From positions 64,001 through 128,000 of IMG/VR virus record IMGVR_UViG_3300035499_000517: a DNA stretch of 64,000 nucleotides; one strand, 5' to 3'. This DNA comes from a virus. Lineage: Duplodnaviria; Caudoviricetes. The notes below the pieces were generated by a model. It made no database searches. It saw only the letters and a list, made by a program, of their open reading frames with translations, and was not told the origin of the DNA. Made by a program: the position numbers and the translations under genes. Shown here piece after piece: positions 1 through 64,000 of the stretch. Within the stretch, counting starts at the first letter, position 1, and each line of letters starts with the position of its first letter.

Positions 1-278
1 GGTTAGCTAACGGTAGAAGTTAAATAAGACTGTTTATATGATAATTATAGACCGTATATAGGAAGTCCTATATATCGACCATAGACGAATGAGCTTCGTA
101 AGAGAGCCTGGGTCCAAGAAATTGGATAGCCTGGTAATACCGTGCCAAGCTTTAGTAATAAAGAAGGTGTAGAGACTATTTATGTAGGGCTTAGTTTGAG
201 GGCTAAGTTCGAAGCGCGTACCTCCTAGAATAATCTAGGATGAAGATATAGTCCGTGTTATAATGTGGAAATAGCACA
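1..278 (+). ncRNA. Group I intron, 3' part (5' end outside window), inserted in RNAP beta' catalytic motif
   Basis: Core motifs Q (AATACCGTGC ~136), R (GTAGAGACTA ~169), S (AAGATATAGTCC 243-254), P9 hairpin GTGTTAT/ATAGCAC 255-277; followed in frame by TTT GAT GGT GAT (FDGD). Exact 3' splice site uncertain. Confidence 0.85.
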
Positions 279-599
279 TTTGATGGTGATATCTTGAATC
301 AGATTGCATTAGTTCAACCAGAATTCGTAAAGATGTTTAGAAAGTTTAGTCCAATGGAGAAATACATCATGAACCGTGAAGATGGATCTCTCAACAAACT
401 CTTTGCAGTTGGTAAGGGACAGCTTATCGATTTCTATCACTTCTCAACCTTTAAGAATGAAGAAGGTCTTGAAGAGATGGATGAAGAGAAACTTTGGGCT
501 TATATCAAACAGACTGAGAAGGAAAGTACCAGAAAGGTCATTTATATGCCGAATGGTGAAATCCGTAAAGTTTATCCAGAAGATCTGGTCGTTAAATAA
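279..599 (+). CDS. 3' exon of a multisubunit RNA polymerase beta'-like catalytic subunit (probably non-virion RNAP)
   Basis: Reads FDGDILNQIALVQPEFVKMFRKFSPMEKYIMNREDGSLN; FDGD is the second half of the NADFDGD motif; lies directly after intron core. Confidence 0.8.
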   Translation, partial: FDGDILNQIALVQPEFVKMFRKFSPMEKYIMNREDGSLNKLFAVGKGQLIDFYHFSTFKNEEGLEEMDEEKLWAYIKQTEKESTRKVIYMPNGEIRKVYPEDLVVK

Positions 600-612
600 T
601 TTTTGTATATTC

Positions 613-656
613 GAGAGGAAGTGTCTATTAAGATGCTTCCTCTCTTTATTTTTTTT
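613..656 (+). terminator. Intrinsic terminator
   Basis: GAGAGGAAGTGTCT/AGATGCTTCCTCTC stem followed by T-run. Confidence 0.75.
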
Positions 657-714
657 AAAGATATATTTTATTATTGCTCTGGACTGTTTTATAAAGGAAG
701 GAGATGATTGCTTT

Positions 715-1152
715 ATGAAACATCTATATCGATGTAGTGCAAAAGACGGTACAGTATTGGATTTAGAATTAGAGGATACAACTGTATCGAGGTATATGAG
801 AGAGATTGGGGATATTTTGGCTTGTATTAACAGGAGAAAGCCATTTGAGAAACCTCCAGTAGAGTTGCAAATTACAAATACAGATCGTTTGAAGTTAAAG
901 ATTATCATTGTATCTTTTGAGGCACATAAATCGGATGCGGAGATTACAAGATTTGAAGAACCAATTCGGATGATTCGTGCTTTAGCAAAAGAAGCAGAAA
1001 CAGAAGATCTTCGAATTAGATTAGAAGTTTTATTATCAAGGTGGAATCTTATTTATGATTGGTACAGTGCTGTGGAGTTAGAATGTTATCGGGTGATTGA
1101 AGGGTTTTCTGATTATATGAAAGAGGGATTGGTATTTGATCGACTCAATTAA
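715..1152 (+). CDS. Hypothetical protein
   Basis: ORF 376..1152; start moved to ATG 715 after AAGGAAGGAG, upstream part overlaps previous gene and terminator. Confidence 0.65.
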   Translation: MKHLYRCSAKDGTVLDLELEDTTVSRYMREIGDILACINRRKPFEKPPVELQITNTDRLKLKIIIVSFEAHKSDAEITRFEEPIRMIRALAKEAETEDLRIRLEVLLSRWNLIYDWYSAVELECYRVIEGFSDYMKEGLVFDRLN

Positions 1153-1169
1153 ATATAAATCAACCTGAT

Positions 1170-1188
1170 TTTCATTTATATATTATCT
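1170..1188 (+). promoter_or_regulatory. Putative early promoter motif
   Basis: TTTCATTTATATATTATCT; one of 11 copies, all upstream of + strand gene blocks. Confidence 0.75.
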
Positions 1189-1223
1189 TTCTAGTATCGA
1201 TAGAAAGAAAGGAGAAAATTGAT

Positions 1224-1409
1224 ATGAATGACGTGGTGTTTAAGGTAGGAAAAGTAGCAACAGGTGTTGTTGCAGCGGTAATCGTAGGAGAGTTGGTGGC
1301 AATTGGATGCAATGCAGCGGTAGATGATGCAGAATATCTGATCAAGCAGGCAAAGGATAAGTTTAGTCCGGAACCGGTGCAACCAAAGGGATTCTTCCGG
1401 AAGAAGTAG
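1224..1409 (+). CDS. Small hypothetical protein with hydrophobic N-terminus
   Basis: SD AAGGAG; 61 aa. Confidence 0.7.
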   Translation: MNDVVFKVGKVATGVVAAVIVGELVAIGCNAAVDDAEYLIKQAKDKFSPEPVQPKGFFRKK

Positions 1410-1420
1410 AAAGGAGTAGC

Positions 1421-1648
1421 ATGAAGAAAGTAGAGGTAAATAGTTATCCAGTAAAAGACAAGATTATCCATGGTGCTATCTTAGGGATTAGTGTATATAT
1501 GATGATGGCTGGGTTCGAGCACGGCTGCAGAGTGTTCGAAGATGTCGTGCCGAGTGCTGTGGATAAAGTCCATATGGCTGGATTGGTTGCTGATATGGCA
1601 AAAGAAGAAAGCAAGAAAAAGAAGAAGAAAAAGAAAGTAAAAGCATAA
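1421..1648 (+). CDS. Small hypothetical membrane protein with poly-Lys tail
   Basis: SD AAGGAG; hydrophobic segment; KKKKKKKK near C-terminus; followed by terminator ~1662-1697. Confidence 0.7.
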   Translation: MKKVEVNSYPVKDKIIHGAILGISVYMMMAGFEHGCRVFEDVVPSAVDKVHMAGLVADMAKEESKKKKKKKKVKA

Positions 1649-1787
1649 GACGAAAGAAAAGAAAGAGCTTGGAAAATATCCTTGCTCTTTCTTTTTTCCC
1701 TTCATGACGTAATTTCTATTGATATTTTGCTTAAAAAACAAAGAAAATAAGGCTATAAAGAATAAATATAGAAAGGAAGAAGAGCTT

Positions 1788-2243
1788 ATGAATGGATATG
1801 TATTACCACTTAAGCCGAGTGAAAATCCGGCAGTAATTGGGTGGGATTATATCAAGAATAATAGAGATCGTCTTGTAAAATTCGATTTTGAAGAGAGCTC
1901 CATCGACCTTACTGTGGTAACTGTTTGCCGTTTAGTCGTTGAGGGTGTTTCATATGATGTCACAAGACAATACTTCAACAGGGTAGATGATTCTACAACA
2001 GAGCGTGTCTTGGTATTAAAGCCAATCATGACTGTAAATGAGAATGGTGAAGAGTTTATCAGGTCACAGAAGAGGTATGGACGTTACTACAATGGAGACG
2101 ACAGTTATGCAAATCGGAAAGCAAACTCCACAGCAGAAAATAATCTGATGGGACCGACTGCAAATGTTGTTACAAAAGAAGAAACTACAACAGAAGATGC
2201 AGAAGCATCTGCTACAACTGAAAATGAAGCAACAGAGTCTTGA
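1788..2243 (+). CDS. Hypothetical protein
   Basis: ORF 1719..2243; ATG 1788 after AAGGAAG. Confidence 0.7.
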   Translation: MNGYVLPLKPSENPAVIGWDYIKNNRDRLVKFDFEESSIDLTVVTVCRLVVEGVSYDVTRQYFNRVDDSTTERVLVLKPIMTVNENGEEFIRSQKRYGRYYNGDDSYANRKANSTAENNLMGPTANVVTKEETTTEDAEASATTENEATES

Positions 2244-2267
2244 TGATTCCTTGAAATAAGCTGTTAG

Positions 2268-2279
2268 AACATAATGGTA
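2268..2279 (+). promoter_or_regulatory. Putative late promoter AACA-N6-TA
   Basis: AACATAATGGTA upstream of 2326 ORF. Confidence 0.55.
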
Positions 2280-2325
2280 ATGTAAAAGAATACATCAAGA
2301 AAATTATGAAAGGTGGTATTTTAAT

Positions 2326-3279
2326 ATGTCATTATTTAACGATATACTGAACGCACCCCTTCCTTCTAAATCAGGAACATCTTTCACAGAGAGTTCTGAT
2401 AACGATTTTGAGAAAGATTTGGATGCAGCAATGAAGGAAGACGGGGATGAGAGCCTTTTCGGTTCTCTGGACGACGATGATGATTTCGGTGGAGACGAAA
2501 ACAGTGATATTGCTGGACTTCTTGGAACCGAGCCGGATGGAGATGACGATGACGTCAATCCGGACGATATCGATGATCTTTTAGGAGATCTTGGTGAAGA
2601 GTGTGGAGAAGGCTGTGCTACAGAGGCTTGCTCCGGATGTGCAAAAGAAGATGGAGAAGAGCTTACTGGTGGTGGAGATCTCGGAACAGATGTAGGAACA
2701 GATCCGCTTGATCCTGGCTCAGTTCCGGCAGAGCAGCCGACATCACCGGTTATGGATGTTGATGATCCGACTCCCGCAGCTCCACTTGATGGCCAGGAAG
2801 ATCAGGATGCAGATGACATGATGGCGGCTGTTGGAACACCGGTACTTCTTGAGGAGTGCATGACTGTTCAGGAAGCAGCAGACTTCATGGAGTCTGGCGA
2901 TGCAGAGATCGCAATCTCTGAGGGACTCATGCTTGAGTCTACATTAGATGAGTTGGTTGCTGATCTTACAAACGGTGAGCAGGCTTATACCGAGAGCGTA
3001 TTTGCTCCGGCAAGCAGACCGTACAAGATGACAAAGAAAGCAAGATTGAATCAGCTGTATGAGCTGTCTCTTCAGATTGAGGCAAGAGCTCATCATGATC
3101 CATTTGTTAAGAAGATCGACAAGGCATATGCAATCGAGCGCCGCATCAAAGCAGGCTGGAGAAAGCGTTATGGCAGACTGGCTATGCGCCGTGCTATTAA
3201 GTACCTGAGAAGACTTATGAGGTCTAACTCGAATGGTCTTAAGAAAGCAGCAAAACAGATCTTACCAACCAAGAAATAA
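2326..3279 (+). CDS. Acidic N-terminal / basic C-terminal protein, probable virion or head-assembly protein
   Basis: D/E-rich first 200 aa, FTES/FMES/YTES motifs, strongly basic C-terminal helices; late-type promoter. Confidence 0.7.
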   Translation: MSLFNDILNAPLPSKSGTSFTESSDNDFEKDLDAAMKEDGDESLFGSLDDDDDFGGDENSDIAGLLGTEPDGDDDDVNPDDIDDLLGDLGEECGEGCATEACSGCAKEDGEELTGGGDLGTDVGTDPLDPGSVPAEQPTSPVMDVDDPTPAAPLDGQEDQDADDMMAAVGTPVLLEECMTVQEAADFMESGDAEIAISEGLMLESTLDELVADLTNGEQAYTESVFAPASRPYKMTKKARLNQLYELSLQIEARAHHDPFVKKIDKAYAIERRIKAGWRKRYGRLAMRRAIKYLRRLMRSNSNGLKKAAKQILPTKK

Positions 3280-3365
3280 CAGGAGGTGATCCTGACATCT
3301 GATAAATTGAGGAATAGACTATTTTGTCTATTCCTCTTTTATCCCCAAATTTGGATTTTCCAGAT

Positions 3366-3384
3366 TTTCATTTATATACTATTT
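3366..3384 (+). promoter_or_regulatory. Putative early promoter motif
   Basis: TTTCATTTATATACTATTT. Confidence 0.7.
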
Positions 3385-3478
3385 TCGCGATACAAAGGAA
3401 GGAAAGCAATAAGAAACCTTCCAAATTACAAATTACGGCAACCCGAGCCCATAATAAACGGGAGAAAGCGAGGACATT

Positions 3479-3664
3479 ATGTTCAAGAGTTTAAGTACAG
3501 TAGTAGATGAGAAGATGGAAGAAATGAATTGGAGCCTTTGCTCTGATGCGTGGCCAATGACAGGACACAAGTCTGTTTGGAAGGATCAGGAGTGGTTGGA
3601 TCATATCGACGACTATCAGGAAGTTTCATTAGGGAACTGGTTTGATGGTATTGATTTGATCTAG
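3479..3664 (+). CDS. Small hypothetical protein
   Basis: SD GAGG; 61 aa; followed by GGAGGTTGTC-GAAA-GGCAGCCTCC hairpin. Confidence 0.65.
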   Translation: MFKSLSTVVDEKMEEMNWSLCSDAWPMTGHKSVWKDQEWLDHIDDYQEVSLGNWFDGIDLI

Positions 3665-3731
3665 TATTTTAAGGAGGTTGTCGAAAGGCAGCCTCCATTT
3701 TCTATGTTGCAAAAGAAAAGGAGAATAAAAA

Positions 3732-3923
3732 ATGAAGGTCATTGATAAAATTAAAGATCTTGTAAAACTGAATAAAGAGATAGATGAAAATGGAGTTGAA
3801 GGATATAAAGTTGAGGGTTATGAAGTTGAAGAGTATAAAGTGGAAGAATATAAAGTAGAGGAGTACAAGGTAAGTGAGTACAAAGTAAGCGAGTATAAGG
3901 TGAGCGAATATAAAGCAAAATGA
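3732..3923 (+). CDS. Small protein with eight (E/S)(G/E)Y(K/E)V pentapeptide repeats
   Basis: SD AAGGAG; 15-nt repeats vary mostly at synonymous positions. Confidence 0.75.
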   Translation: MKVIDKIKDLVKLNKEIDENGVEGYKVEGYEVEEYKVEEYKVEEYKVSEYKVSEYKVSEYKAK

Positions 3924-3934
3924 AGGGATGAAGA

Positions 3935-4168
3935 ATGAAAGCATTTAAGAAACTAAAAGAATTGATACGATTGATTTTTGATACATTCAAAGATTATTTG
4001 AAGGCTCTACCTTGGTGGGGAAGGGTCTTATTCGTTATCATATTTTTATTACTGGATATCATAATACCGGTAGTAATTTTAACACCAGTCACCGCAAAGG
4101 TGACAAATTGGCACTTAAAGAAAATTCAAAATAAAAGAAATGAGGAGAAAGATCATGATGAAAGATAA
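3935..4168 (+). CDS. Small membrane protein
   Basis: LPWWGRVLFVIIFLLLDIIIPVVIL hydrophobic segment. Confidence 0.7.
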   Translation: MKAFKKLKELIRLIFDTFKDYLKALPWWGRVLFVIIFLLLDIIIPVVILTPVTAKVTNWHLKKIQNKRNEEKDHDER

Positions 4169-4532
4169 TTATTTAAACAAGAATGAAGTTGCACGTAGGA
4201 TATTCACAGAGGATCGTTTGGATCATGTAACCGCTATTAAGTATCGTCCGGGATCTACGAAAGAAACCAATCCAGAAAAGGATTGCTATCGGTTCGAGAA
4301 GAATGGAACTTATTGGAACTATTTTGAAGATAAACTTGATGCACTGAGTAAGAAAGTTCCGGATGCTATGGTATCGACAGCATTGATGTGCCGACATCTG
4401 AATCATGCATTGGAAACCGAATGGTTAGCATCCACCAGCGATATTGCTGTTGAATGTGAAGATGGATACTTCTATGATGTTCTCGGAAAAGTAACCTATA
4501 TGACAACTGAGAATTTCATGAAGCGAGTATAA
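4155..4532 (+). CDS. Hypothetical protein
   Basis: SD GAGGAG before ATG 4155. Confidence 0.7.
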   Translation: MMKDNYLNKNEVARRIFTEDRLDHVTAIKYRPGSTKETNPEKDCYRFEKNGTYWNYFEDKLDALSKKVPDAMVSTALMCRHLNHALETEWLASTSDIAVECEDGYFYDVLGKVTYMTTENFMKRV

Positions 4533-4542
4533 TGGAGGTAAA

Positions 4543-4734
4543 GTGATGGAAAATTTTGATTACATGAAAGCATTTAATGATACTTTTGGTGATTTAATGG
4601 AGATGAGTGAAAAAGCACTGCAAAAGAACTGGGATGAGTTTGATAAGAAAGAGGATATAAAAGAGAAAGACATCTTGGATGAAACATGTGGTGAATTAGA
4701 GAAGCTTGGAATTGATCCAAGCTTCTTGAAGTAG
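4543..4734 (+). CDS. Small acidic hypothetical protein
   Basis: SD GGAGG; 63 aa. Confidence 0.65.
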   Translation: MMENFDYMKAFNDTFGDLMEMSEKALQKNWDEFDKKEDIKEKDILDETCGELEKLGIDPSFLK

Positions 4735-4741
4735 TCAGGAT

Positions 4742-4787
4742 AAAAAGAAGAGAGCGCAGGAATTTGCGACCCTCTTCTTTTTTTTTT
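4742..4787. terminator. Bidirectional intrinsic terminator between convergent blocks
   Basis: AAAAAGAAGAG...CTCTTCTTTTTTT. Confidence 0.75.
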
Positions 4788-4791
4788 ATTT

Positions 4792-7452
4792 TTATTGCTG
4801 ATTATTGGCATTACCAGCATTCTGGTTATTATTCTGCTGATTCTGATTGTTATTCTTCCTAACACTATCAGGAACCAGAGAATTTAAAATTACCATGTAA
4901 TCATTTGCACGTTTTCTTGAAACGTTAATCGCTGAACCAATAGACTCGTTGATAATTCTTGGAACAAGGGACAGGTTTGTCTGAGTGTTCCCTTCAGTTC
5001 CTTTGATTGCTTCCAGATTTGCAAGAGACTTCACTTCATTATTCAAAGATTTCAGGTCATTCTCAATCTGGTTGTAGTAATTTAATACATACTCAATCAT
5101 CATTGGAATCTGTGCTTTGATCTTGTTGTTGGAGATCGCAATTGTCTGGTTCTTAGCAGTTCCTAACTTGATTGCAAGTTCAAACCTTTCCGCATTTGTA
5201 TCTCCTTTTACTTTCGCAAAACTTGTTCCAGAATACAGGAAACTGTAAACCTGATCTTCATTCATACTGCGAAGCTGCTGCTCATTCATAGAAGAAGCTT
5301 TCTTGATTACATTGTTGCACCACTTGATATAGTTGGTGTTGTTGTATGGAAGAATGTGAATTGTCACATTCGAGTAATTTCTTGTAGTAAGATAATTCCT
5401 GTAATCGTTGATGAATTTCAGGTTCTTATCTTTCATATGCCCTTTATTGAAAAATCCGAGGATTTTATCAATTACACCAGATATAAACTTCTGAATTCTA
5501 GCAACAAAACCAGTTGTTTTCTGCCCTTCATCTGTGTTCCGATTACTTCCATTCTGGTTATTGTTTCCAGAGTTATCTTCTACAGATGGGTTGGTATTTG
5601 CTTTCTGCTGGTTGTTATTTCCAGCATTCTGATTATTGTTATTCTTCTGATTGTTGTTCTGGTTATTATTCTGAGGCTGGTTATTGTTGTTTCCGTTGTT
5701 CTGATCATTCGGAGCTTCCATGAAGATGTCTACATCAGACAGACTCCTCATATATTCAGACTCATAGAATGCAAACATGGAGGTCAACTTCTCTTCATGA
5801 GCCTCTGTTACCATGTCATAATTGGCATTGAATGCATCAATGAAATAGTCATGAGAATCCGGAACGAAGCTACTGATTGATCCGATGTTCTGATGAACAG
5901 ATTCATCAATCGTAGAAAGTCTCTTAATATAAGCTTTCATAAGATCACGACTTGCTAACTCAAACGAGCTATACAAATCTTCCAGCTTACTGATAAGCTC
6001 TGCTTTCTTCTCTTCCAAATTCTCCATATCAAATGAATCAGTTCCTACTGAATAGTCATTTGAGTTTCCAGCTTTTACCAGAGAAATAAACTTATCCAAA
6101 ATTCTCATATCTTCTTTGTAAAGCTGAGAAATCTTTGGAGCAAATCTCTGCATAGACTGGAGATCCAGTCTTACAAGTGTTGGATGGAAATTCACAGAAC
6201 GTAAGAATTTATCATTCACACTTCTCTCACCGTTAATTGTCTTCCAGAAATCCTCTGAGAAGAGATTGTATCTACGAAGCAGTAACTCAACGGATACTTT
6301 GTGGAAGTTATCCTGATAGAATTTTGTTGCTTCTAATAATACATCACGGTAAGTCTCTAACATCTTTAAGATAAGATCATATGAGCGAGCATCAACCTTT
6401 GTATCGAAGTCTTCTACATCATCTGAATTCTCAGAAGATTCAATAGCGATATCTGCTTCCAGCTTCTGTGCTGCTGTTACAAGCACATCAACATCAAGCA
6501 TTGAACAGTTATCCAAGGTAAGTCCGGCTGATTCAAACTCGGCTTTTACGCCCTCTTCAAACCTTGCTGAAGTCATGGTCTGAGATGTAGATTCTGAGAA
6601 TTGAATCAGATTTCTCACATCAGAGATCCACTCAGTCATGTACTTCATTTCGGATGCTACAAGATACTTGCAGATTTCTGCATAGTAAGACTTTGCAGCG
6701 TACATAACGCGTGTTACAATATCATTCGGAAGATCTGAGTGCATTGCACTGTCTTCCACACGTAAAAGCTCTTCAAAGTTAGAAGTGATATTCTTCTTTG
6801 TTGCTTTTACCATGTGTGCAAATGTATCTGATTTGAAGTTTGAGTTATCGTCAACTTTTCCAACAAAAGGATCTGTTTTCTGCCTTGCAAATTCTGTAAG
6901 CATCGGGCAGATCGTACGATCGATTGTTTGAGCACAAACTTCGATTTCATAAGAACGATCAAAGTTCATGATGTCCTTTGTTGAATAGTATTCTCCACCA
7001 CCGCTGATAGAAACGACACTTCGTTTTCCACGGCTAAGAGTAGCTGGATCGTTGATGTACTTTTCAACATCCTTTATATTCCCATCTCCTTTAGAGATTT
7101 TTTCAAAGAGTCTTTCAACATTTTTTACAAAGCTTGAAAGACCTCCTGCACCAATCCGATCAAATGAGGTCGGATAATAAAGCTTTATCGTAATGGAAGG
7201 CTTCTTGTTCGCAAAATATTCCCGGTTCTTACGGAAAAATTCAGAAGCTTCAAGAGCCTGTCCAGACAATCCCCTTGCAATCTCAGCCATCTCAGAGAGA
7301 TGCTTCACACTGATATCAATATTGGGAATTGCATCATCAGTTTTCTTTAAAAGTTTGGACCAAACATTCTCTTCTGAAGCTTCCTGAAAATGGTAGATAT
7401 TTCTATCAGCTTCCTCTAAGAATGCTGCCAACATAAAAAGTTCTTTTGACAT
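4792..7452 (-). CDS. Large putative virion head/inner-body protein with N/Q-rich linkers
   Basis: 886 aa; FLEEA, FQEAS, FYESE, FMEAP motifs; family helix TGFVARIQKFISGVIDKILGFF; late block. Confidence 0.75.
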   Translation of the reverse strand: MSKELFMLAAFLEEADRNIYHFQEASEENVWSKLLKKTDDAIPNIDISVKHLSEMAEIARGLSGQALEASEFFRKNREYFANKKPSITIKLYYPTSFDRIGAGGLSSFVKNVERLFEKISKGDGNIKDVEKYINDPATLSRGKRSVVSISGGGEYYSTKDIMNFDRSYEIEVCAQTIDRTICPMLTEFARQKTDPFVGKVDDNSNFKSDTFAHMVKATKKNITSNFEELLRVEDSAMHSDLPNDIVTRVMYAAKSYYAEICKYLVASEMKYMTEWISDVRNLIQFSESTSQTMTSARFEEGVKAEFESAGLTLDNCSMLDVDVLVTAAQKLEADIAIESSENSDDVEDFDTKVDARSYDLILKMLETYRDVLLEATKFYQDNFHKVSVELLLRRYNLFSEDFWKTINGERSVNDKFLRSVNFHPTLVRLDLQSMQRFAPKISQLYKEDMRILDKFISLVKAGNSNDYSVGTDSFDMENLEEKKAELISKLEDLYSSFELASRDLMKAYIKRLSTIDESVHQNIGSISSFVPDSHDYFIDAFNANYDMVTEAHEEKLTSMFAFYESEYMRSLSDVDIFMEAPNDQNNGNNNNQPQNNNQNNNQKNNNNQNAGNNNQQKANTNPSVEDNSGNNNQNGSNRNTDEGQKTTGFVARIQKFISGVIDKILGFFNKGHMKDKNLKFINDYRNYLTTRNYSNVTIHILPYNNTNYIKWCNNVIKKASSMNEQQLRSMNEDQVYSFLYSGTSFAKVKGDTNAERFELAIKLGTAKNQTIAISNNKIKAQIPMMIEYVLNYYNQIENDLKSLNNEVKSLANLEAIKGTEGNTQTNLSLVPRIINESIGSAINVSRKRANDYMVILNSLVPDSVRKNNNQNQQNNNQNAGNANNQQ

Positions 7453-7470
7453 TCTTAGTCCTCCTTTCCA

Positions 7471-8472
7471 TTAATGCCTTTGTCTCAAGACATTTTCTAC
7501 TTGTGTATTATAATTTGAACGATGGAATTCAGATACCTGCTGCATTCTATTCAATTCATTATTGACATTATCCCTCAATCCTGCTCCACCATTATTTGTA
7601 TTATGGATCCTTCCAATGGTTGCATCAAACCGCCTCCAAATAGCTAAACGAAGCCGTGTAACAGCACTAATATTGATCTTGGTGGTCCTTTCGAGTTCAG
7701 CAGCAAGCTGTGCTGTCACATATCCACGCGTATTTGCATTCATGTCAATATTATTAGCTCCCGGATTATCAATCATCCTTTGAACACGCTCTAATTCCTG
7801 AACACGTTTCTGTGCAGCATTTGCCTGGAGTTGTTCCTCTCTTGCTAATCTATCATCACCAGCATTTCGGAATCTTCTCCAAGTTAAAGCAAGGGTAGCT
7901 CCAGTTCCAACGATACCTACAATAATAGAAATAGTCTTAATGGTATCACCATTCTTTTCAATACCCTTCTTTACTTTTTCAAGTTTTCCCCTGAGACTTT
8001 TCTCATTAACGTCTTTCTTCTTCAGCTCGTCAATCAGATCATCCACATTCTTGTAGTAATCTTTCATACTTTCAAATGAATTGAGGTCTAAAAGACCTTT
8101 CTCAACATAAACCTGAAGCTGTTCGTATCTTGCAGGATCTGCTTTTCGGATCATATCTGCTTTCTTATCAACATCGGCTTTACTGAATTTTGCTTCTTTA
8201 AAAGCATTTGGGATATTTTTGATAAACTCCTTGATACGGTTCAAAATCTCAAGGATTTTCTCACCTAATTTAGTAACTGCATCTTTTACAGACTCTTCAA
8301 AATAAGAATCAGCAGACTCCTCATATATCCCAAGTTCTAACATATCATTCCGTTGCATTTGCGCAATCTGTAACGGACTTACAATATCATGAATTTCATC
8401 TACAGTTTCCATATAGAGTTTTTCTATACTTTCATTCACTATAGATGAATTTACGTATGCTGTATTAATCAT
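7471..8472 (-). CDS. Putative head/inner-body paralog with hydrophobic segment
   Basis: YFEES then KLGEKILEILNRIKEFI; IISIIVGIVGTGATLAL-like hydrophobic stretch. Confidence 0.75.
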   Translation of the reverse strand: MINTAYVNSSIVNESIEKLYMETVDEIHDIVSPLQIAQMQRNDMLELGIYEESADSYFEESVKDAVTKLGEKILEILNRIKEFIKNIPNAFKEAKFSKADVDKKADMIRKADPARYEQLQVYVEKGLLDLNSFESMKDYYKNVDDLIDELKKKDVNEKSLRGKLEKVKKGIEKNGDTIKTISIIVGIVGTGATLALTWRRFRNAGDDRLAREEQLQANAAQKRVQELERVQRMIDNPGANNIDMNANTRGYVTAQLAAELERTTKINISAVTRLRLAIWRRFDATIGRIHNTNNGGAGLRDNVNNELNRMQQVSEFHRSNYNTQVENVLRQRH

Positions 8473-8505
8473 AGGAGATCTCCTTTCCTTAAATTCTCAT
8501 ACAAT

Positions 8506-8517
8506 TATATCTATGTT
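8506..8517 (-). promoter_or_regulatory. Putative late promoter AACA-N6-TA
   Basis: Minus strand AACATAGATATA. Confidence 0.65.
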
Positions 8518-8540
8518 TTTTGAGCCTCTTTTCAAGGGAT

Positions 8541-8573
8541 AAAAAAAAGAGTGTGACCGAAATCACACTCTTT
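8541..8573 (-). terminator. Intrinsic terminator
   Basis: AGAGTGTGA/TCACACTCT stem with T8 on minus strand. Confidence 0.7.
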
Positions 8574-8577
8574 GAGT

Positions 8578-9663
8578 TTACTTATCCAAACGATTGTATT
8601 TATCTTTTCGTTTTTCACGTTGTACTGCGATAGCCTGACGTTTCTGGTCGAAACGAAGCTTATCATTTTTACGAATATCCTGAAGCTTCTTGATATCTTT
8701 CTCATTATTCTTCTGGAGTTTCCTAAGGGCTTTCTGATCTTTATGGGCTTCTTCCTTACCCATAGCTTTACCCTTCATAACATCACGCTCATATTCAAGT
8801 TTACCACCAACTGCAATCTTTGCAGCCTTATCGTTTCGTTTGATAACTTCCATAACACCTGAAGTGGAGAAGACGTTCTTTAATGCATCTTTCCAAGTAA
8901 GGTATTCTTTCTCTTTTCCACCAGCAAGCTTCCTAATGATTCCAAGTTTGCTGTTGAGCATTTTCATTTTCATCTTTACCATGAATGCTTCTTTTTTCCC
9001 GAGATCTTTTTCAATATCTCCCATCCACATTTCATAAACACGCAAAGCTGTATTTGCTTTTCCAGCCATCTTTTCACATCTTTTTGCTGATTCCAAAAGG
9101 TACTGAATAGTAACTTCTTTTGCAACGATAGACCCAACCTCAGGGAGTTTCTGTCTTGCTTTATCCCAAGCTTCCTGAAGATCTTTAGCAATTGTGGGCT
9201 TTTTCTCAAGTTCATCATCTTTCATATTGCGATACTTGTCTTCTTCCCACTGCATCTCTTCAGACCATGCTTCAGCAATCTTTGTATAATCCTTAAATGT
9301 GACCTTCTTTCCAGCAAATTCTGGATTATTCTTTACATTCTCAACGAATTTCTGATATGCACTTTTTGTTCCAGCATCAGCCTTAAAATAAGCGACAATA
9401 TCAGATATAATCTGGCGAATCTTTTCAAGAAAACGCTTTAATGCGGAAATACCCTTCTGAATAAGATTCTGGGATTTCTTTATAACGAGTTCATTATTCG
9501 CCTGATCCCCTTCAGAATCTTCAAAGACTGCAGAATAATAGGAAACCTCTTTATAGTCATCAAGGATCATATCGGCTGCTTCAAAATATACCATAGCATC
9601 CATAAATGTAATCACCCTTTCTTTAAAATAGGGAAAGGTGTTTATATAATCCACCTTTCCCAT
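8578..9663 (-). CDS. Putative head/inner-body paralog
   Basis: YFEAA, VFEDS; NLIQKGISALKRFLEKIRQII; basic coiled-coil C-terminus. Confidence 0.75.
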   Translation of the reverse strand: MGKVDYINTFPYFKERVITFMDAMVYFEAADMILDDYKEVSYYSAVFEDSEGDQANNELVIKKSQNLIQKGISALKRFLEKIRQIISDIVAYFKADAGTKSAYQKFVENVKNNPEFAGKKVTFKDYTKIAEAWSEEMQWEEDKYRNMKDDELEKKPTIAKDLQEAWDKARQKLPEVGSIVAKEVTIQYLLESAKRCEKMAGKANTALRVYEMWMGDIEKDLGKKEAFMVKMKMKMLNSKLGIIRKLAGGKEKEYLTWKDALKNVFSTSGVMEVIKRNDKAAKIAVGGKLEYERDVMKGKAMGKEEAHKDQKALRKLQKNNEKDIKKLQDIRKNDKLRFDQKRQAIAVQREKRKDKYNRLDK

Positions 9664-9685
9664 ATTATTGATTTATTGACGGATT

Positions 9686-10894
9686 TTAAAATCCAAATGG
9701 ATCTTCTAAATCACTAAAGGAATCATCCTCTGCGCCCTCTTCGAACGCTGTTGCAGCATTGGTTGCTTCAGCAAACGGATCTTCTGATGACTCTGTAAAA
9801 GAATCATCCTGCATATCTTCGAAGTCCTCTGTTCCCTCACTGAAGAAGTTCTCATCAGAGGTTTCTGTTCCATCAATGGATTCTCCGGCAGCTGCAGCAG
9901 CCTCTGCGAATGCTTCCTCAAGAAAAGCATCATCAAAATCATCTGTAGACTCACTCTCAGCAGATTCAACAACTGGTGCAACCACATGACCCTTTGCTCT
10001 CATAACCTGAGCTTTGAGGACATTCATCATATTCATAATAATGTCAATCTTAATATTGACTTCCTCTTTTGCAAGCTCAGCACCGAAGTTTGCAGCAGCA
10101 TTTGTTGCAGCGGTAGCAGCTGCAGCAGCCTCATCACTACAAGTAAGCTTCAATCTCTCAAGAGCATCTGTTGTGCTCTTCTCCATCTTATCAACATATG
10201 ACGGAAGGTGATTGATCTCTGCATTCAGCTTCGTAAGAAGCGCTGCGATTGTAATTGTTGTTGTGGAAGCTGTTGCACTGATAGCATTTCGGAAATCATC
10301 CCGGAAATCCTCTTTCGTCTTTGAAAGGGTTTTCATGGTATTCTCGGAGAGCATTCCACGCACGGTCTTTGCCAGAATCTTGTCATTCTTAGAACGATAG
10401 GTATGGATAACACCGAGTGGCTTCTTTTCATCCATAACCTGAACTTTCTTATTTGCAAGAATCGGGTTAATCTTAACCTTCTTCTCAGCCTTTGAAAGGA
10501 CATCGCGAGCTTCTTTAGAAGCGATCTTTGCGATAACCTTCGTCTTCTTCTGCGAGAACCACTCCTTGATAGCGGAGATCAGTTTCGCGATCATATTCTT
10601 AAATTTTGCAAGTGCACCCTCTTCGGCAGCCTCTTCCAAATATGCAAGATCTGCATCAGTGCCAGATTCTGTAATACACTTAAGCTCTGCCTTCTTAAGG
10701 TTGATCTCAAGTTCACGATCAACTGATTCTGTATAAGCATCGAGCTTCATCATCATTACATCAAACTTGTGATCCAGTTCAATGCTGTCAATGGCAGCTT
10801 CCTGGAACAAGCCTGAACAGGTATCTGCTACTTCCATCGTATTTGTAGAAGATACCCCATAAATTTCATTCATTAATAAACTCATGGTTTTCAC
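9686..10894 (-). CDS. Putative head/inner-body paralog with acidic C-terminal tail
   Basis: YTES, YLEEA, FTES, FSEG, FEEG motifs; ALAKFKNMIAKLISAIKEWF. Confidence 0.75.
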   Translation of the reverse strand: MKTMSLLMNEIYGVSSTNTMEVADTCSGLFQEAAIDSIELDHKFDVMMMKLDAYTESVDRELEINLKKAELKCITESGTDADLAYLEEAAEEGALAKFKNMIAKLISAIKEWFSQKKTKVIAKIASKEARDVLSKAEKKVKINPILANKKVQVMDEKKPLGVIHTYRSKNDKILAKTVRGMLSENTMKTLSKTKEDFRDDFRNAISATASTTTITIAALLTKLNAEINHLPSYVDKMEKSTTDALERLKLTCSDEAAAAATAATNAAANFGAELAKEEVNIKIDIIMNMMNVLKAQVMRAKGHVVAPVVESAESESTDDFDDAFLEEAFAEAAAAAGESIDGTETSDENFFSEGTEDFEDMQDDSFTESSEDPFAEATNAATAFEEGAEDDSFSDLEDPFGF

Positions 10895-10907
10895 CTCTTT
10901 CTTTCAT

Positions 10908-12038
10908 TTAGATCAAGTCAGCAAGCATACCTGCGAGCTCCTCTTCATCAGCTGATTCTGTATATTCCTCAGAAGCAAGAAGTTCTGCGAAATCTTTGGT
11001 CATACCATATTCTTCAGCACCCTCTTCCTGAGCACCTCCGGTGAATTTAGAAAGTGCCCCTTGTACGGCGCCAACAATAGCATTTCCAACTGATTTTGCA
11101 GCACCGGTAGTAGTATCAGCTGCAGCTTTCACCGCTTTACCACCTTTTTGAACATTCTTGCTAATTTTCTCAGCTTGCTTGGCTGCTTTTCCACTGAGTT
11201 CAGTGGCAGCTTTTCCGGCCTTGTCAATTCCTTCAGATGCTTTCTTTGTAAGGTCATCAAAGGATGGTGCATTCTTAAGGTGATTCCGGCATTCGTTAAT
11301 CTTCTTTGTAAAGAAGCTTACGATTCCACCACCTTCACCGGAAACATCAGCATCCTGATTGTTGTTCTTTCCAAATTTTGATTTGATGCTGTTGGCTCCA
11401 TTTTTCACCTGATCACAAAGACTGCTAAGGAATTTAAGATGACCATTAATTTCAGAACCTTTCATCTTCTGAACGGTTTCACCGGAAGATGATTGTTCTC
11501 CATCATTTCCACCTTTGGCATTCTTTATTTTATTGATAATGAATTTACCACCAACGATAACAACTGTCCCGAGCACGAGACCGGTAAGAATATTCTTCAC
11601 AGACTTTAAAGCATTGATAGCAGCTTTGACCGGTGTTGCAAAGAAATTCTTTACAGCTGAAGCAGCCTGTTTCAAACCAGCAATAAATTTATTGGTATTT
11701 GAACTTACTGCATACTCAGCATCATCCTGCTTCTGACCGATTCCAAGAGCCTTTTTAATCTTATCAACGAACTGGGTAATCTTATCCCAAATAGTTGCAA
11801 GAAGGCCCTTCTGCTTATCATCTGTCTGTTCCTGTGCATCCTCATAGAAATCCATAAGGGTGCAAGCATCTCCACCTTCCATAACGCAGCGGAGTTCTGC
11901 TTCACGTAAATTTATCTCTCTGGACTCCATGATAGCTTTATATGCTAACAGTGCTCTATCCAGCGAAATCTCAGCGCTTTCCAGCGCAATCATGTCCTGA
12001 CGCTCTTCGTCAGACTCATAAAATGCGTATAATTCCAT
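10908..12038 (-). CDS. Putative head/inner-body paralog with hydrophobic segment
   Basis: REINLREAELRC matches RELEINLKKAELKC of the neighbouring gene; GLLATIWDKITQFVDKIKKAL; ILTGLVLGTVVIVGG. Confidence 0.75.
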   Translation of the reverse strand: MELYAFYESDEERQDMIALESAEISLDRALLAYKAIMESREINLREAELRCVMEGGDACTLMDFYEDAQEQTDDKQKGLLATIWDKITQFVDKIKKALGIGQKQDDAEYAVSSNTNKFIAGLKQAASAVKNFFATPVKAAINALKSVKNILTGLVLGTVVIVGGKFIINKIKNAKGGNDGEQSSSGETVQKMKGSEINGHLKFLSSLCDQVKNGANSIKSKFGKNNNQDADVSGEGGGIVSFFTKKINECRNHLKNAPSFDDLTKKASEGIDKAGKAATELSGKAAKQAEKISKNVQKGGKAVKAAADTTTGAAKSVGNAIVGAVQGALSKFTGGAQEEGAEEYGMTKDFAELLASEEYTESADEEELAGMLADLI

Positions 12039-12053
12039 TTTTATATCACCTCA

Positions 12054-12917
12054 CTACTTCGCATGTTTAAGTGCACGATTTACTTCAGCATCTAAAGTAT
12101 GTGCCATAGTAGTCCAGCCTTTTACCATACTATGTAATGTACTAGATAATTTCGTCATTCCACGGTATGCTTCAGCGTTTGCACTCTTTCCCTTTGTCTG
12201 TTCGGCTTTTGCTTTAAGCCTTTCAGCTTTCTTTGCTTCTTTCTTAGCCTGTTTCTCAGCCTTCATCTGCTTTTTATAAGCAACTTCATCACTTTTGATA
12301 CCTCTAAGAGTACTCTGCTCTTCAGCAGCATATTTATCCAAAAGCTTATTAGCATCCTCAACGATTTTCTCAGAATCATTGATTTTCTGGTATGCTTTAT
12401 TTCTGGCAGAATTGATGATAGCTGTAGAAACAATTGCTTTTCCAACAGGTATTACCTTATCCCGATTATTGTGGATCTTTTCCTGAATATTGTCACAAAA
12501 AGCAGCAACATCCTTAGCCGGAAAACTTGTGGCAGCAGCAATCTTTGAGACGATCTTGCGAGCAGCTAAATACTCCTCGTCGATCTCTTTCTGCATCTCC
12601 TGGACATTCAATTGAATTTCCAATCTTGCTGTATCGCTATTCATATACTGAGATTCGGTAAGTTTATTTTTACTTATATTTGCTTTAAAAAGCTTAATCA
12701 TGTCCTTGATATTCTGTAAAATCTGACGTATCTTGGCAATGATTGTTGATCCCAAACTTTTCTTTGCGGAATCCGTGGAAGATGATCCTTCATCACCATC
12801 CTCTGTATAACAGTACATATTGATCAGATTATAAGCCTGATGACTCATAAGATCAACCTTTAAGTTAGACTGTCTAAGAAGGATTTCTCCACCGGTCACA
12901 TCATCAAAAAGAGTCAT
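12054..12917 (-). CDS. Putative head/inner-body paralog
   Basis: YTED; STIIAKIRQILQNIKDMIKLF. Confidence 0.7.
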   Translation of the reverse strand: MTLFDDVTGGEILLRQSNLKVDLMSHQAYNLINMYCYTEDGDEGSSSTDSAKKSLGSTIIAKIRQILQNIKDMIKLFKANISKNKLTESQYMNSDTARLEIQLNVQEMQKEIDEEYLAARKIVSKIAAATSFPAKDVAAFCDNIQEKIHNNRDKVIPVGKAIVSTAIINSARNKAYQKINDSEKIVEDANKLLDKYAAEEQSTLRGIKSDEVAYKKQMKAEKQAKKEAKKAERLKAKAEQTKGKSANAEAYRGMTKLSSTLHSMVKGWTTMAHTLDAEVNRALKHAK

Positions 12918-12954
12918 AATGATTAACTTCCTCCTTTCCGAAAGTCTTCAACCT

Positions 12955-12966
12955 TAATGATTTGTT
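12955..12966 (-). promoter_or_regulatory. Putative late promoter AACA-N6-TA
   Basis: Minus strand AACAAATCATTA. Confidence 0.65.
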
Positions 12967-12974
12967 TCACGGTC

Positions 12975-13640
12975 CTAAATTAACTTGAAGTCTCCGCTTA
13001 TCGGAATCAAGTCTTTTCTTCCATCTTTTACAGCAATCAGTTTTGACATAGCATCAAAGAATTTGGTTGCAATTGTAGTGATGAAAATCTCTGTGGAATG
13101 CTTGTAAAAGGCAACTGTTACCTTTACACGTTCGGAATCTACTTCCTCATTCTCACCAGAATACTTGATAAAGTTGTCTAAGACCTCATCAATAAAGGTT
13201 ACTAATCGAACCATAAGTTCGACATTTTTCAGTGCTTCCGGAACAACCATCTTTACCTCAGGGGCATTAATAGTTTTATTCAGGAAGTTTTGATCTGCCT
13301 CTTCGGCCTGTTTCATAAGTCCCAAGAACTTGTCGAGATTATCAACTCGTTCGTTTCGGATACTCTGTAAGGAGGTTATAAAGCGAACCATATCATTATG
13401 GTATTCTTCATAAGCGTCCATCATCTGTACCAGATTCTGTACAACTACGAAGGTATACTTCCCTTCTCTTTCTGAGTAAGGAAACAACTCTAAAATCTCC
13501 TTCTTGTACTCTACTGCGAATTTCTTTAATGCATGTTGAACACCACGAAGTTTATCATGATTAGTCGCTTTATCCACTTCATCATGCGTGCAGCACTCTG
13601 TAAATACAGATAAAAACTCGCTCATATCATATTTATTCAT
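12975..13640 (-). CDS. Hypothetical helical protein in late operon
   Basis: 221 aa; SD AGGAGG. Confidence 0.7.
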   Translation of the reverse strand: MNKYDMSEFLSVFTECCTHDEVDKATNHDKLRGVQHALKKFAVEYKKEILELFPYSEREGKYTFVVVQNLVQMMDAYEEYHNDMVRFITSLQSIRNERVDNLDKFLGLMKQAEEADQNFLNKTINAPEVKMVVPEALKNVELMVRLVTFIDEVLDNFIKYSGENEEVDSERVKVTVAFYKHSTEIFITTIATKFFDAMSKLIAVKDGRKDLIPISGDFKLI

Positions 13641-13658
13641 GCGCCTCTTTCACCTCCT

Positions 13659-14657
13659 TTATACAAGACCAATATCGGTATCGTTAACGGAATCACGCAT
13701 AGAATCCATTGTCATAGTACGATCTTCTTCGGAAACTGTTCGGTTTCCAATTTCTTCAGCCTTTACAGATTCCACTCTTAACTTCTCAGCTAATCGTAAG
13801 AACTTCAGGCGAAGTGCTTCTTGTTTCTTTAAAATGCTTTCAGTCTTTTCTTTGCCAACAACTTTTTCTCTTGCCTGGACATTCGACTTATTAAGCTCTA
13901 AGAAGTATGCCTGTAACTCAAGATCGCGGGCAAGTCTACCACGAAGATCCTGAATTGCGTAAATGATTCTTCTTGTTACCGGAACGATTGTAAATACAAC
14001 AGTTCCAACGATTGCAATGGATCCAACAGCGAATGCATCCAGTACCATATTTTCCTGGCCACTCTTTAAAGTAGTAGAAAGATAAGTCTGATATTTTCCA
14101 GAAGCAACGACTTTGTTGAATTCCTTTAACTGCTGTAAGAAGAACTCATCTGCACGATATTTCGTATTCTTTAAGTTTACACTAAGTTTCTGTGAAGAAG
14201 GTGTTTTTACAAAATCTCCAATCTGGAAGAGTAACGCTGTGGTTGCTTCTACACAAGCATACACAAAGCTGTTGTACTCAAGAACCAGAACCTGGATCTT
14301 TTTGCTATAAGCCTTCTCATAATAAGTTGCATTAGTTGCAATATTACCTATTGCCTTTGTAACAGTATTTGCATAGGATGCAAGATCCTCATAGGCTTTA
14401 TCCTCAGTGGATAATTCCTTTATTGCTGCTAAGGTATCAATCATGGTCTTATAACCAGAATATTTGGTAATATTTCCGCGTGACTTCGGAATATCTCCAA
14501 AGTCTACATGAGATTTATCAATGATACTCTGATAAAGAGTAGCCATCGTTTTTCTTGTTTTAGGGGATTCTGCATCTTCCAAAACGGCACGTACCTCTCG
14601 TGGTGAGCTGTCTGTTCCATAACAGAGAATGTCTACAGTTGGTTTTAAGAAATCCAT
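13659..14657 (-). CDS. Putative virion structural protein with single hydrophobic segment
   Basis: 332 aa; AFAVGSIAIVGTVVFTIVPV; late operon. Confidence 0.7.
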   Translation of the reverse strand: MDFLKPTVDILCYGTDSSPREVRAVLEDAESPKTRKTMATLYQSIIDKSHVDFGDIPKSRGNITKYSGYKTMIDTLAAIKELSTEDKAYEDLASYANTVTKAIGNIATNATYYEKAYSKKIQVLVLEYNSFVYACVEATTALLFQIGDFVKTPSSQKLSVNLKNTKYRADEFFLQQLKEFNKVVASGKYQTYLSTTLKSGQENMVLDAFAVGSIAIVGTVVFTIVPVTRRIIYAIQDLRGRLARDLELQAYFLELNKSNVQAREKVVGKEKTESILKKQEALRLKFLRLAEKLRVESVKAEEIGNRTVSEEDRTMTMDSMRDSVNDTDIGLV

Positions 14658-14678
14658 AACTCTTCATACCCCCTTTCT

Positions 14679-16091
14679 TTATATTTTATCAGCTTTTACG
14701 AATGTATAATATGGACGTAAGTTACTAATCAAATCTTCTGAGGTAACTTGTGATACGTCCGTTGTCACAAAGGAATTTAAAAATTCCTGTGATTTTAAAG
14801 TGTTTACACTCCCAGGTATTACTAAAGAGTCAATCTTTGTGGAGCGTGTAACACGAACTACTGTCACTGAAATATTGACGTTTGTCTTTCCAATGATACC
14901 TCCAAGAAGATCAATTTTGGAACTGATTCCAGATATGATATTCTTTGGATATTTTGAGTCAATGAGTTTTCCGTAAATAATTGCGGAAGTTTTCTTTTTA
15001 TCGAAATTATGAATGATTGGAACAGAACCATCATAGATTGTGCAATGGTCAATTGTAAATCCATAATTCTTTCCGGTTTTCTTATAGAGCGTTGCTCCAT
15101 AAAGTTGTCCACCAAAAATGGAACAAGCATCTGTTCCATCAATTGTAACGACGCCTGCCTGTACGCATTTGTCGAAAATTCTTGGTTTATTTTCATGGAC
15201 TTTCTTAATCATCTTAGAGGAAAGTCCGACGTATTCCACTAACCCACCAACAATAATTTTACCATTTGCTTCGGTTGCAAGTGCTCGAAGAGATGCTCTG
15301 TTGATACAATCAACAAATGAGCAGTTAATTGCGACACAACCTAAGGAAGCAATCTCCTGTCCTAATATAGAACCATTTATTGCAATATTGATAAAGGTTG
15401 AATCTTCTGCATAACCAAATAAGGTAGAGAACGCGATCTGTCTTCTGTCTAAGGAACCAATCTGCGCTCCTTCAATGGATAAATTCTTAATGGTAGCATT
15501 ATTCAGCGTTCTAAAAATACCAGTAAACCGCTGATTATCGAGCATGTTTGTATTGGTTATTTTCAAACCATATATGACGTGGTTTCCACCATCTAAGGTA
15601 CCAGAAAAAGATTTCTCTTCACTGAAATGAACCCGGAAGTAAAGATCCATTCCATCGTCTTCAATGGTCTCAATTTCATACCCCTCACCAATAGGATTCC
15701 ACTCCTCTCCACCGAGGTTAATATTTGATGTCAAATGAATGACTTTTCCATCAAATGTGTATCCGGATTCAACTAACTCCTTTAATCCAGCGAATTGCTC
15801 TGCATTATGAATTTGATAATCCGTAGCAGATTGATCGTTAAACCAAGAAGTATCAACGTGACGTCCGTCCCAACGCAAAATGGACAAATCCTGATCCTGG
15901 AAGTTCGATCTGCGATAGATCAAAACCTCTGATAAGTCATTCTTGTTCGGTAATGTAATATACTCTCCTCTTTTTAAAGAGTGCGCGAGTTCTATCGCGT
16001 CTTCGGAGCGTTCCAACACATTGCTCACAGGAATATTCCCAGGATCGATATTTAAATCTGCTAAGTAATGGGTTGTTTGATTGGTGATCAT
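14679..16091 (-). CDS. GLUG-motif-like / beta-helix surface-protein-like domain protein
   Basis: YQIHNAEQFAGL...IHLTSNINLGGEEWNPIG...FSGTLDGGNHVIYGL...ATIKNLSI pattern typical of GLUG-associated domains. Confidence 0.65.
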   Translation of the reverse strand: MITNQTTHYLADLNIDPGNIPVSNVLERSEDAIELAHSLKRGEYITLPNKNDLSEVLIYRRSNFQDQDLSILRWDGRHVDTSWFNDQSATDYQIHNAEQFAGLKELVESGYTFDGKVIHLTSNINLGGEEWNPIGEGYEIETIEDDGMDLYFRVHFSEEKSFSGTLDGGNHVIYGLKITNTNMLDNQRFTGIFRTLNNATIKNLSIEGAQIGSLDRRQIAFSTLFGYAEDSTFINIAINGSILGQEIASLGCVAINCSFVDCINRASLRALATEANGKIIVGGLVEYVGLSSKMIKKVHENKPRIFDKCVQAGVVTIDGTDACSIFGGQLYGATLYKKTGKNYGFTIDHCTIYDGSVPIIHNFDKKKTSAIIYGKLIDSKYPKNIISGISSKIDLLGGIIGKTNVNISVTVVRVTRSTKIDSLVIPGSVNTLKSQEFLNSFVTTDVSQVTSEDLISNLRPYYTFVKADKI

Positions 16092-16115
16092 AGTATTTCA
16101 ATACCTCCTATTCTT

Positions 16116-17450
16116 TTACATTCCAGTTCCAAGCATCCGCGTCAATTCCTTTCCGAGTTTGTTGGAATTCATGGTTACTTCTCGTTCCAGCATGTCTAAC
16201 GAATAGGTCTGATAATCTGCTTGTCCATCTACTAGCATATCCACGGTGCGATTGACATCATCAATGATGACAAGACACATTAAAAACAGCTCTTCCATAA
16301 TCTTGTGACCAAAGGTGATATTCTTAAGATCATATCCCCAGTTGTCACGGATACTTGCGTAAGTTGCTGTTGAAAGAATAATAGTTGCAAAAGGAGCCTG
16401 ACGGTTTACACCATGGGTTCCAACCTTAATCCCTTTCTTTTTCAGTCTTCGCATAGAAGCGATAAACTTTCCGGTCTTATCGGTTTTATTTGCAACATCG
16501 AAATTGATGTCATCCAATTTTAAGATAATATCTTTTACAAGAGAAATCTCTCCTGTTGTCCAACGAATAAAGTTAAACATCGGATTCTTATTCTGTAAAA
16601 GATATACGATATTTTTCTCAAGGACCTTTGTATCTGCCAAATGCATATTGGTCTTTACACCAATGGTGTAATTGATCCACTGAGAAAATGAAGAGTCCCC
16701 ACGCCCAGCTAAAAGACGAAGATCAATCATATACGGCTGCATGTCATTTGCTTTCTTGCAATCACCCTCTGTAAGCCGCGGTGCTCTCGTATCTTTCTGA
16801 GAACGTAGGTGTTCATTATTTCTACGATCTATTTCGTTATTTGCGGTATTTGCAAGCAAATCGTCAAATAACTTGTCAACATCACCAGTCGCTTCTGTAT
16901 AAGAATTAAGTCCAGTTGTGTTGACTCCTTCTAAATAAGGTTTTTGTCCCTCTTTTTGTAAGCGCATCATTGTTGCACTTGCTCGTGTACCAGGTGTGAA
17001 CAGCGCAGATACGCGGCCATCTTCTCCAACGGATTCTGTAAATAACATTTCAGAATCACCATAAAGAGGTTCCAATGATTCATCGAAGCTCTCTAAGCAG
17101 TACTCATCCACGGAGTCTGCGTCATCAGCAGATTCAAGCTGATATTTTGGCTGATACTTCGCGACGAATTGTCTCGGGTTTTTAATGTAATTCAGATCTA
17201 TGAAGCCAATGCTGGATAAATAAATCTGTGTCCATGATGCATACACACGATCCAGATTTCGCACGGTAGTAACAGCGAGTTCCACGGGAACCGTACTGTC
17301 AACGTATGCAGGAAATTGGAAAGATTGTTCGTTTGCGCCACGCGCTACTGATCGGGTATTGAAGTTATCGACTTTACCACCGAGCTCAGCTGCAGCTTGT
17401 AATGCGCTTTTGATATTTTCAATGATATTAAAACCCATTCTTCCTGACAC
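16116..17450 (-). CDS. Putative virion structural protein
   Basis: 444 aa; first gene after late promoter; LES/FTES/YTEA motifs. Confidence 0.7.
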   Translation of the reverse strand: MSGRMGFNIIENIKSALQAAAELGGKVDNFNTRSVARGANEQSFQFPAYVDSTVPVELAVTTVRNLDRVYASWTQIYLSSIGFIDLNYIKNPRQFVAKYQPKYQLESADDADSVDEYCLESFDESLEPLYGDSEMLFTESVGEDGRVSALFTPGTRASATMMRLQKEGQKPYLEGVNTTGLNSYTEATGDVDKLFDDLLANTANNEIDRRNNEHLRSQKDTRAPRLTEGDCKKANDMQPYMIDLRLLAGRGDSSFSQWINYTIGVKTNMHLADTKVLEKNIVYLLQNKNPMFNFIRWTTGEISLVKDIILKLDDINFDVANKTDKTGKFIASMRRLKKKGIKVGTHGVNRQAPFATIILSTATYASIRDNWGYDLKNITFGHKIMEELFLMCLVIIDDVNRTVDMLVDGQADYQTYSLDMLEREVTMNSNKLGKELTRMLGTGM

Positions 17451-17475
17451 TCCTTTCCTTTATACTTTTCGATTT

Positions 17476-17487
17476 TAATAGATTGTT
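17476..17487 (-). promoter_or_regulatory. Putative late promoter AACA-N6-TA
   Basis: Minus strand AACAATCTATTA. Confidence 0.65.
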
Positions 17488-17537
17488 TTTTGTGAGGTTT
17501 CCAAGGGTTTAAGATTTCATGCAAAATTCAACTTGAA

Positions 17538-17556
17538 TTTCACTTATATAATATCT
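17538..17556 (+). promoter_or_regulatory. Putative early promoter motif
   Basis: TTTCACTTATATAATATCT. Confidence 0.75.
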
Positions 17557-17671
17557 ATGTGAATAGATAAATGGTTAATAGATAGATAATGGATATGTTT
17601 TTTCTCCTTATAAATTAGGATGCTTTCTATTACTATGACTTAATCGAAAGAGAAGAAAGGAAGGACTTAAT

Positions 17672-17932
17672 ATGGGAAGAAAACCAAGAAGAAAAAAGAA
17701 GGGGAGAATTGCAAAAGCAGTTGGAATAGCAATATTACTTGCTATGCTTTTTATTTGTGTAGCAGATTTTACATTCTTTATCTGTTTAGCACGAGTTGTG
17801 CGAACATTAGAAGATGCTGCCATTATGATCGTGCTTTTAATGATTATGATCTTAGCATTCTCTGTACTGATGATCGTTTTAAGTTTCTTTTTAAAGAATT
17901 ATTATAAGAAAGAGGAGGATAAGAAAAAATGA
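17672..17932 (+). CDS. Small two-TM membrane protein
   Basis: Basic N-terminus, two hydrophobic helices, SD AAGGA. Confidence 0.7.
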   Translation: MGRKPRRKKKGRIAKAVGIAILLAMLFICVADFTFFICLARVVRTLEDAAIMIVLLMIMILAFSVLMIVLSFFLKNYYKKEEDKKK

Positions 17933-18132
17933 ATAATGGAGGAAATTCGCTTTTAGACTATTTGATTTGTATATTAGCGATTTTTATAGACATCGGGTTC
18001 TTTGGACTCGGTACTTATTGTGTAATGCATAGTGAAGTCGTTTTTGGAATCATATCGTATGTATTGATGTGGATATTCACACAAATTGTAATTAAAGTCT
18101 GGGACAAGTGTAGAGAAGACGATATGATCTAA
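17929..18132 (+). CDS. Small two-TM membrane protein
   Basis: ATGA overlap with previous gene; SD GAGGAGG. Confidence 0.7.
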   Translation: MNNGGNSLLDYLICILAIFIDIGFFGLGTYCVMHSEVVFGIISYVLMWIFTQIVIKVWDKCREDDMI

Positions 18133-18151
18133 TTGCTATAAGCAATATTAA

Positions 18152-18170
18152 TTTTACTTATATATTATCT
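18152..18170 (+). promoter_or_regulatory. Putative early promoter motif
   Basis: TTTTACTTATATATTATCT. Confidence 0.7.
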
Positions 18171-18190
18171 ATTTAATAAGAGAAAGGAAA

Positions 18191-18400
18191 ATGTGTTTTA
18201 TGAGTCAAAATATCAAACGCATAATTGGAATTATATGTCTTCTCTTAATCGTAGTATTGATAGAGTTGGAAGATGTAATTAATATTTTAGGAAACGATAT
18301 TGCAAAATTACTTCCGTTAATTCCAGCGGCTATCATGATCGTGGTTTGTGTTAGAGAAAACAAGAAGGAGGACGAGGATGACAATTCAGGAGCTAATTAA
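18191..18400 (+). CDS. Small two-TM membrane protein
   Basis: Two hydrophobic segments; SD AAGGA. Confidence 0.65.
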   Translation: MCFMSQNIKRIIGIICLLLIVVLIELEDVINILGNDIAKLLPLIPAAIMIVVCVRENKKEDEDDNSGAN

Positions 18401-20546
18401 TGGGGCTTTAACAAGTGATAGTGATATGAATACCATTTTTACAACTATCAAAGATGGGCTTGAGCAGGTTCCCATGAAAGAAGTATCAGACTTGATGCAG
18501 GATAGTACGATCAAACGTTATGTCCAGTATCTTGTATTTAAGGAATTAAACAACGAGAATCTGAATGAGAATGATGAGCAGAATTTATATCTGCTTATCT
18601 ATATTCTTCAGATGATCTATAATGAAGGTGGTTATGATACAGGTGTGTCTGATTATGATTATGACCGCTTGTATGAGCTTTTAAATAAGAATGGAAAAGA
18701 ACTGATTTCAGTTCCGACCATTAGTGGAGAGAAAGCATTCCATAAATATCCGACGTTAAGAGGAACTCTGGAGAAGATTTATGTATTGGATGAAAAGGAT
18801 ACAGCAATCAATGAATCCAGAAAGAGCTTAACAGAATGGGTAGAAAGTGGGCAACGAATCATTGATGAGAATACGGGAAGACGTGTAAATCTTTGGGATG
18901 AATGGATTTATGTATTTCCGAAATGGGATGGAGTTTCCGTAGAGTTTGAGTTTAATGAGAAGAATGAACTTATCATGGCACTTACTCGTGGGAATACTGA
19001 AACGAATGAAGGAAAGATTGTAACATCTATATTCCTTCCACTCACAAACCGAATTGCAGATCCAGGAATGGTTGGAAGAGCATATGGATTAAAGACAGAG
19101 GTCATGGTTCATGATTATGATCTGGAAGCGTATAATAAGAAGTATAATGAGGACTTCCATTCACCAAGAAGCATAGCTTCCTCTATTGTAAATACTGGAA
19201 GCTTGGATGGAAGAGAAAATCTTCTTGAGATTGTACGATTAAGAACTTCTGTTAAGAATCCGGAAACTGGAGAAGAGAATCTTCAAAGGTTAGCGTTAAA
19301 TGCTTTTGAAAGACCGTATATCAAATGTAAATTATCGGATACAGAAGCAATTAGAAAGTTTGCATATGATCATCGAAATATTGATGGACTTAATTGTGAT
19401 GGAGCTGTTCTTTATATCATTGACGAAGAACTTCGTGGTATCTTGGGAAGAAAAGATAATAAGAACAAGTATGAAGTTGCATTTAAGTTTAATGAAGAGA
19501 TCGGTTATAGTGAAATTGAGGATATCGAATTTCGGTTAACGACATTCGGAAGAATCTTTCCAAGAGCGAAGTTCAAACCTCTGAAAATGAAAGGAAACGA
19601 AGTAAAGTGTGTTTCCTTAGGATCTATTGACCGGTTTAATAAGTTACAATTGGCAAAGGGTGACACCGTAAAGATTCACTACGAAATCGTTCCTTATCTT
19701 ACCTATGACAAGGATGATGAGAAGTGTAAACGAAGCGGAAATCCTCCAATCAAAGCACCGACAATTTGTCCAGAATGTGGGGAACCTCTGGAAGTAAATT
19801 CTACGGGAAGCTCTATCTATTGTCAGAACCCAGATTGTGGATGTAGGCATCGTGGAAAGATTTTAACATATGCAAAGCGCCTCAATATGAAGGGTGTTGG
19901 TGAAGCTACGGTAAACGATCTTTACGATGCAGGATATTTAACTTCCATTGTAGATTATTACAGATTGCAGGAGAATTATGAGAAGATCTGTAAACTCCCA
20001 GGATATGATAAAGATTCTACAGCAGCACTTTGCTTAGCAGTTGAGAAGTATGGAAGAAAAGTTCCGGCAGAAATCTTCATGGGAGCAATCGGAATTGAAA
20101 GTATTGGTCCAAAGACATTCAAGAAGATCTTTGAAGTTTATACGATTGAAGATTTGATTGAGTTTGCAGAAGATAAGCTGGTATCAAAACTCGTAGCAGT
20201 TCCGGGGATAAGCGATCTAAAGGCTTTAAAGATCTTATCTGGTGTGAGGGATAATGAAAGACTTATCAAGAAGCTCATGAAAGATTATGTAGAAGTCGTT
20301 TACCAGAAAGAAGAAGCTGGTCGTTTCGTAGCAGTATTTCATAAAATCCGTTCAGAATTAGTATCAAAGATGATTCGAGAAGCAGGTGGTATCGTAGAGG
20401 ATAATTTAACCAAGCATACAAGCTTCTTAATCGTTCCGAATGGATTCGGTGATCAACACAGTAGTGCTAGTGACAAAGCAAGAAAATACGGAGTTCCAAT
20501 CGTAGAGATTAATGATGTGGAAAACTATATTGCGAATCACTTTTAA
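18378..20546 (+). CDS. ligA: NAD-dependent DNA ligase
   Basis: SDYDYD domain Ia, KWDG adenylation motif, ALTRGN, OB fold, Cys4 zinc finger CPECG...CQNPDC, HhH motifs, C-terminal BRCT; ATG 18378 after AAGGAGG. Confidence 0.95.
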   Translation: MTIQELINGALTSDSDMNTIFTTIKDGLEQVPMKEVSDLMQDSTIKRYVQYLVFKELNNENLNENDEQNLYLLIYILQMIYNEGGYDTGVSDYDYDRLYELLNKNGKELISVPTISGEKAFHKYPTLRGTLEKIYVLDEKDTAINESRKSLTEWVESGQRIIDENTGRRVNLWDEWIYVFPKWDGVSVEFEFNEKNELIMALTRGNTETNEGKIVTSIFLPLTNRIADPGMVGRAYGLKTEVMVHDYDLEAYNKKYNEDFHSPRSIASSIVNTGSLDGRENLLEIVRLRTSVKNPETGEENLQRLALNAFERPYIKCKLSDTEAIRKFAYDHRNIDGLNCDGAVLYIIDEELRGILGRKDNKNKYEVAFKFNEEIGYSEIEDIEFRLTTFGRIFPRAKFKPLKMKGNEVKCVSLGSIDRFNKLQLAKGDTVKIHYEIVPYLTYDKDDEKCKRSGNPPIKAPTICPECGEPLEVNSTGSSIYCQNPDCGCRHRGKILTYAKRLNMKGVGEATVNDLYDAGYLTSIVDYYRLQENYEKICKLPGYDKDSTAALCLAVEKYGRKVPAEIFMGAIGIESIGPKTFKKIFEVYTIEDLIEFAEDKLVSKLVAVPGISDLKALKILSGVRDNERLIKKLMKDYVEVVYQKEEAGRFVAVFHKIRSELVSKMIREAGGIVEDNLTKHTSFLIVPNGFGDQHSSASDKARKYGVPIVEINDVENYIANHF

Positions 20547-20671
20547 CTAATCAGGTCTAGTCTTCGATTTGAGGACTAGACCATTATTTTAACAAGGAGG
20601 ATTTTAAACACATGAAAACTTAATACGAGAAGGTCCCTTATAAACTCACACAAAAATGGAGGGATAAATTA

Positions 20672-21415
20672 ATGAATCCGAACAGAAGAGTGATTACATT
20701 AATTGGTTCAACGAAGTTCAAAGATGAATTTCTTAAGTTGAACAAGAAGCTGACACGACAAGGATACGTCGTAGTCCACACGCCTTATTTCTCTCATGCA
20801 GAAGGGGAGGAGTTATCAGATAAACTGGTGAATACCCTTTATCGGGTTGGAAAAGTCAGGATTGATAACTCACAATGTGTTATTGTAATCAACAAAGATG
20901 GTTACATAGGAGAGAGCACAAGGTATGAAATCCTGTATGCACTGCTTGTTGGAGTTCCGGTGATTTATCAGTATCAGGAATATCCAACTCCAAATATCAG
21001 TGTACAAAGGATCAAAAAGCATAATGTAGAAAGGCTACAGATTTATTCTGGGAGACAACAGGGTTCTACAAGTATGCTGATCGTACTGGCAGCAATGAAG
21101 AATGCTTATATCGTTTCACTTACGATAGAAGAAGGAAAACATCTCTTGAGACATGCAAGAGCAATGGGAGAAGAAATCCCTGGTGTTCTTGTAGTAGATG
21201 AAAACCGTCGAGAATTCATTCGCCTAACAGATACATTAAGTTCAAAGAAAGGAAAATCAGACATTGATCGTTCTGATCCAATTCCTTTAGCAGACTTATC
21301 ATCTATGGGTCCTCTCTTAATTGATGATTCGAATGACAGAGAGTGGGGTCCAGATGCAATTGAAGCTCGCACTGATGTAATCGGTGAAGTCTTCACGTTA
21401 GATAACATCATATGA
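20672..21415 (+). CDS. Nucleoside 2-deoxyribosyltransferase-like domain fused to a degenerate P-loop-like domain
   Basis: VITLIGSTKFKDEF...RIDNSQCVIVINKDGYIGESTRYEILYA; C-terminal GRQQGST...LLIDD. Confidence 0.55.
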   Translation: MNPNRRVITLIGSTKFKDEFLKLNKKLTRQGYVVVHTPYFSHAEGEELSDKLVNTLYRVGKVRIDNSQCVIVINKDGYIGESTRYEILYALLVGVPVIYQYQEYPTPNISVQRIKKHNVERLQIYSGRQQGSTSMLIVLAAMKNAYIVSLTIEEGKHLLRHARAMGEEIPGVLVVDENRREFIRLTDTLSSKKGKSDIDRSDPIPLADLSSMGPLLIDDSNDREWGPDAIEARTDVIGEVFTLDNII

Positions 21416-21440
21416 TAAATCTAACGAATATGAATACGAA

Positions 21441-22352
21441 ATGAAGGGGTTAAATAGTATGAAAAACGAAAGTATTGAATACGGCCTTGCATTTATTACT
21501 AGTTTAGAGGGGATAGCAAGTTCCCTTACAAATTCCAAGTTGGATATCATTTTGGATATCTTAAAAGACGACAATACAGCAGTGTTTGAACTTGGGGAAG
21601 CTGCTGGATTAATTACGCGCGTGAAAGATAAAATTAAGAACGCGCTCGAAAGTGAAGGAGAATTAAAAGACATGAGCAATGTAAATAACACAACAACGAC
21701 AGAGAAGAACGAAACTCCATTTGGCATGAGAAGTTTGGTATCAGCTGGATTACCGGAGTTTCTTGGCAAATATATCAAAGAGAAGGCAGTAAAAGCTGCT
21801 GAGGAGAATCCGGATGATTCTCTCATTCAGGAATTCGTAGAGAGATATGTAAACAACGAGAATCCGCTCGCGGAGAATGGAATCTACCGCGTTGGATATG
21901 CAACCTCTAAAGAGGGAAATGAGTTTATCTATGCGAAGAGACTGGCTCCGCTTAACAAGAGCCGTCTGAACGAGTTCCGTAAGTTAAAGGACTACGACAC
22001 ATTCACTGAGGATCAGTACAATGACTTCTTAAGAAATGTCGTTGTTTCTGGAACCGGCGCAGAGATCGCGGAAAACATGTATGGATGGCTGAATGCTTAT
22101 CTGCTGGTAGATGAGCCGACCGAGGAAGAGGTTGAGAAGTGTGATATGATTATCAACTTCGTAAACCGTATGATTTTTGGAAACCGTCCGATTGATGAGA
22201 GTAGAAAGTACACACTCGTTGCTACGTATGATGAGGATGACTCCTCTCACATCACCAGTATCCGTATCAGTTTCCCAAACTCGGGAGCATCGGATAAGCG
22301 TGGTGGAAACCGCAATAACAAAGGCGGTAAGAAATTCAATAAGAGGAAATAA
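21441..22352 (+). CDS. Hypothetical protein with basic C-terminal tail
   Basis: 303 aa ORF followed by terminator 22364-22402; possible internal start at 21672 after AAGGAG. Confidence 0.7.
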   Translation: MKGLNSMKNESIEYGLAFITSLEGIASSLTNSKLDIILDILKDDNTAVFELGEAAGLITRVKDKIKNALESEGELKDMSNVNNTTTTEKNETPFGMRSLVSAGLPEFLGKYIKEKAVKAAEENPDDSLIQEFVERYVNNENPLAENGIYRVGYATSKEGNEFIYAKRLAPLNKSRLNEFRKLKDYDTFTEDQYNDFLRNVVVSGTGAEIAENMYGWLNAYLLVDEPTEEEVEKCDMIINFVNRMIFGNRPIDESRKYTLVATYDEDDSSHITSIRISFPNSGASDKRGGNRNNKGGKKFNKRK

Positions 22353-22407
22353 TTTCCATAATTTTGGGAAGCTGCAAGATGTTTGTGGCTTCCCAATTTT
22401 TTACTCA

Positions 22408-22712
22408 CTTTCGCGCTTACTAATTATTTCTTGCTTATACATGGGGAAATTGTAGTAAGAATTGCAACACAAAGCGAAAGATCACCCACCAATAGGTAAT
22501 ATTTGTGCATCTGTTTAAGGTGTATAGGTATTACCTATTGATGAAGCCTTTTGAAGTACCGAAAGAGGAAGAAATCGAAGAATACTTAACAAAAGAAACT
22601 CGGTAATTTGTGTACAATTCAGAGACCAAATTATTTTCTTAAAATGGTAAACCAAGATTTCGTTGGGACAGATTTTAAGAGCCCTCCCGAAAGGGAGGGT
22701 GAGTCTTTTTTC
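22408..22712 (+). ncRNA. Candidate structured non-coding RNA
   Basis: Intergenic; nested stems including a 22-bp G-U-containing hairpin 22490-22540; ends in GAAA-tetraloop terminator. Confidence 0.45.
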
Positions 22713-22737
22713 CCTTCAGGATTTGAATTTTAGTAAA

Positions 22738-22756
22738 TTTCACTTATATAATATCT
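22738..22756 (+). promoter_or_regulatory. Putative early promoter motif
   Basis: TTTCACTTATATAATATCT. Confidence 0.75.
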
Positions 22757-22852
22757 AGGTGTAGATTACAAATAAAACATAACCAACTTTAAAAACTAAG
22801 GATTCATTAAAATGAATCCCAAATCAAATCATTCCAAGGAGGAAAAAAAGTC

Positions 22853-23152
22853 ATGAGTAAATTTGGAGAATTTGTAAGCAAGGCAATGGAAGATCACAGA
22901 GCAAGAAAGGCAGCAAAGGAAGCAGCACGGGCAGCATACAAGGCAGCAAAGGATAATTATCTGGAGCGTTTAGATGCAGCATTCCGTACAATCCAGCCAA
23001 TTGTTGATGAAGGCTTACAGAAGAAGTACATCTCACGGGAAACGGTGGCGTATCACTACTGTCCGGAAATGAAGCATATCAAGGATGCGTATGATCGTAT
23101 CAAGCGTGAAGAGTTAGTACAGAAGAGTCAGAAGCTCTTTGAGACAAAGTAG
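22853..23152 (+). CDS. Small helical hypothetical early protein
   Basis: SD AAGGAGG; monocistronic between early promoter and terminator ~23172-23198. Confidence 0.8.
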   Translation: MSKFGEFVSKAMEDHRARKAAKEAARAAYKAAKDNYLERLDAAFRTIQPIVDEGLQKKYISRETVAYHYCPEMKHIKDAYDRIKREELVQKSQKLFETK

Positions 23153-23249
23153 TAAAAAACGAAAGTTTTCCGGGGCGCTCTATGGGCGCTCTTTTTTTCC
23201 TCTTGGAACATAGAATTTCTCCTGGAGTTTGGTTTTTTGTATACGAAAA

Positions 23250-23261
23250 GACAAAAGATTA
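23250..23261 (+). promoter_or_regulatory. Putative late/middle promoter variant GACA-N6-TA
   Basis: GACAAAAGATTA upstream of recombinase. Confidence 0.45.
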
Positions 23262-23287
23262 ATCGAATTTAAAAGGAGGAATTAAAA

Positions 23288-24508
23288 TTGAGTAGTGCAT
23301 TAAAAGAAGCATTAATCGCTGAGCATGGAGACATGTTTGAATCAAACATGGTCATTGATTCCTATAAGACAGGAATCGCCCCACTTGATTATTATCTGGG
23401 GTATATGCTTAGCGTATTTAAAGAAGATAACACAGTAGATTACACTTACCCGTGTCTGGGATTTAATGGAGGTTGTAATGTCTTAACGATTGGAAAATCG
23501 TCGACAGCAAAGACCTCTGTAGATCTTTTCATTGCAGCAATGATTGTAAGACCTTATGAAAATGGATTGATTATTCATTATGATTTGGAACAAGCAATGA
23601 ATATGACACGAGCAAAAGCAATGACAAGATTCTCTGTCAATGAATTAAAAGACAAGTATGTATTAAGACAGATGAACTCGACGATTGAAGATATTAAGAA
23701 AATGATTATGGAGATTTATAAAACAAAAACCTCCAACCCGAAACAGTATATGTATGATAGTGGAAAGAAGGATGAGTTTGGAAATCCGGTTGTGATGTAT
23801 CAACCGACAGTCATTCTGATTGATTCTATTCCAACCTTGGTTACAAAGTTAAACGAGGGAAATGCAAAGGAATGGCAGAAGTTAGAAGAGGTGACATCAC
23901 AAACAGACCGAATGAGATTGACTGGTGAGATTGGAAGATTCTATACAGATGTGCTCCCATATCTTAGAGCAGCAAATATCATGGTTTTCTCTATCAATCA
24001 TATCAAAGTGAACCCGCAGATGGGAATTGTTAAGAGCCCTGCTGAGTTACTGTACTTAAAGCAGGATGAGGCCTTACCAGGAGGAAAGGCAGTCGTTTAT
24101 TATGCGCATTACATGCTGAAACATGTTGCTGTTGGTTCTGGGAAATATAACCTGGAAGATGATGGATTCGACGGCTTTCTTATCCGGGTCGAAATAATAA
24201 AGTCAAGGTCAAATCAGGCAGGGCAATATGTAGAGATTATCTATGACAAAAACAAAGGTGTATCACCGGTAAGAACCTGCATCCATTTTGCAAAAGAGAA
24301 TGGATTAATTGGTGGAAATAAGAATGCGATGTATTTCGTAAATAATAAAGATAATAAATTTCCACTTCGTACAGTAGAGCAGTTCTTCTCCGAGAATAAA
24401 GAGATGTATAAGATCATGTATGATCACATCTTACCATTACTGGAGAGCCGGTTATCATATGTAAAACCGGATGAACTGGTAGTGGATGATGCCCTTTTAG
24501 ATTACTAA
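23288..24508 (+). CDS. uvsX: RecA/UvsX-like recombinase
   Basis: TGIAPLDYYLG, Walker A GKSSTAKT, YDLEQA, Walker B VILIDSI, INHI, PGGKA, IIKSR. Confidence 0.9.
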   Translation: MSSALKEALIAEHGDMFESNMVIDSYKTGIAPLDYYLGYMLSVFKEDNTVDYTYPCLGFNGGCNVLTIGKSSTAKTSVDLFIAAMIVRPYENGLIIHYDLEQAMNMTRAKAMTRFSVNELKDKYVLRQMNSTIEDIKKMIMEIYKTKTSNPKQYMYDSGKKDEFGNPVVMYQPTVILIDSIPTLVTKLNEGNAKEWQKLEEVTSQTDRMRLTGEIGRFYTDVLPYLRAANIMVFSINHIKVNPQMGIVKSPAELLYLKQDEALPGGKAVVYYAHYMLKHVAVGSGKYNLEDDGFDGFLIRVEIIKSRSNQAGQYVEIIYDKNKGVSPVRTCIHFAKENGLIGGNKNAMYFVNNKDNKFPLRTVEQFFSENKEMYKIMYDHILPLLESRLSYVKPDELVVDDALLDY

Positions 24509-24520
24509 TAAAGACAAAAG

Positions 24521-24557
24521 AAAAGGAGATAGAACCATTTTGTTCTATCTCCTTTTT
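24521..24557. terminator. Bidirectional intrinsic terminator
   Basis: AAAAGGAGATAGAAC/GTTCTATCTCCTTTT. Confidence 0.8.
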
Positions 24558-24567
24558 AAGTCTCAAT

Positions 24568-26688
24568 TTAGACAAGATCGAAAAGGTCATCCATCTCGTC
24601 ATCGAGGATCGCTTCTTCAGCGGACTCTGTGAAGAGTGAATCATCATCAAATGACTCATCTGCCCCTTCTGCAAAAGATTCACCGGAATCAAGATCTTCA
24701 CCACGCTCAAATGCGAGTGCAGCTTCCACAGCTTCAAGATAAGCATCATCATGCTCTTCCGAAGCTTCAGCAGTCTCTTCCATGAAAGAATCATTCTCAA
24801 ATGCAGTTGCAACATCAGCTGCCTCAGCAAATGGATCAACCTCAGAAGAAATCTCATCCTCAGCAGATTCATGAACTGCTTTTCCGTTACCAGAATTCAG
24901 CTTAAGCTGCGCAGCAAATGCACCGATAGCTGAAGCAAGTCCGATAACGCCAACAACAGAACCAAGAACTTTCTTGTTTGCTCTTGCATATGCCTGTGAT
25001 ACTTTGTACTTGAAAGATGCTTTTCTCTTTGCTTCTGCAGCAAGTTCAGCAGCAGCCTGTGCCTGAGCACGCTCAAGTTCAGCAGCTTCTTTCTCAAGAC
25101 GATACATCTCTGTATCAATAGACTTCTTCAACGCTGTAAGTGTTTTCTCCTGGAAGTTTGAAAGCTTCATGCAGTAAGAACGAACCTGATTTGCAGTGTA
25201 TGGGTTCCAAAGCTTCATGTTCGCATTCTGTCCATACGGAGAGGTATCAATTCTTTCAACCTCTTTCTCAAGATCGACATTTGCAATATCGATCTGATCA
25301 TTCGCCTGATCAGATGTAAGCTTTCCACGAGTATACGCCTGTTCAATCTTCTTGATCTGTATCGTATACTTGTTCCAAGCAATCGTAATTTCTTTCGTAC
25401 GTTTCGAGATATCCTTATCTTTCATATTGTACTTGATCTGACGATTAGAGGATGCTGCCTTACATGTGAGGACTGCCTTTAACTTGGCAACCTCAAACTT
25501 AGCTTTTACATCATCATAAAGCTTCTTGATCTTTTCGATGAGTTTCTTAATTGCGTTTGAGATTTTACTCCCAATGTCACTGAGCGATGACTCTTCAAAT
25601 AATTCGTCAGCAGACTCGCTGAAAGGGTCAACTCCAAACAGATCCTCGGTGCTCATATCTCCGGACTCCATTTGGATCTCACCAAAAAAATAGCTGCCCT
25701 CATCGCCGAAGTCACCATCTTCGGCAGACTCGGTATGTGCTCCAACAAGCTTGTTGAAACTCTTTGCTTCAGAAGCCTGCTTTGCATTTCCGATTCCCTC
25801 ACGGATCTTGCTGATACCGGATGTGAAAGCACCCTTAACAGCATTCATTCCGTCAGAAGTGATCTTTGCAAGTGCATTAGCCTTTCTTGCAGCCAGTCTC
25901 TCCAGCTTACTCGGCTCGTTTGCAACATACTTCTTGTATCCCTTAGAATTCTTGTACGCCTCACGCTCAGCCTTAAGGTCCGAAGCGGTCTTCTTAGCGT
26001 CCTGATATGCATCACCAAAGATGCTATCATTCTTAAGGCGATCATGAGTGCTTACAGCTTTGCCGGTTGCCTGTGCCTCAGCACGAGCTCTCTCAGAGAT
26101 ATTCTTACCGAGCTTGATCTGCTCATTCATAGCTTTCTGCTCTTTTGCAAGGAGCGCCTGACCGTAGTCGTTTACTTCCTTTGCTTTCTTAATGTGATTC
26201 TGTGCATGGTGTACATAAACACCGATAGCAGCAGCGATTGTTGCTGTTACAGCGAACACACCGGCTACATTACGCTTCTTCTCATACTCGGCAACGATCT
26301 TGTCAATCTCCTCAACACTCTTTGCCTCAGAAATTCTCTTCTGATAGGTCTTTGTGAACTTCACGATACGGCCGGCATCGAGAACCTCAACCTTCTTTGC
26401 CGCAAGCTCCTTATCCTCAAGAGCCTCATCTGCTTTCTGCTTAAACAGTTTTGCCTTTGCAGAAGCAAAGAAATCACTGAAAAACTTTGCGATAGACTCT
26501 GCCAGCTTCTTGATCTTCTCAATGAGCTTCTGAACAATGTTCTGGTCATTGCCCTCACCAGCCTCTTCAAAATAAAAGGCATCCATATAGTCATTATATG
26601 ACTGAGTAGCCTGGACGCACTCTAAGTAAGCAACGTCAGCTTCTCTGTTACTGATATTATATGCTTCCAATTTATTTTCCTCCTTCAT
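24568..26688 (-). CDS. Putative head/inner-body protein with two tandem family modules
   Basis: Two KLIEKIKKL modules each preceded by FEE[AS]; two hydrophobic segments; acidic spacers with FSES/FTES/FAEA. Confidence 0.78.
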   Translation of the reverse strand: MKEENKLEAYNISNREADVAYLECVQATQSYNDYMDAFYFEEAGEGNDQNIVQKLIEKIKKLAESIAKFFSDFFASAKAKLFKQKADEALEDKELAAKKVEVLDAGRIVKFTKTYQKRISEAKSVEEIDKIVAEYEKKRNVAGVFAVTATIAAAIGVYVHHAQNHIKKAKEVNDYGQALLAKEQKAMNEQIKLGKNISERARAEAQATGKAVSTHDRLKNDSIFGDAYQDAKKTASDLKAEREAYKNSKGYKKYVANEPSKLERLAARKANALAKITSDGMNAVKGAFTSGISKIREGIGNAKQASEAKSFNKLVGAHTESAEDGDFGDEGSYFFGEIQMESGDMSTEDLFGVDPFSESADELFEESSLSDIGSKISNAIKKLIEKIKKLYDDVKAKFEVAKLKAVLTCKAASSNRQIKYNMKDKDISKRTKEITIAWNKYTIQIKKIEQAYTRGKLTSDQANDQIDIANVDLEKEVERIDTSPYGQNANMKLWNPYTANQVRSYCMKLSNFQEKTLTALKKSIDTEMYRLEKEAAELERAQAQAAAELAAEAKRKASFKYKVSQAYARANKKVLGSVVGVIGLASAIGAFAAQLKLNSGNGKAVHESAEDEISSEVDPFAEAADVATAFENDSFMEETAEASEEHDDAYLEAVEAALAFERGEDLDSGESFAEGADESFDDDSLFTESAEEAILDDEMDDLFDLV

Positions 26689-26707
26689 TATTTTTGTAAT
26701 AGGGATT

Positions 26708-26719
26708 TACTATAATGTT
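26708..26719 (-). promoter_or_regulatory. Putative late promoter AACA-N6-TA
   Basis: Minus strand AACATTATAGTA. Confidence 0.65.
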
Positions 26720-26750
26720 TTCGTTGTAAAATCATGGATTATTGTTCATC

Positions 26751-27629
26751 TTAAGAACTTGCAAGTTTCTTTAAGCCACTTTTTCTATCAGCAGCTCCAG
26801 CTTTTAATGTAGATAAAGCATCTGATGTAATCCTAGAAATAGTTTTACTCTTTAAAAGAATTAATCCACCAATAGCAAAAGACTTTAAGCCCGTTCTATA
26901 CTTTCCAGCACGAGATCCTGCAATTTCTGCTGGTTTTCCCATTTTATCCAGATAAGCTGAATCCGCTTTCTTCCTCTTATCCATGTAATTGGAAAACTCA
27001 CGATTTACGTCACCAACATAACTGAATGGATCTGAACTATCTTTAAATTTCTTTCTGAGTTTCTCAGAAGTTGCATCGTACTCCTTATCGAGCTTACTAA
27101 TAGTAGCTTCGTAAGGGGCCTTTGCTTTTTCAAGTTCATCACATGCTATATTATAATCATGCTCCAGATTATCAGCTGCTTTTATTTCATAAACACCAAA
27201 ACCAATAACAGCTCCGGCAGCTGCAAAAACGAAACATCTTGTCTTCTTAACATCATATTCTTTAACGATTTTATTGATCTCTTCTTCACTCTTCGCATTC
27301 TTTATCTTTTCTACGAATGTCTTCGATAAAGCATAAAGTTTCTTGGAATCTAAGACTTTCATCTTTGTATTCTCAAGATGCTTTGCTGCTAATTCCTCAT
27401 TCATCCGATCAATTTCTTTTTGTCTTTCAGATTTTTCACCGAAAAGATTCAAAATGAATTCTTTTACCTTTTGAACAAGATCTTTCATCTTATTTTTTAA
27501 TTTGGTAAAGAAAGATGAATCATCACCAGATTCTGTATATAAATCGATAGTCGCAGAATCCGTTAATGTATCAACATAATGATTACATTCTAAGTAAGCA
27601 AGATCTACTTCCTTTCCGAATATATCCAT
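26751..27629 (-). CDS. Putative head/inner-body paralog (similar to N-terminal module of 24568..26688)
   Basis: EVDLAYLEC vs EADVAYLEC; AKSEEEINKIVKEY vs AKSVEEIDKIVAEY; hydrophobic CFVFAAAGAVIGFGVY. Confidence 0.78.
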   Translation of the reverse strand: MDIFGKEVDLAYLECNHYVDTLTDSATIDLYTESGDDSSFFTKLKNKMKDLVQKVKEFILNLFGEKSERQKEIDRMNEELAAKHLENTKMKVLDSKKLYALSKTFVEKIKNAKSEEEINKIVKEYDVKKTRCFVFAAAGAVIGFGVYEIKAADNLEHDYNIACDELEKAKAPYEATISKLDKEYDATSEKLRKKFKDSSDPFSYVGDVNREFSNYMDKRKKADSAYLDKMGKPAEIAGSRAGKYRTGLKSFAIGGLILLKSKTISRITSDALSTLKAGAADRKSGLKKLASS

Positions 27630-27689
27630 ACTATCATTCCTTTCTTATTTATCTAAGTCTTAACCTAAAGTTTTTTCAAGAATCTTACA

Positions 27690-27708
27690 TTTCACTTATA
27701 TATTATCT
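27690..27708 (+). promoter_or_regulatory. Putative early promoter motif
   Basis: TTTCACTTATATATTATCT. Confidence 0.75.
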
Positions 27709-27799
27709 AATTGATGAGGTAGCAATATCATATATCTCATTTTCCAAATCAATGGCATCCCAAGCAGCCAAAGAGAAAGCTTGGAGAAAGGAGTCTTAT

Positions 27800-29497
27800 A
27801 TGAAAGACTATTTTAACATCTTAAAGCGTTATCGCTTAACAATTCCACTTATCTGGATTATCATCCTCTCATCCATTACTGAGGTTATTCCCCTCATTGA
27901 GACAAAGGTATTCCAGATGTCTGTAAACTCTATCGGAACTTCTACATTCCTCAAGTTTCTGATAGCCCTCATTTTCATTGAGGTCTTTAATCCGATTTAT
28001 AACCGTGCTTATATGGGTTATAAAGTTCGGGTTAAAGAGAATTTCGCAATGGAGTATGCAAATGCACTCTATGCGAAATCTCAACATCTTGCTGTAAAAG
28101 ATCTCCAGGATTTTTCTATTCCTAAGATTACAACAGAGATTCACACAGCAACGGAGATGGCGGATAATATTCTGCTTCTTCCATGTAACTTTATCAACTG
28201 CTCGGTTGCTTTCATTACAGCTTTCATTATTATGATGAATGAAGATCCCGAGTTAACCCTGATTCTTATGATACTGACAGCATTTGCAGGGTTTGGAATC
28301 AATCATATTCTCCCAGGATTTAAGAAGATGATTGAGGATATCCGAAACGCTAATGACCGAATCAATTCTTGTATCAATCATCTCGAAGGTTACCTCGTAA
28401 CGAAATCCTTTGCAAAGGAAGAGAAAGAGATTGAACAGATTGAAGAGGCTTCTCTTAGTTACCGAGATGCCTGCGTAAGGAAGATTATCCGTGTTATTGA
28501 TGGAAATGCAATCGTTGGAGTACTGTTCGGACTCATCGATGTTGTTATCGTTATCTACATCAACCAGACTTATGCTGGAGATTTAGCAGGAGCAATTAGT
28601 AAAGCACTCCTGTTTTATTCTCTATATTACTATCTCTTCTTACCATTCCGGAATATGCCAGATATCATCGATCGAATCTCAAAGATTATGGTACATCTCA
28701 AAACCGATGAGGAGATCCTTCGAATGGAAGATGAATACAATGGTGATGTTGAGATTACAGCATTCAATGATTCTATTGAGTTTAAGAATGTCTCATTCTC
28801 TTATGGAGATTCCGATTCCACACTTAAGAATATCAATATTCGAATTCCAAAAGGTTCTCATGTTGGTATTTATGGAAAGTCTGGATGTGGTAAATCAACC
28901 TTTGTAAATCTCATCAATCGGTTCTTCTTGGTTGATGAAGGTGAGGTCCTGATCGATGGAGTCAATATCAACGAGTTTACATCAAAGTCTTTAAGAAGAA
29001 TCGTTGGTAATGTCAATCAAGAGATTACTTTATTTTCTGATATGAGTATCCGAGATAACATCAAGTATGGAATCAACTGTACTGATGTTGAAATGGTAAA
29101 GGCTGCAAAGCTTGCTCATTGTCATGAGTTTATCAAGGAATTACCTGATGGATATGACTCAATGATTGGAAATAATGGTGTTAAGTTGTCAGGTGGTGAA
29201 AGGCAGAGAATTGCAATTGCAAGACTCTTCTTATTAAATCCTCCAATTCTGGTTCTTGATGAAGCGACTAGTAAATTGGATGGAGAATCAGAGCTTCTCA
29301 TCAAGGAATCAATTGACAAGCTTTCGAGAGATAAAACTGTAATTTCCATTGCACATCGATTTAATACGATCGAAAATTCTGATTTGTTTATTGGAATCAA
29401 AGATCACACGATTTATGAATGTGGAAGGAGGGAAGATATCTGTGTTCCCGGGAGTTTATGGAACCAGTTACAAGGTAAGAAAGGAGCACGAAGATGA
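27800..29497 (+). CDS. ABC exporter, fused permease/ATPase (MsbA/MdlB-like)
   Basis: N-terminal TM helices; Walker A GKSGCGKST, Q-loop VNQE, LSGGERQR, ILVLDEATS, IAHR; ATG 27800 after AAGGAG. Confidence 0.93.
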   Translation: MKDYFNILKRYRLTIPLIWIIILSSITEVIPLIETKVFQMSVNSIGTSTFLKFLIALIFIEVFNPIYNRAYMGYKVRVKENFAMEYANALYAKSQHLAVKDLQDFSIPKITTEIHTATEMADNILLLPCNFINCSVAFITAFIIMMNEDPELTLILMILTAFAGFGINHILPGFKKMIEDIRNANDRINSCINHLEGYLVTKSFAKEEKEIEQIEEASLSYRDACVRKIIRVIDGNAIVGVLFGLIDVVIVIYINQTYAGDLAGAISKALLFYSLYYYLFLPFRNMPDIIDRISKIMVHLKTDEEILRMEDEYNGDVEITAFNDSIEFKNVSFSYGDSDSTLKNINIRIPKGSHVGIYGKSGCGKSTFVNLINRFFLVDEGEVLIDGVNINEFTSKSLRRIVGNVNQEITLFSDMSIRDNIKYGINCTDVEMVKAAKLAHCHEFIKELPDGYDSMIGNNGVKLSGGERQRIAIARLFLLNPPILVLDEATSKLDGESELLIKESIDKLSRDKTVISIAHRFNTIENSDLFIGIKDHTIYECGRREDICVPGSLWNQLQGKKGARR

Positions 29498-29916
29498 GTT
29501 ATCCAATGATTAGAATGAACGAGGAGCTTTATAATAAGCTCCTCGAAAGAGGCGCACAACTTGATGAGGAGATAACAAGAAAGCTGGAAAAACGGAGATT
29601 CCTCAATCTCTTTCCGGAGATAGATGGTGGGAAGAAATATGAGCTTGATCCAGTTACCGATTATTATTTCATGCTACGCAATGTAGTATACAAGGAGTAT
29701 TCAATACCAGAGAAGTATTATCGGAAACACATGGAATACGATATCCCGATAAGCATCTGGAGGAGGGAAGATGAGTTTATTCTGGATTTCCCATTGGATT
29801 TCTTAGAAGGATACTTAGAACTTATGAGGAATATGACGATTCCAAACTTAGCAAGATATCATTTGATTCTTGCTCTAATAAGGGGTATTACTATACGAAG
29901 CTATGAGGAGAAATAA
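29494..29916 (+). CDS. Hypothetical protein
   Basis: ATGA overlap with ABC gene; SD AAGGAG. Confidence 0.75.
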   Translation: MSYPMIRMNEELYNKLLERGAQLDEEITRKLEKRRFLNLFPEIDGGKKYELDPVTDYYFMLRNVVYKEYSIPEKYYRKHMEYDIPISIWRREDEFILDFPLDFLEGYLELMRNMTIPNLARYHLILALIRGITIRSYEEK

Positions 29917-29931
29917 TAGGAGGAATAGGAA

Positions 29932-30426
29932 TTGACACAAGAGGAAAAGAGGGTAGCGGTGAAAACTGCTACCTCTTACATTGAGGAGATTTTCCATATC
30001 GAAAATTTTAGTCGATATGGCTCGGAGTACAGGAAGATTGTACGAAGGACATTGCTTGAGATGCGGGTTCAGGATACAGAAGAATTTAGTGCATCAAAGT
30101 ATGTCATGAAGGCTCTCATTGACAGATTTGAAATGGAGCCATGTCTTCACTATAACAGCTATAATATCAAGACCGATAAAAGACTTAAGAAAGACATTAT
30201 GAAGCGGAATGAGATGATCTTTTTAAAGTATTATGGAATTACAAAAGAAGGAGAAATCATTGCTAAGCCAATGTCACAGAAAGAGTTAGCAATTGAATAT
30301 GATGTAAGCCCAAATACGATTCGGATGTTACTTCTTGCAATGTCAGATCGGATGCATTACAATTGGTTTTATAGAAGAGTGGAGGAAGTATGTAATAAAC
30401 TTAAGAATGAAGAAATACTAGAATAA
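29932..30426 (+). CDS. Sigma-70 region-4-like HTH protein
   Basis: EMIFLKYYGI...PMSQKELAIEYDVSPNTIRMLL; SD AGGAGG. Confidence 0.55.
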   Translation: MTQEEKRVAVKTATSYIEEIFHIENFSRYGSEYRKIVRRTLLEMRVQDTEEFSASKYVMKALIDRFEMEPCLHYNSYNIKTDKRLKKDIMKRNEMIFLKYYGITKEGEIIAKPMSQKELAIEYDVSPNTIRMLLLAMSDRMHYNWFYRRVEEVCNKLKNEEILE

Positions 30427-30438
30427 GGAGACTGTGAA

Positions 30439-30939
30439 ATGGGAACAAAAAGTGATTATCCAGGATTTCAAAATACAATCCAGGATGTTGTATGGTGGGC
30501 AGTAAATAAAGCATTAGAAACATTACCAACTGATAGTGAAAAGAATAGCTTGTTTAATTTATTTTATCCACTATCGGGAAGTGTCCGGGGATTTGATGAG
30601 TTGGATCTGGATAGTAGGTTTAAACACTGGTTATTGTACGGTGGTTATTCTTTTGAAACAGCTGCTTCTCTTTCAGGAATTTCGAAAGAAGAAGCTTTAA
30701 AGCAGATGTATAAAATCTTGGTTTTCTATGATGCTCAGATTACATTTGCAACGAAATGCTTTGTGATTTCAGAGAATTCAAGAGCACACGAAGACAATAC
30801 AGAAGCATTATTAGCTCTTGGAGGATTACAAACTTTAGCAAACATGTGTGAAAAATACAATGAAGCACGTAAAGAAAAGGAGGGAACGAATCATGATAAG
30901 AATGAGCTTGGAACTGCAGATGGATCGTCCGATAAATAA
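30439..30939 (+). CDS. Hypothetical protein with possible HTH
   Basis: GYSFETAASLSGISKEEALKQMYKI; SD AAGGAG. Confidence 0.6.
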   Translation: MGTKSDYPGFQNTIQDVVWWAVNKALETLPTDSEKNSLFNLFYPLSGSVRGFDELDLDSRFKHWLLYGGYSFETAASLSGISKEEALKQMYKILVFYDAQITFATKCFVISENSRAHEDNTEALLALGGLQTLANMCEKYNEARKEKEGTNHDKNELGTADGSSDK

Positions 30940-31360
30940 GGAGATGCATTATATTTCACCTGGTGGGTTTGAGGTGATTGCAAATGGTGTTAGTTACCAG
31001 TTTGATTTCAACACATCAGTCGGTGTGATTGATGATAAGAGAAATGATGTTATTAAGTTTAATCTGATTGATCCGGATTATGAATCATTTCCGGATATGA
31101 TTGACTTTGAGAGTCATGTAAATGAAATCACAAATCTGGTGGAGTGTTTTGTTTATACTGGGGAACACGGAGAAGCGGAGATCAATCCAATCAGGATTTT
31201 GGATATTACACTCACTACGTATGGATCTGGAAAGCGGACCAATTTCCCAGAAGCAAAAGACAACGAGTATCTGGAACATGCGATTTATGCGTCTGATAAT
31301 GACTGGACAATTGATTTCACGTTCAAGAGAAGACTTCGTGAAGAATACAAATGGGACTAG
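30893..31360 (+). CDS. Hypothetical protein
   Basis: ATG 30893 after AAGGAGG. Confidence 0.65.
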   Translation: MIRMSLELQMDRPINKEMHYISPGGFEVIANGVSYQFDFNTSVGVIDDKRNDVIKFNLIDPDYESFPDMIDFESHVNEITNLVECFVYTGEHGEAEINPIRILDITLTTYGSGKRTNFPEAKDNEYLEHAIYASDNDWTIDFTFKRRLREEYKWD

Positions 31361-32175
31361 GAGGAAAGACCGTGGATATACTAATGCAAATCATTGATAC
31401 ATTCTGGAAACTACTATCTTACGGCGTAATTATCCTATTTTGGATAGCGGTTGTTTGTGCTGTGCTTTTAGGGATATATGTGCTTTACAGGTTCGTTGCG
31501 ATAAATATCGAAGAGCACTGTGGAGGCGCTTGGACAAGGCATTGTAAAGATGTAGAGACTTACTTAGAAACAGCGAAGAAGTACAAAGAAATTCGGAAAG
31601 GATTAAAGAGGCTTTCAAAGATTTATAACAAGAAAGGGACACTAAAAGATGAGCAATACGAAGAGCTGGAATCTTACTTTTCAGATTTGATGCATACAGA
31701 TTTTGCAGTATTAAATCTGATTGCAGAATACCCAACAGAATATTTCACTGATCCAAAAACAGATGATGATTATGAGATGAAATTAAAATGCTTGATGAAT
31801 CTGGCAAGTTCTCTTCCAAAGATTACCTGTAAAGTAGATAATTATTATGCAATTGGTGATTATTCTAGGGAAGTAAATATTCCATCATCATGCGCTGATA
31901 TCTTTAAACCAGAAACGTATGGAGCAGATAATTGGGTGAAACATCCTGATTCTTGTTACACGACATTTGAAGATATCGAAAAGAGATGTGAGTTGAGAAA
32001 GACTATTGTATTATGGGTTTTTCGAATCTTCTACGTACTTCTTGTAGCATCGATTTCCATTGTCGTTATTCAAAAAATATATGATTATTCCTATTATAGA
32101 ATGATGCTGAAATTGCTGGAAGAGAGTACAGGGCCAGCATCAGAACTTCTATGTTTAGGATTTTTATGGAGGTAA
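31351..32175 (+). CDS. Membrane protein (N- and C-terminal TM segments)
   Basis: 274 aa; two hydrophobic regions flanking a soluble domain. Confidence 0.7.
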   Translation: MGLGGKTVDILMQIIDTFWKLLSYGVIILFWIAVVCAVLLGIYVLYRFVAINIEEHCGGAWTRHCKDVETYLETAKKYKEIRKGLKRLSKIYNKKGTLKDEQYEELESYFSDLMHTDFAVLNLIAEYPTEYFTDPKTDDDYEMKLKCLMNLASSLPKITCKVDNYYAIGDYSREVNIPSSCADIFKPETYGADNWVKHPDSCYTTFEDIEKRCELRKTIVLWVFRIFYVLLVASISIVVIQKIYDYSYYRMMLKLLEESTGPASELLCLGFLWR

Positions 32176-32179
32176 CTTT

Positions 32180-34036
32180 ATGACACACATGGAGAAGAAG
32201 AAAGCGATTCAAAATGCAATTACGATTTTTGATAAGATTGTGATTGGAGATTATAATGGAACGCGTACTGGGCTTAGAAAAATATTGCTTGAAATGAAAG
32301 CAAATGATACGGAGGAGTTCGCTGCGTCACAATATGTGATGCGGCGGCTCCTTTTTTACTTCGATTTATATCCAAGGTCAACATATGTTGGAAATACTTA
32401 TCTTAAGTATGCACCACCTACTCGGGTTGCTATAAATCTTTGGAAGACTCATCTAGCAGCTCTTGATTATTTGGGTGTAACCGAGGATGGTCGAATACTT
32501 GAAAATAAAGAGATAAAGAGTTTCAAAGAGATGGGAAAATCCATGGTTAGTGGAAATGTAACCGCTAATAGGACTTCACAATTCCTTCATAAAGTAGAAA
32601 GAGTAAAATGGGTACATCTTATGACTGAACTCGTGGATTGTTTACAGGCAATCGGTGATGGAACGTATTATGAAAAAGTCAGAGAAATGATCTATGAAAG
32701 GAATGCAATCTTAGACATCTGGATGCATAAAGAACTTCGTGGTTATACATCTTATGTATTCCGTGATTCCAATAATAAGAGGATTACAGAATTCTATGCT
32801 TTTTGTATTTATGTCAGAAAAATGTTGAGAAAAACTCGTGTACTTGATGAAAACGGTGTGAATATAACACCGAATTCTGATATACTTTATCTCGATATTG
32901 ACGTGAAGATGCCTGAGAGTACAGTGTCTGATTCTGGAACCTATTATGGAACTACTAAAAATATGAATTTCTACTACAAAAGAAATGACCGAATGGATGA
33001 TACCAAAAGAGATGAAGATGATGAGAGAGAAAGGAAGAAGTTACAAGCTAAGAAAGTAAAGGAAGATCAAGAAGATAAAGGTTTCACACAGGAGAAGCTC
33101 GATGAGTGGGCGGATGAGTATAACAAAGAGCATCACCTCGGTGAGTATCAAGAGCCGATTAATAATGGTTGCTATGTGATTTATGCCTCCATGATATCAG
33201 GACAACTTCTCCGTAATTTAAAGAAATTTGCATTCATCACCACGAATACTTATAAAGAGAATTTCATGATTGTTGGAAATTGTGCATGTGATCATTTTAA
33301 TTTAAGAGCCCGCAAGTTATCAGAACCTTGGAAATGCTACGAGCATACATTTGGTGAATATGATGTAATCAATTATATTCTAAGTGTGAGACCACGTCAT
33401 ATTTACATCGAAGTAAGAGAAGGGGTGAAGCTAAATCTCACGAAAGATATGCTTAAAGGAATCTCACCAGTAGAATCTGAAAAGTCGAAATTCCTTCCTG
33501 TTACAGTGGATTTAAGTGGTGGAAATTTCTTCCAGGGGTTTAATGATGGGTTGTTTGAGTTATTCCTTGATGACGTGCATAATTGGAATGTGAGAGAACC
33601 TATTACAAAGGAAGAAGAATCAAAAGAGAGTAGAAAGGAGATTATAGATAATATGAGAACGACAGAGTATGCTCCGTATGTGGAGCCATGGAAAAAGATG
33701 ACACTGGATGAGTTGATGGAATGTGAGATATTTTATCGACTGCACAACGAAGCCGGATTAAACTTTGCAGCAAAGAGTGGTGTGACTGCAGCATATGCAA
33801 AGGTCTTAATTGATGGAGTATCGGACAGGAATGCAAACAAAGAAGAGTTTGTAAAACTCATCAATGTAATGACAAGAAAATCTGATCTTACATTTACTGA
33901 AGCAGCGGCAGGTCTTTACATCAGTGACAGTATGCTCAGTCTCTATGTAGATTACTGCATTGATAGTACAAGGGAGAGAATCGACAACATGATAACGATG
34001 TTAAGACTTGTAGATTTGAACCCTAGTGAGGAGTGA
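32180..34036 (+). CDS. Multidomain hypothetical protein; N-terminus paralogous to 29932..30426
   Basis: LLEMKANDTEEFAASQYVM vs LLEMRVQDTEEFSASKYVM; SD GGAGG. Confidence 0.75.
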   Translation: MTHMEKKKAIQNAITIFDKIVIGDYNGTRTGLRKILLEMKANDTEEFAASQYVMRRLLFYFDLYPRSTYVGNTYLKYAPPTRVAINLWKTHLAALDYLGVTEDGRILENKEIKSFKEMGKSMVSGNVTANRTSQFLHKVERVKWVHLMTELVDCLQAIGDGTYYEKVREMIYERNAILDIWMHKELRGYTSYVFRDSNNKRITEFYAFCIYVRKMLRKTRVLDENGVNITPNSDILYLDIDVKMPESTVSDSGTYYGTTKNMNFYYKRNDRMDDTKRDEDDERERKKLQAKKVKEDQEDKGFTQEKLDEWADEYNKEHHLGEYQEPINNGCYVIYASMISGQLLRNLKKFAFITTNTYKENFMIVGNCACDHFNLRARKLSEPWKCYEHTFGEYDVINYILSVRPRHIYIEVREGVKLNLTKDMLKGISPVESEKSKFLPVTVDLSGGNFFQGFNDGLFELFLDDVHNWNVREPITKEEESKESRKEIIDNMRTTEYAPYVEPWKKMTLDELMECEIFYRLHNEAGLNFAAKSGVTAAYAKVLIDGVSDRNANKEEFVKLINVMTRKSDLTFTEAAAGLYISDSMLSLYVDYCIDSTRERIDNMITMLRLVDLNPSEE

Positions 34037-34042
34037 TGATTT

Positions 34043-34363
34043 ATGTGGGATGCGTGGAATACTGGATTGGATATACTTCAGGAGCTGTATTCTCATGGTG
34101 GAAAAGTCTTTATAATCATAGGTCTTCTGGTAATTTTATGGGGATACGTAACTTATCGTATCCTCATATATGGATTTGAGATGCGATTCCTTAGACCAAG
34201 TAGGAGGTTGGTTGTTTACTGGAGGAATAACTCAAGAGGAATTGGAAAGATGATCTTCCGATTCTTCTACTATATTATTCGTGGGATTCCAGTGATCATT
34301 TATACGACTTACACATTTGCACTCATGATATTAATTGTTGGAGCACTCCATACAACTTTCTAA
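34043..34363 (+). CDS. Small membrane protein
   Basis: Two hydrophobic segments; SD GAGGAG. Confidence 0.7.
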   Translation: MWDAWNTGLDILQELYSHGGKVFIIIGLLVILWGYVTYRILIYGFEMRFLRPSRRLVVYWRNNSRGIGKMIFRFFYYIIRGIPVIIYTTYTFALMILIVGALHTTF

Positions 34364-34386
34364 GAAAGAAAGGAGTGTTTTAAGAA

Positions 34387-34613
34387 TGGAGATTGCATGT
34401 GAAAGTGAAGAAGAAGCAAGCATCATCTTAAGATTATCAGATGAACTCGAAAAGACTTATAAAGAATACGATTTAGAAAAAGCCATGATGATCAATAAAA
34501 ACAAAATCATGAAGTGGTGTGTGTTTGGAATGGTAAACAGAATCCAAGCAAACAAACTCGTGATTGTAAACATGGCTTACATGTTACAAGCAAAAGAGAA
34601 CCCGCCGACTTAG
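34387..34613 (+). CDS. Small hypothetical protein (start approximate)
   Basis: MEIACESEEE after AAGGAG; followed by terminator ~34591-34630. Confidence 0.55.
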
Positions 34614-34777
34614 GTAGGTTCTCTTTTTTTATCCCTTTATCTCATCTTTGTATAGAAATCTATTCAAGTATAGACCTCTAATGTGTCATAAAATAAAATT
34701 TCATACACTTCAATCCCAAGCCTGTTACTGGGCTTAGAGCTTGTACTTGAAAGTGTCGTAAAGAGTACAACCAACTT

Positions 34778-35014
34778 GTGCAAGAGACGAACCACATTTC
34801 GTTTGAAGATGATGGAAGTATAGTAACAACTTCAGATAGTACAACGAAAACAACGACGTTTCTTGATAATGGAGATATAGAAACGGTCCTTAAAATCAAT
34901 CTTCCTGATGGAAGCATCGAGACGATTACACAAAGGACTGTATTTAATGACGACGGAAGTATTGATAATGTCGTAACCGATGTTATTTCAGAAAGTGGAG
35001 AGGACGGTGAATAA
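34778..35014 (+). CDS. Small tail-associated-like protein, possibly 5'-truncated
   Basis: Repeated TxFxxxGxI / DGSI beta-hairpin motifs; no clear SD. Confidence 0.5.
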   Translation: MQETNHISFEDDGSIVTTSDSTTKTTTFLDNGDIETVLKINLPDGSIETITQRTVFNDDGSIDNVVTDVISESGEDGE

Positions 35015-35016
35015 GA

Positions 35017-37980
35017 ATGGGATTTGAAGAATTGAAGTTCTTGAATACCAAATGGAAGGAGGAACCGCTCAATTATTTAACATATATTAATTCGATTGAA
35101 AACTCCGGAACGAAGAGTTATATTATGCAGGAGGGAAACGAAGATGCTTGGAGAGAGTTGATTTCAAAGTCAACGATGTTCTGGGCAAATGAAGGAATAC
35201 GAGATGCTGTTTATGAAAGGCTTACAGAAGATGACGCGCTGTATGTTATGAAGAATCACAAACATCTCGGAAAAGCATTGAATGGATTCGCTGGAAAGAC
35301 GGTATTCTCAACTGGGAATTTCGATAATATCTGTGAATATATGAATATGGATGCAATTCATACAATGCCAGATAAGATTCTGAAGGGATTTGGGAATTAT
35401 GTCGGAGAGAAAATGACTGGAGACGATTCTCTTACATGGATAAGAGATCGTTTCAATGTTGATTTAACGGACTTTAAGGATTTGAACGAAGCGATAGAAA
35501 GCGATGACGCTTGGAAACTCATGGTTATGTCGAGTCCGATGATGAGTTCAGTTTGCTGTTCTGACTGGTTCGTAAATACCGTAATAGAGAAAGCTGGAAT
35601 GACAATATACCGTGATTCCAGTGGAAATTATTATGATGAAGAAGGCAATCATTATTTAGCATCAACTGGAGAGAAAGATGGAAATACAATAAGCACGGAA
35701 ATGCTCGAATCTATGCTTTCCGCCGGTCTTCTTGTAAAAGGGGTTTTGCAGAGAAATGAGAAAATTCAAGAAAAATTCGATGACGCAATGGAATATCTGT
35801 GTCAAAAGAATGCTTTGACTATCATCGAAGAAAATGATAATCTGATAACTGTTGCACTGGAAAGTGATACTTGTTGTGAGTATTTGAGAGATAATCCAGA
35901 TGATCTCCAGTATTTATTGGAGACAAATAAGTTCACTGAGCAGTTATTTAAATCTGAACACGCTCTTACAACGCTTTCCGGAAATCAGGATGCATTAAAG
36001 GTCATTGTAAACTTTATCGGTGATATTCAGGAGTCTTATGATACCTTAAGTGAACTTACAACAGAATTAGAGAAGATTCATAGTTATGGAGATAAAATTT
36101 ATAATTATGAACCACTGAAGTACAGTGTACAAAATACATTGACCACATTAAAGAATCAAGCAGAAGCATTGGATTCTGTTCAGGAATATAGCACGTTTGT
36201 GCAGACGATGTTTAATGGGTTATGGGAGAATGATGACTTTTTCGAAGTCTTATTTAATAATGAAAAACTTGTAATAGCAATGGTGGATGATGAAAGATGT
36301 ATGGTACAAATACTGACAAGAGAAACCGTTGGTGAAACATTAGCGAGTAACAGAAGGATGTACCCAATTGCATTAACAAGTGAAGCATTTGTAAATGGAA
36401 TGCTTACAAACGATAAGTATTTCGAGAAGGTGTTTATTTCGGATCGGTACCGGATGGGAGATATTTATGATAGTGAAACGGCATTAAGTGTTATAGGGGA
36501 AAGTGAAGAATACACAAGAAGATTTTTAAATGCTGCAATGGGATATAATGACAATGAGTATTCAGATTTAAAAACGAATATCTCAAATTCAGAATGGGCA
36601 GCAAGTATTGCAGCAGATGAATTCTTGGTGAAGTTCTCTAGTGATTCGAATGCTTATCTGGAATATTTAGTAGATAGTGTCGTGGGAATGAATGCACTTT
36701 TATCGAATACCTATCGAAGTTATTTTGATACCGAACGGGCATATGCAAAAATTCGTGAGCACGGTGGTGTTGCAATGTGTAAATGGGCATTGCAAAAAAC
36801 GAATGACATATGGAATTATAGTTATGATATTACGAAGTATTTATCTTTTGATTATTTAAAATATGGATATGATGTGAGTACTTCAAAATACACTGCAACT
36901 GATGGTTGCTCATATTCGGCATTGCTTAGAAATTGTATTCTTGCAAATCCTGATGTAATGTGTGATATGTTTATAAAAGATGATTCTACATATCTTATCA
37001 AGCAATTATTTAATGGTGGTAATAATTATAGTCCTTCAACAGTACCCTTCGTAAGTCAAGTAAATGATTCATTGATTCTTTATCCATTTGAAACTATAAA
37101 GGATAGATGTATGGAGAACTCGTATTTTCTTGGAAATTTTTTAAAATTTTTTACAAAATTTTATACCACCAGAGTATACGGAAGTAACACCAGCTCAACT
37201 ATTACAATAGATCTTCGATCTGCTACAGATTATCAGCCAACAAATACAGATATAAAAGATTATAATTCAGATGATTTCAAGCATTTTAATAATTTGATGA
37301 GTGCATATAAAGATAGCTATGTAAAATCTTCTACTCAATTAAAAGATTGGATATACAATTCCTCTATTTTCATTATCCCATATATGATTTATCTTTTTAG
37401 AGGTACTAATTTTCATGTTCATGATGGAGATATTGAAGGATTTTTTAATGATTCTGTATGTATTAACGGCTGTATCAATGTTGAAAATATTTGTCAAATG
37501 CTCTGTGCATCTACAAAATTGATGACATATGCAGCAAATAATAAAGATGCACTCATGGTTTTATATAATCAAGCATCTGCTATTGAAACTGCTTTCGCTT
37601 CAACTGCAAATAAAGATTATATGAATTGCCAGACTTTATCATACAATGCATTTTTAAATTCACCATATCTTGTAGTACATACTTTTTATGATAAATCGTC
37701 TAATCAAAAATATCTTTTAAGTACAGCTGGTGAAGTTACAGTTTATGATGGTCCGGCACTTATACTTTCTATCACATTTGGAACTGATTCTAGTACGCTG
37801 GTTGGACAATTTACAACATTAACAACAACTACAAAGACAAAAACTTACAGTGCAACAACAGAGAAGATACTTTTATTTGTTGATAAGTTGACATTACAGA
37901 ATAAAGGGTCTGGAACAGTTGAATCAATCACATATATCCCACTTGGTGATCAACCAGAAAGTACAGTTCTGAATACTTGA
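35017..37980 (+). CDS. Large hypothetical protein, possibly tail-fibre/receptor-binding related
   Basis: 987 aa; degenerate short helical repeats; AT-richer, Thr-rich C-terminal region; SD GGAGAGG. Confidence 0.65.
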   Translation: MGFEELKFLNTKWKEEPLNYLTYINSIENSGTKSYIMQEGNEDAWRELISKSTMFWANEGIRDAVYERLTEDDALYVMKNHKHLGKALNGFAGKTVFSTGNFDNICEYMNMDAIHTMPDKILKGFGNYVGEKMTGDDSLTWIRDRFNVDLTDFKDLNEAIESDDAWKLMVMSSPMMSSVCCSDWFVNTVIEKAGMTIYRDSSGNYYDEEGNHYLASTGEKDGNTISTEMLESMLSAGLLVKGVLQRNEKIQEKFDDAMEYLCQKNALTIIEENDNLITVALESDTCCEYLRDNPDDLQYLLETNKFTEQLFKSEHALTTLSGNQDALKVIVNFIGDIQESYDTLSELTTELEKIHSYGDKIYNYEPLKYSVQNTLTTLKNQAEALDSVQEYSTFVQTMFNGLWENDDFFEVLFNNEKLVIAMVDDERCMVQILTRETVGETLASNRRMYPIALTSEAFVNGMLTNDKYFEKVFISDRYRMGDIYDSETALSVIGESEEYTRRFLNAAMGYNDNEYSDLKTNISNSEWAASIAADEFLVKFSSDSNAYLEYLVDSVVGMNALLSNTYRSYFDTERAYAKIREHGGVAMCKWALQKTNDIWNYSYDITKYLSFDYLKYGYDVSTSKYTATDGCSYSALLRNCILANPDVMCDMFIKDDSTYLIKQLFNGGNNYSPSTVPFVSQVNDSLILYPFETIKDRCMENSYFLGNFLKFFTKFYTTRVYGSNTSSTITIDLRSATDYQPTNTDIKDYNSDDFKHFNNLMSAYKDSYVKSSTQLKDWIYNSSIFIIPYMIYLFRGTNFHVHDGDIEGFFNDSVCINGCINVENICQMLCASTKLMTYAANNKDALMVLYNQASAIETAFASTANKDYMNCQTLSYNAFLNSPYLVVHTFYDKSSNQKYLLSTAGEVTVYDGPALILSITFGTDSSTLVGQFTTLTTTTKTKTYSATTEKILLFVDKLTLQNKGSGTVESITYIPLGDQPESTVLNT

Positions 37981-38090
37981 TTGATTTCAGACACGATTAA
38001 ATATTTATCATATAACCTTCCTAATTTAAAGAAGACAAGAGCATTATTTCGTTCTTGTCTTCTTTTTTCTCATTTTTTTAAATCCCAGGA

Positions 38091-38109
38091 TTTCATTTAT
38101 ATATCATTT
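38091..38109 (+). promoter_or_regulatory. Putative early promoter motif
   Basis: TTTCATTTATATATCATTT, just after terminator ~38028-38068. Confidence 0.65.
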
Positions 38110-38196
38110 ATTTAGTGAATGAAAAGGATTCATTCATTAAAATCCAGCTCAGTAGGAATAGCTGAAGTACAAAACCTACCAATGAGAAAGGCTCTT

Positions 38197-38757
38197 ATGG
38201 GCAAGTTCAACAACGTAACTACAAACCAGGCAAATTCAGGACGTACCGAGCAGTTATCTGTTTGGCTCCGTTCTCATGGATGCTTTTACTTTAAGTATCC
38301 GGAGTTTACCAACTGGCTCAAGGCTCAGGATAACTCTGAGTTCGTCAACAAGACCATCTACGATTCAACAGCTGTTGATGACTTTCATCATTACGCAGAA
38401 GAAGCCATCTTCGATGATGGAATCATGAAGTCTCACTTCGGATGGTTTGAAGACCTTGCAGCAACGGTACTTTCCTATGTCAATAAGATGTGGGATAAGT
38501 ACATGCAGGAAAACGCTGGGAAGAACAAAGAGTGCGTAACTCCGAAGTCTTCTCACAAGTCAGGCACTGATATTTACGAGATCGCAAAAGATCCGCTCTA
38601 TCAGAACGCTGACTATTACGACAATCATACTGGTTACATTTATCAGACCGCTGCGTACAATCGTGCAAAGCGGTTTGGTTTACCAACACCTGGTATCTCA
38701 GTCATTGATGGAACCACCGGTGAGTTACTCGGCTATGCGAAGCCATTTAGTGAGTAA
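38197..38757 (+). CDS. Hypothetical early protein
   Basis: ORF 38119..38757; probable ATG 38197 after GAAAGG. Confidence 0.65.
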   Translation: MGKFNNVTTNQANSGRTEQLSVWLRSHGCFYFKYPEFTNWLKAQDNSEFVNKTIYDSTAVDDFHHYAEEAIFDDGIMKSHFGWFEDLAATVLSYVNKMWDKYMQENAGKNKECVTPKSSHKSGTDIYEIAKDPLYQNADYYDNHTGYIYQTAAYNRAKRFGLPTPGISVIDGTTGELLGYAKPFSE

Positions 38758-38830
38758 CCAAAAAGTAACACAAAGATTGAGAGGGTTTTTAAACCCTCTC
38801 TTTTTTATTAAGAGATTAAGGGAGGATGAA

Positions 38831-39520
38831 ATGAAAAACATTGAATATTTGAAGTATACGTACAATCACCGAAAGGCATTCCGGTTTGTTCTTGATGAAT
38901 TTGTCCGGAAGGATCTTCTTACAGAAGATGAAACTCAGACCATGTACGAACGAGCTGCAATTCATGATTTAGACAAAGCGTTTCTTTACACACTGATTGA
39001 GAAACCGCTTGCTTCTGAATATCACAAGCTTACAGCACCTCATCATATAAGAAGAGAGAATCCAACACACGGGCTTACTTATGATTACCTCGAAGCAATT
39101 ATCGATTATGAATGCGCCCATTATACAAAGGATGATAAGCCGAAGAATGCATTCGATACGATCAACATGGTTAGCTGGATGACAGATATGGATCGCAAGT
39201 ATATGTTAAAGCTCTGCGATAGATTTGGTATCATGTATTCTTACACAAGAAGTCCAGAGGAACCAGACTGGGTTGCTTATCAGAAATCCTATATGGAAGT
39301 AGCCCCTGATACAGAGGAGAACATCATGTGTGAGATTTACAAGTATTTGACAAATGTAGATCTCTATCAACCACCTGGTCAGCACAGAATCGAATTTGGC
39401 CATGGTACGATTATGCACGATCTCCGCTTAGATTGCAGAGGATATACAATCACACCGGGACTCGTTGAGTACATGGTGAAAAAGAAAATTGATGAGATAA
39501 AATCAGAATCGACGAAATAA
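38831..39520 (+). CDS. HD-superfamily-like (DUF5662-like) metal-dependent hydrolase
   Basis: H...IHDLDK...YHKLTAPHH...EAIIDYECA; ATG 38831 after GGAGG. Confidence 0.6.
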   Translation: MKNIEYLKYTYNHRKAFRFVLDEFVRKDLLTEDETQTMYERAAIHDLDKAFLYTLIEKPLASEYHKLTAPHHIRRENPTHGLTYDYLEAIIDYECAHYTKDDKPKNAFDTINMVSWMTDMDRKYMLKLCDRFGIMYSYTRSPEEPDWVAYQKSYMEVAPDTEENIMCEIYKYLTNVDLYQPPGQHRIEFGHGTIMHDLRLDCRGYTITPGLVEYMVKKKIDEIKSESTK

Positions 39521-39561
39521 GAAGAAAGGCACTTGGATTATTCCTTGTGCCTTTCTTTTTT
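39521..39561. terminator. Bidirectional intrinsic terminator
   Basis: AGAAAGGCAC/GTGCCTTTCT with T-run. Confidence 0.7.
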
Positions 39562-39566
39562 CCCTT

Positions 39567-41969
39567 TTAGGTGTATTTTTGGATGCTCATTGCAATGTAT
39601 AAAAAGATTGCCTTCTTATAATTGATACGGCTTCCTTCCGCTTTGAATGCTTTGTAGATTCCAGTCTCTTCACCCCACATATTTAATATCCGGTTAATTC
39701 TTCCAATATTCGGATCAGTTGAGTTCGTCTTCTTAAACATCGTAGCTGACCAGTATAAGAAATACTGACTCTTAATATCCTTGATTTGTTTGTGATAGGT
39801 GTGAACGTATAAGAAGATCATTGCTTCAATCAAATTTGTCAATTCTTCTAATCGTTCTGTCACCAGAATCTTTCCCAGATAAATGCGTAAATTCGTAATC
39901 GAAATAGAAGCCATCCTGGAAGCTGCTTCTGCCAGCGTAATATCAACTCCATTTGTGATAATTGGAGCAGATACTTTATCTACTTCATTTTGAATCTCTG
40001 TTGAGATGCTTGGTGATGCTTCTATTACTGGACTATCGGGATCGTATTCATCGTTTCTTGTTGCAATTGCATTTCCTTTTTTATGGTTTTCCATATAAAG
40101 ATTTGCGATCGTTCGAAGCATTGAGTTCTGGTCATTTCTGATTCGCTGTAAGAACGCAACACATAAATCATCAGTACCTTTCTTGATATTTTCCTTATGC
40201 ATTTTATACGACCGCTGACCCGATTCACTTAATGCTCCAAAGATCGTTCCTGCTTTCTTTATAATGAACTTATCACTCAAGCTATCAATTGTATAATTCA
40301 TAACTGGAGCGATTACTCCATATGGGAAATACTTGGTAAACATTGACCAGTATACATCGATCTCAAATATTCCAATTGTTGCGTTCACACTCTGCACATC
40401 GTTATGAATTGTGAAGTATCGGAGAATATAGTATAAGAGTGCTAAGAATGGATTTCCATGCAGATATTTAAAATCAGATGAAGATCCACTTGACTTTGTT
40501 ACCTTCGTCATACACTCTGTAATTTCTTCCGGTGTAATCCCAAATAAGGAGTAATAATTTGCTTTGTCTTTCTGCCCAAAGATAATTAAATACTCCGGCC
40601 CGGGAGTTGTTAACTTATCCATGTTTCTTTCGAAAAAGTCCGAAATTAACTTCTTGTAAACCTTGATATTATCCTTATTCGCGAAGCAAGTTTCGACAAT
40701 CGGATAGATTTTATTAAGAAGCACTTTATCTGCTTTAATTGCTGCTTCCATATAAGCAACCATTTCATTTGTCCCATATTTTCCAAAGAAGTCCTTCATT
40801 GGATCTCCTTCTTCAGTAATCGGTTTATCATTTCCATGTAAATACATACGATAATTATTCGTTCTCCCTTCTGCAACTTCTTTTATAGATTCTTTGGATT
40901 TTTTAAACCCATAAGATTCATAAATGTGAATTGCAATTTCATTATCTTTTGCAACGCCAAGAGCGGTTGCACCTTTCTTGACACAATAATCAAGAAGCTG
41001 TCTTGCAAGTCCAGCTCCTCTATATTCAGGAAGGATCTCAAGTGCAGTAATCCAGATGAGTCCATCTTTTTCTTTATTACAACAAACGTAAGCAACAAGT
41101 TTTGTCATATCAAAGAATCCATCACAAATATCACTGGATGCTTCTACGTGACGTAATAATTTCACTTGATCTTTGTAACGATTGATAGATGCTTCGTCAA
41201 GATGTTTTACAGAAAAACTGCTAAGATTTAATCGTTTCTTTTTCTCAAAATCTTTCTCCATGGCACTTGCCATGGGAGTCTCTTCAAACTCTTTTGCTGA
41301 TCCGTCCTCCTCAACTGGTTCATCACCATAGGCTTCCTTCATTGCTTTATACAAATCATCTATCTGCGAATTCGTACTAAAGTACCACTGTAAAAAGAAG
41401 GGGAGATCTTTTACAGATGCTCCATTCCGCTTCATTGCTCTATAAATAGATTTAAGAGCAGAAGTTCCTTTTAATATCGTAGGCTCTGATGTATAAGGTG
41501 GTTTCTCACCTTTCTTCACAGTCTCGTACAATTGAATTCCTTCAATTACAAACTTCGCAGGTTTTCTCTTTTTACACCAATTGATTATATATGAGATGAA
41601 TTCTCGATAAGCATTTAAGAAGTCTTCTCCCCTTGGTTTCTCTTCCATGTTTTTATACTTCGGATGAGACTGTAAAAAGTCATAACAAGCTGGAACATGC
41701 TCGCGAAGATTTTCTTCTTCAATCCTCTTATCAAAATACCATTCCAAAATATCTAACTCAATATAATCTTCACACTTGTATTTGGAAGCTAATTGCTTTG
41801 CAAGTGTTGTTTTTCCACTTCCAGAGAATCCGGTAATTAGGATAATATTACTTTTACCAGATTCGAATTTATCCATATTTATATAAAGATCTTTTCGATC
41901 AATTATCACGTTCTCTTCAAATAATTCAACCGAATCAAACGGATCATCATAAAGAGGTCCTGTATTCAT
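39567..41969 (-). CDS. Multidomain late protein: P-loop kinase + GNAT acetyltransferase + C-terminal helical domain
   Basis: IILITGFSGSGKTTLAKQLA; WITALEILPEYRGAGLARQLL...DNEIAIHIYESYGF; follows late promoter. Confidence 0.8.
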   Translation of the reverse strand: MNTGPLYDDPFDSVELFEENVIIDRKDLYINMDKFESGKSNIILITGFSGSGKTTLAKQLASKYKCEDYIELDILEWYFDKRIEEENLREHVPACYDFLQSHPKYKNMEEKPRGEDFLNAYREFISYIINWCKKRKPAKFVIEGIQLYETVKKGEKPPYTSEPTILKGTSALKSIYRAMKRNGASVKDLPFFLQWYFSTNSQIDDLYKAMKEAYGDEPVEEDGSAKEFEETPMASAMEKDFEKKKRLNLSSFSVKHLDEASINRYKDQVKLLRHVEASSDICDGFFDMTKLVAYVCCNKEKDGLIWITALEILPEYRGAGLARQLLDYCVKKGATALGVAKDNEIAIHIYESYGFKKSKESIKEVAEGRTNNYRMYLHGNDKPITEEGDPMKDFFGKYGTNEMVAYMEAAIKADKVLLNKIYPIVETCFANKDNIKVYKKLISDFFERNMDKLTTPGPEYLIIFGQKDKANYYSLFGITPEEITECMTKVTKSSGSSSDFKYLHGNPFLALLYYILRYFTIHNDVQSVNATIGIFEIDVYWSMFTKYFPYGVIAPVMNYTIDSLSDKFIIKKAGTIFGALSESGQRSYKMHKENIKKGTDDLCVAFLQRIRNDQNSMLRTIANLYMENHKKGNAIATRNDEYDPDSPVIEASPSISTEIQNEVDKVSAPIITNGVDITLAEAASRMASISITNLRIYLGKILVTERLEELTNLIEAMIFLYVHTYHKQIKDIKSQYFLYWSATMFKKTNSTDPNIGRINRILNMWGEETGIYKAFKAEGSRINYKKAIFLYIAMSIQKYT

Positions 41970-41995
41970 ATTATTTCCCTCATTTCTTTAGACTT

Positions 41996-42007
41996 TAAAA
42001 ATCTGTT
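41996..42007 (-). promoter_or_regulatory. Putative late promoter AACA-N6-TA
   Basis: Minus strand AACAGATTTTTA. Confidence 0.65.
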
Positions 42008-42017
42008 TTTAAGGGGT

Positions 42018-42048
42018 AAAAAGAAGAGATGCCGAAGCATCTCTTCTT
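42018..42048 (-). terminator. Intrinsic terminator after tail tube gene
   Basis: AAGAAGAGATGC-TTCG-GCATCTCTTCTT then T-run on minus strand. Confidence 0.8.
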
Positions 42049-42064
42049 AAATAAACGCAATGTA

Positions 42065-43018
42065 TTATGAATTATTACGAGCACCAATCTGTGTGTAAGA
42101 CGGAGTAACCTTCTCAAGGGTCTCTTTATCGAGTGTCTGTGATGTTGCACTTGCATCAGAGTTGCTGATCTTTGTACGATATGTAAGATCACCCTGACTG
42201 ACAATCTGACCATTGGCAGGATTGTAACCTGTGCTAGTTGCGAAACGGCCGCTCTTTGAATCGAGACCTGTGTAGAACTCAAGAGAGTTAACCATAATCT
42301 GATTCTGCTTCAGAAGAAGCGCTGCCTTCTCGTTGACATCGATACCATGATACGGTGTGCAGGTAAACTCAAGATCAAGCTCGACCTTATCGTGTTCTCC
42401 AGCACTTGAATCAAAATGCTGAATCGGTACGGCCTTCGGGATACAGTTTGCAAACATAACAGCGTACTCAACCTTCATACCGGTTCTGTCTGTTACCACA
42501 TAGATAAACTCTGCGGTCTCGTTTGCCTGTGAGTAAGCAAGGTCACCAGATGCGATCAGTCCATTGTAATGAGCTAATCCACCATTCTCATCTGCGATAC
42601 CATTGATCCAAGTACTATGAATCTCACGGATTGGAGATCCGGAGAACTCAAATACCTTAATGGTAAAGCTGTTCATACCATTCTTCGATACAGTCGGAAT
42701 GGTAAAGGTTTTTCCTGAATAACCACCGGTGATATCGGTTGTATCCAACTCAAGGTTAGATAATCCAGAAACACCCATATTACCATACTCAAGAATATGT
42801 CTGTAAGCATCGAACCTTGAGGTTCCTTTGCTTACTTCGTAATATTTCTTTACGAATGCCGGCTCTCTTACCATGAATAAACGGTAGAAGCCAGTTACGA
42901 GTGGATCATAACTTGCCAGCACGTCATGTGTGACATTAAGACCACCCATCATCAAGGAGTATTTTGTGATATCAGTTGCGTTAAACTGATTTGCACCGCT
43001 CTGAATTGATATAGGCAT
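42065..43018 (-). CDS. Tail tube protein (jumbo myophage type)
   Basis: Immediately downstream of sheath; FTIKVFEFSGSPI...WINGI...AEFIYVVTD...FANCIPK...VELDLEF tube-like beta pattern. Confidence 0.75.
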   Translation of the reverse strand: MPISIQSGANQFNATDITKYSLMMGGLNVTHDVLASYDPLVTGFYRLFMVREPAFVKKYYEVSKGTSRFDAYRHILEYGNMGVSGLSNLELDTTDITGGYSGKTFTIPTVSKNGMNSFTIKVFEFSGSPIREIHSTWINGIADENGGLAHYNGLIASGDLAYSQANETAEFIYVVTDRTGMKVEYAVMFANCIPKAVPIQHFDSSAGEHDKVELDLEFTCTPYHGIDVNEKAALLLKQNQIMVNSLEFYTGLDSKSGRFATSTGYNPANGQIVSQGDLTYRTKISNSDASATSQTLDKETLEKVTPSYTQIGARNNS

Positions 43019-43037
43019 TTATCTCATCTCCTTTCTT

Positions 43038-45095
43038 TTATTCTTCATCATCGTCGTCTGCCTGATACTCGCGCTCATTCACATCGATCTCGATAAGTGT
43101 AATCTTTGATCTCTGTGCGAATGTAACTGCCGCATAAACATGCGTAATGTTACGACGCTGCTCATAAGCGTTAGACTTGTACTGGATATCCAAAGTTTCA
43201 AAGTACGTACCAACCATGTAGCTGTACTTGTCAACCAGATAATCACGGAACTCGGAACGAAGTTTCGGAGTTGTGATCTTGTTTCTGTTTACGCGAACCT
43301 CATCCTCAAGAATTCTCTTAAGTCTGAAGATTGCGATAACGTTCGGCTCCTCAAGGAGCTCGCTGTCGCTATGAACATACATGGACTGAGTTGCACGGAT
43401 GAACGTATCATCTCCGACATCCTCGAAGTAGTTGATACGAGCATCGTAAAGCTCCTGCTTAAGATCAGTCTCGTTCTCAGCGATTGCCGGATGCAGGGAA
43501 TTCTTAACATGACCAGAAAGAGTCATTACATCACCAGTTCTATCTGCAATCTCTCCATAGTTTGCACGGATGCTTGCATCTGTACCAGCCAAGAAGTAGG
43601 TCGAAGTTACGGCGATTCTCTTTCCAGTTGCTGCCTCTTTGATGTAATACCAATGGGTATTTACAGATACCGGCCAAGTGTCTGAGAAGTTCTCAAACTC
43701 ATCGATCAGGTCATCCAGAGGAGCGAAATCTGCTTCCATTGTATTAATATCGATGCTACCGAGTTCCTCGGTAAGTCCAGTATCCAGATAGACCGGACCA
43801 GATGCACGATACATTCCAAGTCTTGCCAACTGAACTTTTACATCCATGCTGTAATTCGCATCAAAGAGAGCCAGAGACTCTACACGACGCGGTGCAAGAA
43901 TCATCTTGTCAAATTTGCCGGTAAATGCTTTAATATAAGCAGCATCAACAGCAGCCTGAACGGTTGCAGTATCACTGCCAGCAAAAGCACCATCGCTACC
44001 ACCAGCAAGGCTATTTCCAGCGATGTCATCTACAACAGCAAGTGATGTTGCTGTGTAAGCGGCTGCATCATAGTCATCAGCTTCGGTATCTACATCGCCA
44101 TCAAGTGGCTGTGTAAATGTGATGTATGGCTCACTCGGAGTCACACGAACGCGCTGCTGCTTTACAGCCAGACCGTAGAACGGATCGAACTCGTCAACAT
44201 CCGGAACGGTTACAGCTTCTGTCGGATTATTCTCAAGGATCTTAGCGCAGAATGCTGAATAAGCAGCATAGAGCTTCTCGAAGTTTGCTTCATATGCATG
44301 AATGTCAGCATAGAGCGTTGCTTCGCTTGCATCCTCGATCACATCGTTGATGAAAATGGTATCTGATACCTTTCCAGAACTTACCATTGAGCCGATCTTT
44401 GTGTTAACTACAGTAGCACCATCAGTAACATCGATGATCTCGAAGCGGTATACCTTAATACCATACTCCTTCTCATAATCATCATCAGCAACGATTCTCC
44501 AGCGGAGATTCTTGCCATAGTCACCACGGCCAATTGCCGTAAATAAAACGAGAGGAATTTGAGTGTATCCCTCATCGTCCTGGTAAACGCCATCGACTGC
44601 AGCACCATCGGTGTTTTCTGCATACTCGATAAGGAGATCACGGTCACCAAGAATCTTTGTCATTCCTGCTACACCGGTTGTCTCGTCAGAATCTACAGTA
44701 ATATTCTTTGTTGTAAATTTGATGCGGAAAGCTTTGTTTTCAACATCTTCTTTGTACCATAAGGAAAGAACACTGTTTGCATACAGGGCATCATCTGCCG
44801 TTACACGCATACTCCAAACTACAGTATTAGACTGTGAAAGGATAACGCCAGGCATTAAGTGTGCCTGACCATACTTGCGGTAATTTGTTTTACCAAACAT
44901 GGCTGTCCAGTTCTTGGATGATGTGATTTTTACGAACTTACGGTCAATTCCACGCTCTGCTGCAAATACAGACAGATACGGATATACGACAGTGCTCGAG
45001 CTTACATCCGATAACGCCCCTGAGGTATTGTCATTTATATAAGTTTCCTCATGAGGAAATGTGTTCTTTGGAACAATCTGAACTAAAGACGGCAT
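43038..45095 (-). CDS. Tail sheath protein
   Basis: 685 aa; PHEETYIND N-terminus, FGKTNY, LAGGSDG, LFDANY, LYDARINY, C-terminal ITLIEIDV as in contractile sheaths. Confidence 0.85.
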   Translation of the reverse strand: MPSLVQIVPKNTFPHEETYINDNTSGALSDVSSSTVVYPYLSVFAAERGIDRKFVKITSSKNWTAMFGKTNYRKYGQAHLMPGVILSQSNTVVWSMRVTADDALYANSVLSLWYKEDVENKAFRIKFTTKNITVDSDETTGVAGMTKILGDRDLLIEYAENTDGAAVDGVYQDDEGYTQIPLVLFTAIGRGDYGKNLRWRIVADDDYEKEYGIKVYRFEIIDVTDGATVVNTKIGSMVSSGKVSDTIFINDVIEDASEATLYADIHAYEANFEKLYAAYSAFCAKILENNPTEAVTVPDVDEFDPFYGLAVKQQRVRVTPSEPYITFTQPLDGDVDTEADDYDAAAYTATSLAVVDDIAGNSLAGGSDGAFAGSDTATVQAAVDAAYIKAFTGKFDKMILAPRRVESLALFDANYSMDVKVQLARLGMYRASGPVYLDTGLTEELGSIDINTMEADFAPLDDLIDEFENFSDTWPVSVNTHWYYIKEAATGKRIAVTSTYFLAGTDASIRANYGEIADRTGDVMTLSGHVKNSLHPAIAENETDLKQELYDARINYFEDVGDDTFIRATQSMYVHSDSELLEEPNVIAIFRLKRILEDEVRVNRNKITTPKLRSEFRDYLVDKYSYMVGTYFETLDIQYKSNAYEQRRNITHVYAAVTFAQRSKITLIEIDVNEREYQADDDDEE

Positions 45096-45131
45096 ATATC
45101 TCTACCTCCTTTTTAAAGTCTTTAATTTTCT

Positions 45132-45144
45132 TAATATATTTGTT
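45132..45144 (-). promoter_or_regulatory. Putative late promoter variant AACA-N7-TA
   Basis: Minus strand AACAAATATATTA upstream of sheath. Confidence 0.5.
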
Positions 45145-45195
45145 TCAATGAAGAAATCACGAAAGCCTGAAATTACCCTGTGATTTAAACTTAAG

Positions 45196-45214
45196 TTTCA
45201 CTTATATATTATTT
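45196..45214 (+). promoter_or_regulatory. Putative early promoter motif
   Basis: TTTCACTTATATATTATTT. Confidence 0.75.
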
Positions 45215-45264
45215 ATTTAGGTATATGAGATAAACGTGTACCAAACGAGAAAGGAGAAAGAGAC

Positions 45265-46377
45265 ATGATAAAAAGAAAACTTTTTAGCTCACCAGGTCTG
45301 TTTGAAGAAATGACAAAACCTGATGACAAGTACCGACCTTCCACTATCATAAAAATCCGATTGGACGATACACCCATTATGGAGAGTAAAGATGTTGATG
45401 CTAGTGATAGTGATGAGTATAAAAATCTTATAAAGCGAGCAGCATTGCTTCGGCTACTCTCTATCAGTAGGTCTGTCACAATGGCAGTGCTTGAAAAGTA
45501 TGCAATTATTGAGATGGATATCCATAATAGCGAGTTGGTTAAAGATTATGCTACAGCTGCTGAAAAGAGATCTGTACTTCATTGCATTCAGGAATCGTCT
45601 AATGGGAATATCCTAGTGCAATTCTTCCAGCATAAATATGAAGGAGATGATTTAGTAACTCGATTTATCGGGCATGACAAACCAAAGATTTTCTTTAAAA
45701 ATAAGACATTGAAGTTTAGTGAGGTTTTAGATTATGATGTAACTGGATACTTCTTCCCATTTAAGAATCCAAATCATAGAGGATTGACAGTGTATGATGA
45801 GTTTGGAATCCAGAATCCATTCACAAATAAGAAAAAGGAAGATACTTATGAAGGTGATGATGACTTGATTATGCTTTTGCCTTTTGCAATGCAATTTATT
45901 CATGACTATCGCAGATGTAGATTCAGCCCTATATCACAGATGAATTACGTGCATATTTGTTATATTGACATTGAAAGGTCTTTGTATGCATTGATCAAAG
46001 ATAAGTGTCAGCAGGAGGCATATTATGAAGTAGCAGGAATGAATTTTCCAAAATATTGTGATCCTTATGATGAAAACCCAAGTCCTCGCAATCTTACACC
46101 ACATCAAGAATGTATAAACCTCATGAATATCGTGAACGAAACACCAGAAGTTTTAACGATATACTTCAATCGTGTAGCTGATCTTATTCAAAAGGTGAAG
46201 TCTGGAGATAGATATTTACCATATCCTCTTAAGGATGTTAATCCTGCAGAACTTATGGAGGATTTGAGTGATCTCTTTAATAAATATTTCCCAGAATCCA
46301 TGGTAATTTGGGAAGTTGCAGCAACTATTGCAGATAGAGTTTCAAAAGAAAAGAATTGGAAAGGAGACAACGAATGA
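45265..46377 (+). CDS. Hypothetical protein, paralog A1
   Basis: KRAALLRLLS, FSEVLDYDVTGYFFPFKN, DYRR shared with next gene. Confidence 0.8.
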   Translation: MIKRKLFSSPGLFEEMTKPDDKYRPSTIIKIRLDDTPIMESKDVDASDSDEYKNLIKRAALLRLLSISRSVTMAVLEKYAIIEMDIHNSELVKDYATAAEKRSVLHCIQESSNGNILVQFFQHKYEGDDLVTRFIGHDKPKIFFKNKTLKFSEVLDYDVTGYFFPFKNPNHRGLTVYDEFGIQNPFTNKKKEDTYEGDDDLIMLLPFAMQFIHDYRRCRFSPISQMNYVHICYIDIERSLYALIKDKCQQEAYYEVAGMNFPKYCDPYDENPSPRNLTPHQECINLMNIVNETPEVLTIYFNRVADLIQKVKSGDRYLPYPLKDVNPAELMEDLSDLFNKYFPESMVIWEVAATIADRVSKEKNWKGDNE

Positions 46378-47405
46378 AAGACACAAGAAAAGAGTACGTG
46401 CTAATCTTTGCAAGATTATGTACAAAAACACCAGCTAGAACAGGGAATCCACTTCTTGCAACAATTGAGAATATCTCAGTGGAAGATGAAGATGAGCACA
46501 TGATGCTAGTAAAGAGGGCAGCATTTCTTCGGTTATTATCAGTAAGCAGCGATGTATCAATTATTGCAGATACAGACAATGCTGTTTTCATGTTTGATAG
46601 AAATGACTGGAAGGTATCGGATACTAGAGGGGAATATTCACCTCTTACAAATTCCGTTCAGTTTTCATCCATGCTTGAGTTTATTACCTCTGGTATAAAT
46701 GCTAATTATAAGATTAACGCAACTTTAAGTGACTTTGAGGAAGCGAAAGCAAAAATCGGTGGAGATACCATTACCGAATTTGAACACCGGGATTTACAGT
46801 TTTCAGAAGTTATCGATTCTGATGTTACGGGATTTATTTATCCATTTAAGAACAACACGCACAGGAGCCTTGCAATATACAAGGAATTCAATCTCCATGT
46901 ATCACACGTATATCCAAGATTTTCTAAGAAGCATCCGGCTGGCTATGAAGTTTCAGCAGAGTGTGCTCTGGCATTTATGATTGATTACAGGAGAATGACG
47001 AATGATGATATCACAAATCGATTTTATTGTGAGAAGTTAAAGGTATATGCTATTCTCTATGGTATTTTTGATGATTGCTCAGATTTATTTGAATTTGAAG
47101 GACCGAGATCACTCTGGAATTCAGAAGAGGAGAAAGCAGAGTCAATCCTTTCAATCAAGAAGGATTATCTGGAGTTCATGGGATTCGTATCAGAGGAACC
47201 GATTATATTATATGATTTCTTCAATCGTCTGAAAAAGGTCATGGATAACTATGAAAAATTTGGAAGATCAGTGGTTCCGGAGAATGTAAAAGCCAACATG
47301 GATCTCATCGTTCGTTTCTTCCGCACTGTTTTTAATGATTCCATGAGCATTCAGGAGATCATTACAAAGGCAGAGAATCACATTCCGAGGAGTCACATCA
47401 ATTAA
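46374..47405 (+). CDS. Hypothetical protein, paralog A2
   Basis: KRAAFLRLLS, FSEVIDSDVTGFIYPFKN, DYRR; ATGA overlap. Confidence 0.8.
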   Translation: MKDTRKEYVLIFARLCTKTPARTGNPLLATIENISVEDEDEHMMLVKRAAFLRLLSVSSDVSIIADTDNAVFMFDRNDWKVSDTRGEYSPLTNSVQFSSMLEFITSGINANYKINATLSDFEEAKAKIGGDTITEFEHRDLQFSEVIDSDVTGFIYPFKNNTHRSLAIYKEFNLHVSHVYPRFSKKHPAGYEVSAECALAFMIDYRRMTNDDITNRFYCEKLKVYAILYGIFDDCSDLFEFEGPRSLWNSEEEKAESILSIKKDYLEFMGFVSEEPIILYDFFNRLKKVMDNYEKFGRSVVPENVKANMDLIVRFFRTVFNDSMSIQEIITKAENHIPRSHIN

Positions 47406-47422
47406 TAAAAGGAGGGATTTTT

Positions 47423-48265
47423 ATGTCAAATGAAACCAATGAAGCAGGAGATATAAAGTGTTTTAATGTAGAAAGTCTCTTGCATGTAAAACGAATCCGA
47501 TACATATCGGAATCAGATGTTCCTTGTAGAAAAGGAACGAAATCAGTAGTAGATGCTTTCAAGAACGACGATTACACAAGTACTTGGTGCATCGTGGAGT
47601 ACGATGATTATAATCAGATGCAGATTGTACTGGTTACCGATTGTCGAGAAAGGGACCTGATTTCTTTATTGAATTTTAAGGTAAAGAATGTAGTCGGTGG
47701 TGAATCCCGTTACATCGTGATTCCAGAAGGTGGATATCATTTCAATTATGAGGAAATGGTTGCTTATGAAATAAAGGAAAACGAAGCCTCTGATATGTCA
47801 AATAGAAAGTATGATGCCTATATCGGGAAAGATCGTAGTGGTTATGAAATGATCGATAAGATTGACTATGATAAGCTTTCCATGGAGGAATCTATTATCG
47901 CATATTACACAACCGATAAACAGGTTACGTTTGATGGAAATGCAGCCGATGCATATAAATTGGCAGAGAGTGTCGAAGATGAAAGGAGGCTTGCAAAACG
48001 CGTCGTTGATAGCTGGAATCATTTAATCTGCGTAGCTGCACATGATGGAAAACGTGCTGTTAGAGTTTTAAATGGTTCAAGGGATTTACCATCTGACTTT
48101 GTCGTAGAATACTTCACGAAGAAAGGATATGATGTAATTGCTGAATTTACACATCCTTACGGTGAAGAGAGTTTACGAGAGGGATGGGTTGTTACAGTTT
48201 CCTGGGAGAGAGGAAAACATCGCGATGGTGTTTTCACAAAGATTGGGATGAAGGAGGCACTATGA
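47423..48265 (+). CDS. Hypothetical protein, family B (C-terminal GYD...W domain)
   Basis: VVEYFTKKGYDV...VTVSWE; SD AAGGAGG. Confidence 0.78.
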   Translation: MSNETNEAGDIKCFNVESLLHVKRIRYISESDVPCRKGTKSVVDAFKNDDYTSTWCIVEYDDYNQMQIVLVTDCRERDLISLLNFKVKNVVGGESRYIVIPEGGYHFNYEEMVAYEIKENEASDMSNRKYDAYIGKDRSGYEMIDKIDYDKLSMEESIIAYYTTDKQVTFDGNAADAYKLAESVEDERRLAKRVVDSWNHLICVAAHDGKRAVRVLNGSRDLPSDFVVEYFTKKGYDVIAEFTHPYGEESLREGWVVTVSWERGKHRDGVFTKIGMKEAL

Positions 48266-49068
48266 GTGATACGAAAATTGGGAAATTTCACCCAAAGAGT
48301 TTCAAGAATGTAGAGCGAATCATCTTTACAGCCGAGTCTCATATTTACATGGATAAAGAATCTATCTTTGTATTAGAACCAGCTTGTTTAGGTGAGTGGA
48401 TGTTGTCAGAATATATCGAGAATGAAAATACGATGGTTAATCTGGATGTAACATATTCACCGACTTCGGATTTGGAAGCCTTATCAGATATGCTAAATAA
48501 AATATTGAAAGAAGATCCGGAGAAAGAATATGATTATGTGATCGAACTGGAAAGTGCTGCAGATTCTATAAACATGGTCTTTGATCGTGAATGGATGGAA
48601 TGCAGATTCCGCTGTGATGTACGTATGGAGGCCTATCATTACCCATGTTCATTTATGGTTCCTGAGTCTTTCTATAAGAAGGTCTATACGACAATGCTGG
48701 AATCAATCTATCTGAAGTTATTGGGTGATAAAGGTGGAGTGAAAGGAGCTGTAAAACCTATTCCACCAGTAAAAGAATCTAACCAGATTGCTCATGAAAT
48801 GCGTAAAGGTAGATCAGGGCTTAATCTAAAATTGATGAATCAGATGATCAATGCAATTGAGGACGCAAGAGATGCAGGATTTTATACAATCGGGATTATA
48901 CTGGCGTATAATCCTGGTGTAAATTCAAGGTCTACATTGAATTATTTCGTGAAGGCTGGTTATGATATCATGATAAACATACATGAGAAGAATTATAAGC
49001 TGATAATCTCTTGGGAAGATGGAGAGAGAAAAGTCGGCAGATATTATGACAATACAGGAGGGCTTTAG
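48262..49068 (+). CDS. Hypothetical protein, family B
   Basis: TLNYFVKAGYDI...LIISWE; ATG 48262 after AAGGAGG. Confidence 0.78.
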   Translation: MSDTKIGKFHPKSFKNVERIIFTAESHIYMDKESIFVLEPACLGEWMLSEYIENENTMVNLDVTYSPTSDLEALSDMLNKILKEDPEKEYDYVIELESAADSINMVFDREWMECRFRCDVRMEAYHYPCSFMVPESFYKKVYTTMLESIYLKLLGDKGGVKGAVKPIPPVKESNQIAHEMRKGRSGLNLKLMNQMINAIEDARDAGFYTIGIILAYNPGVNSRSTLNYFVKAGYDIMINIHEKNYKLIISWEDGERKVGRYYDNTGGL

Positions 49069-49071
49069 AAT

Positions 49072-50058
49072 ATGGCAAAAGAAAAAGTTGAAAGACTGAC
49101 TGTTGAAAATTATTACTTTCAATCAAATATTCCATTCACAAAGTTTGAACTGAGCAGTTTAGCAAATGTGATATACATGGAATTTCGGCATAGTAGTAAA
49201 TTTGTATTGGGGAGAGAAACTGTATGGGTTGCAACACATACCGATGTTCGGAAAATCCATAAGATTTTAGAGTCTGGAGAAGATATGAAGATGCCTAAAG
49301 GAACCAATCTAGCTGATAAATACGAAGACAAGAGTCATTGGTTTATTGCAGAATATGATTTTAAACAGCATTATTATATTGCAATTGATGAATATGCACT
49401 CACCGATGATGAATTCCTGGAGTTGTTAAATCTTGATCTTGTGGAGCATTATACTGCAGTAACCGATAGTGATTATATCTATGATTATTCATCAAAGTTA
49501 GCTATTTCACGAACGATAGCTACAAAGAATCAACAAGTCGTTTCGCGTCAAATGATGGAGAAACACCATAATCAGATTGCTAAGGTCAATCTTTGGGGAA
49601 TATTCAATATAACGGAATCCACCTACAAAGAAAAAGTATTTAACAATTCTGAACGGTGGATGGATTCAATGAATTTCGATGCAGTTATCTGTAGAAAGCT
49701 TAGCATGGGCTTTCTTGAGGAGAAGTCCATGGAATCTATGTTTGGAACCATGAAGAACTCTGAAATCAAGATGATTCGTAAATGGAGAAAGAAGGTCCTC
49801 AATGCAGTCATTAAAGGAAGAGGTAGTTGCAAGTTTAAAGAAACCAATGGTGAAAAGATCACTATTGCTGTGTTAAACCCTTTCCTCGATAATGGTTTTA
49901 GCATCATGCTTATAAAGAGCACACCTCTCAAATACTACGTTCACATCTTATGGAATGATCAAAAGAAGAAAGGTGATAAATTACATGGAAAGTTCGTATA
50001 CGTAGATAATGAATCAAATGCGGAAAAATCTAATGTGGAAGGAGAAGACAAAAAATGA
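49072..50058 (+). CDS. Hypothetical protein, family B
   Basis: VLNPFLDNGFSI...VHILWN. Confidence 0.75.
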   Translation: MAKEKVERLTVENYYFQSNIPFTKFELSSLANVIYMEFRHSSKFVLGRETVWVATHTDVRKIHKILESGEDMKMPKGTNLADKYEDKSHWFIAEYDFKQHYYIAIDEYALTDDEFLELLNLDLVEHYTAVTDSDYIYDYSSKLAISRTIATKNQQVVSRQMMEKHHNQIAKVNLWGIFNITESTYKEKVFNNSERWMDSMNFDAVICRKLSMGFLEEKSMESMFGTMKNSEIKMIRKWRKKVLNAVIKGRGSCKFKETNGEKITIAVLNPFLDNGFSIMLIKSTPLKYYVHILWNDQKKKGDKLHGKFVYVDNESNAEKSNVEGEDKK

Positions 50059-50570
50059 TATTCGACAAGAAATATTTAACTGTAGCTTGTAATGTTACAC
50101 TGGAAGGTCTGATCAAACAATTATCAGACCTTCCTTGTGTTGATGCAATCATTCATGTAAATGGGAATGATCTATTTTCTATAACACTTCCCGATCACAT
50201 CAGTAATCGTGAACTTAAAATCATTTCTAGCAATGAGGTTAAAGGTGACTATTTGACATGGAATGTAAAGAATGTAAATCTGTGGAATTTTGTTGATCAT
50301 TTAAGCTTGTTTGGAGGTTTTAAAGATGCAAGAATCAAGCTGAATGGAAAATCAATTTTCTACATTCATGTTGCAATGGATAGGTCTATTGTAGAAATCA
50401 GTGATAACCCACTTGAATATGATTATCCTAATGATGATATCCACATTCAGATCAATGGTTCTATCATGTCAACAAAAGAAAGGTCAATTATTGAGTTCTC
50501 TGATAAGAGGTCTTATAAATTAGAGTCTCAGGATGGTTGTGTTTCAGCTGATAATGGAGAACCTGTTTAA
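50055..50570 (+). CDS. Hypothetical protein with internally duplicated module shared with next gene
   Basis: FDKKY...LSDLP...IHVNGNDLFSI and LSLF...IKLNGKSIFYIHV. Confidence 0.75.
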   Translation: MIFDKKYLTVACNVTLEGLIKQLSDLPCVDAIIHVNGNDLFSITLPDHISNRELKIISSNEVKGDYLTWNVKNVNLWNFVDHLSLFGGFKDARIKLNGKSIFYIHVAMDRSIVEISDNPLEYDYPNDDIHIQINGSIMSTKERSIIEFSDKRSYKLESQDGCVSADNGEPV

Positions 50571-50585
50571 AAGGAGGAAGTAAGT

Positions 50586-51158
50586 ATGTTTGATCCAAAG
50601 TATTTTGCAATGGTAACTGGAGCCACCGTAAAGGGGCTCCGCGATTATTTAGCATCTCTGCCGAATCAGAATGCAGAGATCAATGTCGAAGGAGACAATC
50701 TCTTTTACATCCATGTAGAAGAGGATGGATCTCTCGTCAATTTTGACGACAATATGATGCTCGAGCAGTATAAGGATGATGTAGACAACGCTCTCATAAA
50801 GCTTACTGGAGGAACCGGAGGGATAAATGCAAGGACAGCTCGTTTAGACGCAATCATATCAAAGAGGAGATTCTTCTGGAATATTATTGACACGAAGATT
50901 GATGCTGGTGAAACTGAATGTCAGATCGATTTTAATACAGTTAGTGCTATCGACATTGAGTTCCTGGAAGACCTGATACATTCTGGGTTTGATCTTTATA
51001 TCCCGAAAATAACAATGCTCAGTCAGCGGTGTCCGGTCATTGTTGATTGGTTTGAAGGGAAGCCCAAGGATGGTGAATTTGTTGATTTGAATGACAAGAT
51101 CTATCTTGAGAATGGGCATCTCGTAGTAAGAGAAGATGTAAACAAAGGAGTTGATTAG
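50586..51158 (+). CDS. Hypothetical protein, family B
   Basis: FDPKY...LASLP...INVEGDNLFYIHV N-module; FLEDLIHSGFDL...VIVDWF. Confidence 0.78.
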   Translation: MFDPKYFAMVTGATVKGLRDYLASLPNQNAEINVEGDNLFYIHVEEDGSLVNFDDNMMLEQYKDDVDNALIKLTGGTGGINARTARLDAIISKRRFFWNIIDTKIDAGETECQIDFNTVSAIDIEFLEDLIHSGFDLYIPKITMLSQRCPVIVDWFEGKPKDGEFVDLNDKIYLENGHLVVREDVNKGVD

Positions 51159-51163
51159 TAAAG

Positions 51164-52069
51164 ATGATTAGTGAACTTATTAAGGTAACTGCAAAAGATG
51201 CTGAAGAACTTGATAAAATAAAGACTGAACTTAAGAAAGCTACAAACAAGCTTTACGGAGAACAAAAGAAATCCGAAGATGTTTATAATCCTTGGTTCCG
51301 GAGTGAGGCTTTAATTAATGGAAGTATTCATGACGTTGTATTTTATGGAATGATATCAAAAGATGATCAATCTTTTGGTACATATTTCTTCCATTATGTG
51401 AAGCATAACACTTGGAGATTATTTCAATACCAACCGGAAATGCTTACACTGGTAAGAGATTTGGAGATGGAATTTGAGACAGATGGTTTGATTTCATTCC
51501 TTAGCAGTCGGTTTGATGCAGAGATCATTGCTGTTCATGACGTACTTTATATCATGAAAGGAATGGACTTAAACATGCTCGACTTATATAAGGAAAATAT
51601 CCGGAAAGTTGTCGAGGATTTGTATATTGAAGAGCTTGGTTCACTTTGTATACCTGCAGTGAAGAAATCAGAAGAGAACGAGCTCTCCGAGGATAATTCC
51701 TATAGAACATTTTGCATTAAATCTGCAGAAGAGATGTGTACTGCCTCTCGTGAAGCAAATCTTAGAGAGATTGAACTTGATAATCTGCGGAGAAAATGGA
51801 TGCATGAAATCGAGAATGTTGCAAGTAAAGGTCCTTGTGAAGTGGAAAGTATTGCCTTAAAGGATGAAATCACAGTACAGGTAATTCGGGAATTCCAGGA
51901 TCAGGGATATGATATTCATGTCTCACCGATTAAAAGAGCAACGATTCCGGGCACTCCGGAAGAAGTCCTTGTTGTTTTATCATGGATAAAGGGACTGAAA
52001 AAGGACGGAACTTTAATCATTATTAACAACTGTCTGGAGGACGTTGGTCTTTCTGCACCTACTTTATAA
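51164..52069 (+). CDS. Hypothetical protein, family B
   Basis: VIREFQDQGYDI...VVLSWI; followed by terminator ~52074-52103. Confidence 0.78.
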   Translation: MISELIKVTAKDAEELDKIKTELKKATNKLYGEQKKSEDVYNPWFRSEALINGSIHDVVFYGMISKDDQSFGTYFFHYVKHNTWRLFQYQPEMLTLVRDLEMEFETDGLISFLSSRFDAEIIAVHDVLYIMKGMDLNMLDLYKENIRKVVEDLYIEELGSLCIPAVKKSEENELSEDNSYRTFCIKSAEEMCTASREANLREIELDNLRRKWMHEIENVASKGPCEVESIALKDEITVQVIREFQDQGYDIHVSPIKRATIPGTPEEVLVVLSWIKGLKKDGTLIIINNCLEDVGLSAPTL

Positions 52070-52124
52070 GAATAAAAAGAAGGGAGTTAATCCCTTCTTT
52101 TTTATCCATTTAGATTTTCTTCAT

Positions 52125-52143
52125 TTTCATTTATATAATATTT
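52125..52143 (+). promoter_or_regulatory. Putative early promoter motif
   Basis: TTTCATTTATATAATATTT. Confidence 0.7.
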
Positions 52144-52241
52144 TGGTGATGTAAGAGAAGAAAAAGAATCTTATGTCAAGAAACTAAGGGCCAAAATTAC
52201 TATGGTCCGAAAATAAATTTATTCCAAAAGGAGGAAATATT

Positions 52242-53006
52242 ATGTTTAATGAGAGTCTTTTAAAACATGCGAAAGAGGTAGCGTTTATCGGCAAAGGTAT
52301 TATCAATGAGGGCAAGGAGGTCGTTTACGTACTGAGGAAGAGATCAGCTGGTGATACCTTCACGCTGATGGAGTATATTGGTGGTAAAGACATACTCGTA
52401 ATGCTCGAGTACAATATCACACCGGATCGCGGCGTCATCATCTTCGAGAACTTATCGGTTTCTGAAAGATACATCTACATGAAGGGTGAAACCATGAAGT
52501 TTGATCTTCCGTCTGAGGAAATCAAAGACAGAGTTTATATGGATTACAAACACATGATGTATGGTTTGAAAGGAATCAACCGGGTGCTTTCAAGAGACGA
52601 TTATGTTATCGAGTGCATCAACAATGCTGAGGATCCAGCGGTAGTAGATAACGAAGCCGATGACAAGGAAACGGTTACATTAGAGCTTCCGACTGCTGCA
52701 AAATCTTTCGAGGATGGTGGTGCACGTGAGATTGAGAATTACATCAAATATATCAACAAAGCCGTTGCTAATGGGAAACGTGAAACGTATTTAACGGATG
52801 GTACAAGTTGGCTTCCAAGAAGGGAGCACATTGAGTATCTTGTAAATGCTGGCTACGACATCAATGTTGAGAAAATCTCTGGCAACTATCACGTTGTTGC
52901 AAACTGGGACTCCGCAAAGGAATCCGGAGGCAAAATCATGTATTCAGTATTTGGTGGAGCTGATGAACCGAAAGAGGTGTCGTTAGACTTCTTCGAAAAG
53001 AAGTAA
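52242..53006 (+). CDS. Hypothetical protein, family B
   Basis: HIEYLVNAGYDI...VVANWD; SD AAGGAGG. Confidence 0.8.
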   Translation: MFNESLLKHAKEVAFIGKGIINEGKEVVYVLRKRSAGDTFTLMEYIGGKDILVMLEYNITPDRGVIIFENLSVSERYIYMKGETMKFDLPSEEIKDRVYMDYKHMMYGLKGINRVLSRDDYVIECINNAEDPAVVDNEADDKETVTLELPTAAKSFEDGGAREIENYIKYINKAVANGKRETYLTDGTSWLPRREHIEYLVNAGYDINVEKISGNYHVVANWDSAKESGGKIMYSVFGGADEPKEVSLDFFEKK

Positions 53007-53019
53007 GAAGTGAGAAAAG

Positions 53020-53059
53020 AAAAAGAGAGACTACCGGATTTGGTGTCTCTCTTTTTTTT
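53020..53059. terminator. Bidirectional intrinsic terminator
   Basis: AAAAAGAGAGAC...GTCTCTCTTTTTTTT. Confidence 0.8.
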
Positions 53060-53063
53060 GTAT

Positions 53064-54207
53064 TTATAATTTGAGTAAGTCTTCCAGTGGAGATTCTGCT
53101 TCATGCGTTCCTTTTCGACTTCGGTTAATTGCGGTTGATACCATATCATCAAAAGACTCAAAGGTCATTCCAGTAAAGGTTGAAGTAACCTGACAAATCC
53201 TTCGAATAGAAGCCATCTCATAATCGAACTGGTTCCAATCAGGATTCTTACCAATTACCTTTGCAAACTTATATGCCGGATTTCTCTTCCATCGATATGC
53301 CGTACTTAATACGACTTCCTGAATTACAGAAGGAACTCCAAAGTTTACTTTATTCATCTTCTGATTCTTTCTCCATAACCAAATCGATTCTTTGTATGGA
53401 ACTGTTGAAGGAATCTTTCCATAGTTTACAAATCGCAGCATTAACTGTGCATTTGTTGAATCTTCTAAGACTTCTCCAACACAGAATTTATGCCCTTTCG
53501 AATAACTGTAGACAGTACAGCCTGTCTTTCCAATACCTGGTAAGTTAATTACCTTATGCTCGTATTCATACGTATAATACGTATTCCAGCTTGGTACTTT
53601 TAAAGTATCAAAGTGATCAAATTCACCATTCTTATAAATACCAACTGTTGTAATACCAAACAAACGTAACTGTCCAGGTGCTGTTTCTGCCATCAAACTA
53701 TTCTTGAAATAGCTATCCGGAACGTATAACTCAAAGTAAGGAACATCAATCGCAATATCCGTTCCATCAGCTTTAAAAATATTCTGACGACTAAGTAACA
53801 TATCATTCATATCAAGCTTTTGGAATCGAAGTGTACTATCATGAAACTTCTTCATATTCAAGTTGGTAAGTGTAGTAGCAATCTTATTACTATCCAAACC
53901 AACAAATTTTGAATCTAATATTCCAGCACATTTCGAACAAATCTTTCCACTCTTTGTACCTTTACAGCACATCGGAGAATACATATGGATGAGTCTTCCA
54001 TTGTAAGTGGAAGCATTATCTTTTGTAAGTAAAACGGTTTCCCCGTTATCATTAATATATCTTCTTGCAAAGTCATTGATGTCATTTGCATCAAAGATGA
54101 AATCAAGTGTAGTTTCTGTTCCACAATCAGTTCCATCTTCATCAACAACTTCTGTTTGGTTACCTGCCATAAGCTGTTTCGCTAAGTATCCTGAATCTGA
54201 AGTACCT
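53064..54207 (-). CDS. rpoC: RNAP beta' subunit (probably virion RNAP), exon 3
   Basis: GTSDSGYLAKQL (bridge helix), DCGT, SPMCC...ICSKCAG zinc site, MKKFH trigger-loop region, STFTGMTFE C-terminal motif. Confidence 0.88.
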
Positions 54208-54687
54208 CATTATGAATTGCCTAATTTCATAACAGACTATATCTTCATCTCAAATATTCTATTACCAAATATTTGAGAGCTCTCCATTTGGGATTTTTGA
54301 TATCATTAGATATCTCACCTACATTTCGCTCTATTATTGAGCCTACTCGCTTCGTGTAGATATTTCAATCTACCTTATTTTCAAACCAGCTACTACTATT
54401 ATAGTATTTAGAGATTTCTCTCAATCTGGTTGTCTAGCTTTCCCTAGTCGTTGAACGTTACAGTATCTTGTACTGTCTTCGCAGCGGATTTTCCATTCAC
54501 ATGAATCTTGTTACTGTACCTAAGGCATTACCCTTCGCCCTTAGAATATCACTACTCTAAGTTAGTAATTCATATGTTAATTGGTACAACTGGCTACTAG
54601 TTGCATGTAACGACAAAGTTACATCTTTCCCGCGTAAAGAGAGGTTTATATAACGACTCACGCCGTTATGCGGCATATATTAAAAAG
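54208..54687 (-). ncRNA. Group I intron (480 nt, no ORF)
   Basis: P1 GCGGU/GCCGC with U-G at 5' splice site; P TTTACGCGGGAA, Q AATCCGCTGC, R TCAACGACTA, S AAGATATAGTC; terminal G; splicing restores PKAV-GTSDSGY. Confidence 0.92.
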
Positions 54688-55657
54688 ACCGCCTTGGGGT
54701 ATGCCCCCTGTACTACAGAATTGGATGCCGGGGTGAAATCTTCTTTACGAAGTCCATCGTTGAAAGAAGTTTTCATAATATCATACTTTCCAGTATTAGG
54801 ATTTATAACAGCACCACGCATCAAGAAGATATTTTTCATATGGTTGTTGATATCACCACGAGCTCCAGAATTGTAAAGGTCAAATCCCGGATCATCTTTA
54901 ATAATATCAACCATCGCATCAATAAGTTGCTTCTCGATTTTATTAGCCGTCAGAATATCTCCCTCAGCTAATTCCTTTTCGTATTTCTTGAAAAGTTCAT
55001 CACGAAGCTTCTTTACTGATACTGGGGTTTTTACAGTTTTCTCCGTAAGAGATACTGTAATGAGACCATGTAACTGGAGCCCTAACCAATCGCGATGGTC
55101 AATGTATTTACGGAAATCAGTCGTTGTAATTTTATCAGAGATAAGAAGTTGTGTTACTTCTTCCTCATAGTTGACTGCTTTCTTTTTTACTAATACTTCA
55201 TTGTTGTATGGGAAAAATCTACGGAAACCTAAACGATCAATCATGATCTTATTCCAACAAATTCTACCAACAGTCGTTTCACAAGCACGTGGATTATGAT
55301 ACTCATTTGCTTTTAATGAAACGATATCAGTGCATTCATATTTAGACTTCTTAATTGTAGATTTTCCATTCTTGTCTGTAACTTTCCTATCGGCGAATAA
55401 ATCAGAAAGGAAAGCAAAATCGAAATCTTTTGGATCCCTTTCGAGTAATTCACGTTTGAATTCTTCTGGAACATGACGGCTATCTGTGTAAGGTTCACGA
55501 GTCATATCATAAAATGTCTGATACACCTCGTATTTAATCTTTCTTACATTTTCTCCACTTGAAGAGATGAAGAAGGATTTCGATTTCATGACCTTATCAC
55601 ATTCAGCATTTGCCTCTTGTGTCCAGAGGAATTTAATTGTAACCTGATCACCATCAT
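54688..55657 (-). CDS. rpoC: RNAP beta' subunit, exon 2
   Basis: Starts within YDGDQ; TTVGR, SGARG, GL motifs of beta'. Confidence 0.9.
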
Positions 55658-55986
55658 CAATCTGGTTTCTCATACTCTCGTATGAAGTTTAGACTATATC
55701 TTCGTTAATATAATTAACACTCTCCGTTTCGGATTGTTTCACCTACATTTCGCCCTATGATTGAGCCTACTCGGTTCAGATATTGCTATCTGCCTTTCCC
55801 TAGCCGTTGAGCCCATATCTCGATGAGATACTTCGCTGCGTCGATCATCTCTATTCTTAACCTTGATTACCATATCTCCGGAGTTACCCTTTGCCCTTGG
55901 ACTGTCGCCATTCCAAGTTGGTAGTTAGACTTAACGAGACTTCCCCGCGATTAGAAGAGTTTAAGGTGACCTATAGTGATGGGTTA
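55658..55986 (-). ncRNA. Group I intron (329 nt, no ORF) in catalytic DYDGD motif
   Basis: P1 GGUGACU/GGUCACC with U-G; P10 CCAUCA/UGAUGG; P AATCGCGGGGAA, R TCAACGGCTA, S AAGATATAGTC; terminal G; splicing gives GGD-Y-DGDQ. Confidence 0.93.
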
Positions 55987-57418
55987 AGTCACCCCCGAGT
56001 CCTGCAAGATATGAATTGGAAAACTGCAGTGTATCTATGAACTGCGTTGCGTTCTTCTCTCGTGGACACAGGAAATTTTGCTTTGGAAAATGCTTGTAAA
56101 TCATTCCATTGATTTGAACGACTTCTGTTTGGAGTGTTGCAATTGGATTGATTTCAGAGACAAAGATTCCATAAGCATCAGATACAGGGTAACGTGTAAT
56201 GATCGCATGTTGATTCTTTGTGCAATCATACGCTGCCATGTAAAGAATGTCATTTACAGTCATCGGACGGTTTGAAATTGTGGAAAGTTCATGTGTTCCA
56301 CTTGGGTCCATTCGCTTTCCTGTAAATAACACATCATTGTATTCATCTTTTGCAATTGGTGCTTTAATGGGGTCAAACCTTGATTCAGGATCATGCATGT
56401 AAAGAGTCATCATATCTTCAATATACTGATCGGAGAAATAAAGCTCCGGTTTGTATAAAGCAATATAATCAATCTTCTGCTCCCCTGTTTTCTTATCGGT
56501 TTTAATGATTGGAACCTGCTCTTTGTTTGTGATAAAATTTCTCTGGAAGAAAGATTTTAACCAATTAACCATAAAAGGAGCATCCAAGTCACAAATCTGT
56601 GAAACGGGAACTCCAGTAATACCGAATCGGCTTCCAGTCTCTTCCGGACTATTATCATGATACAAAGGGCAAGAAATAACAGAACGTACACAGTTGTCTA
56701 CGTTCTTTCCCATTAAGTACTTTCGTATGATACCATTCTTTTTCTCCAGCTTCCGCTTAAAGGTATCATAAATTTCACAAAGTAATTTCTGAATCATATA
56801 ATGAGTTCCATGAAGGGTAAAGTCATACATGTCTTTATCTCTTATCACTTTGCTCAAACGAATCAGCTTTGTGTACATATTATTCAGTGGATCTGTTTCT
56901 CCACCTCCATCACTTCCCGGCATAATGTCGCGGTAAAAGACAGGAATGATGATCATCTTATCTACAAAGATTTGATTTTTTGGGGTCTTTGTCAAAAGGT
57001 CAACACGTTCATCACGCATTGCAGAAGACGCTTCATCTATCTTCAATTTCCAATTGATTTTCTCCCAATTCTCATAGATAAATTCGATGCCTGTTTGCCC
57101 GTTCTCATCATCTTGTACGAGTTCGCCTTTTGGAGTAATGGAATAATACTCAGCTCCATTTACAATGCGCTCGATGTTTCTATATAATCGCCTTAATGAT
57201 TTATAGACATGAGGATGAAAAAAGTGCCCATAGAGGGTCACATACGCATATCTATTTTTTCTGGAACGAGTATCGATACCAAATATTTCGTTGGATAATA
57301 AACCACCGGGATCTGCGACTCCTCCTCTTGCAAATACAATTGGAGAAGTGACTTCTTTTAAGTGATTCAATCCGACGAAGTCATCAAAATTAAATAATTC
57401 GACTTTAATTGTTATCAC
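55987..57418 (-). CDS. rpoC: RNAP beta' subunit, exon 1
   Basis: GLLSNEIFG, IIPVFYRD, LNNMY, GIIRKYLMGKNVD...RSVIS, ITRYP, ends LAGLGGD. Confidence 0.9.
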
Positions 57419-57429
57419 CTCATTTCTCT

Positions 57430-57441
57430 TATGAGATTGTC
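57430..57441 (-). promoter_or_regulatory. Putative late promoter variant GACA-N6-TA
   Basis: Minus strand GACAATCTCATA directly upstream of beta' gene. Confidence 0.5.
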
Positions 57442-57453
57442 CAAAAATGCAAA

Positions 57454-57472
57454 TTTTACTTATATATTATCT
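57454..57472 (+). promoter_or_regulatory. Putative early promoter motif
   Basis: TTTTACTTATATATTATCT. Confidence 0.75.
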
Positions 57473-57519
57473 TTATGAAGTCTATAGAAAAGCTTTCTTA
57501 AGAAAAGGAGAAATGAGAC

Positions 57520-58587
57520 ATGAGTGAATTGACAAAGAACGAGATGTTAGAAGCAATGGCAAAGATTCAGATGCGTTCGTATGGGACACATGGAATTTTC
57601 AATCGTTACACAACTCCAGAGATCATCAATAAGAACTGGGTTGAACAGATCTTTTTGGATGGTGAATTCCACTGTAATTACTGCTTTGCGTTTTTCCGGG
57701 AGTTAATAAAGAAGGATGCTGTCCTTCTTAACAAAAAGGGAAAGACCTTAGATGTAAAGGAGCGTATTTCACTGGATTACACAACAACCTGGAATGAGCT
57801 TGCCCAAGTAGTATCAGACATCATAGCTGCAACAAATGGCGATATCGTTGCAAGTATGACAGATTTAAAGAAAGCGTTACTGAAGGCATGTGTTGACTTT
57901 TACATGACAACACATTTTGTGATTCCGGCAGAGCTTGCTGAACATGGATACAACACGTTTACATCAGAAAACTTGTACGAGGATTGTCAGATTGAGTGTG
58001 TAGTTCCAGATATTTCTTTTGGTTATAAGCTTCATGGTTTGGATAACGTTGATACGGTGAAGTTACAAGAGATCACTGCTTCAAGTGGAGATATCGCAGC
58101 AAATATCACATCTGGTGATATTAATTTATGGAATGATGCAGCGCATAAGGTCGGTGTTATCATTAACTCATTGATGGACGCGTATGAATTTGTAATGGAC
58201 GATTTCCGGTTACGCATGTACAACTTCGTCGATTATCTATATCATAATGCAATGCTTGAAGATGATGATTATGAATACGGTGAAGCTCTACTATATTCTG
58301 TTAGTGAGATTGAGCGGATTCAGTATTCACCTATCATCCGGCTTCTTGAAGAGAACCCAAATCTCAGACGTGTAATGGAAGTAATGGCGGCTAGTTACGG
58401 GGATTATGTAAATCAAGTGTTCGCTGATAAACTTGCAGAAGCTATGTTTAGCATGTTTCAGATTGAACTTATGCGCGGTGGCGATACTGATAAGACGATC
58501 CCAGCTCTTTCTGAGAAAGTTCGGATTGAGCATTCAGTGAACTATACTCGTCCAGTTATCAAACACATGGGGAAACAGGATGATTAA
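57520..58587 (+). CDS. Hypothetical early protein
   Basis: 355 aa; SD AAGGAG. Confidence 0.8.
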   Translation: MSELTKNEMLEAMAKIQMRSYGTHGIFNRYTTPEIINKNWVEQIFLDGEFHCNYCFAFFRELIKKDAVLLNKKGKTLDVKERISLDYTTTWNELAQVVSDIIAATNGDIVASMTDLKKALLKACVDFYMTTHFVIPAELAEHGYNTFTSENLYEDCQIECVVPDISFGYKLHGLDNVDTVKLQEITASSGDIAANITSGDINLWNDAAHKVGVIINSLMDAYEFVMDDFRLRMYNFVDYLYHNAMLEDDDYEYGEALLYSVSEIERIQYSPIIRLLEENPNLRRVMEVMAASYGDYVNQVFADKLAEAMFSMFQIELMRGGDTDKTIPALSEKVRIEHSVNYTRPVIKHMGKQDD

Positions 58588-58602
58588 AAAAATCAACTTA
58601 AT

Positions 58603-58621
58603 TTTCATTTATATAATATCT
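58603..58621 (+). promoter_or_regulatory. Putative early promoter motif heading the DUF4116/array operon
   Basis: TTTCATTTATATAATATCT. Confidence 0.75.
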
Positions 58622-59116
58622 ATATAGATACATGAGAAAGGATATGTACTGAAAGGAGGGCATTTTGATATTCTCGTATCAACCACGTCCGGTTGTGGCT
58701 GAATTCTACATGAAATAATTCCATGTATTGTGGCTAGTATATGGATAGTTTTGTGAATGGATTCATTTGTTACTCGTGAACCTGATTGATAGTATTATAA
58801 TTACCTTGATTTTTATATACTTGATTTTGATGATTTGTGAATGTAAAAACAAAGTGTTTTGGCAATGGGCACTTTATGACAATCGTGACATTCTAAAGCG
58901 TGGCAGCAACGTCGTTAAAATGGTATATGAAAAGCATGAGAAATTTATAATAATATCAATTCAGAGACATTTAATTAAGGAGGTTTAAGATTTCCTCTCT
59001 AACCTTCTCGTATTCTTTTAGTTTAGATAAAATTTAAATGGTGAAGACTGGCCTATGTAATTGATCGGAAAATGGTTGGTCTTCACCATTTACTGTCACT
59101 TTAGGAGGAAAAAAAT

Positions 59117-60067
59117 ATGAGTTTATTTGAGACAGAGGCAGAAAGAGGTTGGCAATTAAGTTTTCGAATTAATAGTGAATTACTTAGTAAAATGGCACCA
59201 AGTGAACAGACTGAAGAAGTTTGTATCATGGCAGTAGAAAGAGATGCAGATAATTTAAAGTATGTAGTAGATCAAACAAGAACGGTTTGCTATGAAGCAA
59301 TTAGAAGAAACCCAGATACATTGCAGTATGTCTGGGATCAAACGGATGACATCTGCTTGCTTGCAGTTATGACAGATGGGTTGGTCCTTCGTTATGTACA
59401 AAATCAAACCGAAGAAATTTGTCTTGCTGCAGTGAAACAAAATCCGGAAGCAATCATCTATGTAAAATCTCAAACGTATCGTATCAAAGAAGCAGCGATA
59501 AAAAGAGATGGCATGATGCTTCGATATATAACCCTTCCAACGGAGTACTTCTATGAGCTGGCATTGAAGCAGAATCCGAATGCAATCATTTTCATCAAAG
59601 ATCCAACGGATGAACAAGTTGATTATGTATTAGAGCAGAATCCGGGATTAATCTCTGTTGTGGAGCAGACTGAAGAAAGGAGGTCAAAAGTTTTAGAGAA
59701 TTGCCCAGCATGTATTCAATATATTCATGAACCATCAACAAACGAATGCATTCATGTCGTTTCAACGGATGGGTTATGCTTACCAAATATCACACAGAAA
59801 TATCGGACAAAATCAATATACTTTTATGCTGTAAAAGAAAATCCAGAAGCATTGGATTATGTCGTAGCAGATCATCCAGACGACGATATCATTTTTACTT
59901 GTGGAGTAGAGGCTTGTGAAATCGGAGGACTGAAATATTTATTCCGTCTTAAGAATAACAAGTTTCGAGTATTCAGGGAGATAATGAGAAATCGTAGACA
60001 TCGTCTTTTTAGAAGGGTTGAAGATAAGGTCGATGATTTCTTCAATTGGTTTTTCGGACCTCGCTAA
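59117..60067 (+). CDS. DUF4116-like helical repeat protein
   Basis: About ten 22-aa repeats of type QTEEICLAAVKQNPEAIIYVK; SD AGGAGG. Confidence 0.82.
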   Translation: MSLFETEAERGWQLSFRINSELLSKMAPSEQTEEVCIMAVERDADNLKYVVDQTRTVCYEAIRRNPDTLQYVWDQTDDICLLAVMTDGLVLRYVQNQTEEICLAAVKQNPEAIIYVKSQTYRIKEAAIKRDGMMLRYITLPTEYFYELALKQNPNAIIFIKDPTDEQVDYVLEQNPGLISVVEQTEERRSKVLENCPACIQYIHEPSTNECIHVVSTDGLCLPNITQKYRTKSIYFYAVKENPEALDYVVADHPDDDIIFTCGVEACEIGGLKYLFRLKNNKFRVFREIMRNRRHRLFRRVEDKVDDFFNWFFGPR

Positions 60068-60617
60068 GGATAAGTTGAGTCTGTCGAGGTGATGTAGTGG
60101 TATAGACTGGTAATGCTTAGTGACGTGATGTTTTGTTGCGTGGCGTAATGGTATAGTGCATTGACGTAATGGTATAGTGAAGATGGTACAGTGCTGTGAT
60201 GTATTGGCGTAGTTGATCTATGTGGCGTGCAGTGAAGTATTGGTGTTGTTTAGTGAGGAATGCTCAGATATGCAATTGGTAGTCTGATGCTCAGTTCAGT
60301 GTTGCCAGGTGAAGTGTTGGTATCGTTTAGTGATGAGGGTTGTGCTCTGGAGAGGTATAGAAAAGTAGAGTTATCTTAAGTAATGGTGTAGTTTGGTGAC
60401 GCTAGTTTTGTAACGTAAAGGTAGGGTAGAGTAGAACACTGTTCTGTTCCGTGTCGGTGAAGTGAAGTTTCGTACTGTGGAGCAACGTTTCGCATAGGTA
60501 AGGTAAAGTATCTCATATTTGTGTTCAGCATAGGTGAAGTAAAGTGGTGAAAGGAATGTGTAGTATGGGTATTGTTTAGTGACGCAAATTGTCGATATGT
60601 TTTGTTTTGGCAGAGTA
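60068..60617 (+). repeat. Non-coding 5-nt-period xG(T/C)-NN array 1 (candidate guide-RNA array)
   Basis: GT every 5 nt with variable triplets between; GTAATGGT-like junctions at 60145, 60166, 60201, 60237, 60380, 60415, 60451, 60492, 60528, 60563, 60604; no ORF >=60 aa. Confidence 0.85.
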
Positions 60618-60674
60618 TTAAGAGATATCTAATTTTGGAGCTTATTGATTTTATTGTGAAGAAAGGAGTGTGAA

Positions 60675-60896
60675 ATGGAAGTAAAGATTACATCAGAAAA
60701 AGATATTGTATTTAACACCGAGGAATTACCAAAAGTCAAAGAAGAGCTAAATGAAATAGCAAATAAACTTGACGCTTTACAAGAACGTGATTTCTTCCAA
60801 GATAATGAAAATACCTTCATGAAAATCTTGGGAGATGCAATCACGTCCATTGATGATTTACTCGATGATATCGAAACCCTGGAATCTCAGATCTAA
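60675..60896 (+). CDS. Small acidic helical protein between the arrays
   Basis: SD AAGGAG; 73 aa; DAITSIDDLLDDIETLE. Confidence 0.75.
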   Translation: MEVKITSEKDIVFNTEELPKVKEELNEIANKLDALQERDFFQDNENTFMKILGDAITSIDDLLDDIETLESQI

Positions 60897-61713
60897 GCAA
60901 AGGTTTTCCATAGTGTAGTCCGCTTTTGTACTGGTATGGTCCAGTAAAGAGGGAAATGTGACGTTCAGTACGGGCGTGGTCACGTGAGGTACTGTATGGC
61001 TTTGTGCCGTAAAGGTGAGGTAAAGCAAGTCATTGTATAGTTAAGGAGATGTAAGGCTTGGAACAGTAGCGATTGGTTGGGTATCGTAATGGTATTGTCA
61101 GGTAGTGTGGTGGCATAGCCGAGTGGCGTAGTGTTTTGTGTTGATATGGTTATCTGGCGTGCTGTATGGTTGTGTGACGATTGTTGAGTATTTTAGAAAA
61201 TCTTTAGTTGGTGTTGTAATGATAACGCCAGACATCGGATGGTAAAGTTTCGTGATGGTATATTATAGTGGGGTCCTGCGTGGTATAGGAATAGCTTGGA
61301 ATAGTAGGGTTGGGTCTAGTAGAGTAACGGTGTGACTAGGATATGAACAGTGATGTATCGTTACGGAGAGGCTAGGTTAAGAACCGTGATGTACCAGAAT
61401 AGTTTAGTCTAGTAGAGCATGGTGTAGTTATGGTGCAGTTACGCTCCGAAATGTGAGGTAACGGTACAGTGAGGAAATGCTACGCATGGGTGTAGTGCTA
61501 TTACGTAGCGTATTGGTATAGTTGCATATAGATATGTGCTGTGATGGTATGGACCAGTGTCGTTAGTAAAGTATTGCAATGGTATATTGAGGAAGGGTTA
61601 AGTATAGGTAGGGTTACGAACAGTTAAGAATAGTTGTGGTGAGGACTGGTTAACCATAGTAACGAACCGGTTTGGTTGCGTGGGTTAAAGTATACTCAGG
61701 TAATGGTAAAGTA
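60897..61713 (+). repeat. Non-coding 5-nt-period xG(T/C)-NN array 2 (candidate guide-RNA array)
   Basis: Same grammar; junctions at 60897, 60928, 60968, 61009, 61086, 61458, 61484, 61510, 61541, 61576, 61602, 61633, 61700. Confidence 0.85.
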
Positions 61714-61768
61714 TTTTAAAATTTCTAATATTGGTGAAAGTAATTAAAGACACGAAAGGAAGTATTAA

Positions 61769-62050
61769 ATGGAAGAGAAATTAAGAAACAACACAAATTC
61801 CCTCTATGAAGTAACAGAGACGATAACTGGAGTGGATTCTCTGCTGAGTTATCTGAGGAGTATCTCAGACACAGAGACACTGAATGCAAGTACAAAGATT
61901 TCTCATTATACAGCAAATGCAATTACTGATCTTGAGAATTTGAAATCTGAGCTGGAGTCTCTTAGAAGATATAAGATTGTAGAGCGAAGGGAAGCAGCAA
62001 TCGGGATTTATCCATCAGATGCTCTTGCTAAAAGTTCTAACGTAGTGTGA
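61769..62050 (+). CDS. Small helical protein after array 2
   Basis: SD AAGGA; 93 aa; NAITDLENLKSELESLR. Confidence 0.72.
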   Translation: MEEKLRNNTNSLYEVTETITGVDSLLSYLRSISDTETLNASTKISHYTANAITDLENLKSELESLRRYKIVERREAAIGIYPSDALAKSSNVV

Positions 62051-62060
62051 ACGAGAAAAT

Positions 62061-62100
62061 AAGGAGAGGATGAACACAACCATTCATCCTCTCTTTTTTT
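62061..62100. terminator. Intrinsic terminator closing the array operon (probably bidirectional)
   Basis: GAGAGGATGAA/TTCATCCTCTC + T-run. Confidence 0.8.
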
Positions 62101-63340
62101 ATCCTTCGTATCCAGCCGGATACATAACACTGATGTCATAATTGACTTCCTGAAGTTTCTTTGCTAATGCAATCTTTCTGAGATTGTAAAGCTCTTTGAT
62201 TACATAAACAAGATACTCCTCACTGTGTGGAACCTTTAATTTTTTTGCAAACTTTGGGTTCCTGATGGTATCCAGATAGTATTGAGCCAGCTCAATCTTG
62301 CTGTTAATGTAAGAGACAATCATCATCTTATCATTCACAGTCTTCATATCACTGATTTTAATCCGGATATAATCCAACTGATTTCTATCAATTGGTTTCA
62401 TTGTCTTTGTTCCACCGATCTCTTCATAGTATGCATCGTGAGCAATCTTAGAAGCAAGATCTGCGATGTATGCACTTCTTCTCTCACTGTCATTTTCTCC
62501 AGCTGCATCCATAAAGAACATCTTGTAACTTTCATCAGCAGATTCAAATACATAAGAAGCACTCGGAACCCTCTTCTTTAAATCAAGAAGATTCTTCTTT
62601 GCAAGAGCTGTCTTTCTCTTGCTGAGCTGATCAAATACTTCATTTGTATAATTGACAGCAGAACCAAGCTCATCTACAGGACTTGTTAACTGCTTTCTGT
62701 TTTTCAGGTACTGCTCGATCTTTCCCATTGCTGTCACAAGTTGTCCAGCATAGCCATTTCTTGCAGCCATATTATCGGCTTTGATTTCTTTTCTTACGCC
62801 ATTCTTATCATAAGAGAACTGGCAAGCAACAACAACCGGTAAGGAAACCAGTTTGGTAAATGGCTTATTTGTCATCATTGCTTTCTGAGCAAGTGGACTT
62901 GTTGTAAGAGAGAACTGAACGATCTCATGGAGTTTTGTCGGAACGGAATCTCCATCAATCATATGTCCAATCTCATGTAACGTCAGAGCAGTTAACTCTT
63001 CTGCTGTTAAGATACTAAGAAGTCCAGTATCAATATCCAGTCTCCAAGAAGCAGCTCGCTTCCAGATTTCACGAATGGTATCAATAGTACTATCCTGATT
63101 AATGACTGCTTCCGTAATCTTTTCAATGGTAGATTTGTCCGGCGTAATCGCCATTCCAAAGAAGTTATTATCTAAAACAGGCTTAATCAAGCGTACTGAT
63201 ATTTTCTTTCCTGTTGCTTTCACGATTGCAGTCTGAAGTGCTGCAGAAGCAGTATCTAATGCATGAAGATTCTTTTCATCTGCATGGGCAATCAGATTGC
63301 TAAAAGCTTCAGTAATTTCAGTCGTTGAAATTTGACTCAT
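62099..63340 (-). CDS. Zincin (HEXXH) metallopeptidase-like protein, probably virion-associated
   Basis: LTAEELTALTLHEIGH and downstream EIKADNMAARNGY (M48-like); VFES, YYEE motifs. Confidence 0.72.
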   Translation of the reverse strand: MSQISTTEITEAFSNLIAHADEKNLHALDTASAALQTAIVKATGKKISVRLIKPVLDNNFFGMAITPDKSTIEKITEAVINQDSTIDTIREIWKRAASWRLDIDTGLLSILTAEELTALTLHEIGHMIDGDSVPTKLHEIVQFSLTTSPLAQKAMMTNKPFTKLVSLPVVVACQFSYDKNGVRKEIKADNMAARNGYAGQLVTAMGKIEQYLKNRKQLTSPVDELGSAVNYTNEVFDQLSKRKTALAKKNLLDLKKRVPSASYVFESADESYKMFFMDAAGENDSERRSAYIADLASKIAHDAYYEEIGGTKTMKPIDRNQLDYIRIKISDMKTVNDKMMIVSYINSKIELAQYYLDTIRNPKFAKKLKVPHSEEYLVYVIKELYNLRKIALAKKLQEVNYDISVMYPAGYEG

Positions 63341-63355
63341 AGTTTCTCACCTTCT

Positions 63356-63943
63356 TTAATAATAAAATATATAAGATGCCATCGGATCTTTCTTAAACTG
63401 TAAGAGTGTGTATTCACGTTCCTCACGGTTTGATCCGGATTGGCGAATTGCATAGAGATTTCCAGGAACAGGTCTTCCACCTATTTCAATCTGGAATAAC
63501 GCATAAAGATGCTCTTCGTATTTAATGATGAAATAAGAATGTGATGTCTTATCCGGAAGGACAAGAGGATGATCCTTATTAAACTCTGCCAAATACATGG
63601 TAAGAAGTTCTTCATCAATATCCGGACTAATCCGGAGTGTATCTCGTTTGATGTTTGTCTTTCGACAAATTGCATCAATGATTAAGCTATCTTCCTGATT
63701 CTCCAGCTGCATAATGAGCTCTTTAATCTCTTTATATTCAAGCATCTGACTCATTGTAAAAGGATCGCGCTCAATATGATTTTGAACTGGTGTGATTGCA
63801 GTCCGTACGATATTCTTTGAAGAATGAATACATGAAAGATCATGCTCAGCTATCGTTTCCTGCACCAGTTTATTGGTAAACCAGCTGTATGCTTGTAAAT
63901 AGATTTCATGGAGGAATTTATCATCTCCATAAATATAACGCAA
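63356..63943 (-). CDS. Hypothetical protein (true start may be at or beyond window edge)
   Basis: 195 aa ORF co-oriented with the zincin gene. Confidence 0.6.
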   Translation of the reverse strand: MRYIYGDDKFLHEIYLQAYSWFTNKLVQETIAEHDLSCIHSSKNIVRTAITPVQNHIERDPFTMSQMLEYKEIKELIMQLENQEDSLIIDAICRKTNIKRDTLRISPDIDEELLTMYLAEFNKDHPLVLPDKTSHSYFIIKYEEHLYALFQIEIGGRPVPGNLYAIRQSGSNREEREYTLLQFKKDPMASYIFYY

Positions 63944-64000
63944 TCTCTTAAAGAGATACTGCTCATAGATGATAGCTGGTCCATATCCATCCTCAGAAAG

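Follow-up and report, generated by a model that had tools for sequence, protein, structure and literature searches.

Island-borne pentamer-repeat arrays of an AR9-like jumbo phage are probably staggered VIPR guide RNA genes

The arrays described here lie on an IMG/VR fragment of 114,823 bases that CheckV rates as ~47% complete. Coordinates refer to the window, the whole 64,000-nucleotide stretch of DNA that was analysed. Genes at 53-57.4 kb encode split RNA polymerase beta-type subunits, and the source of the contig is an AR9-like jumbo phage. The complete genome of a relative, G001 (255 kb), encodes an RNA polymerase subunit with 71% identity and is syntenic on both sides of the region from 57.5 to 62.05 kb. 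At the corresponding place, G001 has one unrelated 521-aa ORF, and neither a period-5 tract nor Vipr, the protein of the VIPR systems introduced below, was found in its genome. As this island is missing from a syntenic relative, the arrays are cargo of an accessory island, and the absence of island, arrays, and Vipr from G001 is the behaviour expected of an accessory conflict module. The island DNA had no match among 50,697 phage records. The array locus itself was present in seven metagenome assemblies (six in addition to the present one) with 0-1 differences, a near-identity that makes comparison within the lineage silent on which positions vary. The features of the island are as follows, in order.

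57520..58587, plus strand: ORF of 355 aa, the first in the island; absent from G001
58602..58620, plus strand: promoter-like motif TTTCAYTTATATAWTATY, probable start of the array operon
59117..60067, plus strand: gene for a 316-aa DUF4116 repeat protein (Pfam PF13475, E 9.9e-19), directly upstream of array 1
60068..60612, plus strand: array 1, ~107 x-G-Y-n-n pentamers in ~18 segments, mostly of 5n+1 nt
60613..60645, plus strand: A/T-rich terminal element, copy 1
60675..60896, plus strand: acidic ORF of 73 aa between arrays; its ribosome-binding site is strong, and public assemblies call the ORF a gene
60897..61186, plus strand: array 2a, pentamer grammar as in array 1
61187..61213, plus strand: A/T-rich terminal element, copy 2, at the division of 'array 2' into 2a and 2b
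61214..61708, plus strand: array 2b, pentamer grammar as in array 1, units mostly 26-41 nt
61709..61736, plus strand: A/T-rich terminal element, copy 3
61769..62050, plus strand: 93-aa ORF, last gene of the island
62061..62096, both strands: terminator-like hairpin between the island and a convergent M48-like gene

The 355-aa protein matched no Pfam or PHROG family and is not a detectable RAMP. A single homologue cluster was recovered for it among 1.84 billion representatives, the homologue sitting on a 1.7-kb contig, and an IMG/VR search returned none. Its sequence is acidic by inspection, and its AF2 model is all-helical with low confidence (pLDDT 39.6; ESM Atlas model, pLDDT 0.34). Neither the 73-aa nor the 93-aa ORF matched a family. 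The idea that these two are a duplicated pair was discarded, as they share no BLASTP similarity. Two perfect 14-bp inverted arms separated by a 30-nt loop (59035-59092, plus strand) lie in the leader, immediately ahead of the start codon of the DUF4116 gene.

The motif TTTCAYTTATATAWTATY occurs seven times in the window (at 1169, 3365, 17537, 22737, 27689, 52124, and 58602), always on the plus strand, where 0.1 copies would be expected. It resembles the early promoter consensus of phage AR9, AAATATATATTAT-N6-G (PMC5312081), and by this sequence likeness is probably the early promoter of the present phage, used by the virion RNA polymerase. Between 57.4 and 62.2 kb, no terminator-like site was found other than the hairpin at 62061-62096. 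The arrays thus probably belong to an early operon that runs from the promoter motif at 58602 to the terminator at 62061, and a single early transcript of ~3.4 kb would cover it.

To characterize the arrays, we measured periodicity across 60068-60617, which the sequence-only reading had described as ~100 pentamers with GT recurring every 5 nt. The region contains 89 GT dinucleotides, and GT-GT pairs at lag 5 numbered 42 against 14.5 +/- 3.2 in 500 dinucleotide-preserving shuffles (z 8.5), with a second excess at lag 10 in the same test (z 5.1). The proposed lag-5 peak was therefore present. Single-base autocorrelation, which needs no register, gave the same period for G (z 9.5 in array 1 and 9.9 in array 2, 60897-61715) and for T (z 4.6 and 4.1, respectively), with weak signals for A and C. 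When the window and then all 114,823 bases of the contig were scanned in sliding steps, the period-5 signal was confined to ~60.0-60.65 and ~60.85-61.7 kb, on the plus strand only.

The composition of the tract was also as first described, G/T-rich and poor in C (G 178, T 188, A 133, C 51). Fitting the register x-G-Y-n-n placed ~107 pentamers in array 1 and ~260 in all tracts together. Read this way, G fills its own position at 0.90-0.91, and the Y position is T or C at 0.85-0.93, frequencies that arise partly by construction because the register was fitted on G and T. The remaining three positions have entropies of 1.7-2.0 bits, so that the contrast of constant and variable positions anticipated for the pentamers was recovered. 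The 15-nt exact repeat at 60144 and 60165 was likewise found. The tract had been said to contain no ORF. This holds for the plus strand of array 1, whereas the opposite strand has an ORF of 51 aa, the sole one there. Array 1 RNA was not predicted to be more folded than its shuffles (z -1.45), as expected of an extended guide, and an Rfam scan of the locus matched no family, hammerhead included.

Two regularities that the sequence-only reading had not mentioned divide the arrays into units. The first is that the pentamer register breaks in a defined manner, with 72-85% of the breaks being shifts of +1 nt. The pieces between breaks are mostly 5n+1 nt long (21, 26, 31, 36, 41, 46, 51 ... nt). There are ~45 such units in all, ranging from 21 to 66 nt and containing 4-13 repeats each, with a median length near 31 nt in the second tract and of 24 nt in array 1. 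The junctions share the logo ..G-T-A-W-T-G / G-T-A-T-A-G-T.., in which the slash marks the break. The second regularity is a conserved A/T-rich element of ~27 nt, AGTATT..A..A.WTCT....TTGG.G, which closes each tract. It is present in three copies (60613, 61187, and 61709), found only at array ends, and may act as a signal for processing or termination or as an internal promoter. As one copy is internal to what had appeared to be a single second array, 'array 2' is in fact two arrays, 2a and 2b. The resulting layout is an array, an element, and a small ORF, repeated three times with the middle ORF missing. The middle element, with no ORF behind it, looks as though its cassette had lost its gene.

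A tract of this kind could in principle not be a gene at all, and could represent a decayed pentanucleotide microsatellite or a structural or protein-binding tract that acts at the DNA level. The near-invariance of the sequence between samples (0-1 differences) would suit such an origin. On the other hand, Tandem Repeats Finder detected no repeat spanning the tracts and made just two very short, low-score calls in the tail of array 2, since three of the five positions are near-random. The strict strand asymmetry and the 5n+1 punctuation with its defined junction logo are unlike decay, and the same grammar is found beside Vipr genes in unrelated phages, as detailed below. We therefore give this explanation hardly any credence.

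The sequence-only reading proposed that the tract is a guide array like those of VIPR. Its account of VIPR was accurate, and preprints on these systems have appeared. VIPR is a CRISPR-like phage system first described in 2026 (bioRxiv 10.64898/2026.04.26.720920,.720927, and 10.64898/2026.10.15.759431). According to these preprints, the Vipr protein is a RAMP of ~20 kDa with an RRM core, a thumb, and a C-terminal G-loop, for which family kinship with Cas7 is claimed. Vipr polymerises on a vrRNA made of pentamer repeats and flips out the constant GGY, while the NN bases are presented and read double-stranded DNA, with one base skipped per unit. In the cryo-EM structure of the Vipr from phage SUSP1 (PDB 36pp), three G-loop residues contact the constant bases: D177 the first G, and W178 together with R179 the second G and the pyrimidine. 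The preprint bioRxiv 10.64898/2026.04.26.720920 defines a VIPR tract as at least four tandem pentanucleotide units with a constant G or GY and hypervariable positions, and names the alternative repeats NNNGG, YNNNG, and NNNNG for some systems. The legend to its fig. S18 describes 'staggered' vrRNA arrays, in which guides abut with a 1-nt offset and have no tails or spacers.

To determine whether the grammar of the window arrays occurs next to Vipr genes, we queried IMG/VR with the pattern (GTNNN)3-G-(GTNNN)3-GT. This yielded at least 119 loci, and 74 of the 119 listed carried period-5 arrays of at least 200 nt. A Vipr homologue was found within the locus for 42 of these 74, among the matches listed, and in the loci inspected the vipr gene lay directly beside the array. 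Clustering the ORFs of those loci gave Vipr families present in 32, 6, and 4 loci, all with proteins of ~190-270 aa. An HMM of type II Vipr, built from 120 homologues of the SUSP1 protein, matched members of all three clusters. For the largest cluster (comp 0), hhalign against type II Vipr gave a probability of 95.8% and an E value of 8e-9 over 183 columns. The properties of arrays beside Vipr homologues and of the window arrays compare as follows.

G at the x position: ~0.2 beside Vipr homologues; 0.14-0.26 in the window
Constant G: ~0.85 beside Vipr homologues; 0.90-0.91 in the window
T at the Y position: ~0.7 beside Vipr homologues; 0.72-0.79 in the window
A at n1: ~0.4 beside Vipr homologues; 0.38-0.47 in the window
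Share of +1 shifts: 0.8-1.0 beside Vipr homologues; 0.72-0.85 in the window
Median unit length: ~31 nt beside Vipr homologues; 24-31 nt in the window

The junction logo of the Vipr-adjacent arrays was also that of the window arrays. This match in grammar is the main ground on which we assign the window tracts as vrRNA arrays, and its recurrence beside Vipr homologues in dozens of IMG/VR contigs supports the earlier guide-array reading.

The largest cluster of Vipr proteins that adjoin such arrays retains a C-terminal G-loop in common with that of SUSP1 (GLGQWRNSGxGRF in the cluster and GVGDWRPRFGRF in SUSP1). Alignment A2 places G-L-G-Q-W-R of the array-adjacent Viprs against G-V-G-D-W-R of SUSP1. 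The glutamine in place of D177, as seen in these sequences, would fit the loss of the first G in the arrays of these proteins. Scans with the comp-0 Vipr across JGI metagenomes and IMG/VR gave at least 550 confirmed matches each, mostly from ~58-kb gut phages, and among the matches listed nothing came from samples holding the present phage. The Vipr family tied to xGYnn staggered arrays turns up very frequently in human gut and rumen metagenomes, on phage contigs of ~58 kb (L228-L307 and L148-L227).

Our data suggest, with good though not complete confidence, that the tracts at 60068-60612, 60897-61186, and 61214-61708 are VIPR vrRNA genes of the staggered-array type with a YNNNG (x-G-Y-n-n) repeat. 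As far as the fig. S18 legend tells, they correspond to the YNNNG repeat and the staggered array of the VIPR preprints. The earlier idea of a divergent GY-NNN version agrees with the YNNNG class as named by the VIPR authors. By the same token, the claim of a new variant falls, as that class had already been described by them.

A working model can be outlined. The early promoter at 58602 would drive one plus-strand transcript that comprises the DUF4116 gene, array 1, the 73-aa ORF, arrays 2a and 2b, the 93-aa ORF, and the hairpin. By analogy with solved type II complexes, Vipr protomers would bind this RNA, one per five nucleotides, holding the constant G and pyrimidine and exposing the variable bases. 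The +1-nt junction ..GTAWTG/GTAT.., which is evident in the grammar, would mark the end of one guide and the start of the next during processing, to give ~45 guides. Through gapped pairing, each guide could then recognise a rival mobile element by its double-stranded DNA and silence it.

Comparison with described systems places the arrays most closely to the staggered YNNNG type, as outlined in the methods and the fig. S18 legend of bioRxiv 10.64898/2026.04.26.720920. Both have a 5-nt repeat with a constant G and a pyrimidine, both form long tracts free of spacers and tails in which the end of a guide is the start of the next at a 1-nt offset, and both are borne by phages and flanked by small genes. 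Against that outline, the present arrays differ in that neither vipr nor a recognisable vap occurs over the 74 kb to one side or the 39 kb to the other, in sharing what appears to be an early operon with two small ORFs and a DUF4116 gene, and in ending with the conserved ~27-nt A/T-rich element.

The type II system of Escherichia phage SUSP1 (Vipr, PDB 36pp; vap1; four vrRNAs) has the pentamer code in common with the window arrays. Among the repeats of its vrRNAs there are likewise degenerate xGT units, and the repeat tract finishes with a +1 step (GGTATGGGTAG). However, they are separate genes of ~100 nt that flank vipr-vap1, each with 9-16 GGYNN repeats and a structured pseudoknot tail, whereas here the first G is free, a unit has 4-13 repeats, and individual guides lack a tail. 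Class 1 CRISPR arrays read with Cas7 are also short-guide arrays used by a RAMP filament, given the kinship claimed in the VIPR preprints. In contrast to these, the island has no repeat-spacer alternation and no cas genes, and its guide bases are interleaved with constant bases every 5 nt.

Having assigned the arrays, we searched the contig for a protein that could use them. Neither the SUSP1 Vipr nor SUSP1 vap1, the sole vap reference, gave a phmmer match on the 114.8-kb contig. The HMM of 120 type II Vipr homologues also found nothing there, nor did hhalign of each contig ORF against the type II alignment. HMMs of the IMG/VR clusters matched no contig ORF, whether of at least 60 aa or of at least 30 aa. 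A six-frame search of the contig with alignment A1 (45 sequences) returned no Vipr, while the same search found Vipr in two other jumbo genomes at E values of 3e-50 and 3e-76. The Pfam RAMP family PF03787 was not matched in the contig, and a regular expression for the G-loop and RPLR motif found nothing in any of its six frames. A Cas7-like RAMP gene had been anticipated in the genome. By every sequence method, none was detected in these 115 kb, which are ~47% of the genome.

Two candidates were considered and rejected. A Vipr-sized ORF of 195 aa at the window end proved to be part of a 461-aa gene that is conserved in the array-less G001. A 238-aa gene beside the arrays of G002 and L081 was judged by its GDxxD...GNND...HGH motifs to be a calcineurin-like phosphoesterase and not a Vipr. 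The island proteins were further compared with ~280 array or Vipr loci and had no homologue among them, which leaves no vap-like partner in view.

A distant jumbo relative shows that arrays can be well separated from vipr. G002, a 258-kb genome that is 96% complete and has several distant homologues in common with the present contig, carries vipr at 36299-37057, followed immediately by a small array. Further arrays amounting to ~1.2 kb lie at 58.7-61.4 kb on the other strand, ~22 kb from vipr, and have ..CGTAATGGTAT.. junctions as here. G002 and G003, the complete array-bearing jumbo genomes checked, both encode Vipr. The vipr of the present phage most likely resides in the unsequenced half of its genome. 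A search with a G001 protein from the region missing here recovered just a 7.4-kb fragment (74% identity). The distal array of G002 (L031, G002:56065-70131, reverse strand, ~1040-2270 of that stretch) is split by an insertion of ~1.3 kb, after which it resumes; by eye, the insertion holds a TnpB/IS605-type ORF.

We consider it unlikely that the phage lacks vipr altogether, with its ~45 early orphan guides either commandeering the Vipr of gut phages or prophages or using an unrecognised non-RAMP protein of the island. The former version supposes 'solo' arrays whose ~45 guides load onto the Vipr of a co-infecting phage or prophage and redirect or disarm that rival. There is precedent for guides of this sort: use of another element's Vipr has been shown for satellites and vipr-null SUSP1-like phages, and solo vrRNAs are documented in 346 vipr-null phages and in satellites (10.64898/2026.10.15.759431). 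The absence of Vipr from the 115 kb around the arrays agrees with it, as does the abundance of the matching Vipr family in ~58-kb gut phage contigs, largely from the virome collection of G001. Still, the contig is only ~47% of the genome, and both G002 and G003 encode Vipr, which in G002 is ~22 kb from some arrays. The solo cases in print carry 1-2 guides, not ~45. Although they too are guide genes without a nearby vipr, they are type II guides that derive from a defined vipr-vap1 deletion and have predicted targets, whereas the present guides come from an incomplete genome (10.64898/2026.10.15.759431). Nor did the guides here match four whole Vipr-bearing phage genomes or 1.5 Mb of Vipr-bearing loci in excess of shuffled guides. 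We judge this version by itself to be a little less probable again than the two taken as one.

In the latter version, the pentamer RNA serves the DUF4116 or the 355-aa protein in a separate system that only looks like VIPR. Both genes point the same way as the arrays and are probably transcribed together with them, and both proteins are without an assigned function. Yet the identical grammar elsewhere adjoins Vipr and never homologues of these proteins, and the acidic nature and all-helical prediction (low confidence) of the 355-aa protein also speak against it. This makes an island-encoded partner very improbable, and a vrRNA array read by Vipr the better supported account.

Assuming VIPR-type guides, we searched for their targets. 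The 29 units with at least five repeats were decoded under 11 rules, which took two or three variable bases and skipped 0-3. None of the 11 rules gave an excess of matches over shuffled guides in the contig itself or in G001. The outcome was the same when subsets of 4-5 rules were applied to 1.5 Mb of Vipr-bearing loci and to the complete genomes of four gut phages that encode Vipr. The gapped-target matches foreseen for the arrays thus did not rise above shuffled controls for self, G001, Vipr loci, or the four phages. The longest clean unit, which has 10 repeats and specifies 20 bases under the published rule, had 0 exact matches in IMG/VR and the genomes of 185,579 species (one each). Depletion of stop codons in the decoded triplets was not significant.

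As they stand, these results confirm published biology rather than extend it, as this kind of array was already known. They add an AR9-like jumbo phage with two RNA polymerases to the carriers of VIPR guide arrays, and show the arrays as cargo of a swappable island, probably expressed early. The unit grammar, with its 5n+1 lengths, junction logo, and array-end element, can be used for calling such arrays elsewhere. Should the complete genome contain no vipr, the island would be the first known case of orphan guides on a large scale, greatly exceeding the 1-2 solo guides published so far.

The same contig carries a further accessory region. Nine tandem paralogous ORFs of 171-382 aa occupy 45229-53003 on the plus strand, and the family is absent from G001. 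The two members scanned had no Pfam match. Seven of the nine share a C-terminal module, ..G(Y/F)D(I/V)..W..G..DG, and the region is an expanded accessory gene family.

Follow-up and report, generated by a model that had tools for sequence, protein, structure and literature searches.

Two punctuated pentamer arrays in a viral contig are probably staggered VIPR-type vrRNA arrays

Two ORF-free tracts on the + strand of a viral contig, separated by a 73-aa ORF and lying between 60071 and 61722 of the 64-kb window (the whole stretch of DNA that was analysed), raise the question of what a five-nucleotide period that repeatedly slips by one base might encode. A first-pass annotation of this DNA had proposed that the slips occur at a recurring octamer, that they cut both tracts into units of mostly 5n+1 nt, and that they act like CRISPR repeats in yielding discrete guide RNAs, perhaps for a RAMP protein. 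Our answer, to which we assign a probability of about 0.85, is that both tracts are vrRNA arrays of VIPR type, belonging to the YNNNG / WGT-NN class and arranged in the 'staggered' layout that lacks a tail. They are a known kind of element, unusual only in that the partner gene was not found in the ~60% of the genome that is readable. The earlier interpretation is partly supported: right in kind, with its mechanism unproven.

Grammar of the two arrays

The unit in both arrays is a 5-nt NNxGY, with G at 0.82-0.86, T at 0.71-0.74 and Y at 0.85-0.87, and with the remaining positions variable (Table 1). The arrays are G/T-rich and C-poor, with 31% G and 9-10% C as against 18% C in the window. Base-identity autocorrelation, which presupposes no model, has its first maxima at lags 5 and 10 and further ones at 16, 21, 26, 31, 36 and 41 in both arrays, as expected when a 5-nt period gains one base after every few units; a GT signal of period 5 is absent elsewhere in the 115-kb record, on either strand.

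Table 1. Features of the array locus, in window coordinates.
Feature	Position	Strand	Details
DUF4116 repeat protein, 316 aa; opens the putative transcription unit	59117..60067	+	Pfam DUF4116, E 1e-18; phrog_5925
Array 1	60071..60621	+	108 units NNxGY (G 0.82, T 0.74); 14 hexamer junctions; modules mostly 35, 36 or 41 nt; C 9%; no + strand ORF
Junctions GY-AWT-G-GT-RTA (37)	60145..61707 (span)	+	Hexamer profile A.6-.7, W, T.5-.6, G.9, G.9, T.7-.8
Small acidic helical ORF, 73 aa, between the arrays	60675..60896	+	Strong AAGGAG ribosome-binding site
Array 2	60900..61722	+	161 units; grammar of array 1 with other variable bases; 23 junctions; modules mostly 26, 31 or 36 nt
Small ORF, 93 aa, 3' of array 2	61769..62050	+	Ribosome-binding site
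Intrinsic terminator closing the putative unit	62061..62096	+	14-bp stem then T run; faces convergent M48-like gene

Two independent parses, one by a cyclic HMM and one by a semi-Markov model that divides the tracts into units of 4, 5 or 6 nt and learns its emissions from them, agree with each other and confirm that the slips are real. Array 1 resolves into 91 pentamers, 14 hexamers and 3 tetramers, with successive module lengths of 51, 21, 35, 36, 36, 41, 66, 35, 36, 41, 36, 35 and 41 nt. Array 2 comprises 133 pentamers, 23 hexamers and 5 tetramers; its first eleven modules measure 40, 41, 31, 46, 21, 36, 73, 36, 31, 41 and 36 nt, and modules 12 to 22 measure 31, 36, 31, 26, 26, 31, 35, 26, 31, 31 and 36 nt. 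The junction spacings that the first-pass annotation had measured by hand agree with these semi-Markov lengths. Modules of 7 units (36 nt) are the most frequent in array 1, those of 6-7 units (31-36 nt) in array 2; modules of 35 and 40 nt each contain one 4-nt unit.

The slips are strongly directional, 37 being +1 and 8 being -1 (p = 1.5e-5), and the junctions are more evenly spaced than random placement would leave them (permutation p < 1e-4 in each array). Nor do they fall in random contexts: a G stands directly before GY in 36 of 37 junction units, where it is the extra base, and in 42 of 224 ordinary units (p = 3e-21), within a context of GY-AWT-G-GT that mostly continues as RTA. In a YNNNG reading, a module takes the form G(YNNNG)k, with the extra base being the G that separates two units. 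The octamer by which the slips had originally been recognised holds up as well, since GTAATGGT is found at 60145, 60166, 60380, 61086 and 61700 as reported, and between 60145 and 61707 the + strand has 18 occurrences of the pattern GYRWWGGY, covering 18 of the 37 junctions; across the whole 64-kb window and both strands it has 55 matches, against 29.6 +/- 5.3 in shuffles. The predominance of 5n+1 spacings, in turn, is true of the module lengths but is no finding in itself, since it follows arithmetically from slips that are single +1 events. What carries information is the direction of the slips, their context and their regularity.

The RNA of array 1 folds no better than its shuffles (z = -1.25), and this lack of excess structure suits a protein-coated single strand. 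A codon-like reading of the variable triplets gave weak stop depletion, with 5 stops against 9.9 expected here and 265 against 298 in pooled arrays (p = 0.05), and was uninformative. Tandem Repeats Finder and repeat analysis detected no CRISPR-type repeats in the arrays, and Pfam and PHROG comparison no cas genes among the neighbours. A CRISPR array was accordingly rejected, its conserved 25-40-nt direct repeats with unique spacers and its nearby cas genes not being present; what had been likened to a CRISPR repeat amounts to one additional G within a weak consensus of 8-13 nt.

Array 1 starts 4 nt past the stop codon of the DUF4116 gene, and the genes flanking the arrays are all on the + strand, which carries no ORF within either array. 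Both arrays are followed on their 3' side by a small acidic helical ORF (73 and 93 aa), each with a strong ribosome-binding site; the two are mutually dissimilar, have no family (no Pfam or PHROG family exceeded threshold for the 73-aa ORF) and have no homologue near other arrays. A blastn search of the locus against 50,697 phage records returned no match, and a search for related loci by way of the M48-like neighbour found none. Rfam reported nothing in the arrays, ribozymes included, its sole match being a group I intron elsewhere, and no tRNAs were found.

The same grammar beside a Cas7-like RAMP gene in other viruses

A 33-nt pattern taken from the window arrays, with seven GT anchors and one junction, matched at least 119 viral loci, and among the matches listed we recognised ~77 stretches, 200-2000 nt long and spread over 64 viral contigs, as genuine arrays. 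In these listed matches the pooled GT-GT lags peak at 5, 10, 15/16, 21, 26, 31 and 36 and then at 47, 52, 57 and 62, hexamer units outnumber tetramers by 1471 to 271, the pooled junction profile again reads A-A-T-G-G-T, and modules of 31 nt (276) are commonest, followed by 26 (220) and 36 (168). A query with one junction biases the set of loci somewhat toward punctuated arrays, but these arrays hold ~19 junctions each on average, so that this bias does not explain the result. The G/T-rich strand is also the sense strand of neighbouring genes in the matches listed (59 same and 9 opposite upstream, 49 and 17 downstream). The junction consensus GTaatGGTa is common to the window and to the vipr-flanking arrays of a 258-kb phage (G001), as well as to arrays of a 263-kb phage (G004).

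The grammar of the window therefore led to loci with a recurrent partner: among the matches listed, 46 of 64 loci encode, as judged by HMM searches, a protein of ~210-250 aa, mostly directly upstream of the array and on the same strand, and many of the other loci are cut by contig ends. Clustering of neighbours in the same matches separated a ~210-aa family in 30 loci from a second family, ~250 aa, in 8 more. Pfam recognises neither, and both have a C-terminal glycine loop of the GhGxxxxxGhG type. The family profile matches type VII Cas7 when compared with the PDB (E 3e-6), and an AlphaFold model of the partner (pLDDT 87) matches Cas7/Csm3 chains in Foldseek (E 5e-8), from which it follows that the partner is a lone Cas7-like RAMP. 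This protein is the Vipr of VIPR systems. The suggestion that the modules are discrete guides for a RAMP protein thus gains from the fact that arrays of the same grammar adjoin a lone Cas7-like RAMP gene, although no RAMP gene was found in the 115-kb record or its extensions.

Several other features of these loci were observed in passing. In a 243-kb phage (G006; L005:1-3750 with L030) a Vipr gene is followed by ~4 kb of nearly unbroken pentamer array, the longest found. In several phages, TnpB/Cas12f-like genes (OrfB_IS605, Cas12f1-like TNB domain) have VIPR-type arrays on both sides or one immediately upstream, for example at L007:2676-5325 in the 258-kb G001, L020:7299-9014 and L037:49-1764; they could reflect either insertion into arrays or a functional link. 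The 263-kb G004 also has a second, much weaker match to the Vipr profile (E 1e-8; G004:C1:221635-222015, L123), with no array beside it, which may be a divergent second RAMP.

VIPR was introduced in 2026 preprints as a CRISPR-related, RNA-guided DNA silencer in which Vipr is a minimal RAMP, encoded mostly by phages, and the vrRNAs are built of GGY/NN pentamers whose variable dinucleotides pair with DNA, every third base being skipped (10.64898/2026.04.26.720920). In the solved complex there is one protomer per repeat, the G-G-Y is clamped by two adjacent protomers, and a helical turn takes six subunits (10.64898/2026.04.26.720927). Repeats of the WGT/NN kind are on record (10.64898/2026.10.21.760802), and the accessible parts of the discovery preprint mention the alternatives NNNGG, YNNNG and NNNNG together with staggered arrays, draw the junctions in the legend of fig. 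S18 as boundaries of processed vrRNAs, and give small-RNA sequencing as confirmation of the other array types only (10.64898/2026.04.26.720920).

The window arrays have a pentamer with a conserved G(G)Y core and variable bases, matching the YNNNG / WGT-NN variants of these preprints. Between consecutive modules there is one additional G and no conserved tail, in agreement with the fig. S18 legend, where neighbouring vrRNAs of a staggered array abut or share one nucleotide and have neither tails nor ribozymes between them. As far as the accessible parts of fig. S17-S18 and Methods describe them (10.64898/2026.04.26.720920), staggered arrays share with ours a 5-nt repeat with a constant G-Y and the rest variable, a long, tail-less form on the sense strand of phage genomes, and modules that end where the next begins. 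Unlike at those loci, no vipr or recognisable vap was found within 39 kb of the window arrays on one side or ~100 kb on the other, and a DUF4116 gene and both small ORFs belong to the same apparent operon as the arrays; the rule of an extra G, AWT-G-GT-RTA and 5-8 units per module is likewise not spelled out in the accessible text of the VIPR preprints. The window is also tied to VIPR by identity of grammar, in that its pattern retrieved arrays adjoining Vipr homologues.

Other relatives are more distant. The type II VIPR of Escherichia phage SUSP1 (Vipr, vap1 and vrRNAs) is similarly phage-borne and written in a pentamer code, presumably with one RAMP protomer per repeat in both cases; its vrRNAs, however, are separate ~100-nt transcripts of 9-16 strict GGY/NN repeats with a conserved ~40-nt pseudoknot tail, whereas the window arrays are tail-less, have modules of 4-9 units and are degenerate at the first G everywhere but at the start of a module. 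Class 1 CRISPR crRNA on a Cas7 backbone offers the same general picture of a RAMP filament with a fixed period, bases flipped out and an array cut into unit guides. Its period, however, is 6 nt without a sequence requirement and its repeats of 25-40 nt alternate with contiguous spacers, while in the window the RNA sequence itself encodes the period and one added base marks the boundary.

Whether the phage encodes its own Vipr

The record is viral and encodes a multisubunit RNA polymerase with split subunits, which share ~33% identity with their counterparts in AR9, PBS1 and Staphylococcus jumbo phages. One of the subunit genes is interrupted by a group I intron (RF00028, 59.5 bits) at 55669-56023 in the window, which divides an RNA polymerase beta/beta'-like gene (54666-57418, - strand) into ORFs 55961-57418 and 54666-55673. 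IMG/VR classes the 115-kb record as linear, and CheckV puts it at 47% complete; relatives of its RNA polymerase beta' are on contigs of 250-290 kb, and together these figures imply a true genome of probably ~245 kb.

No vipr was detected in the 115-kb record by HMMs of two Vipr clusters applied to six-frame ORFs, profiles that could miss other Vipr types; hhalign against all 97 ORFs of at least 90 aa reached a best probability of 4%, and searches for the glycine-loop motif and of the whole record likewise returned none. Other assemblies of the same phage extend the record by ~30 kb past one end and ~7 kb past the other, the latter inside a giant virion gene, and contain neither vipr nor arrays, bringing the search to ~151 kb of the estimated 245 kb. 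The record itself starts inside this virion gene (G000:C1:1-3034, at least 3372 aa, with a Phage_lysozyme2 match; also L131 and L133), all other assemblies of this phage break in or near it, and such breaks probably explain why the genome was recovered in halves. About 15 kb past the record's end lies a tyrosine-recombinase (Phage_integrase) gene (L142:3195-4145); in other respects the phage looks like a lytic jumbo phage of the AR9 kind.

It follows that the arrays are either solo or far from any vipr gene. Failure to find the gene does not show its absence: the near-complete jumbo phages G001 and G004, which encode the same RNA polymerase beta' family as the window's phage, have arrays without an adjacent vipr that lie 22 kb and 10 kb, respectively, from one. 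In the closest long relative, a 128-kb contig whose RNA polymerase beta' is 70% identical, the 10 kb around the beta' gene contain no array. Most likely, the vipr gene lies in the unassembled part of a ~245-kb jumbo-phage genome.

It is possible, though in our estimation somewhat unlikely, that the arrays are VIPR-type but solo, their ~35 modules loading onto the Vipr of a co-infecting phage, prophage or satellite and either redirecting it (a sword for hire) or titrating it as a decoy. The stretch already searched without result speaks in favour of this, as does the fact that arrays normally adjoin vipr (46 of 64 loci among the matches listed) or lie within 10-22 kb of it, and there is a precedent in the solo vrRNAs of VIPR-null, SUSP1-like phages and of satellites (10.64898/2026.10.15.759431). 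The record is nonetheless a fragment, Vipr was encoded by all 5 of the near-complete jumbo phages with such arrays that were examined, and the documented precedent is of another scale: although vrRNA-type repeats without a nearby vipr are common to both, solo loci of VIPR-null phages and F5 satellites consist of 1-2 tailed type II vrRNAs left by a defined vipr-vap1 deletion (10.64898/2026.10.15.759431), as compared with ~35 modules in 1.4 kb here, in an incomplete genome where the absence of vipr is unproven. The decoy form has the further difficulty that the variable bases are diverse rather than repetitive, a diversity that a pure sponge would not need.

What the junctions may do

Three observations support the view that the junction is a signal and not noise: it has its own consensus, a full GGY, which is what the solved Vipr pocket reads (10.64898/2026.04.26.720927), occurs only in the unit after a junction, and this consensus is common to unrelated phages. 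We hypothesize that the DUF4116 gene, the two small ORFs and both arrays would be transcribed together from the + strand as far as the terminator, and that a Vipr protomer, being a Cas7-like RAMP, would bind each pentamer by analogy with the solved type II complex, clamping the constant G-Y pair and exposing the variable bases for gapped pairing with double-stranded DNA, possibly that of a competing mobile element. By shifting the register by one, the extra G would divide the transcript into modules G(YNNNG)k that are complete in themselves, where k is mostly 5-8 and each module opens with a full GGT and closes with a biased AWT triplet. Such modules would be guide units, either as cleavage products, perhaps cut at G|G, or as separate segments of a filament.

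Under the published two-of-five code, a module with 5-8 variable units carries 10-16 informative bases, which is little for a specific guide and counts against simple, independent guides. In the one search for foreign targets, a 9-unit module used as an exact NNx pattern against viral contigs had 3 matches, about the number estimated by chance, with third bases at chance level and no other module mapping to the same contigs, and self-targets showed no excess (best-match fraction 0.875, against 0.875 in shuffles).

An alternative that we regard as unlikely is that the +1 junction bounds neither a processed RNA nor a guide and instead serves as a structural phase mark in one long Vipr filament, for instance by nucleating it at a high-affinity GGT or by resetting the register roughly once in each helical turn; several modules would then act together. 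The small information content of a single module, together with a commonest pooled module that equals one filament turn (6 units, 31 nt, among the matches listed, for six subunits per turn; 10.64898/2026.04.26.720927), keeps this alternative alive, and confinement of the full GGY to the junction unit agrees with it too. Modules that vary from 4 to 9 units within one array, however, are ill-suited to a fixed helical period, and the fig. S18 legend treats junctions as the ends of processed vrRNAs (10.64898/2026.04.26.720920). A more elaborate and decidedly doubtful extension would make the module, and not the array, the working unit of this YNNNG class, one that is too short for two-of-five pairing and so read by a 3-of-5 code or in cooperation with other modules, with GGT nucleating or phasing segments of about one turn and the arrays running solo on a rival's Vipr.

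Readings outside VIPR fare worse. That the arrays bind some other protein, such as the adjacent DUF4116 repeat protein or a TRAP-like ring that holds triplets 5-6 nt apart, is very improbable. TRAP binding sites do have a similar period, the DUF4116 gene directly precedes array 1, and its product is itself a tandem-repeat protein. Yet no homologue of DUF4116 or of any other window neighbour was found near the arrays of the 119 other loci listed, and the grammar of the window arrays, junction consensus included, is that of vipr-adjacent arrays; the DUF4116 protein is probably a neighbour of the arrays and not their partner. Still less credible is a feature of the DNA itself, in which GT every 5.15-5.2 bp, or half a helical turn, would phase a DNA-binding or DNA-wrapping protein: the mean period of 31/6 to 36/7 nt does double to 10.3 bp, near the B-DNA repeat, but the strand asymmetry in G and C is strong, and the arrays are consistently co-oriented with transcription and associated with an RNA-binding RAMP protein. 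Strand bias, co-orientation and the RAMP link led us to drop both the DNA half-turn and the TRAP-like readings.

A TIGR array giving 36-nt tigRNAs has a negligible chance of being correct and was rejected on its defining features, despite the 36-nt modules of array 1 and the occurrence of TIGR systems as phage-borne tandem guide arrays with weak overall conservation and 36-nt units (PMC12045711), since TIGR units have a dual conserved repeat of 8-12 nt at edge and loop with box C/D-like UG and CCA boxes, 9-nt spacers and a neighbouring Nop-domain effector, Tas (PMC12045711), whereas the window has no conserved repeats, little C, a period of 5 and no Nop domain among its neighbours.

With vipr either distant or lacking, the locus is one more example of a system already on record, and no new kind of system. 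VIPR was described only in 2026, and the available parts of the discovery preprint leave staggered arrays as a type that RNA sequencing did not confirm. This locus and the ~77 pooled arrays among the matches listed make the grammar of such arrays explicit and open to testing: modules G(YNNNG)k with 5-8 units, most often 6, meet at AWT-G-GT junctions. They also raise the question of how guides with only 10-16 informative bases achieve specificity, and they indicate that in jumbo phages with AR9-type RNA polymerases such arrays lie at a distance from vipr, and possibly occur without it.

Follow-up and report, generated by a model that had tools for sequence, protein, structure and literature searches.

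Two pentamer arrays with the grammar of staggered VIPR guide RNAs in an accessory island of a jumbo-type phage

The tract at positions 60897 to 61713 of the window (the whole 64,000-nt stretch of phage DNA that we analysed) is very probably an array of VIPR-family vrRNAs. Arrays with the same grammar are present in 11 phage genomes that carry Vipr, and we therefore assign the tract to the non-canonical, "staggered" type of VIPR vrRNA array. VIPR systems are CRISPR-like systems of phages described in April 2026 (bioRxiv 10.64898/2026.04.26.720920). Vipr is a small Cas7-like protein that forms polymers along vrRNAs; these RNAs consist of GGY/NN pentamers and are gapped guides, whose NN bases read DNA under a rule that skips one base (bioRxiv 10.64898/2026.04.26.720920 and 10.64898/2026.04.26.720927). 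The discovery is months old, and the diversity of VIPR systems is still being mapped. The kind of system is known since that time; what is particular to this locus is a bank of ~50 putative guide units in an island in which no effector gene was found.

Grammar and boundaries of the arrays

The array at 60897 to 61713 (array 2, + strand) starts with a base that directly abuts the TAA stop of the ORF at 60675 to 60896, and it ends at about 61713. Over its ~815 nt it is poor in C and rich in G and T relative to the window (A.26, C.11, G.32, T.31; whole window C.18, G.20). A Fourier analysis found no global period-5 signal in the array, because the phase slips along it, and autocorrelation was used in place of the global test. 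GT is followed by another GT 5 nt downstream in 52 of 119 cases (z = 8.2 against first-order Markov simulations), with further peaks at lags of 10/11, 15/16 and 20/21 nt, and the mean period is ~5.2 nt. Parsed by dynamic programming, the array resolves into 161 units with the consensus N-G-Y-N-N, of which 132 are 5-nt, 23 are 6-nt and 5 are 4-nt units: G2 is present in 86% and Y3 in 84% of units, and G1 in just 45%, i.e., the N-G-Y/N-N variant of the repeat. Like VIPR arrays in general, array 2 thus consists of pentamer repeats with a fixed core and variable bases. The first-pass annotation had described ~815 nt and roughly 160 pentamers straight after the stop of the upstream ORF, with an example series from position 60973; the parse recovers the same extent and, for the example, identical letters.

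The 6-nt units are not random. Across both arrays there are 38 such junctions, which have the common logo G-T-A-W-T / G-G-T-R-W (the slash marks the junction), and the distance from one junction to the next is 5n+1 nt in 28 of 36–37 cases, mostly 26–41 nt. Array 2 accordingly falls into ~29 segments, each of 5n+1 nt and 2–10 pentamers (mostly 4–8), which are parted solely by the +1 junction, typically GT-AAT/GGT-A. We interpret these segments as putative VIPR-type guide RNAs, in array 2 of 4–9 pentamers each.

A second tract of this kind, array 1, lies at 60068 to 60618 (+ strand), directly 3' of the stop of a DUF4116 gene, and comprises ~109 units in ~22 segments that follow the grammar of array 2 with other variable bases. 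These are the only two sites with the pentamer signal when the window and the entire 114.8-kb contig are scanned. The best local alignment between the two arrays scores 39; grammar-preserving shuffles score 32–34 (sd 4), and 17/200 and 27/200 of them attain 39 or more. Apart from the grammar, the two arrays therefore have no identity in common. This agrees with the first-pass annotation, which saw no long identity between them, and it contradicts the possibility raised there that array 2 arose from array 1 by simple duplication and divergence.

Each array closes with AGTATT, and the motif TCTAATWTTGGWG follows ~10 nt on; in the window this motif is present at 60628 and 61724 only. Downstream of array 1, the AT-rich end at 60619 to 60674 (+ strand) contains TCTAATTTTGGAG at 60628–60640 and the Shine-Dalgarno sequence of ORF73, and downstream of array 2, the AT-rich end at 61714 to 61768 (+ strand) contains TCTAATATTGGTG at 61724–61736 and the Shine-Dalgarno sequence of ORF93. 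The succession of AGTATT, AT-rich stretch and Shine-Dalgarno sequence had already been noted for both arrays, and the shared TCTAATWTTGGWG can be added to it. At these two positions (60628–60640 and 61724–61736), the motif may act as a phage promoter that drives the small ORFs, or may signal 3' processing. By eye, no clear counterpart is seen in the inspected 3' flanks of arrays from other phages.

The arrays lie on the same strand as the flanking genes, start at stop codons and are followed by a terminator-like hairpin at 62061–62096. Folding gave z = -3.3 for array 2 (20 shuffles only) and z = -1.3 for array 1, and we did not accept folded structure from these values; no inverted repeats were found in the arrays. 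Nor do the arrays have the conserved structured 3' tail and 9–16 repeats that define type II vrRNAs. CRISPR direct repeats (~25–40 nt, interspersed with spacers about as long) were not found in array 2, where the repeats seen are just matches of 12–36 nt with 62–92% identity, which result from the shared pentamer grammar. Rfam gave no match within the arrays at E <= 1, and blastn of the locus gave no match among 50,697 phage records.

The same grammar in phages that carry a Cas7-like protein

A scan of IMG/VR with the junction motif as a pattern returned 16 loci, 12 of which fall inside long arrays with a GT period of 5 in 11 phage genomes of 45–258 kb. These arrays are 300–1300 nt each, and several kb in some. 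Their single conserved neighbour, seen at seven loci, is a protein of ~205 aa, and a profile finds copies in the remaining four genomes, for a total of 11 out of 11. The gene lies within ~1–2 kb of the scan-found arrays in 10 of the 11 genomes; in the eleventh, it is beside other arrays. The C-terminus of the protein, G-x-(G/L)-Q-W-R-N-x-G-x-G-R-F, aligns with the G-loop of SUSP1 Vipr, GVGDWRPRFGRF; an HMM of Vipr, derived from 118 sequences of the SUSP1 clade, matches the protein (E = 3.7e-5); and its AlphaFold (AF2) model (21 sequences, pLDDT 83) matches Cas7/Csm3 chains, i.e., a RAMP fold (Foldseek E = 1e-8, probability 1.0). Based on the G-loop alignment, the HMM match and the model match, the ~205-aa protein is therefore a clade of Vipr, to which we refer by its "QWRN G-loop." As a control, we recovered the locus of Escherichia phage SUSP1, which consists of Vipr (phrog_4652; PDB 36pp), vap1 and vrRNA1-4. 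The QWRN clade is abundant: it is found at no fewer than 550 loci in IMG/VR and comprises at least 1160 protein clusters, and many of these loci come from the dataset of the complete relative G001 described below.

In grammar, both arrays cannot be told apart from those of Vipr-bearing phages, and base frequencies agree at each of the five positions. G2 has a frequency of.87 here vs.89–.91 there, and T3.73 vs.77–.81; A3 is.12 vs.04–.07 beside vipr, a slightly more degenerate third position, and 4-nt units are 4% vs 1–2%. The frequency of 6-nt junction units is.14 vs.14–.16, the junction logo is identical, and junctions are spaced 1 mod 5 in 28/36 cases here vs 308/344 in the other arrays. Among 80 loci found through the protein, the arrays beside vipr total ~100–1300 nt per locus, and the 109 + 161 units of this phage are at the upper end of these sizes. 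Where vipr lies upstream in the other phages, the array begins right after the vipr stop, and here the arrays likewise begin after the stop of a gene. The first-pass annotation had read the tracts as a conserved GY scaffold holding independent sets of guides. The scaffold stands, and membership in the VIPR family is supported, the grammar being that of arrays in 11 of 11 Vipr-bearing genomes; no effector gene was found in the contig, and no guide had a target above chance.

Among published systems, the closest are non-canonical VIPR systems. Variant consensus motifs and "staggered" arrays, in which vrRNAs overlap by one base, are mentioned in the first report (legend of fig. S18; bioRxiv 10.64898/2026.04.26.720920), and non-canonical WGT/NN and TGH/NN repeat motifs have also been described (bioRxiv 10.64898/2026.10.21.760802). 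As in those systems, the arrays here are carried by a phage, combine a fixed G-Y core with free bases in each pentamer, and have a one-base offset between successive units with no spacer or tail; they differ in that no vipr was found in the locus or contig, where DUF4116 and a small ORF precede the arrays in its place. The type II VIPR of SUSP1 shares with them the 5-nt period, the fixed G and pyrimidine, and an intergenic array that is rich in G and T and lies on the operon's coding strand, and SUSP1 Vipr shares the W-R G-loop with the protein clade of this array family. However, SUSP1 has four separate vrRNAs of ~100 nt with 9–16 GGY/NN repeats and a conserved pseudoknot tail, whereas the arrays here are continuous tracts of 550–815 nt with a free position 1 (G in 40%), units of 4–10 repeats and no tail. 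Short, untailed segments joined by +1 junctions fit the "staggered" architecture rather than type II vrRNAs. Class 1 CRISPR resembles the array family in having a Cas7/Csm3 RAMP-fold partner, which the model would place at one protomer per short RNA period, but its repeat-spacer unit is 60–79 nt rather than 5 nt, and direct repeats, cas genes and an adaptation module were not found here.

The free first position may have a structural reason. In SUSP1, Asp177 of the G-loop reads G1 (bioRxiv 10.64898/2026.04.26.720927), and in the alignment, this Asp is replaced by Gln in the QWRN clade. The change from Asp to Gln would fit a relaxed requirement at the first base and offers a structural explanation of the looser repeat that can be tested. 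More broadly, the locus ties the non-canonical N-G-Y/N-N grammar and the "staggered" +1 junctions to one abundant Vipr clade.

Several features of the other loci can be recorded here. In a jumbo phage, G003 (IMGVR_UViG_2061766007_000342), arrays lie on both sides of vipr, and there is a distal array locus 22 kb away. In this phage, a TnpB/IS605-OrfB gene (L027:2741-5300; 433 aa; Pfam OrfB_IS605, Cas12f1-like TNB) lies between two stretches of one distal pentamer array, as if an IS had inserted there. In the same genome, the Vipr profile matches as two pieces at 36317-37051 (L044/L046), covering profile positions 3–88 and 90–199; the pieces are ~130 nt apart and each is reported in a 298-aa open frame, which suggests an insertion within this Vipr. 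A Metallophos (calcineurin-like phosphoesterase) gene adjoins arrays in two unrelated large phages (L027:5347-6066 and L030:1-1747) and may be an accessory (vap) gene of the QWRN Vipr clade; it was not seen in the island of the phage studied here.

The accessory island, its effector and its targets

The source record is a 114.8-kb IMG/VR contig with an estimated completeness of 47%, from a jumbo-type phage with a multisubunit RNA polymerase and a genome of ~250 kb. The nearest complete relative that we found, G001, was identified via RNAP beta' (71% identical) and has a genome of 255 kb. The RNAP beta' and M48-like genes that flank the array region are conserved in G001, which has no homologue of anything within 57467 to 62101 and no pentamer array anywhere in its genome. 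The arrays are therefore located in a 4.6-kb accessory island (57467–62101, + strand). Between its RNAP beta' and M48-like genes, G001 has an ORF of 521 aa on the opposite strand (L002:8321-9886), and this interval appears to be a variable slot. Searches of IMG/VR with the M48-like and DUF4116 proteins found no relatives by that route. The island is present in six other assemblies, in which the arrays are 100% identical, so there is no gain or loss of units to read. The phage occurs in the samples JGI 3300043077, 3300043078 and 3300043104 and SRR11792166, SRR11792607 and SRR11792608.

The order of the island is a 355-aa protein, DUF4116, array 1, ORF73, array 2, ORF93 and a bidirectional terminator. 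The 355-aa protein at its start (57520–58587, + strand) is an acidic near-orphan with a poor, mostly helical model and no sign of a RAMP; the model cannot be used as a fold (ESM Atlas pLDDT 0.34, AF2 pLDDT 37). It has two homologues only, and the one at 40% identity sits on a 1.7-kb contig; an identical copy of the protein is encoded on a 257,734-bp contig. The DUF4116 gene (59117–60067, + strand) encodes a helical-repeat protein of 316 aa and lies directly upstream of array 1, in the slot that vipr occupies in other phages where vipr precedes the array. Just 5' of its start, at 59040–59090 of the window, is a long hairpin, ggtgaagactggcc...ggttggtcttcacc, which was not called by the terminator scan. 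ORF73 (60675–60896, + strand), between the arrays, is small, acidic and helical-looking from its sequence, and matches no family; ORF93 (61769–62050, + strand), after array 2, is also small and helical-looking. We rejected the two as paralogues, as BLASTP shows no similarity between them. The hairpin at 62061–62096 resembles a bidirectional intrinsic terminator and closes the + strand unit.

Searches of the island and the 114.8-kb contig, which covers 47% of the genome, with phmmer, phrog_4652, hhalign and two clade HMMs (SUSP1 clade and QWRN clade) turned up no gene for Vipr, a minimal RAMP with an RRM core, a G-loop and a thumb. This includes the SUSP1-clade Vipr (phrog_4652), which is absent from island and contig alike, and the complete relative G001 did not yield a Vipr either. 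The island proteins show no sign of being RAMPs, and the 355-aa protein, DUF4116, ORF73 and ORF93 have no homologue in ~95 VIPR loci.

The per-unit search for gapped targets proposed in the first-pass annotation yielded no target above chance. Under the 1-nt skip rule, gapped matches did not exceed the shuffled-guide controls, whether the search covered the contig itself, G001 or fetched phage DNA totalling 1.65 Mb, and the longest guide (10 units) had no exact gapped match in IMG/VR or 185,579 prokaryotic genomes. A 9-unit guide at 61045–61090 (GA-AA-TT-AC-AG-TT-TG-AT-AA) has 24 exact matches, which reduce to ~8 independent sites (two phage groups and six singletons); by a rough, unmeasured estimate, this is near the 4–7 expected by chance, and no other guides converge on the matched genomes. 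A set of 131 guides from other phages likewise showed no excess in 1.56 Mb at a skip of 0, 1 or 2. In one of the phage groups matched by the 9-unit guide (seven contigs; L133–L136, L143, L149), the NN bases correspond to codon positions 1–2 and the skipped base to the wobble position of an open frame, which on its own is no more than chance.

Possible modes of action and alternative readings

We consider it an even call whether the staggered N-G-Y/N-N arrays 1 and 2 serve a Vipr that is likely encoded in the 53% of the genome that the contig does not cover. By analogy with the published systems, DUF4116, array 1, ORF73, array 2 and ORF93 would be transcribed as one + strand unit that ends at the terminator. 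The array 2 RNA would be cut at or near the +1 junctions, which would represent the ends of individual guides, to give ~29 short RNAs of 5n+1 nt, mostly 26–41 nt. A Cas7-like Vipr of the QWRN clade would load onto these RNAs with one protomer per pentamer, holding G2 and Y3, and the exposed variable bases would engage in gapped pairing with the DNA of competing elements, leading to silencing. The Vipr gene would be outside the island, most likely in the unseen part of the ~250-kb genome; G003 provides a precedent for an array locus 22 kb from vipr. Against this reading stand the failure to find Vipr in the island and the 114.8-kb contig, the proximity of vipr to the scan-found arrays (within ~1–2 kb) in 10 of the 11 other genomes, the failure of the island proteins to recur in any of ~95 VIPR loci, and the lack of targets above chance. 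In addition, the units here have 4–10 pentamers, compared with 9–16 in published vrRNAs, and the structured tail is missing.

It is possible, at somewhat less than even confidence, that the island is instead an orphan (solo) array without a vipr of its own, whose ~50 guide units act in trans on the Vipr, of the same very abundant clade, made by co-resident phages or prophages. They could redirect the Vipr machinery against its owner or other rivals, or could serve as a decoy to titrate out protomers of Vipr, in which case the ~270 pentamers would represent ~270 Vipr binding sites. Consistent with this, searches of the island, the contig and the complete relative G001 found no Vipr, DUF4116 occupies the slot of vipr, and a matching Vipr clade is very common, given its hundreds of IMG/VR loci. 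The grammar is also as tight as in vipr-adjacent arrays, which argues for continued selection. Solo vrRNAs of SUSP1-like phages and satellites are documented to hijack or redirect the Vipr of a rival (bioRxiv 10.64898/2026.10.15.759431). Such solo vrRNAs are carried by SUSP1-like phages that are VIPR-null and by F5 satellites, and the arrays here resemble them in lying on a mobile element with no vipr adjacent and in being proposed to use a Vipr provided in trans. However, the published solo loci have 1–2 vrRNAs, left by a defined vipr-vap1 deletion, with predicted targets (bioRxiv 10.64898/2026.10.15.759431), whereas the 4.6-kb island has ~50 units, none with a target above chance, and the failure to find a vipr covers 47% of the genome only. 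With 53% of the genome unseen, the reading is further weakened by the lack of guides that match the fetched vipr-bearing phages above chance and by G003, which has distal arrays together with vipr in cis.

More tentative, and to be regarded as doubtful, is the specific claim that this jumbo phage has no vipr at all and that its ~50 units (1.4 kb) are a trans weapon against the QWRN-clade VIPR of rivals, whether by loading or as a decoy. RNA anti-CRISPRs are phage-borne repeat mimics that sequester Cas proteins. They too are guide-like phage RNAs without an effector gene, an analogy that applies to the decoy reading only and is one of logic, not sequence; by that analogy, the decoy mode would be an RNA "anti-VIPR." If a complete genome confirms that vipr is absent, no other orphan VIPR array would come close to it in size, and it would provide a natural system to study whether phages hijack or jam one another's RNA-guided silencers.

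We think it improbable that the arrays are a decaying, non-functional relic left after the loss or replacement of vipr. The lack of a nearby vipr would be expected of a relic, and the higher A3 frequency and the larger share of 4-nt units relative to vipr-adjacent arrays point the same way. Yet 1.37 kb of non-coding DNA retains G2 at 87%, the junction logo and the 5n+1 spacing almost as vipr-adjacent arrays do, and the common end motif is kept in both arrays. The island is also identical in six independent assemblies, though these show a single strain only.

A function unrelated to VIPR is more improbable still: a GU-rich periodic RNA for some other multimeric or repeat protein (DUF4116, or a TRAP/CsrA-like sponge), or a DNA structural element. 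A repeat protein, DUF4116, is indeed encoded directly upstream, and the mean period of ~5.2 nt is near half a DNA helical turn. However, DUF4116 is present at 0 of 11 other array-bearing loci, compared with the Cas7-like protein in 11 of 11 genomes. We rejected DUF4116 as the partner of the arrays because arrays are missing next to its homologues, both in Bacillus phage AgentSmith and in Pseudoalteromonas phage Slicky01. A TRAP/CsrA-type motif is not what the array repeats, as TAG or GAG, the (G/U)AG of TRAP, reaches z = 2.5 at lag 5 vs 8.2 for GT, and Rfam is blank. In Slicky01, 1.65 kb without an annotated gene (L025:3109-4762) has no pentamer periodicity.

Array 2 contains no ORF: the longest stop-free run in any frame is 70 codons under code 11 and 98 codons if TAG or TGA is recoded. 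That it encodes protein under an alternative genetic code can be set aside as having next to no probability: stop-free runs of 183–204 codons do appear once TAA is read through (the strand of the runs was not recorded), but such runs would be expected on a G-poor strand because TAG and TGA both contain G, the + strand has 69 stop trinucleotides per 817 nt, the array lacks the period-3 signal present in parts of the flanking coding DNA, and ORF73 terminates in TAA, which is therefore a stop in this phage.

Kilobase-scale banks of these putative guides are found in large and jumbo phages, and some of them are far from vipr. In a 243-kb phage (G002, L043 + L026, ~52.6–57.3 kb), pentamer arrays are near-continuous for ~4.6 kb downstream of vipr, which far exceeds the vrRNA sets in the texts of the cited VIPR papers.
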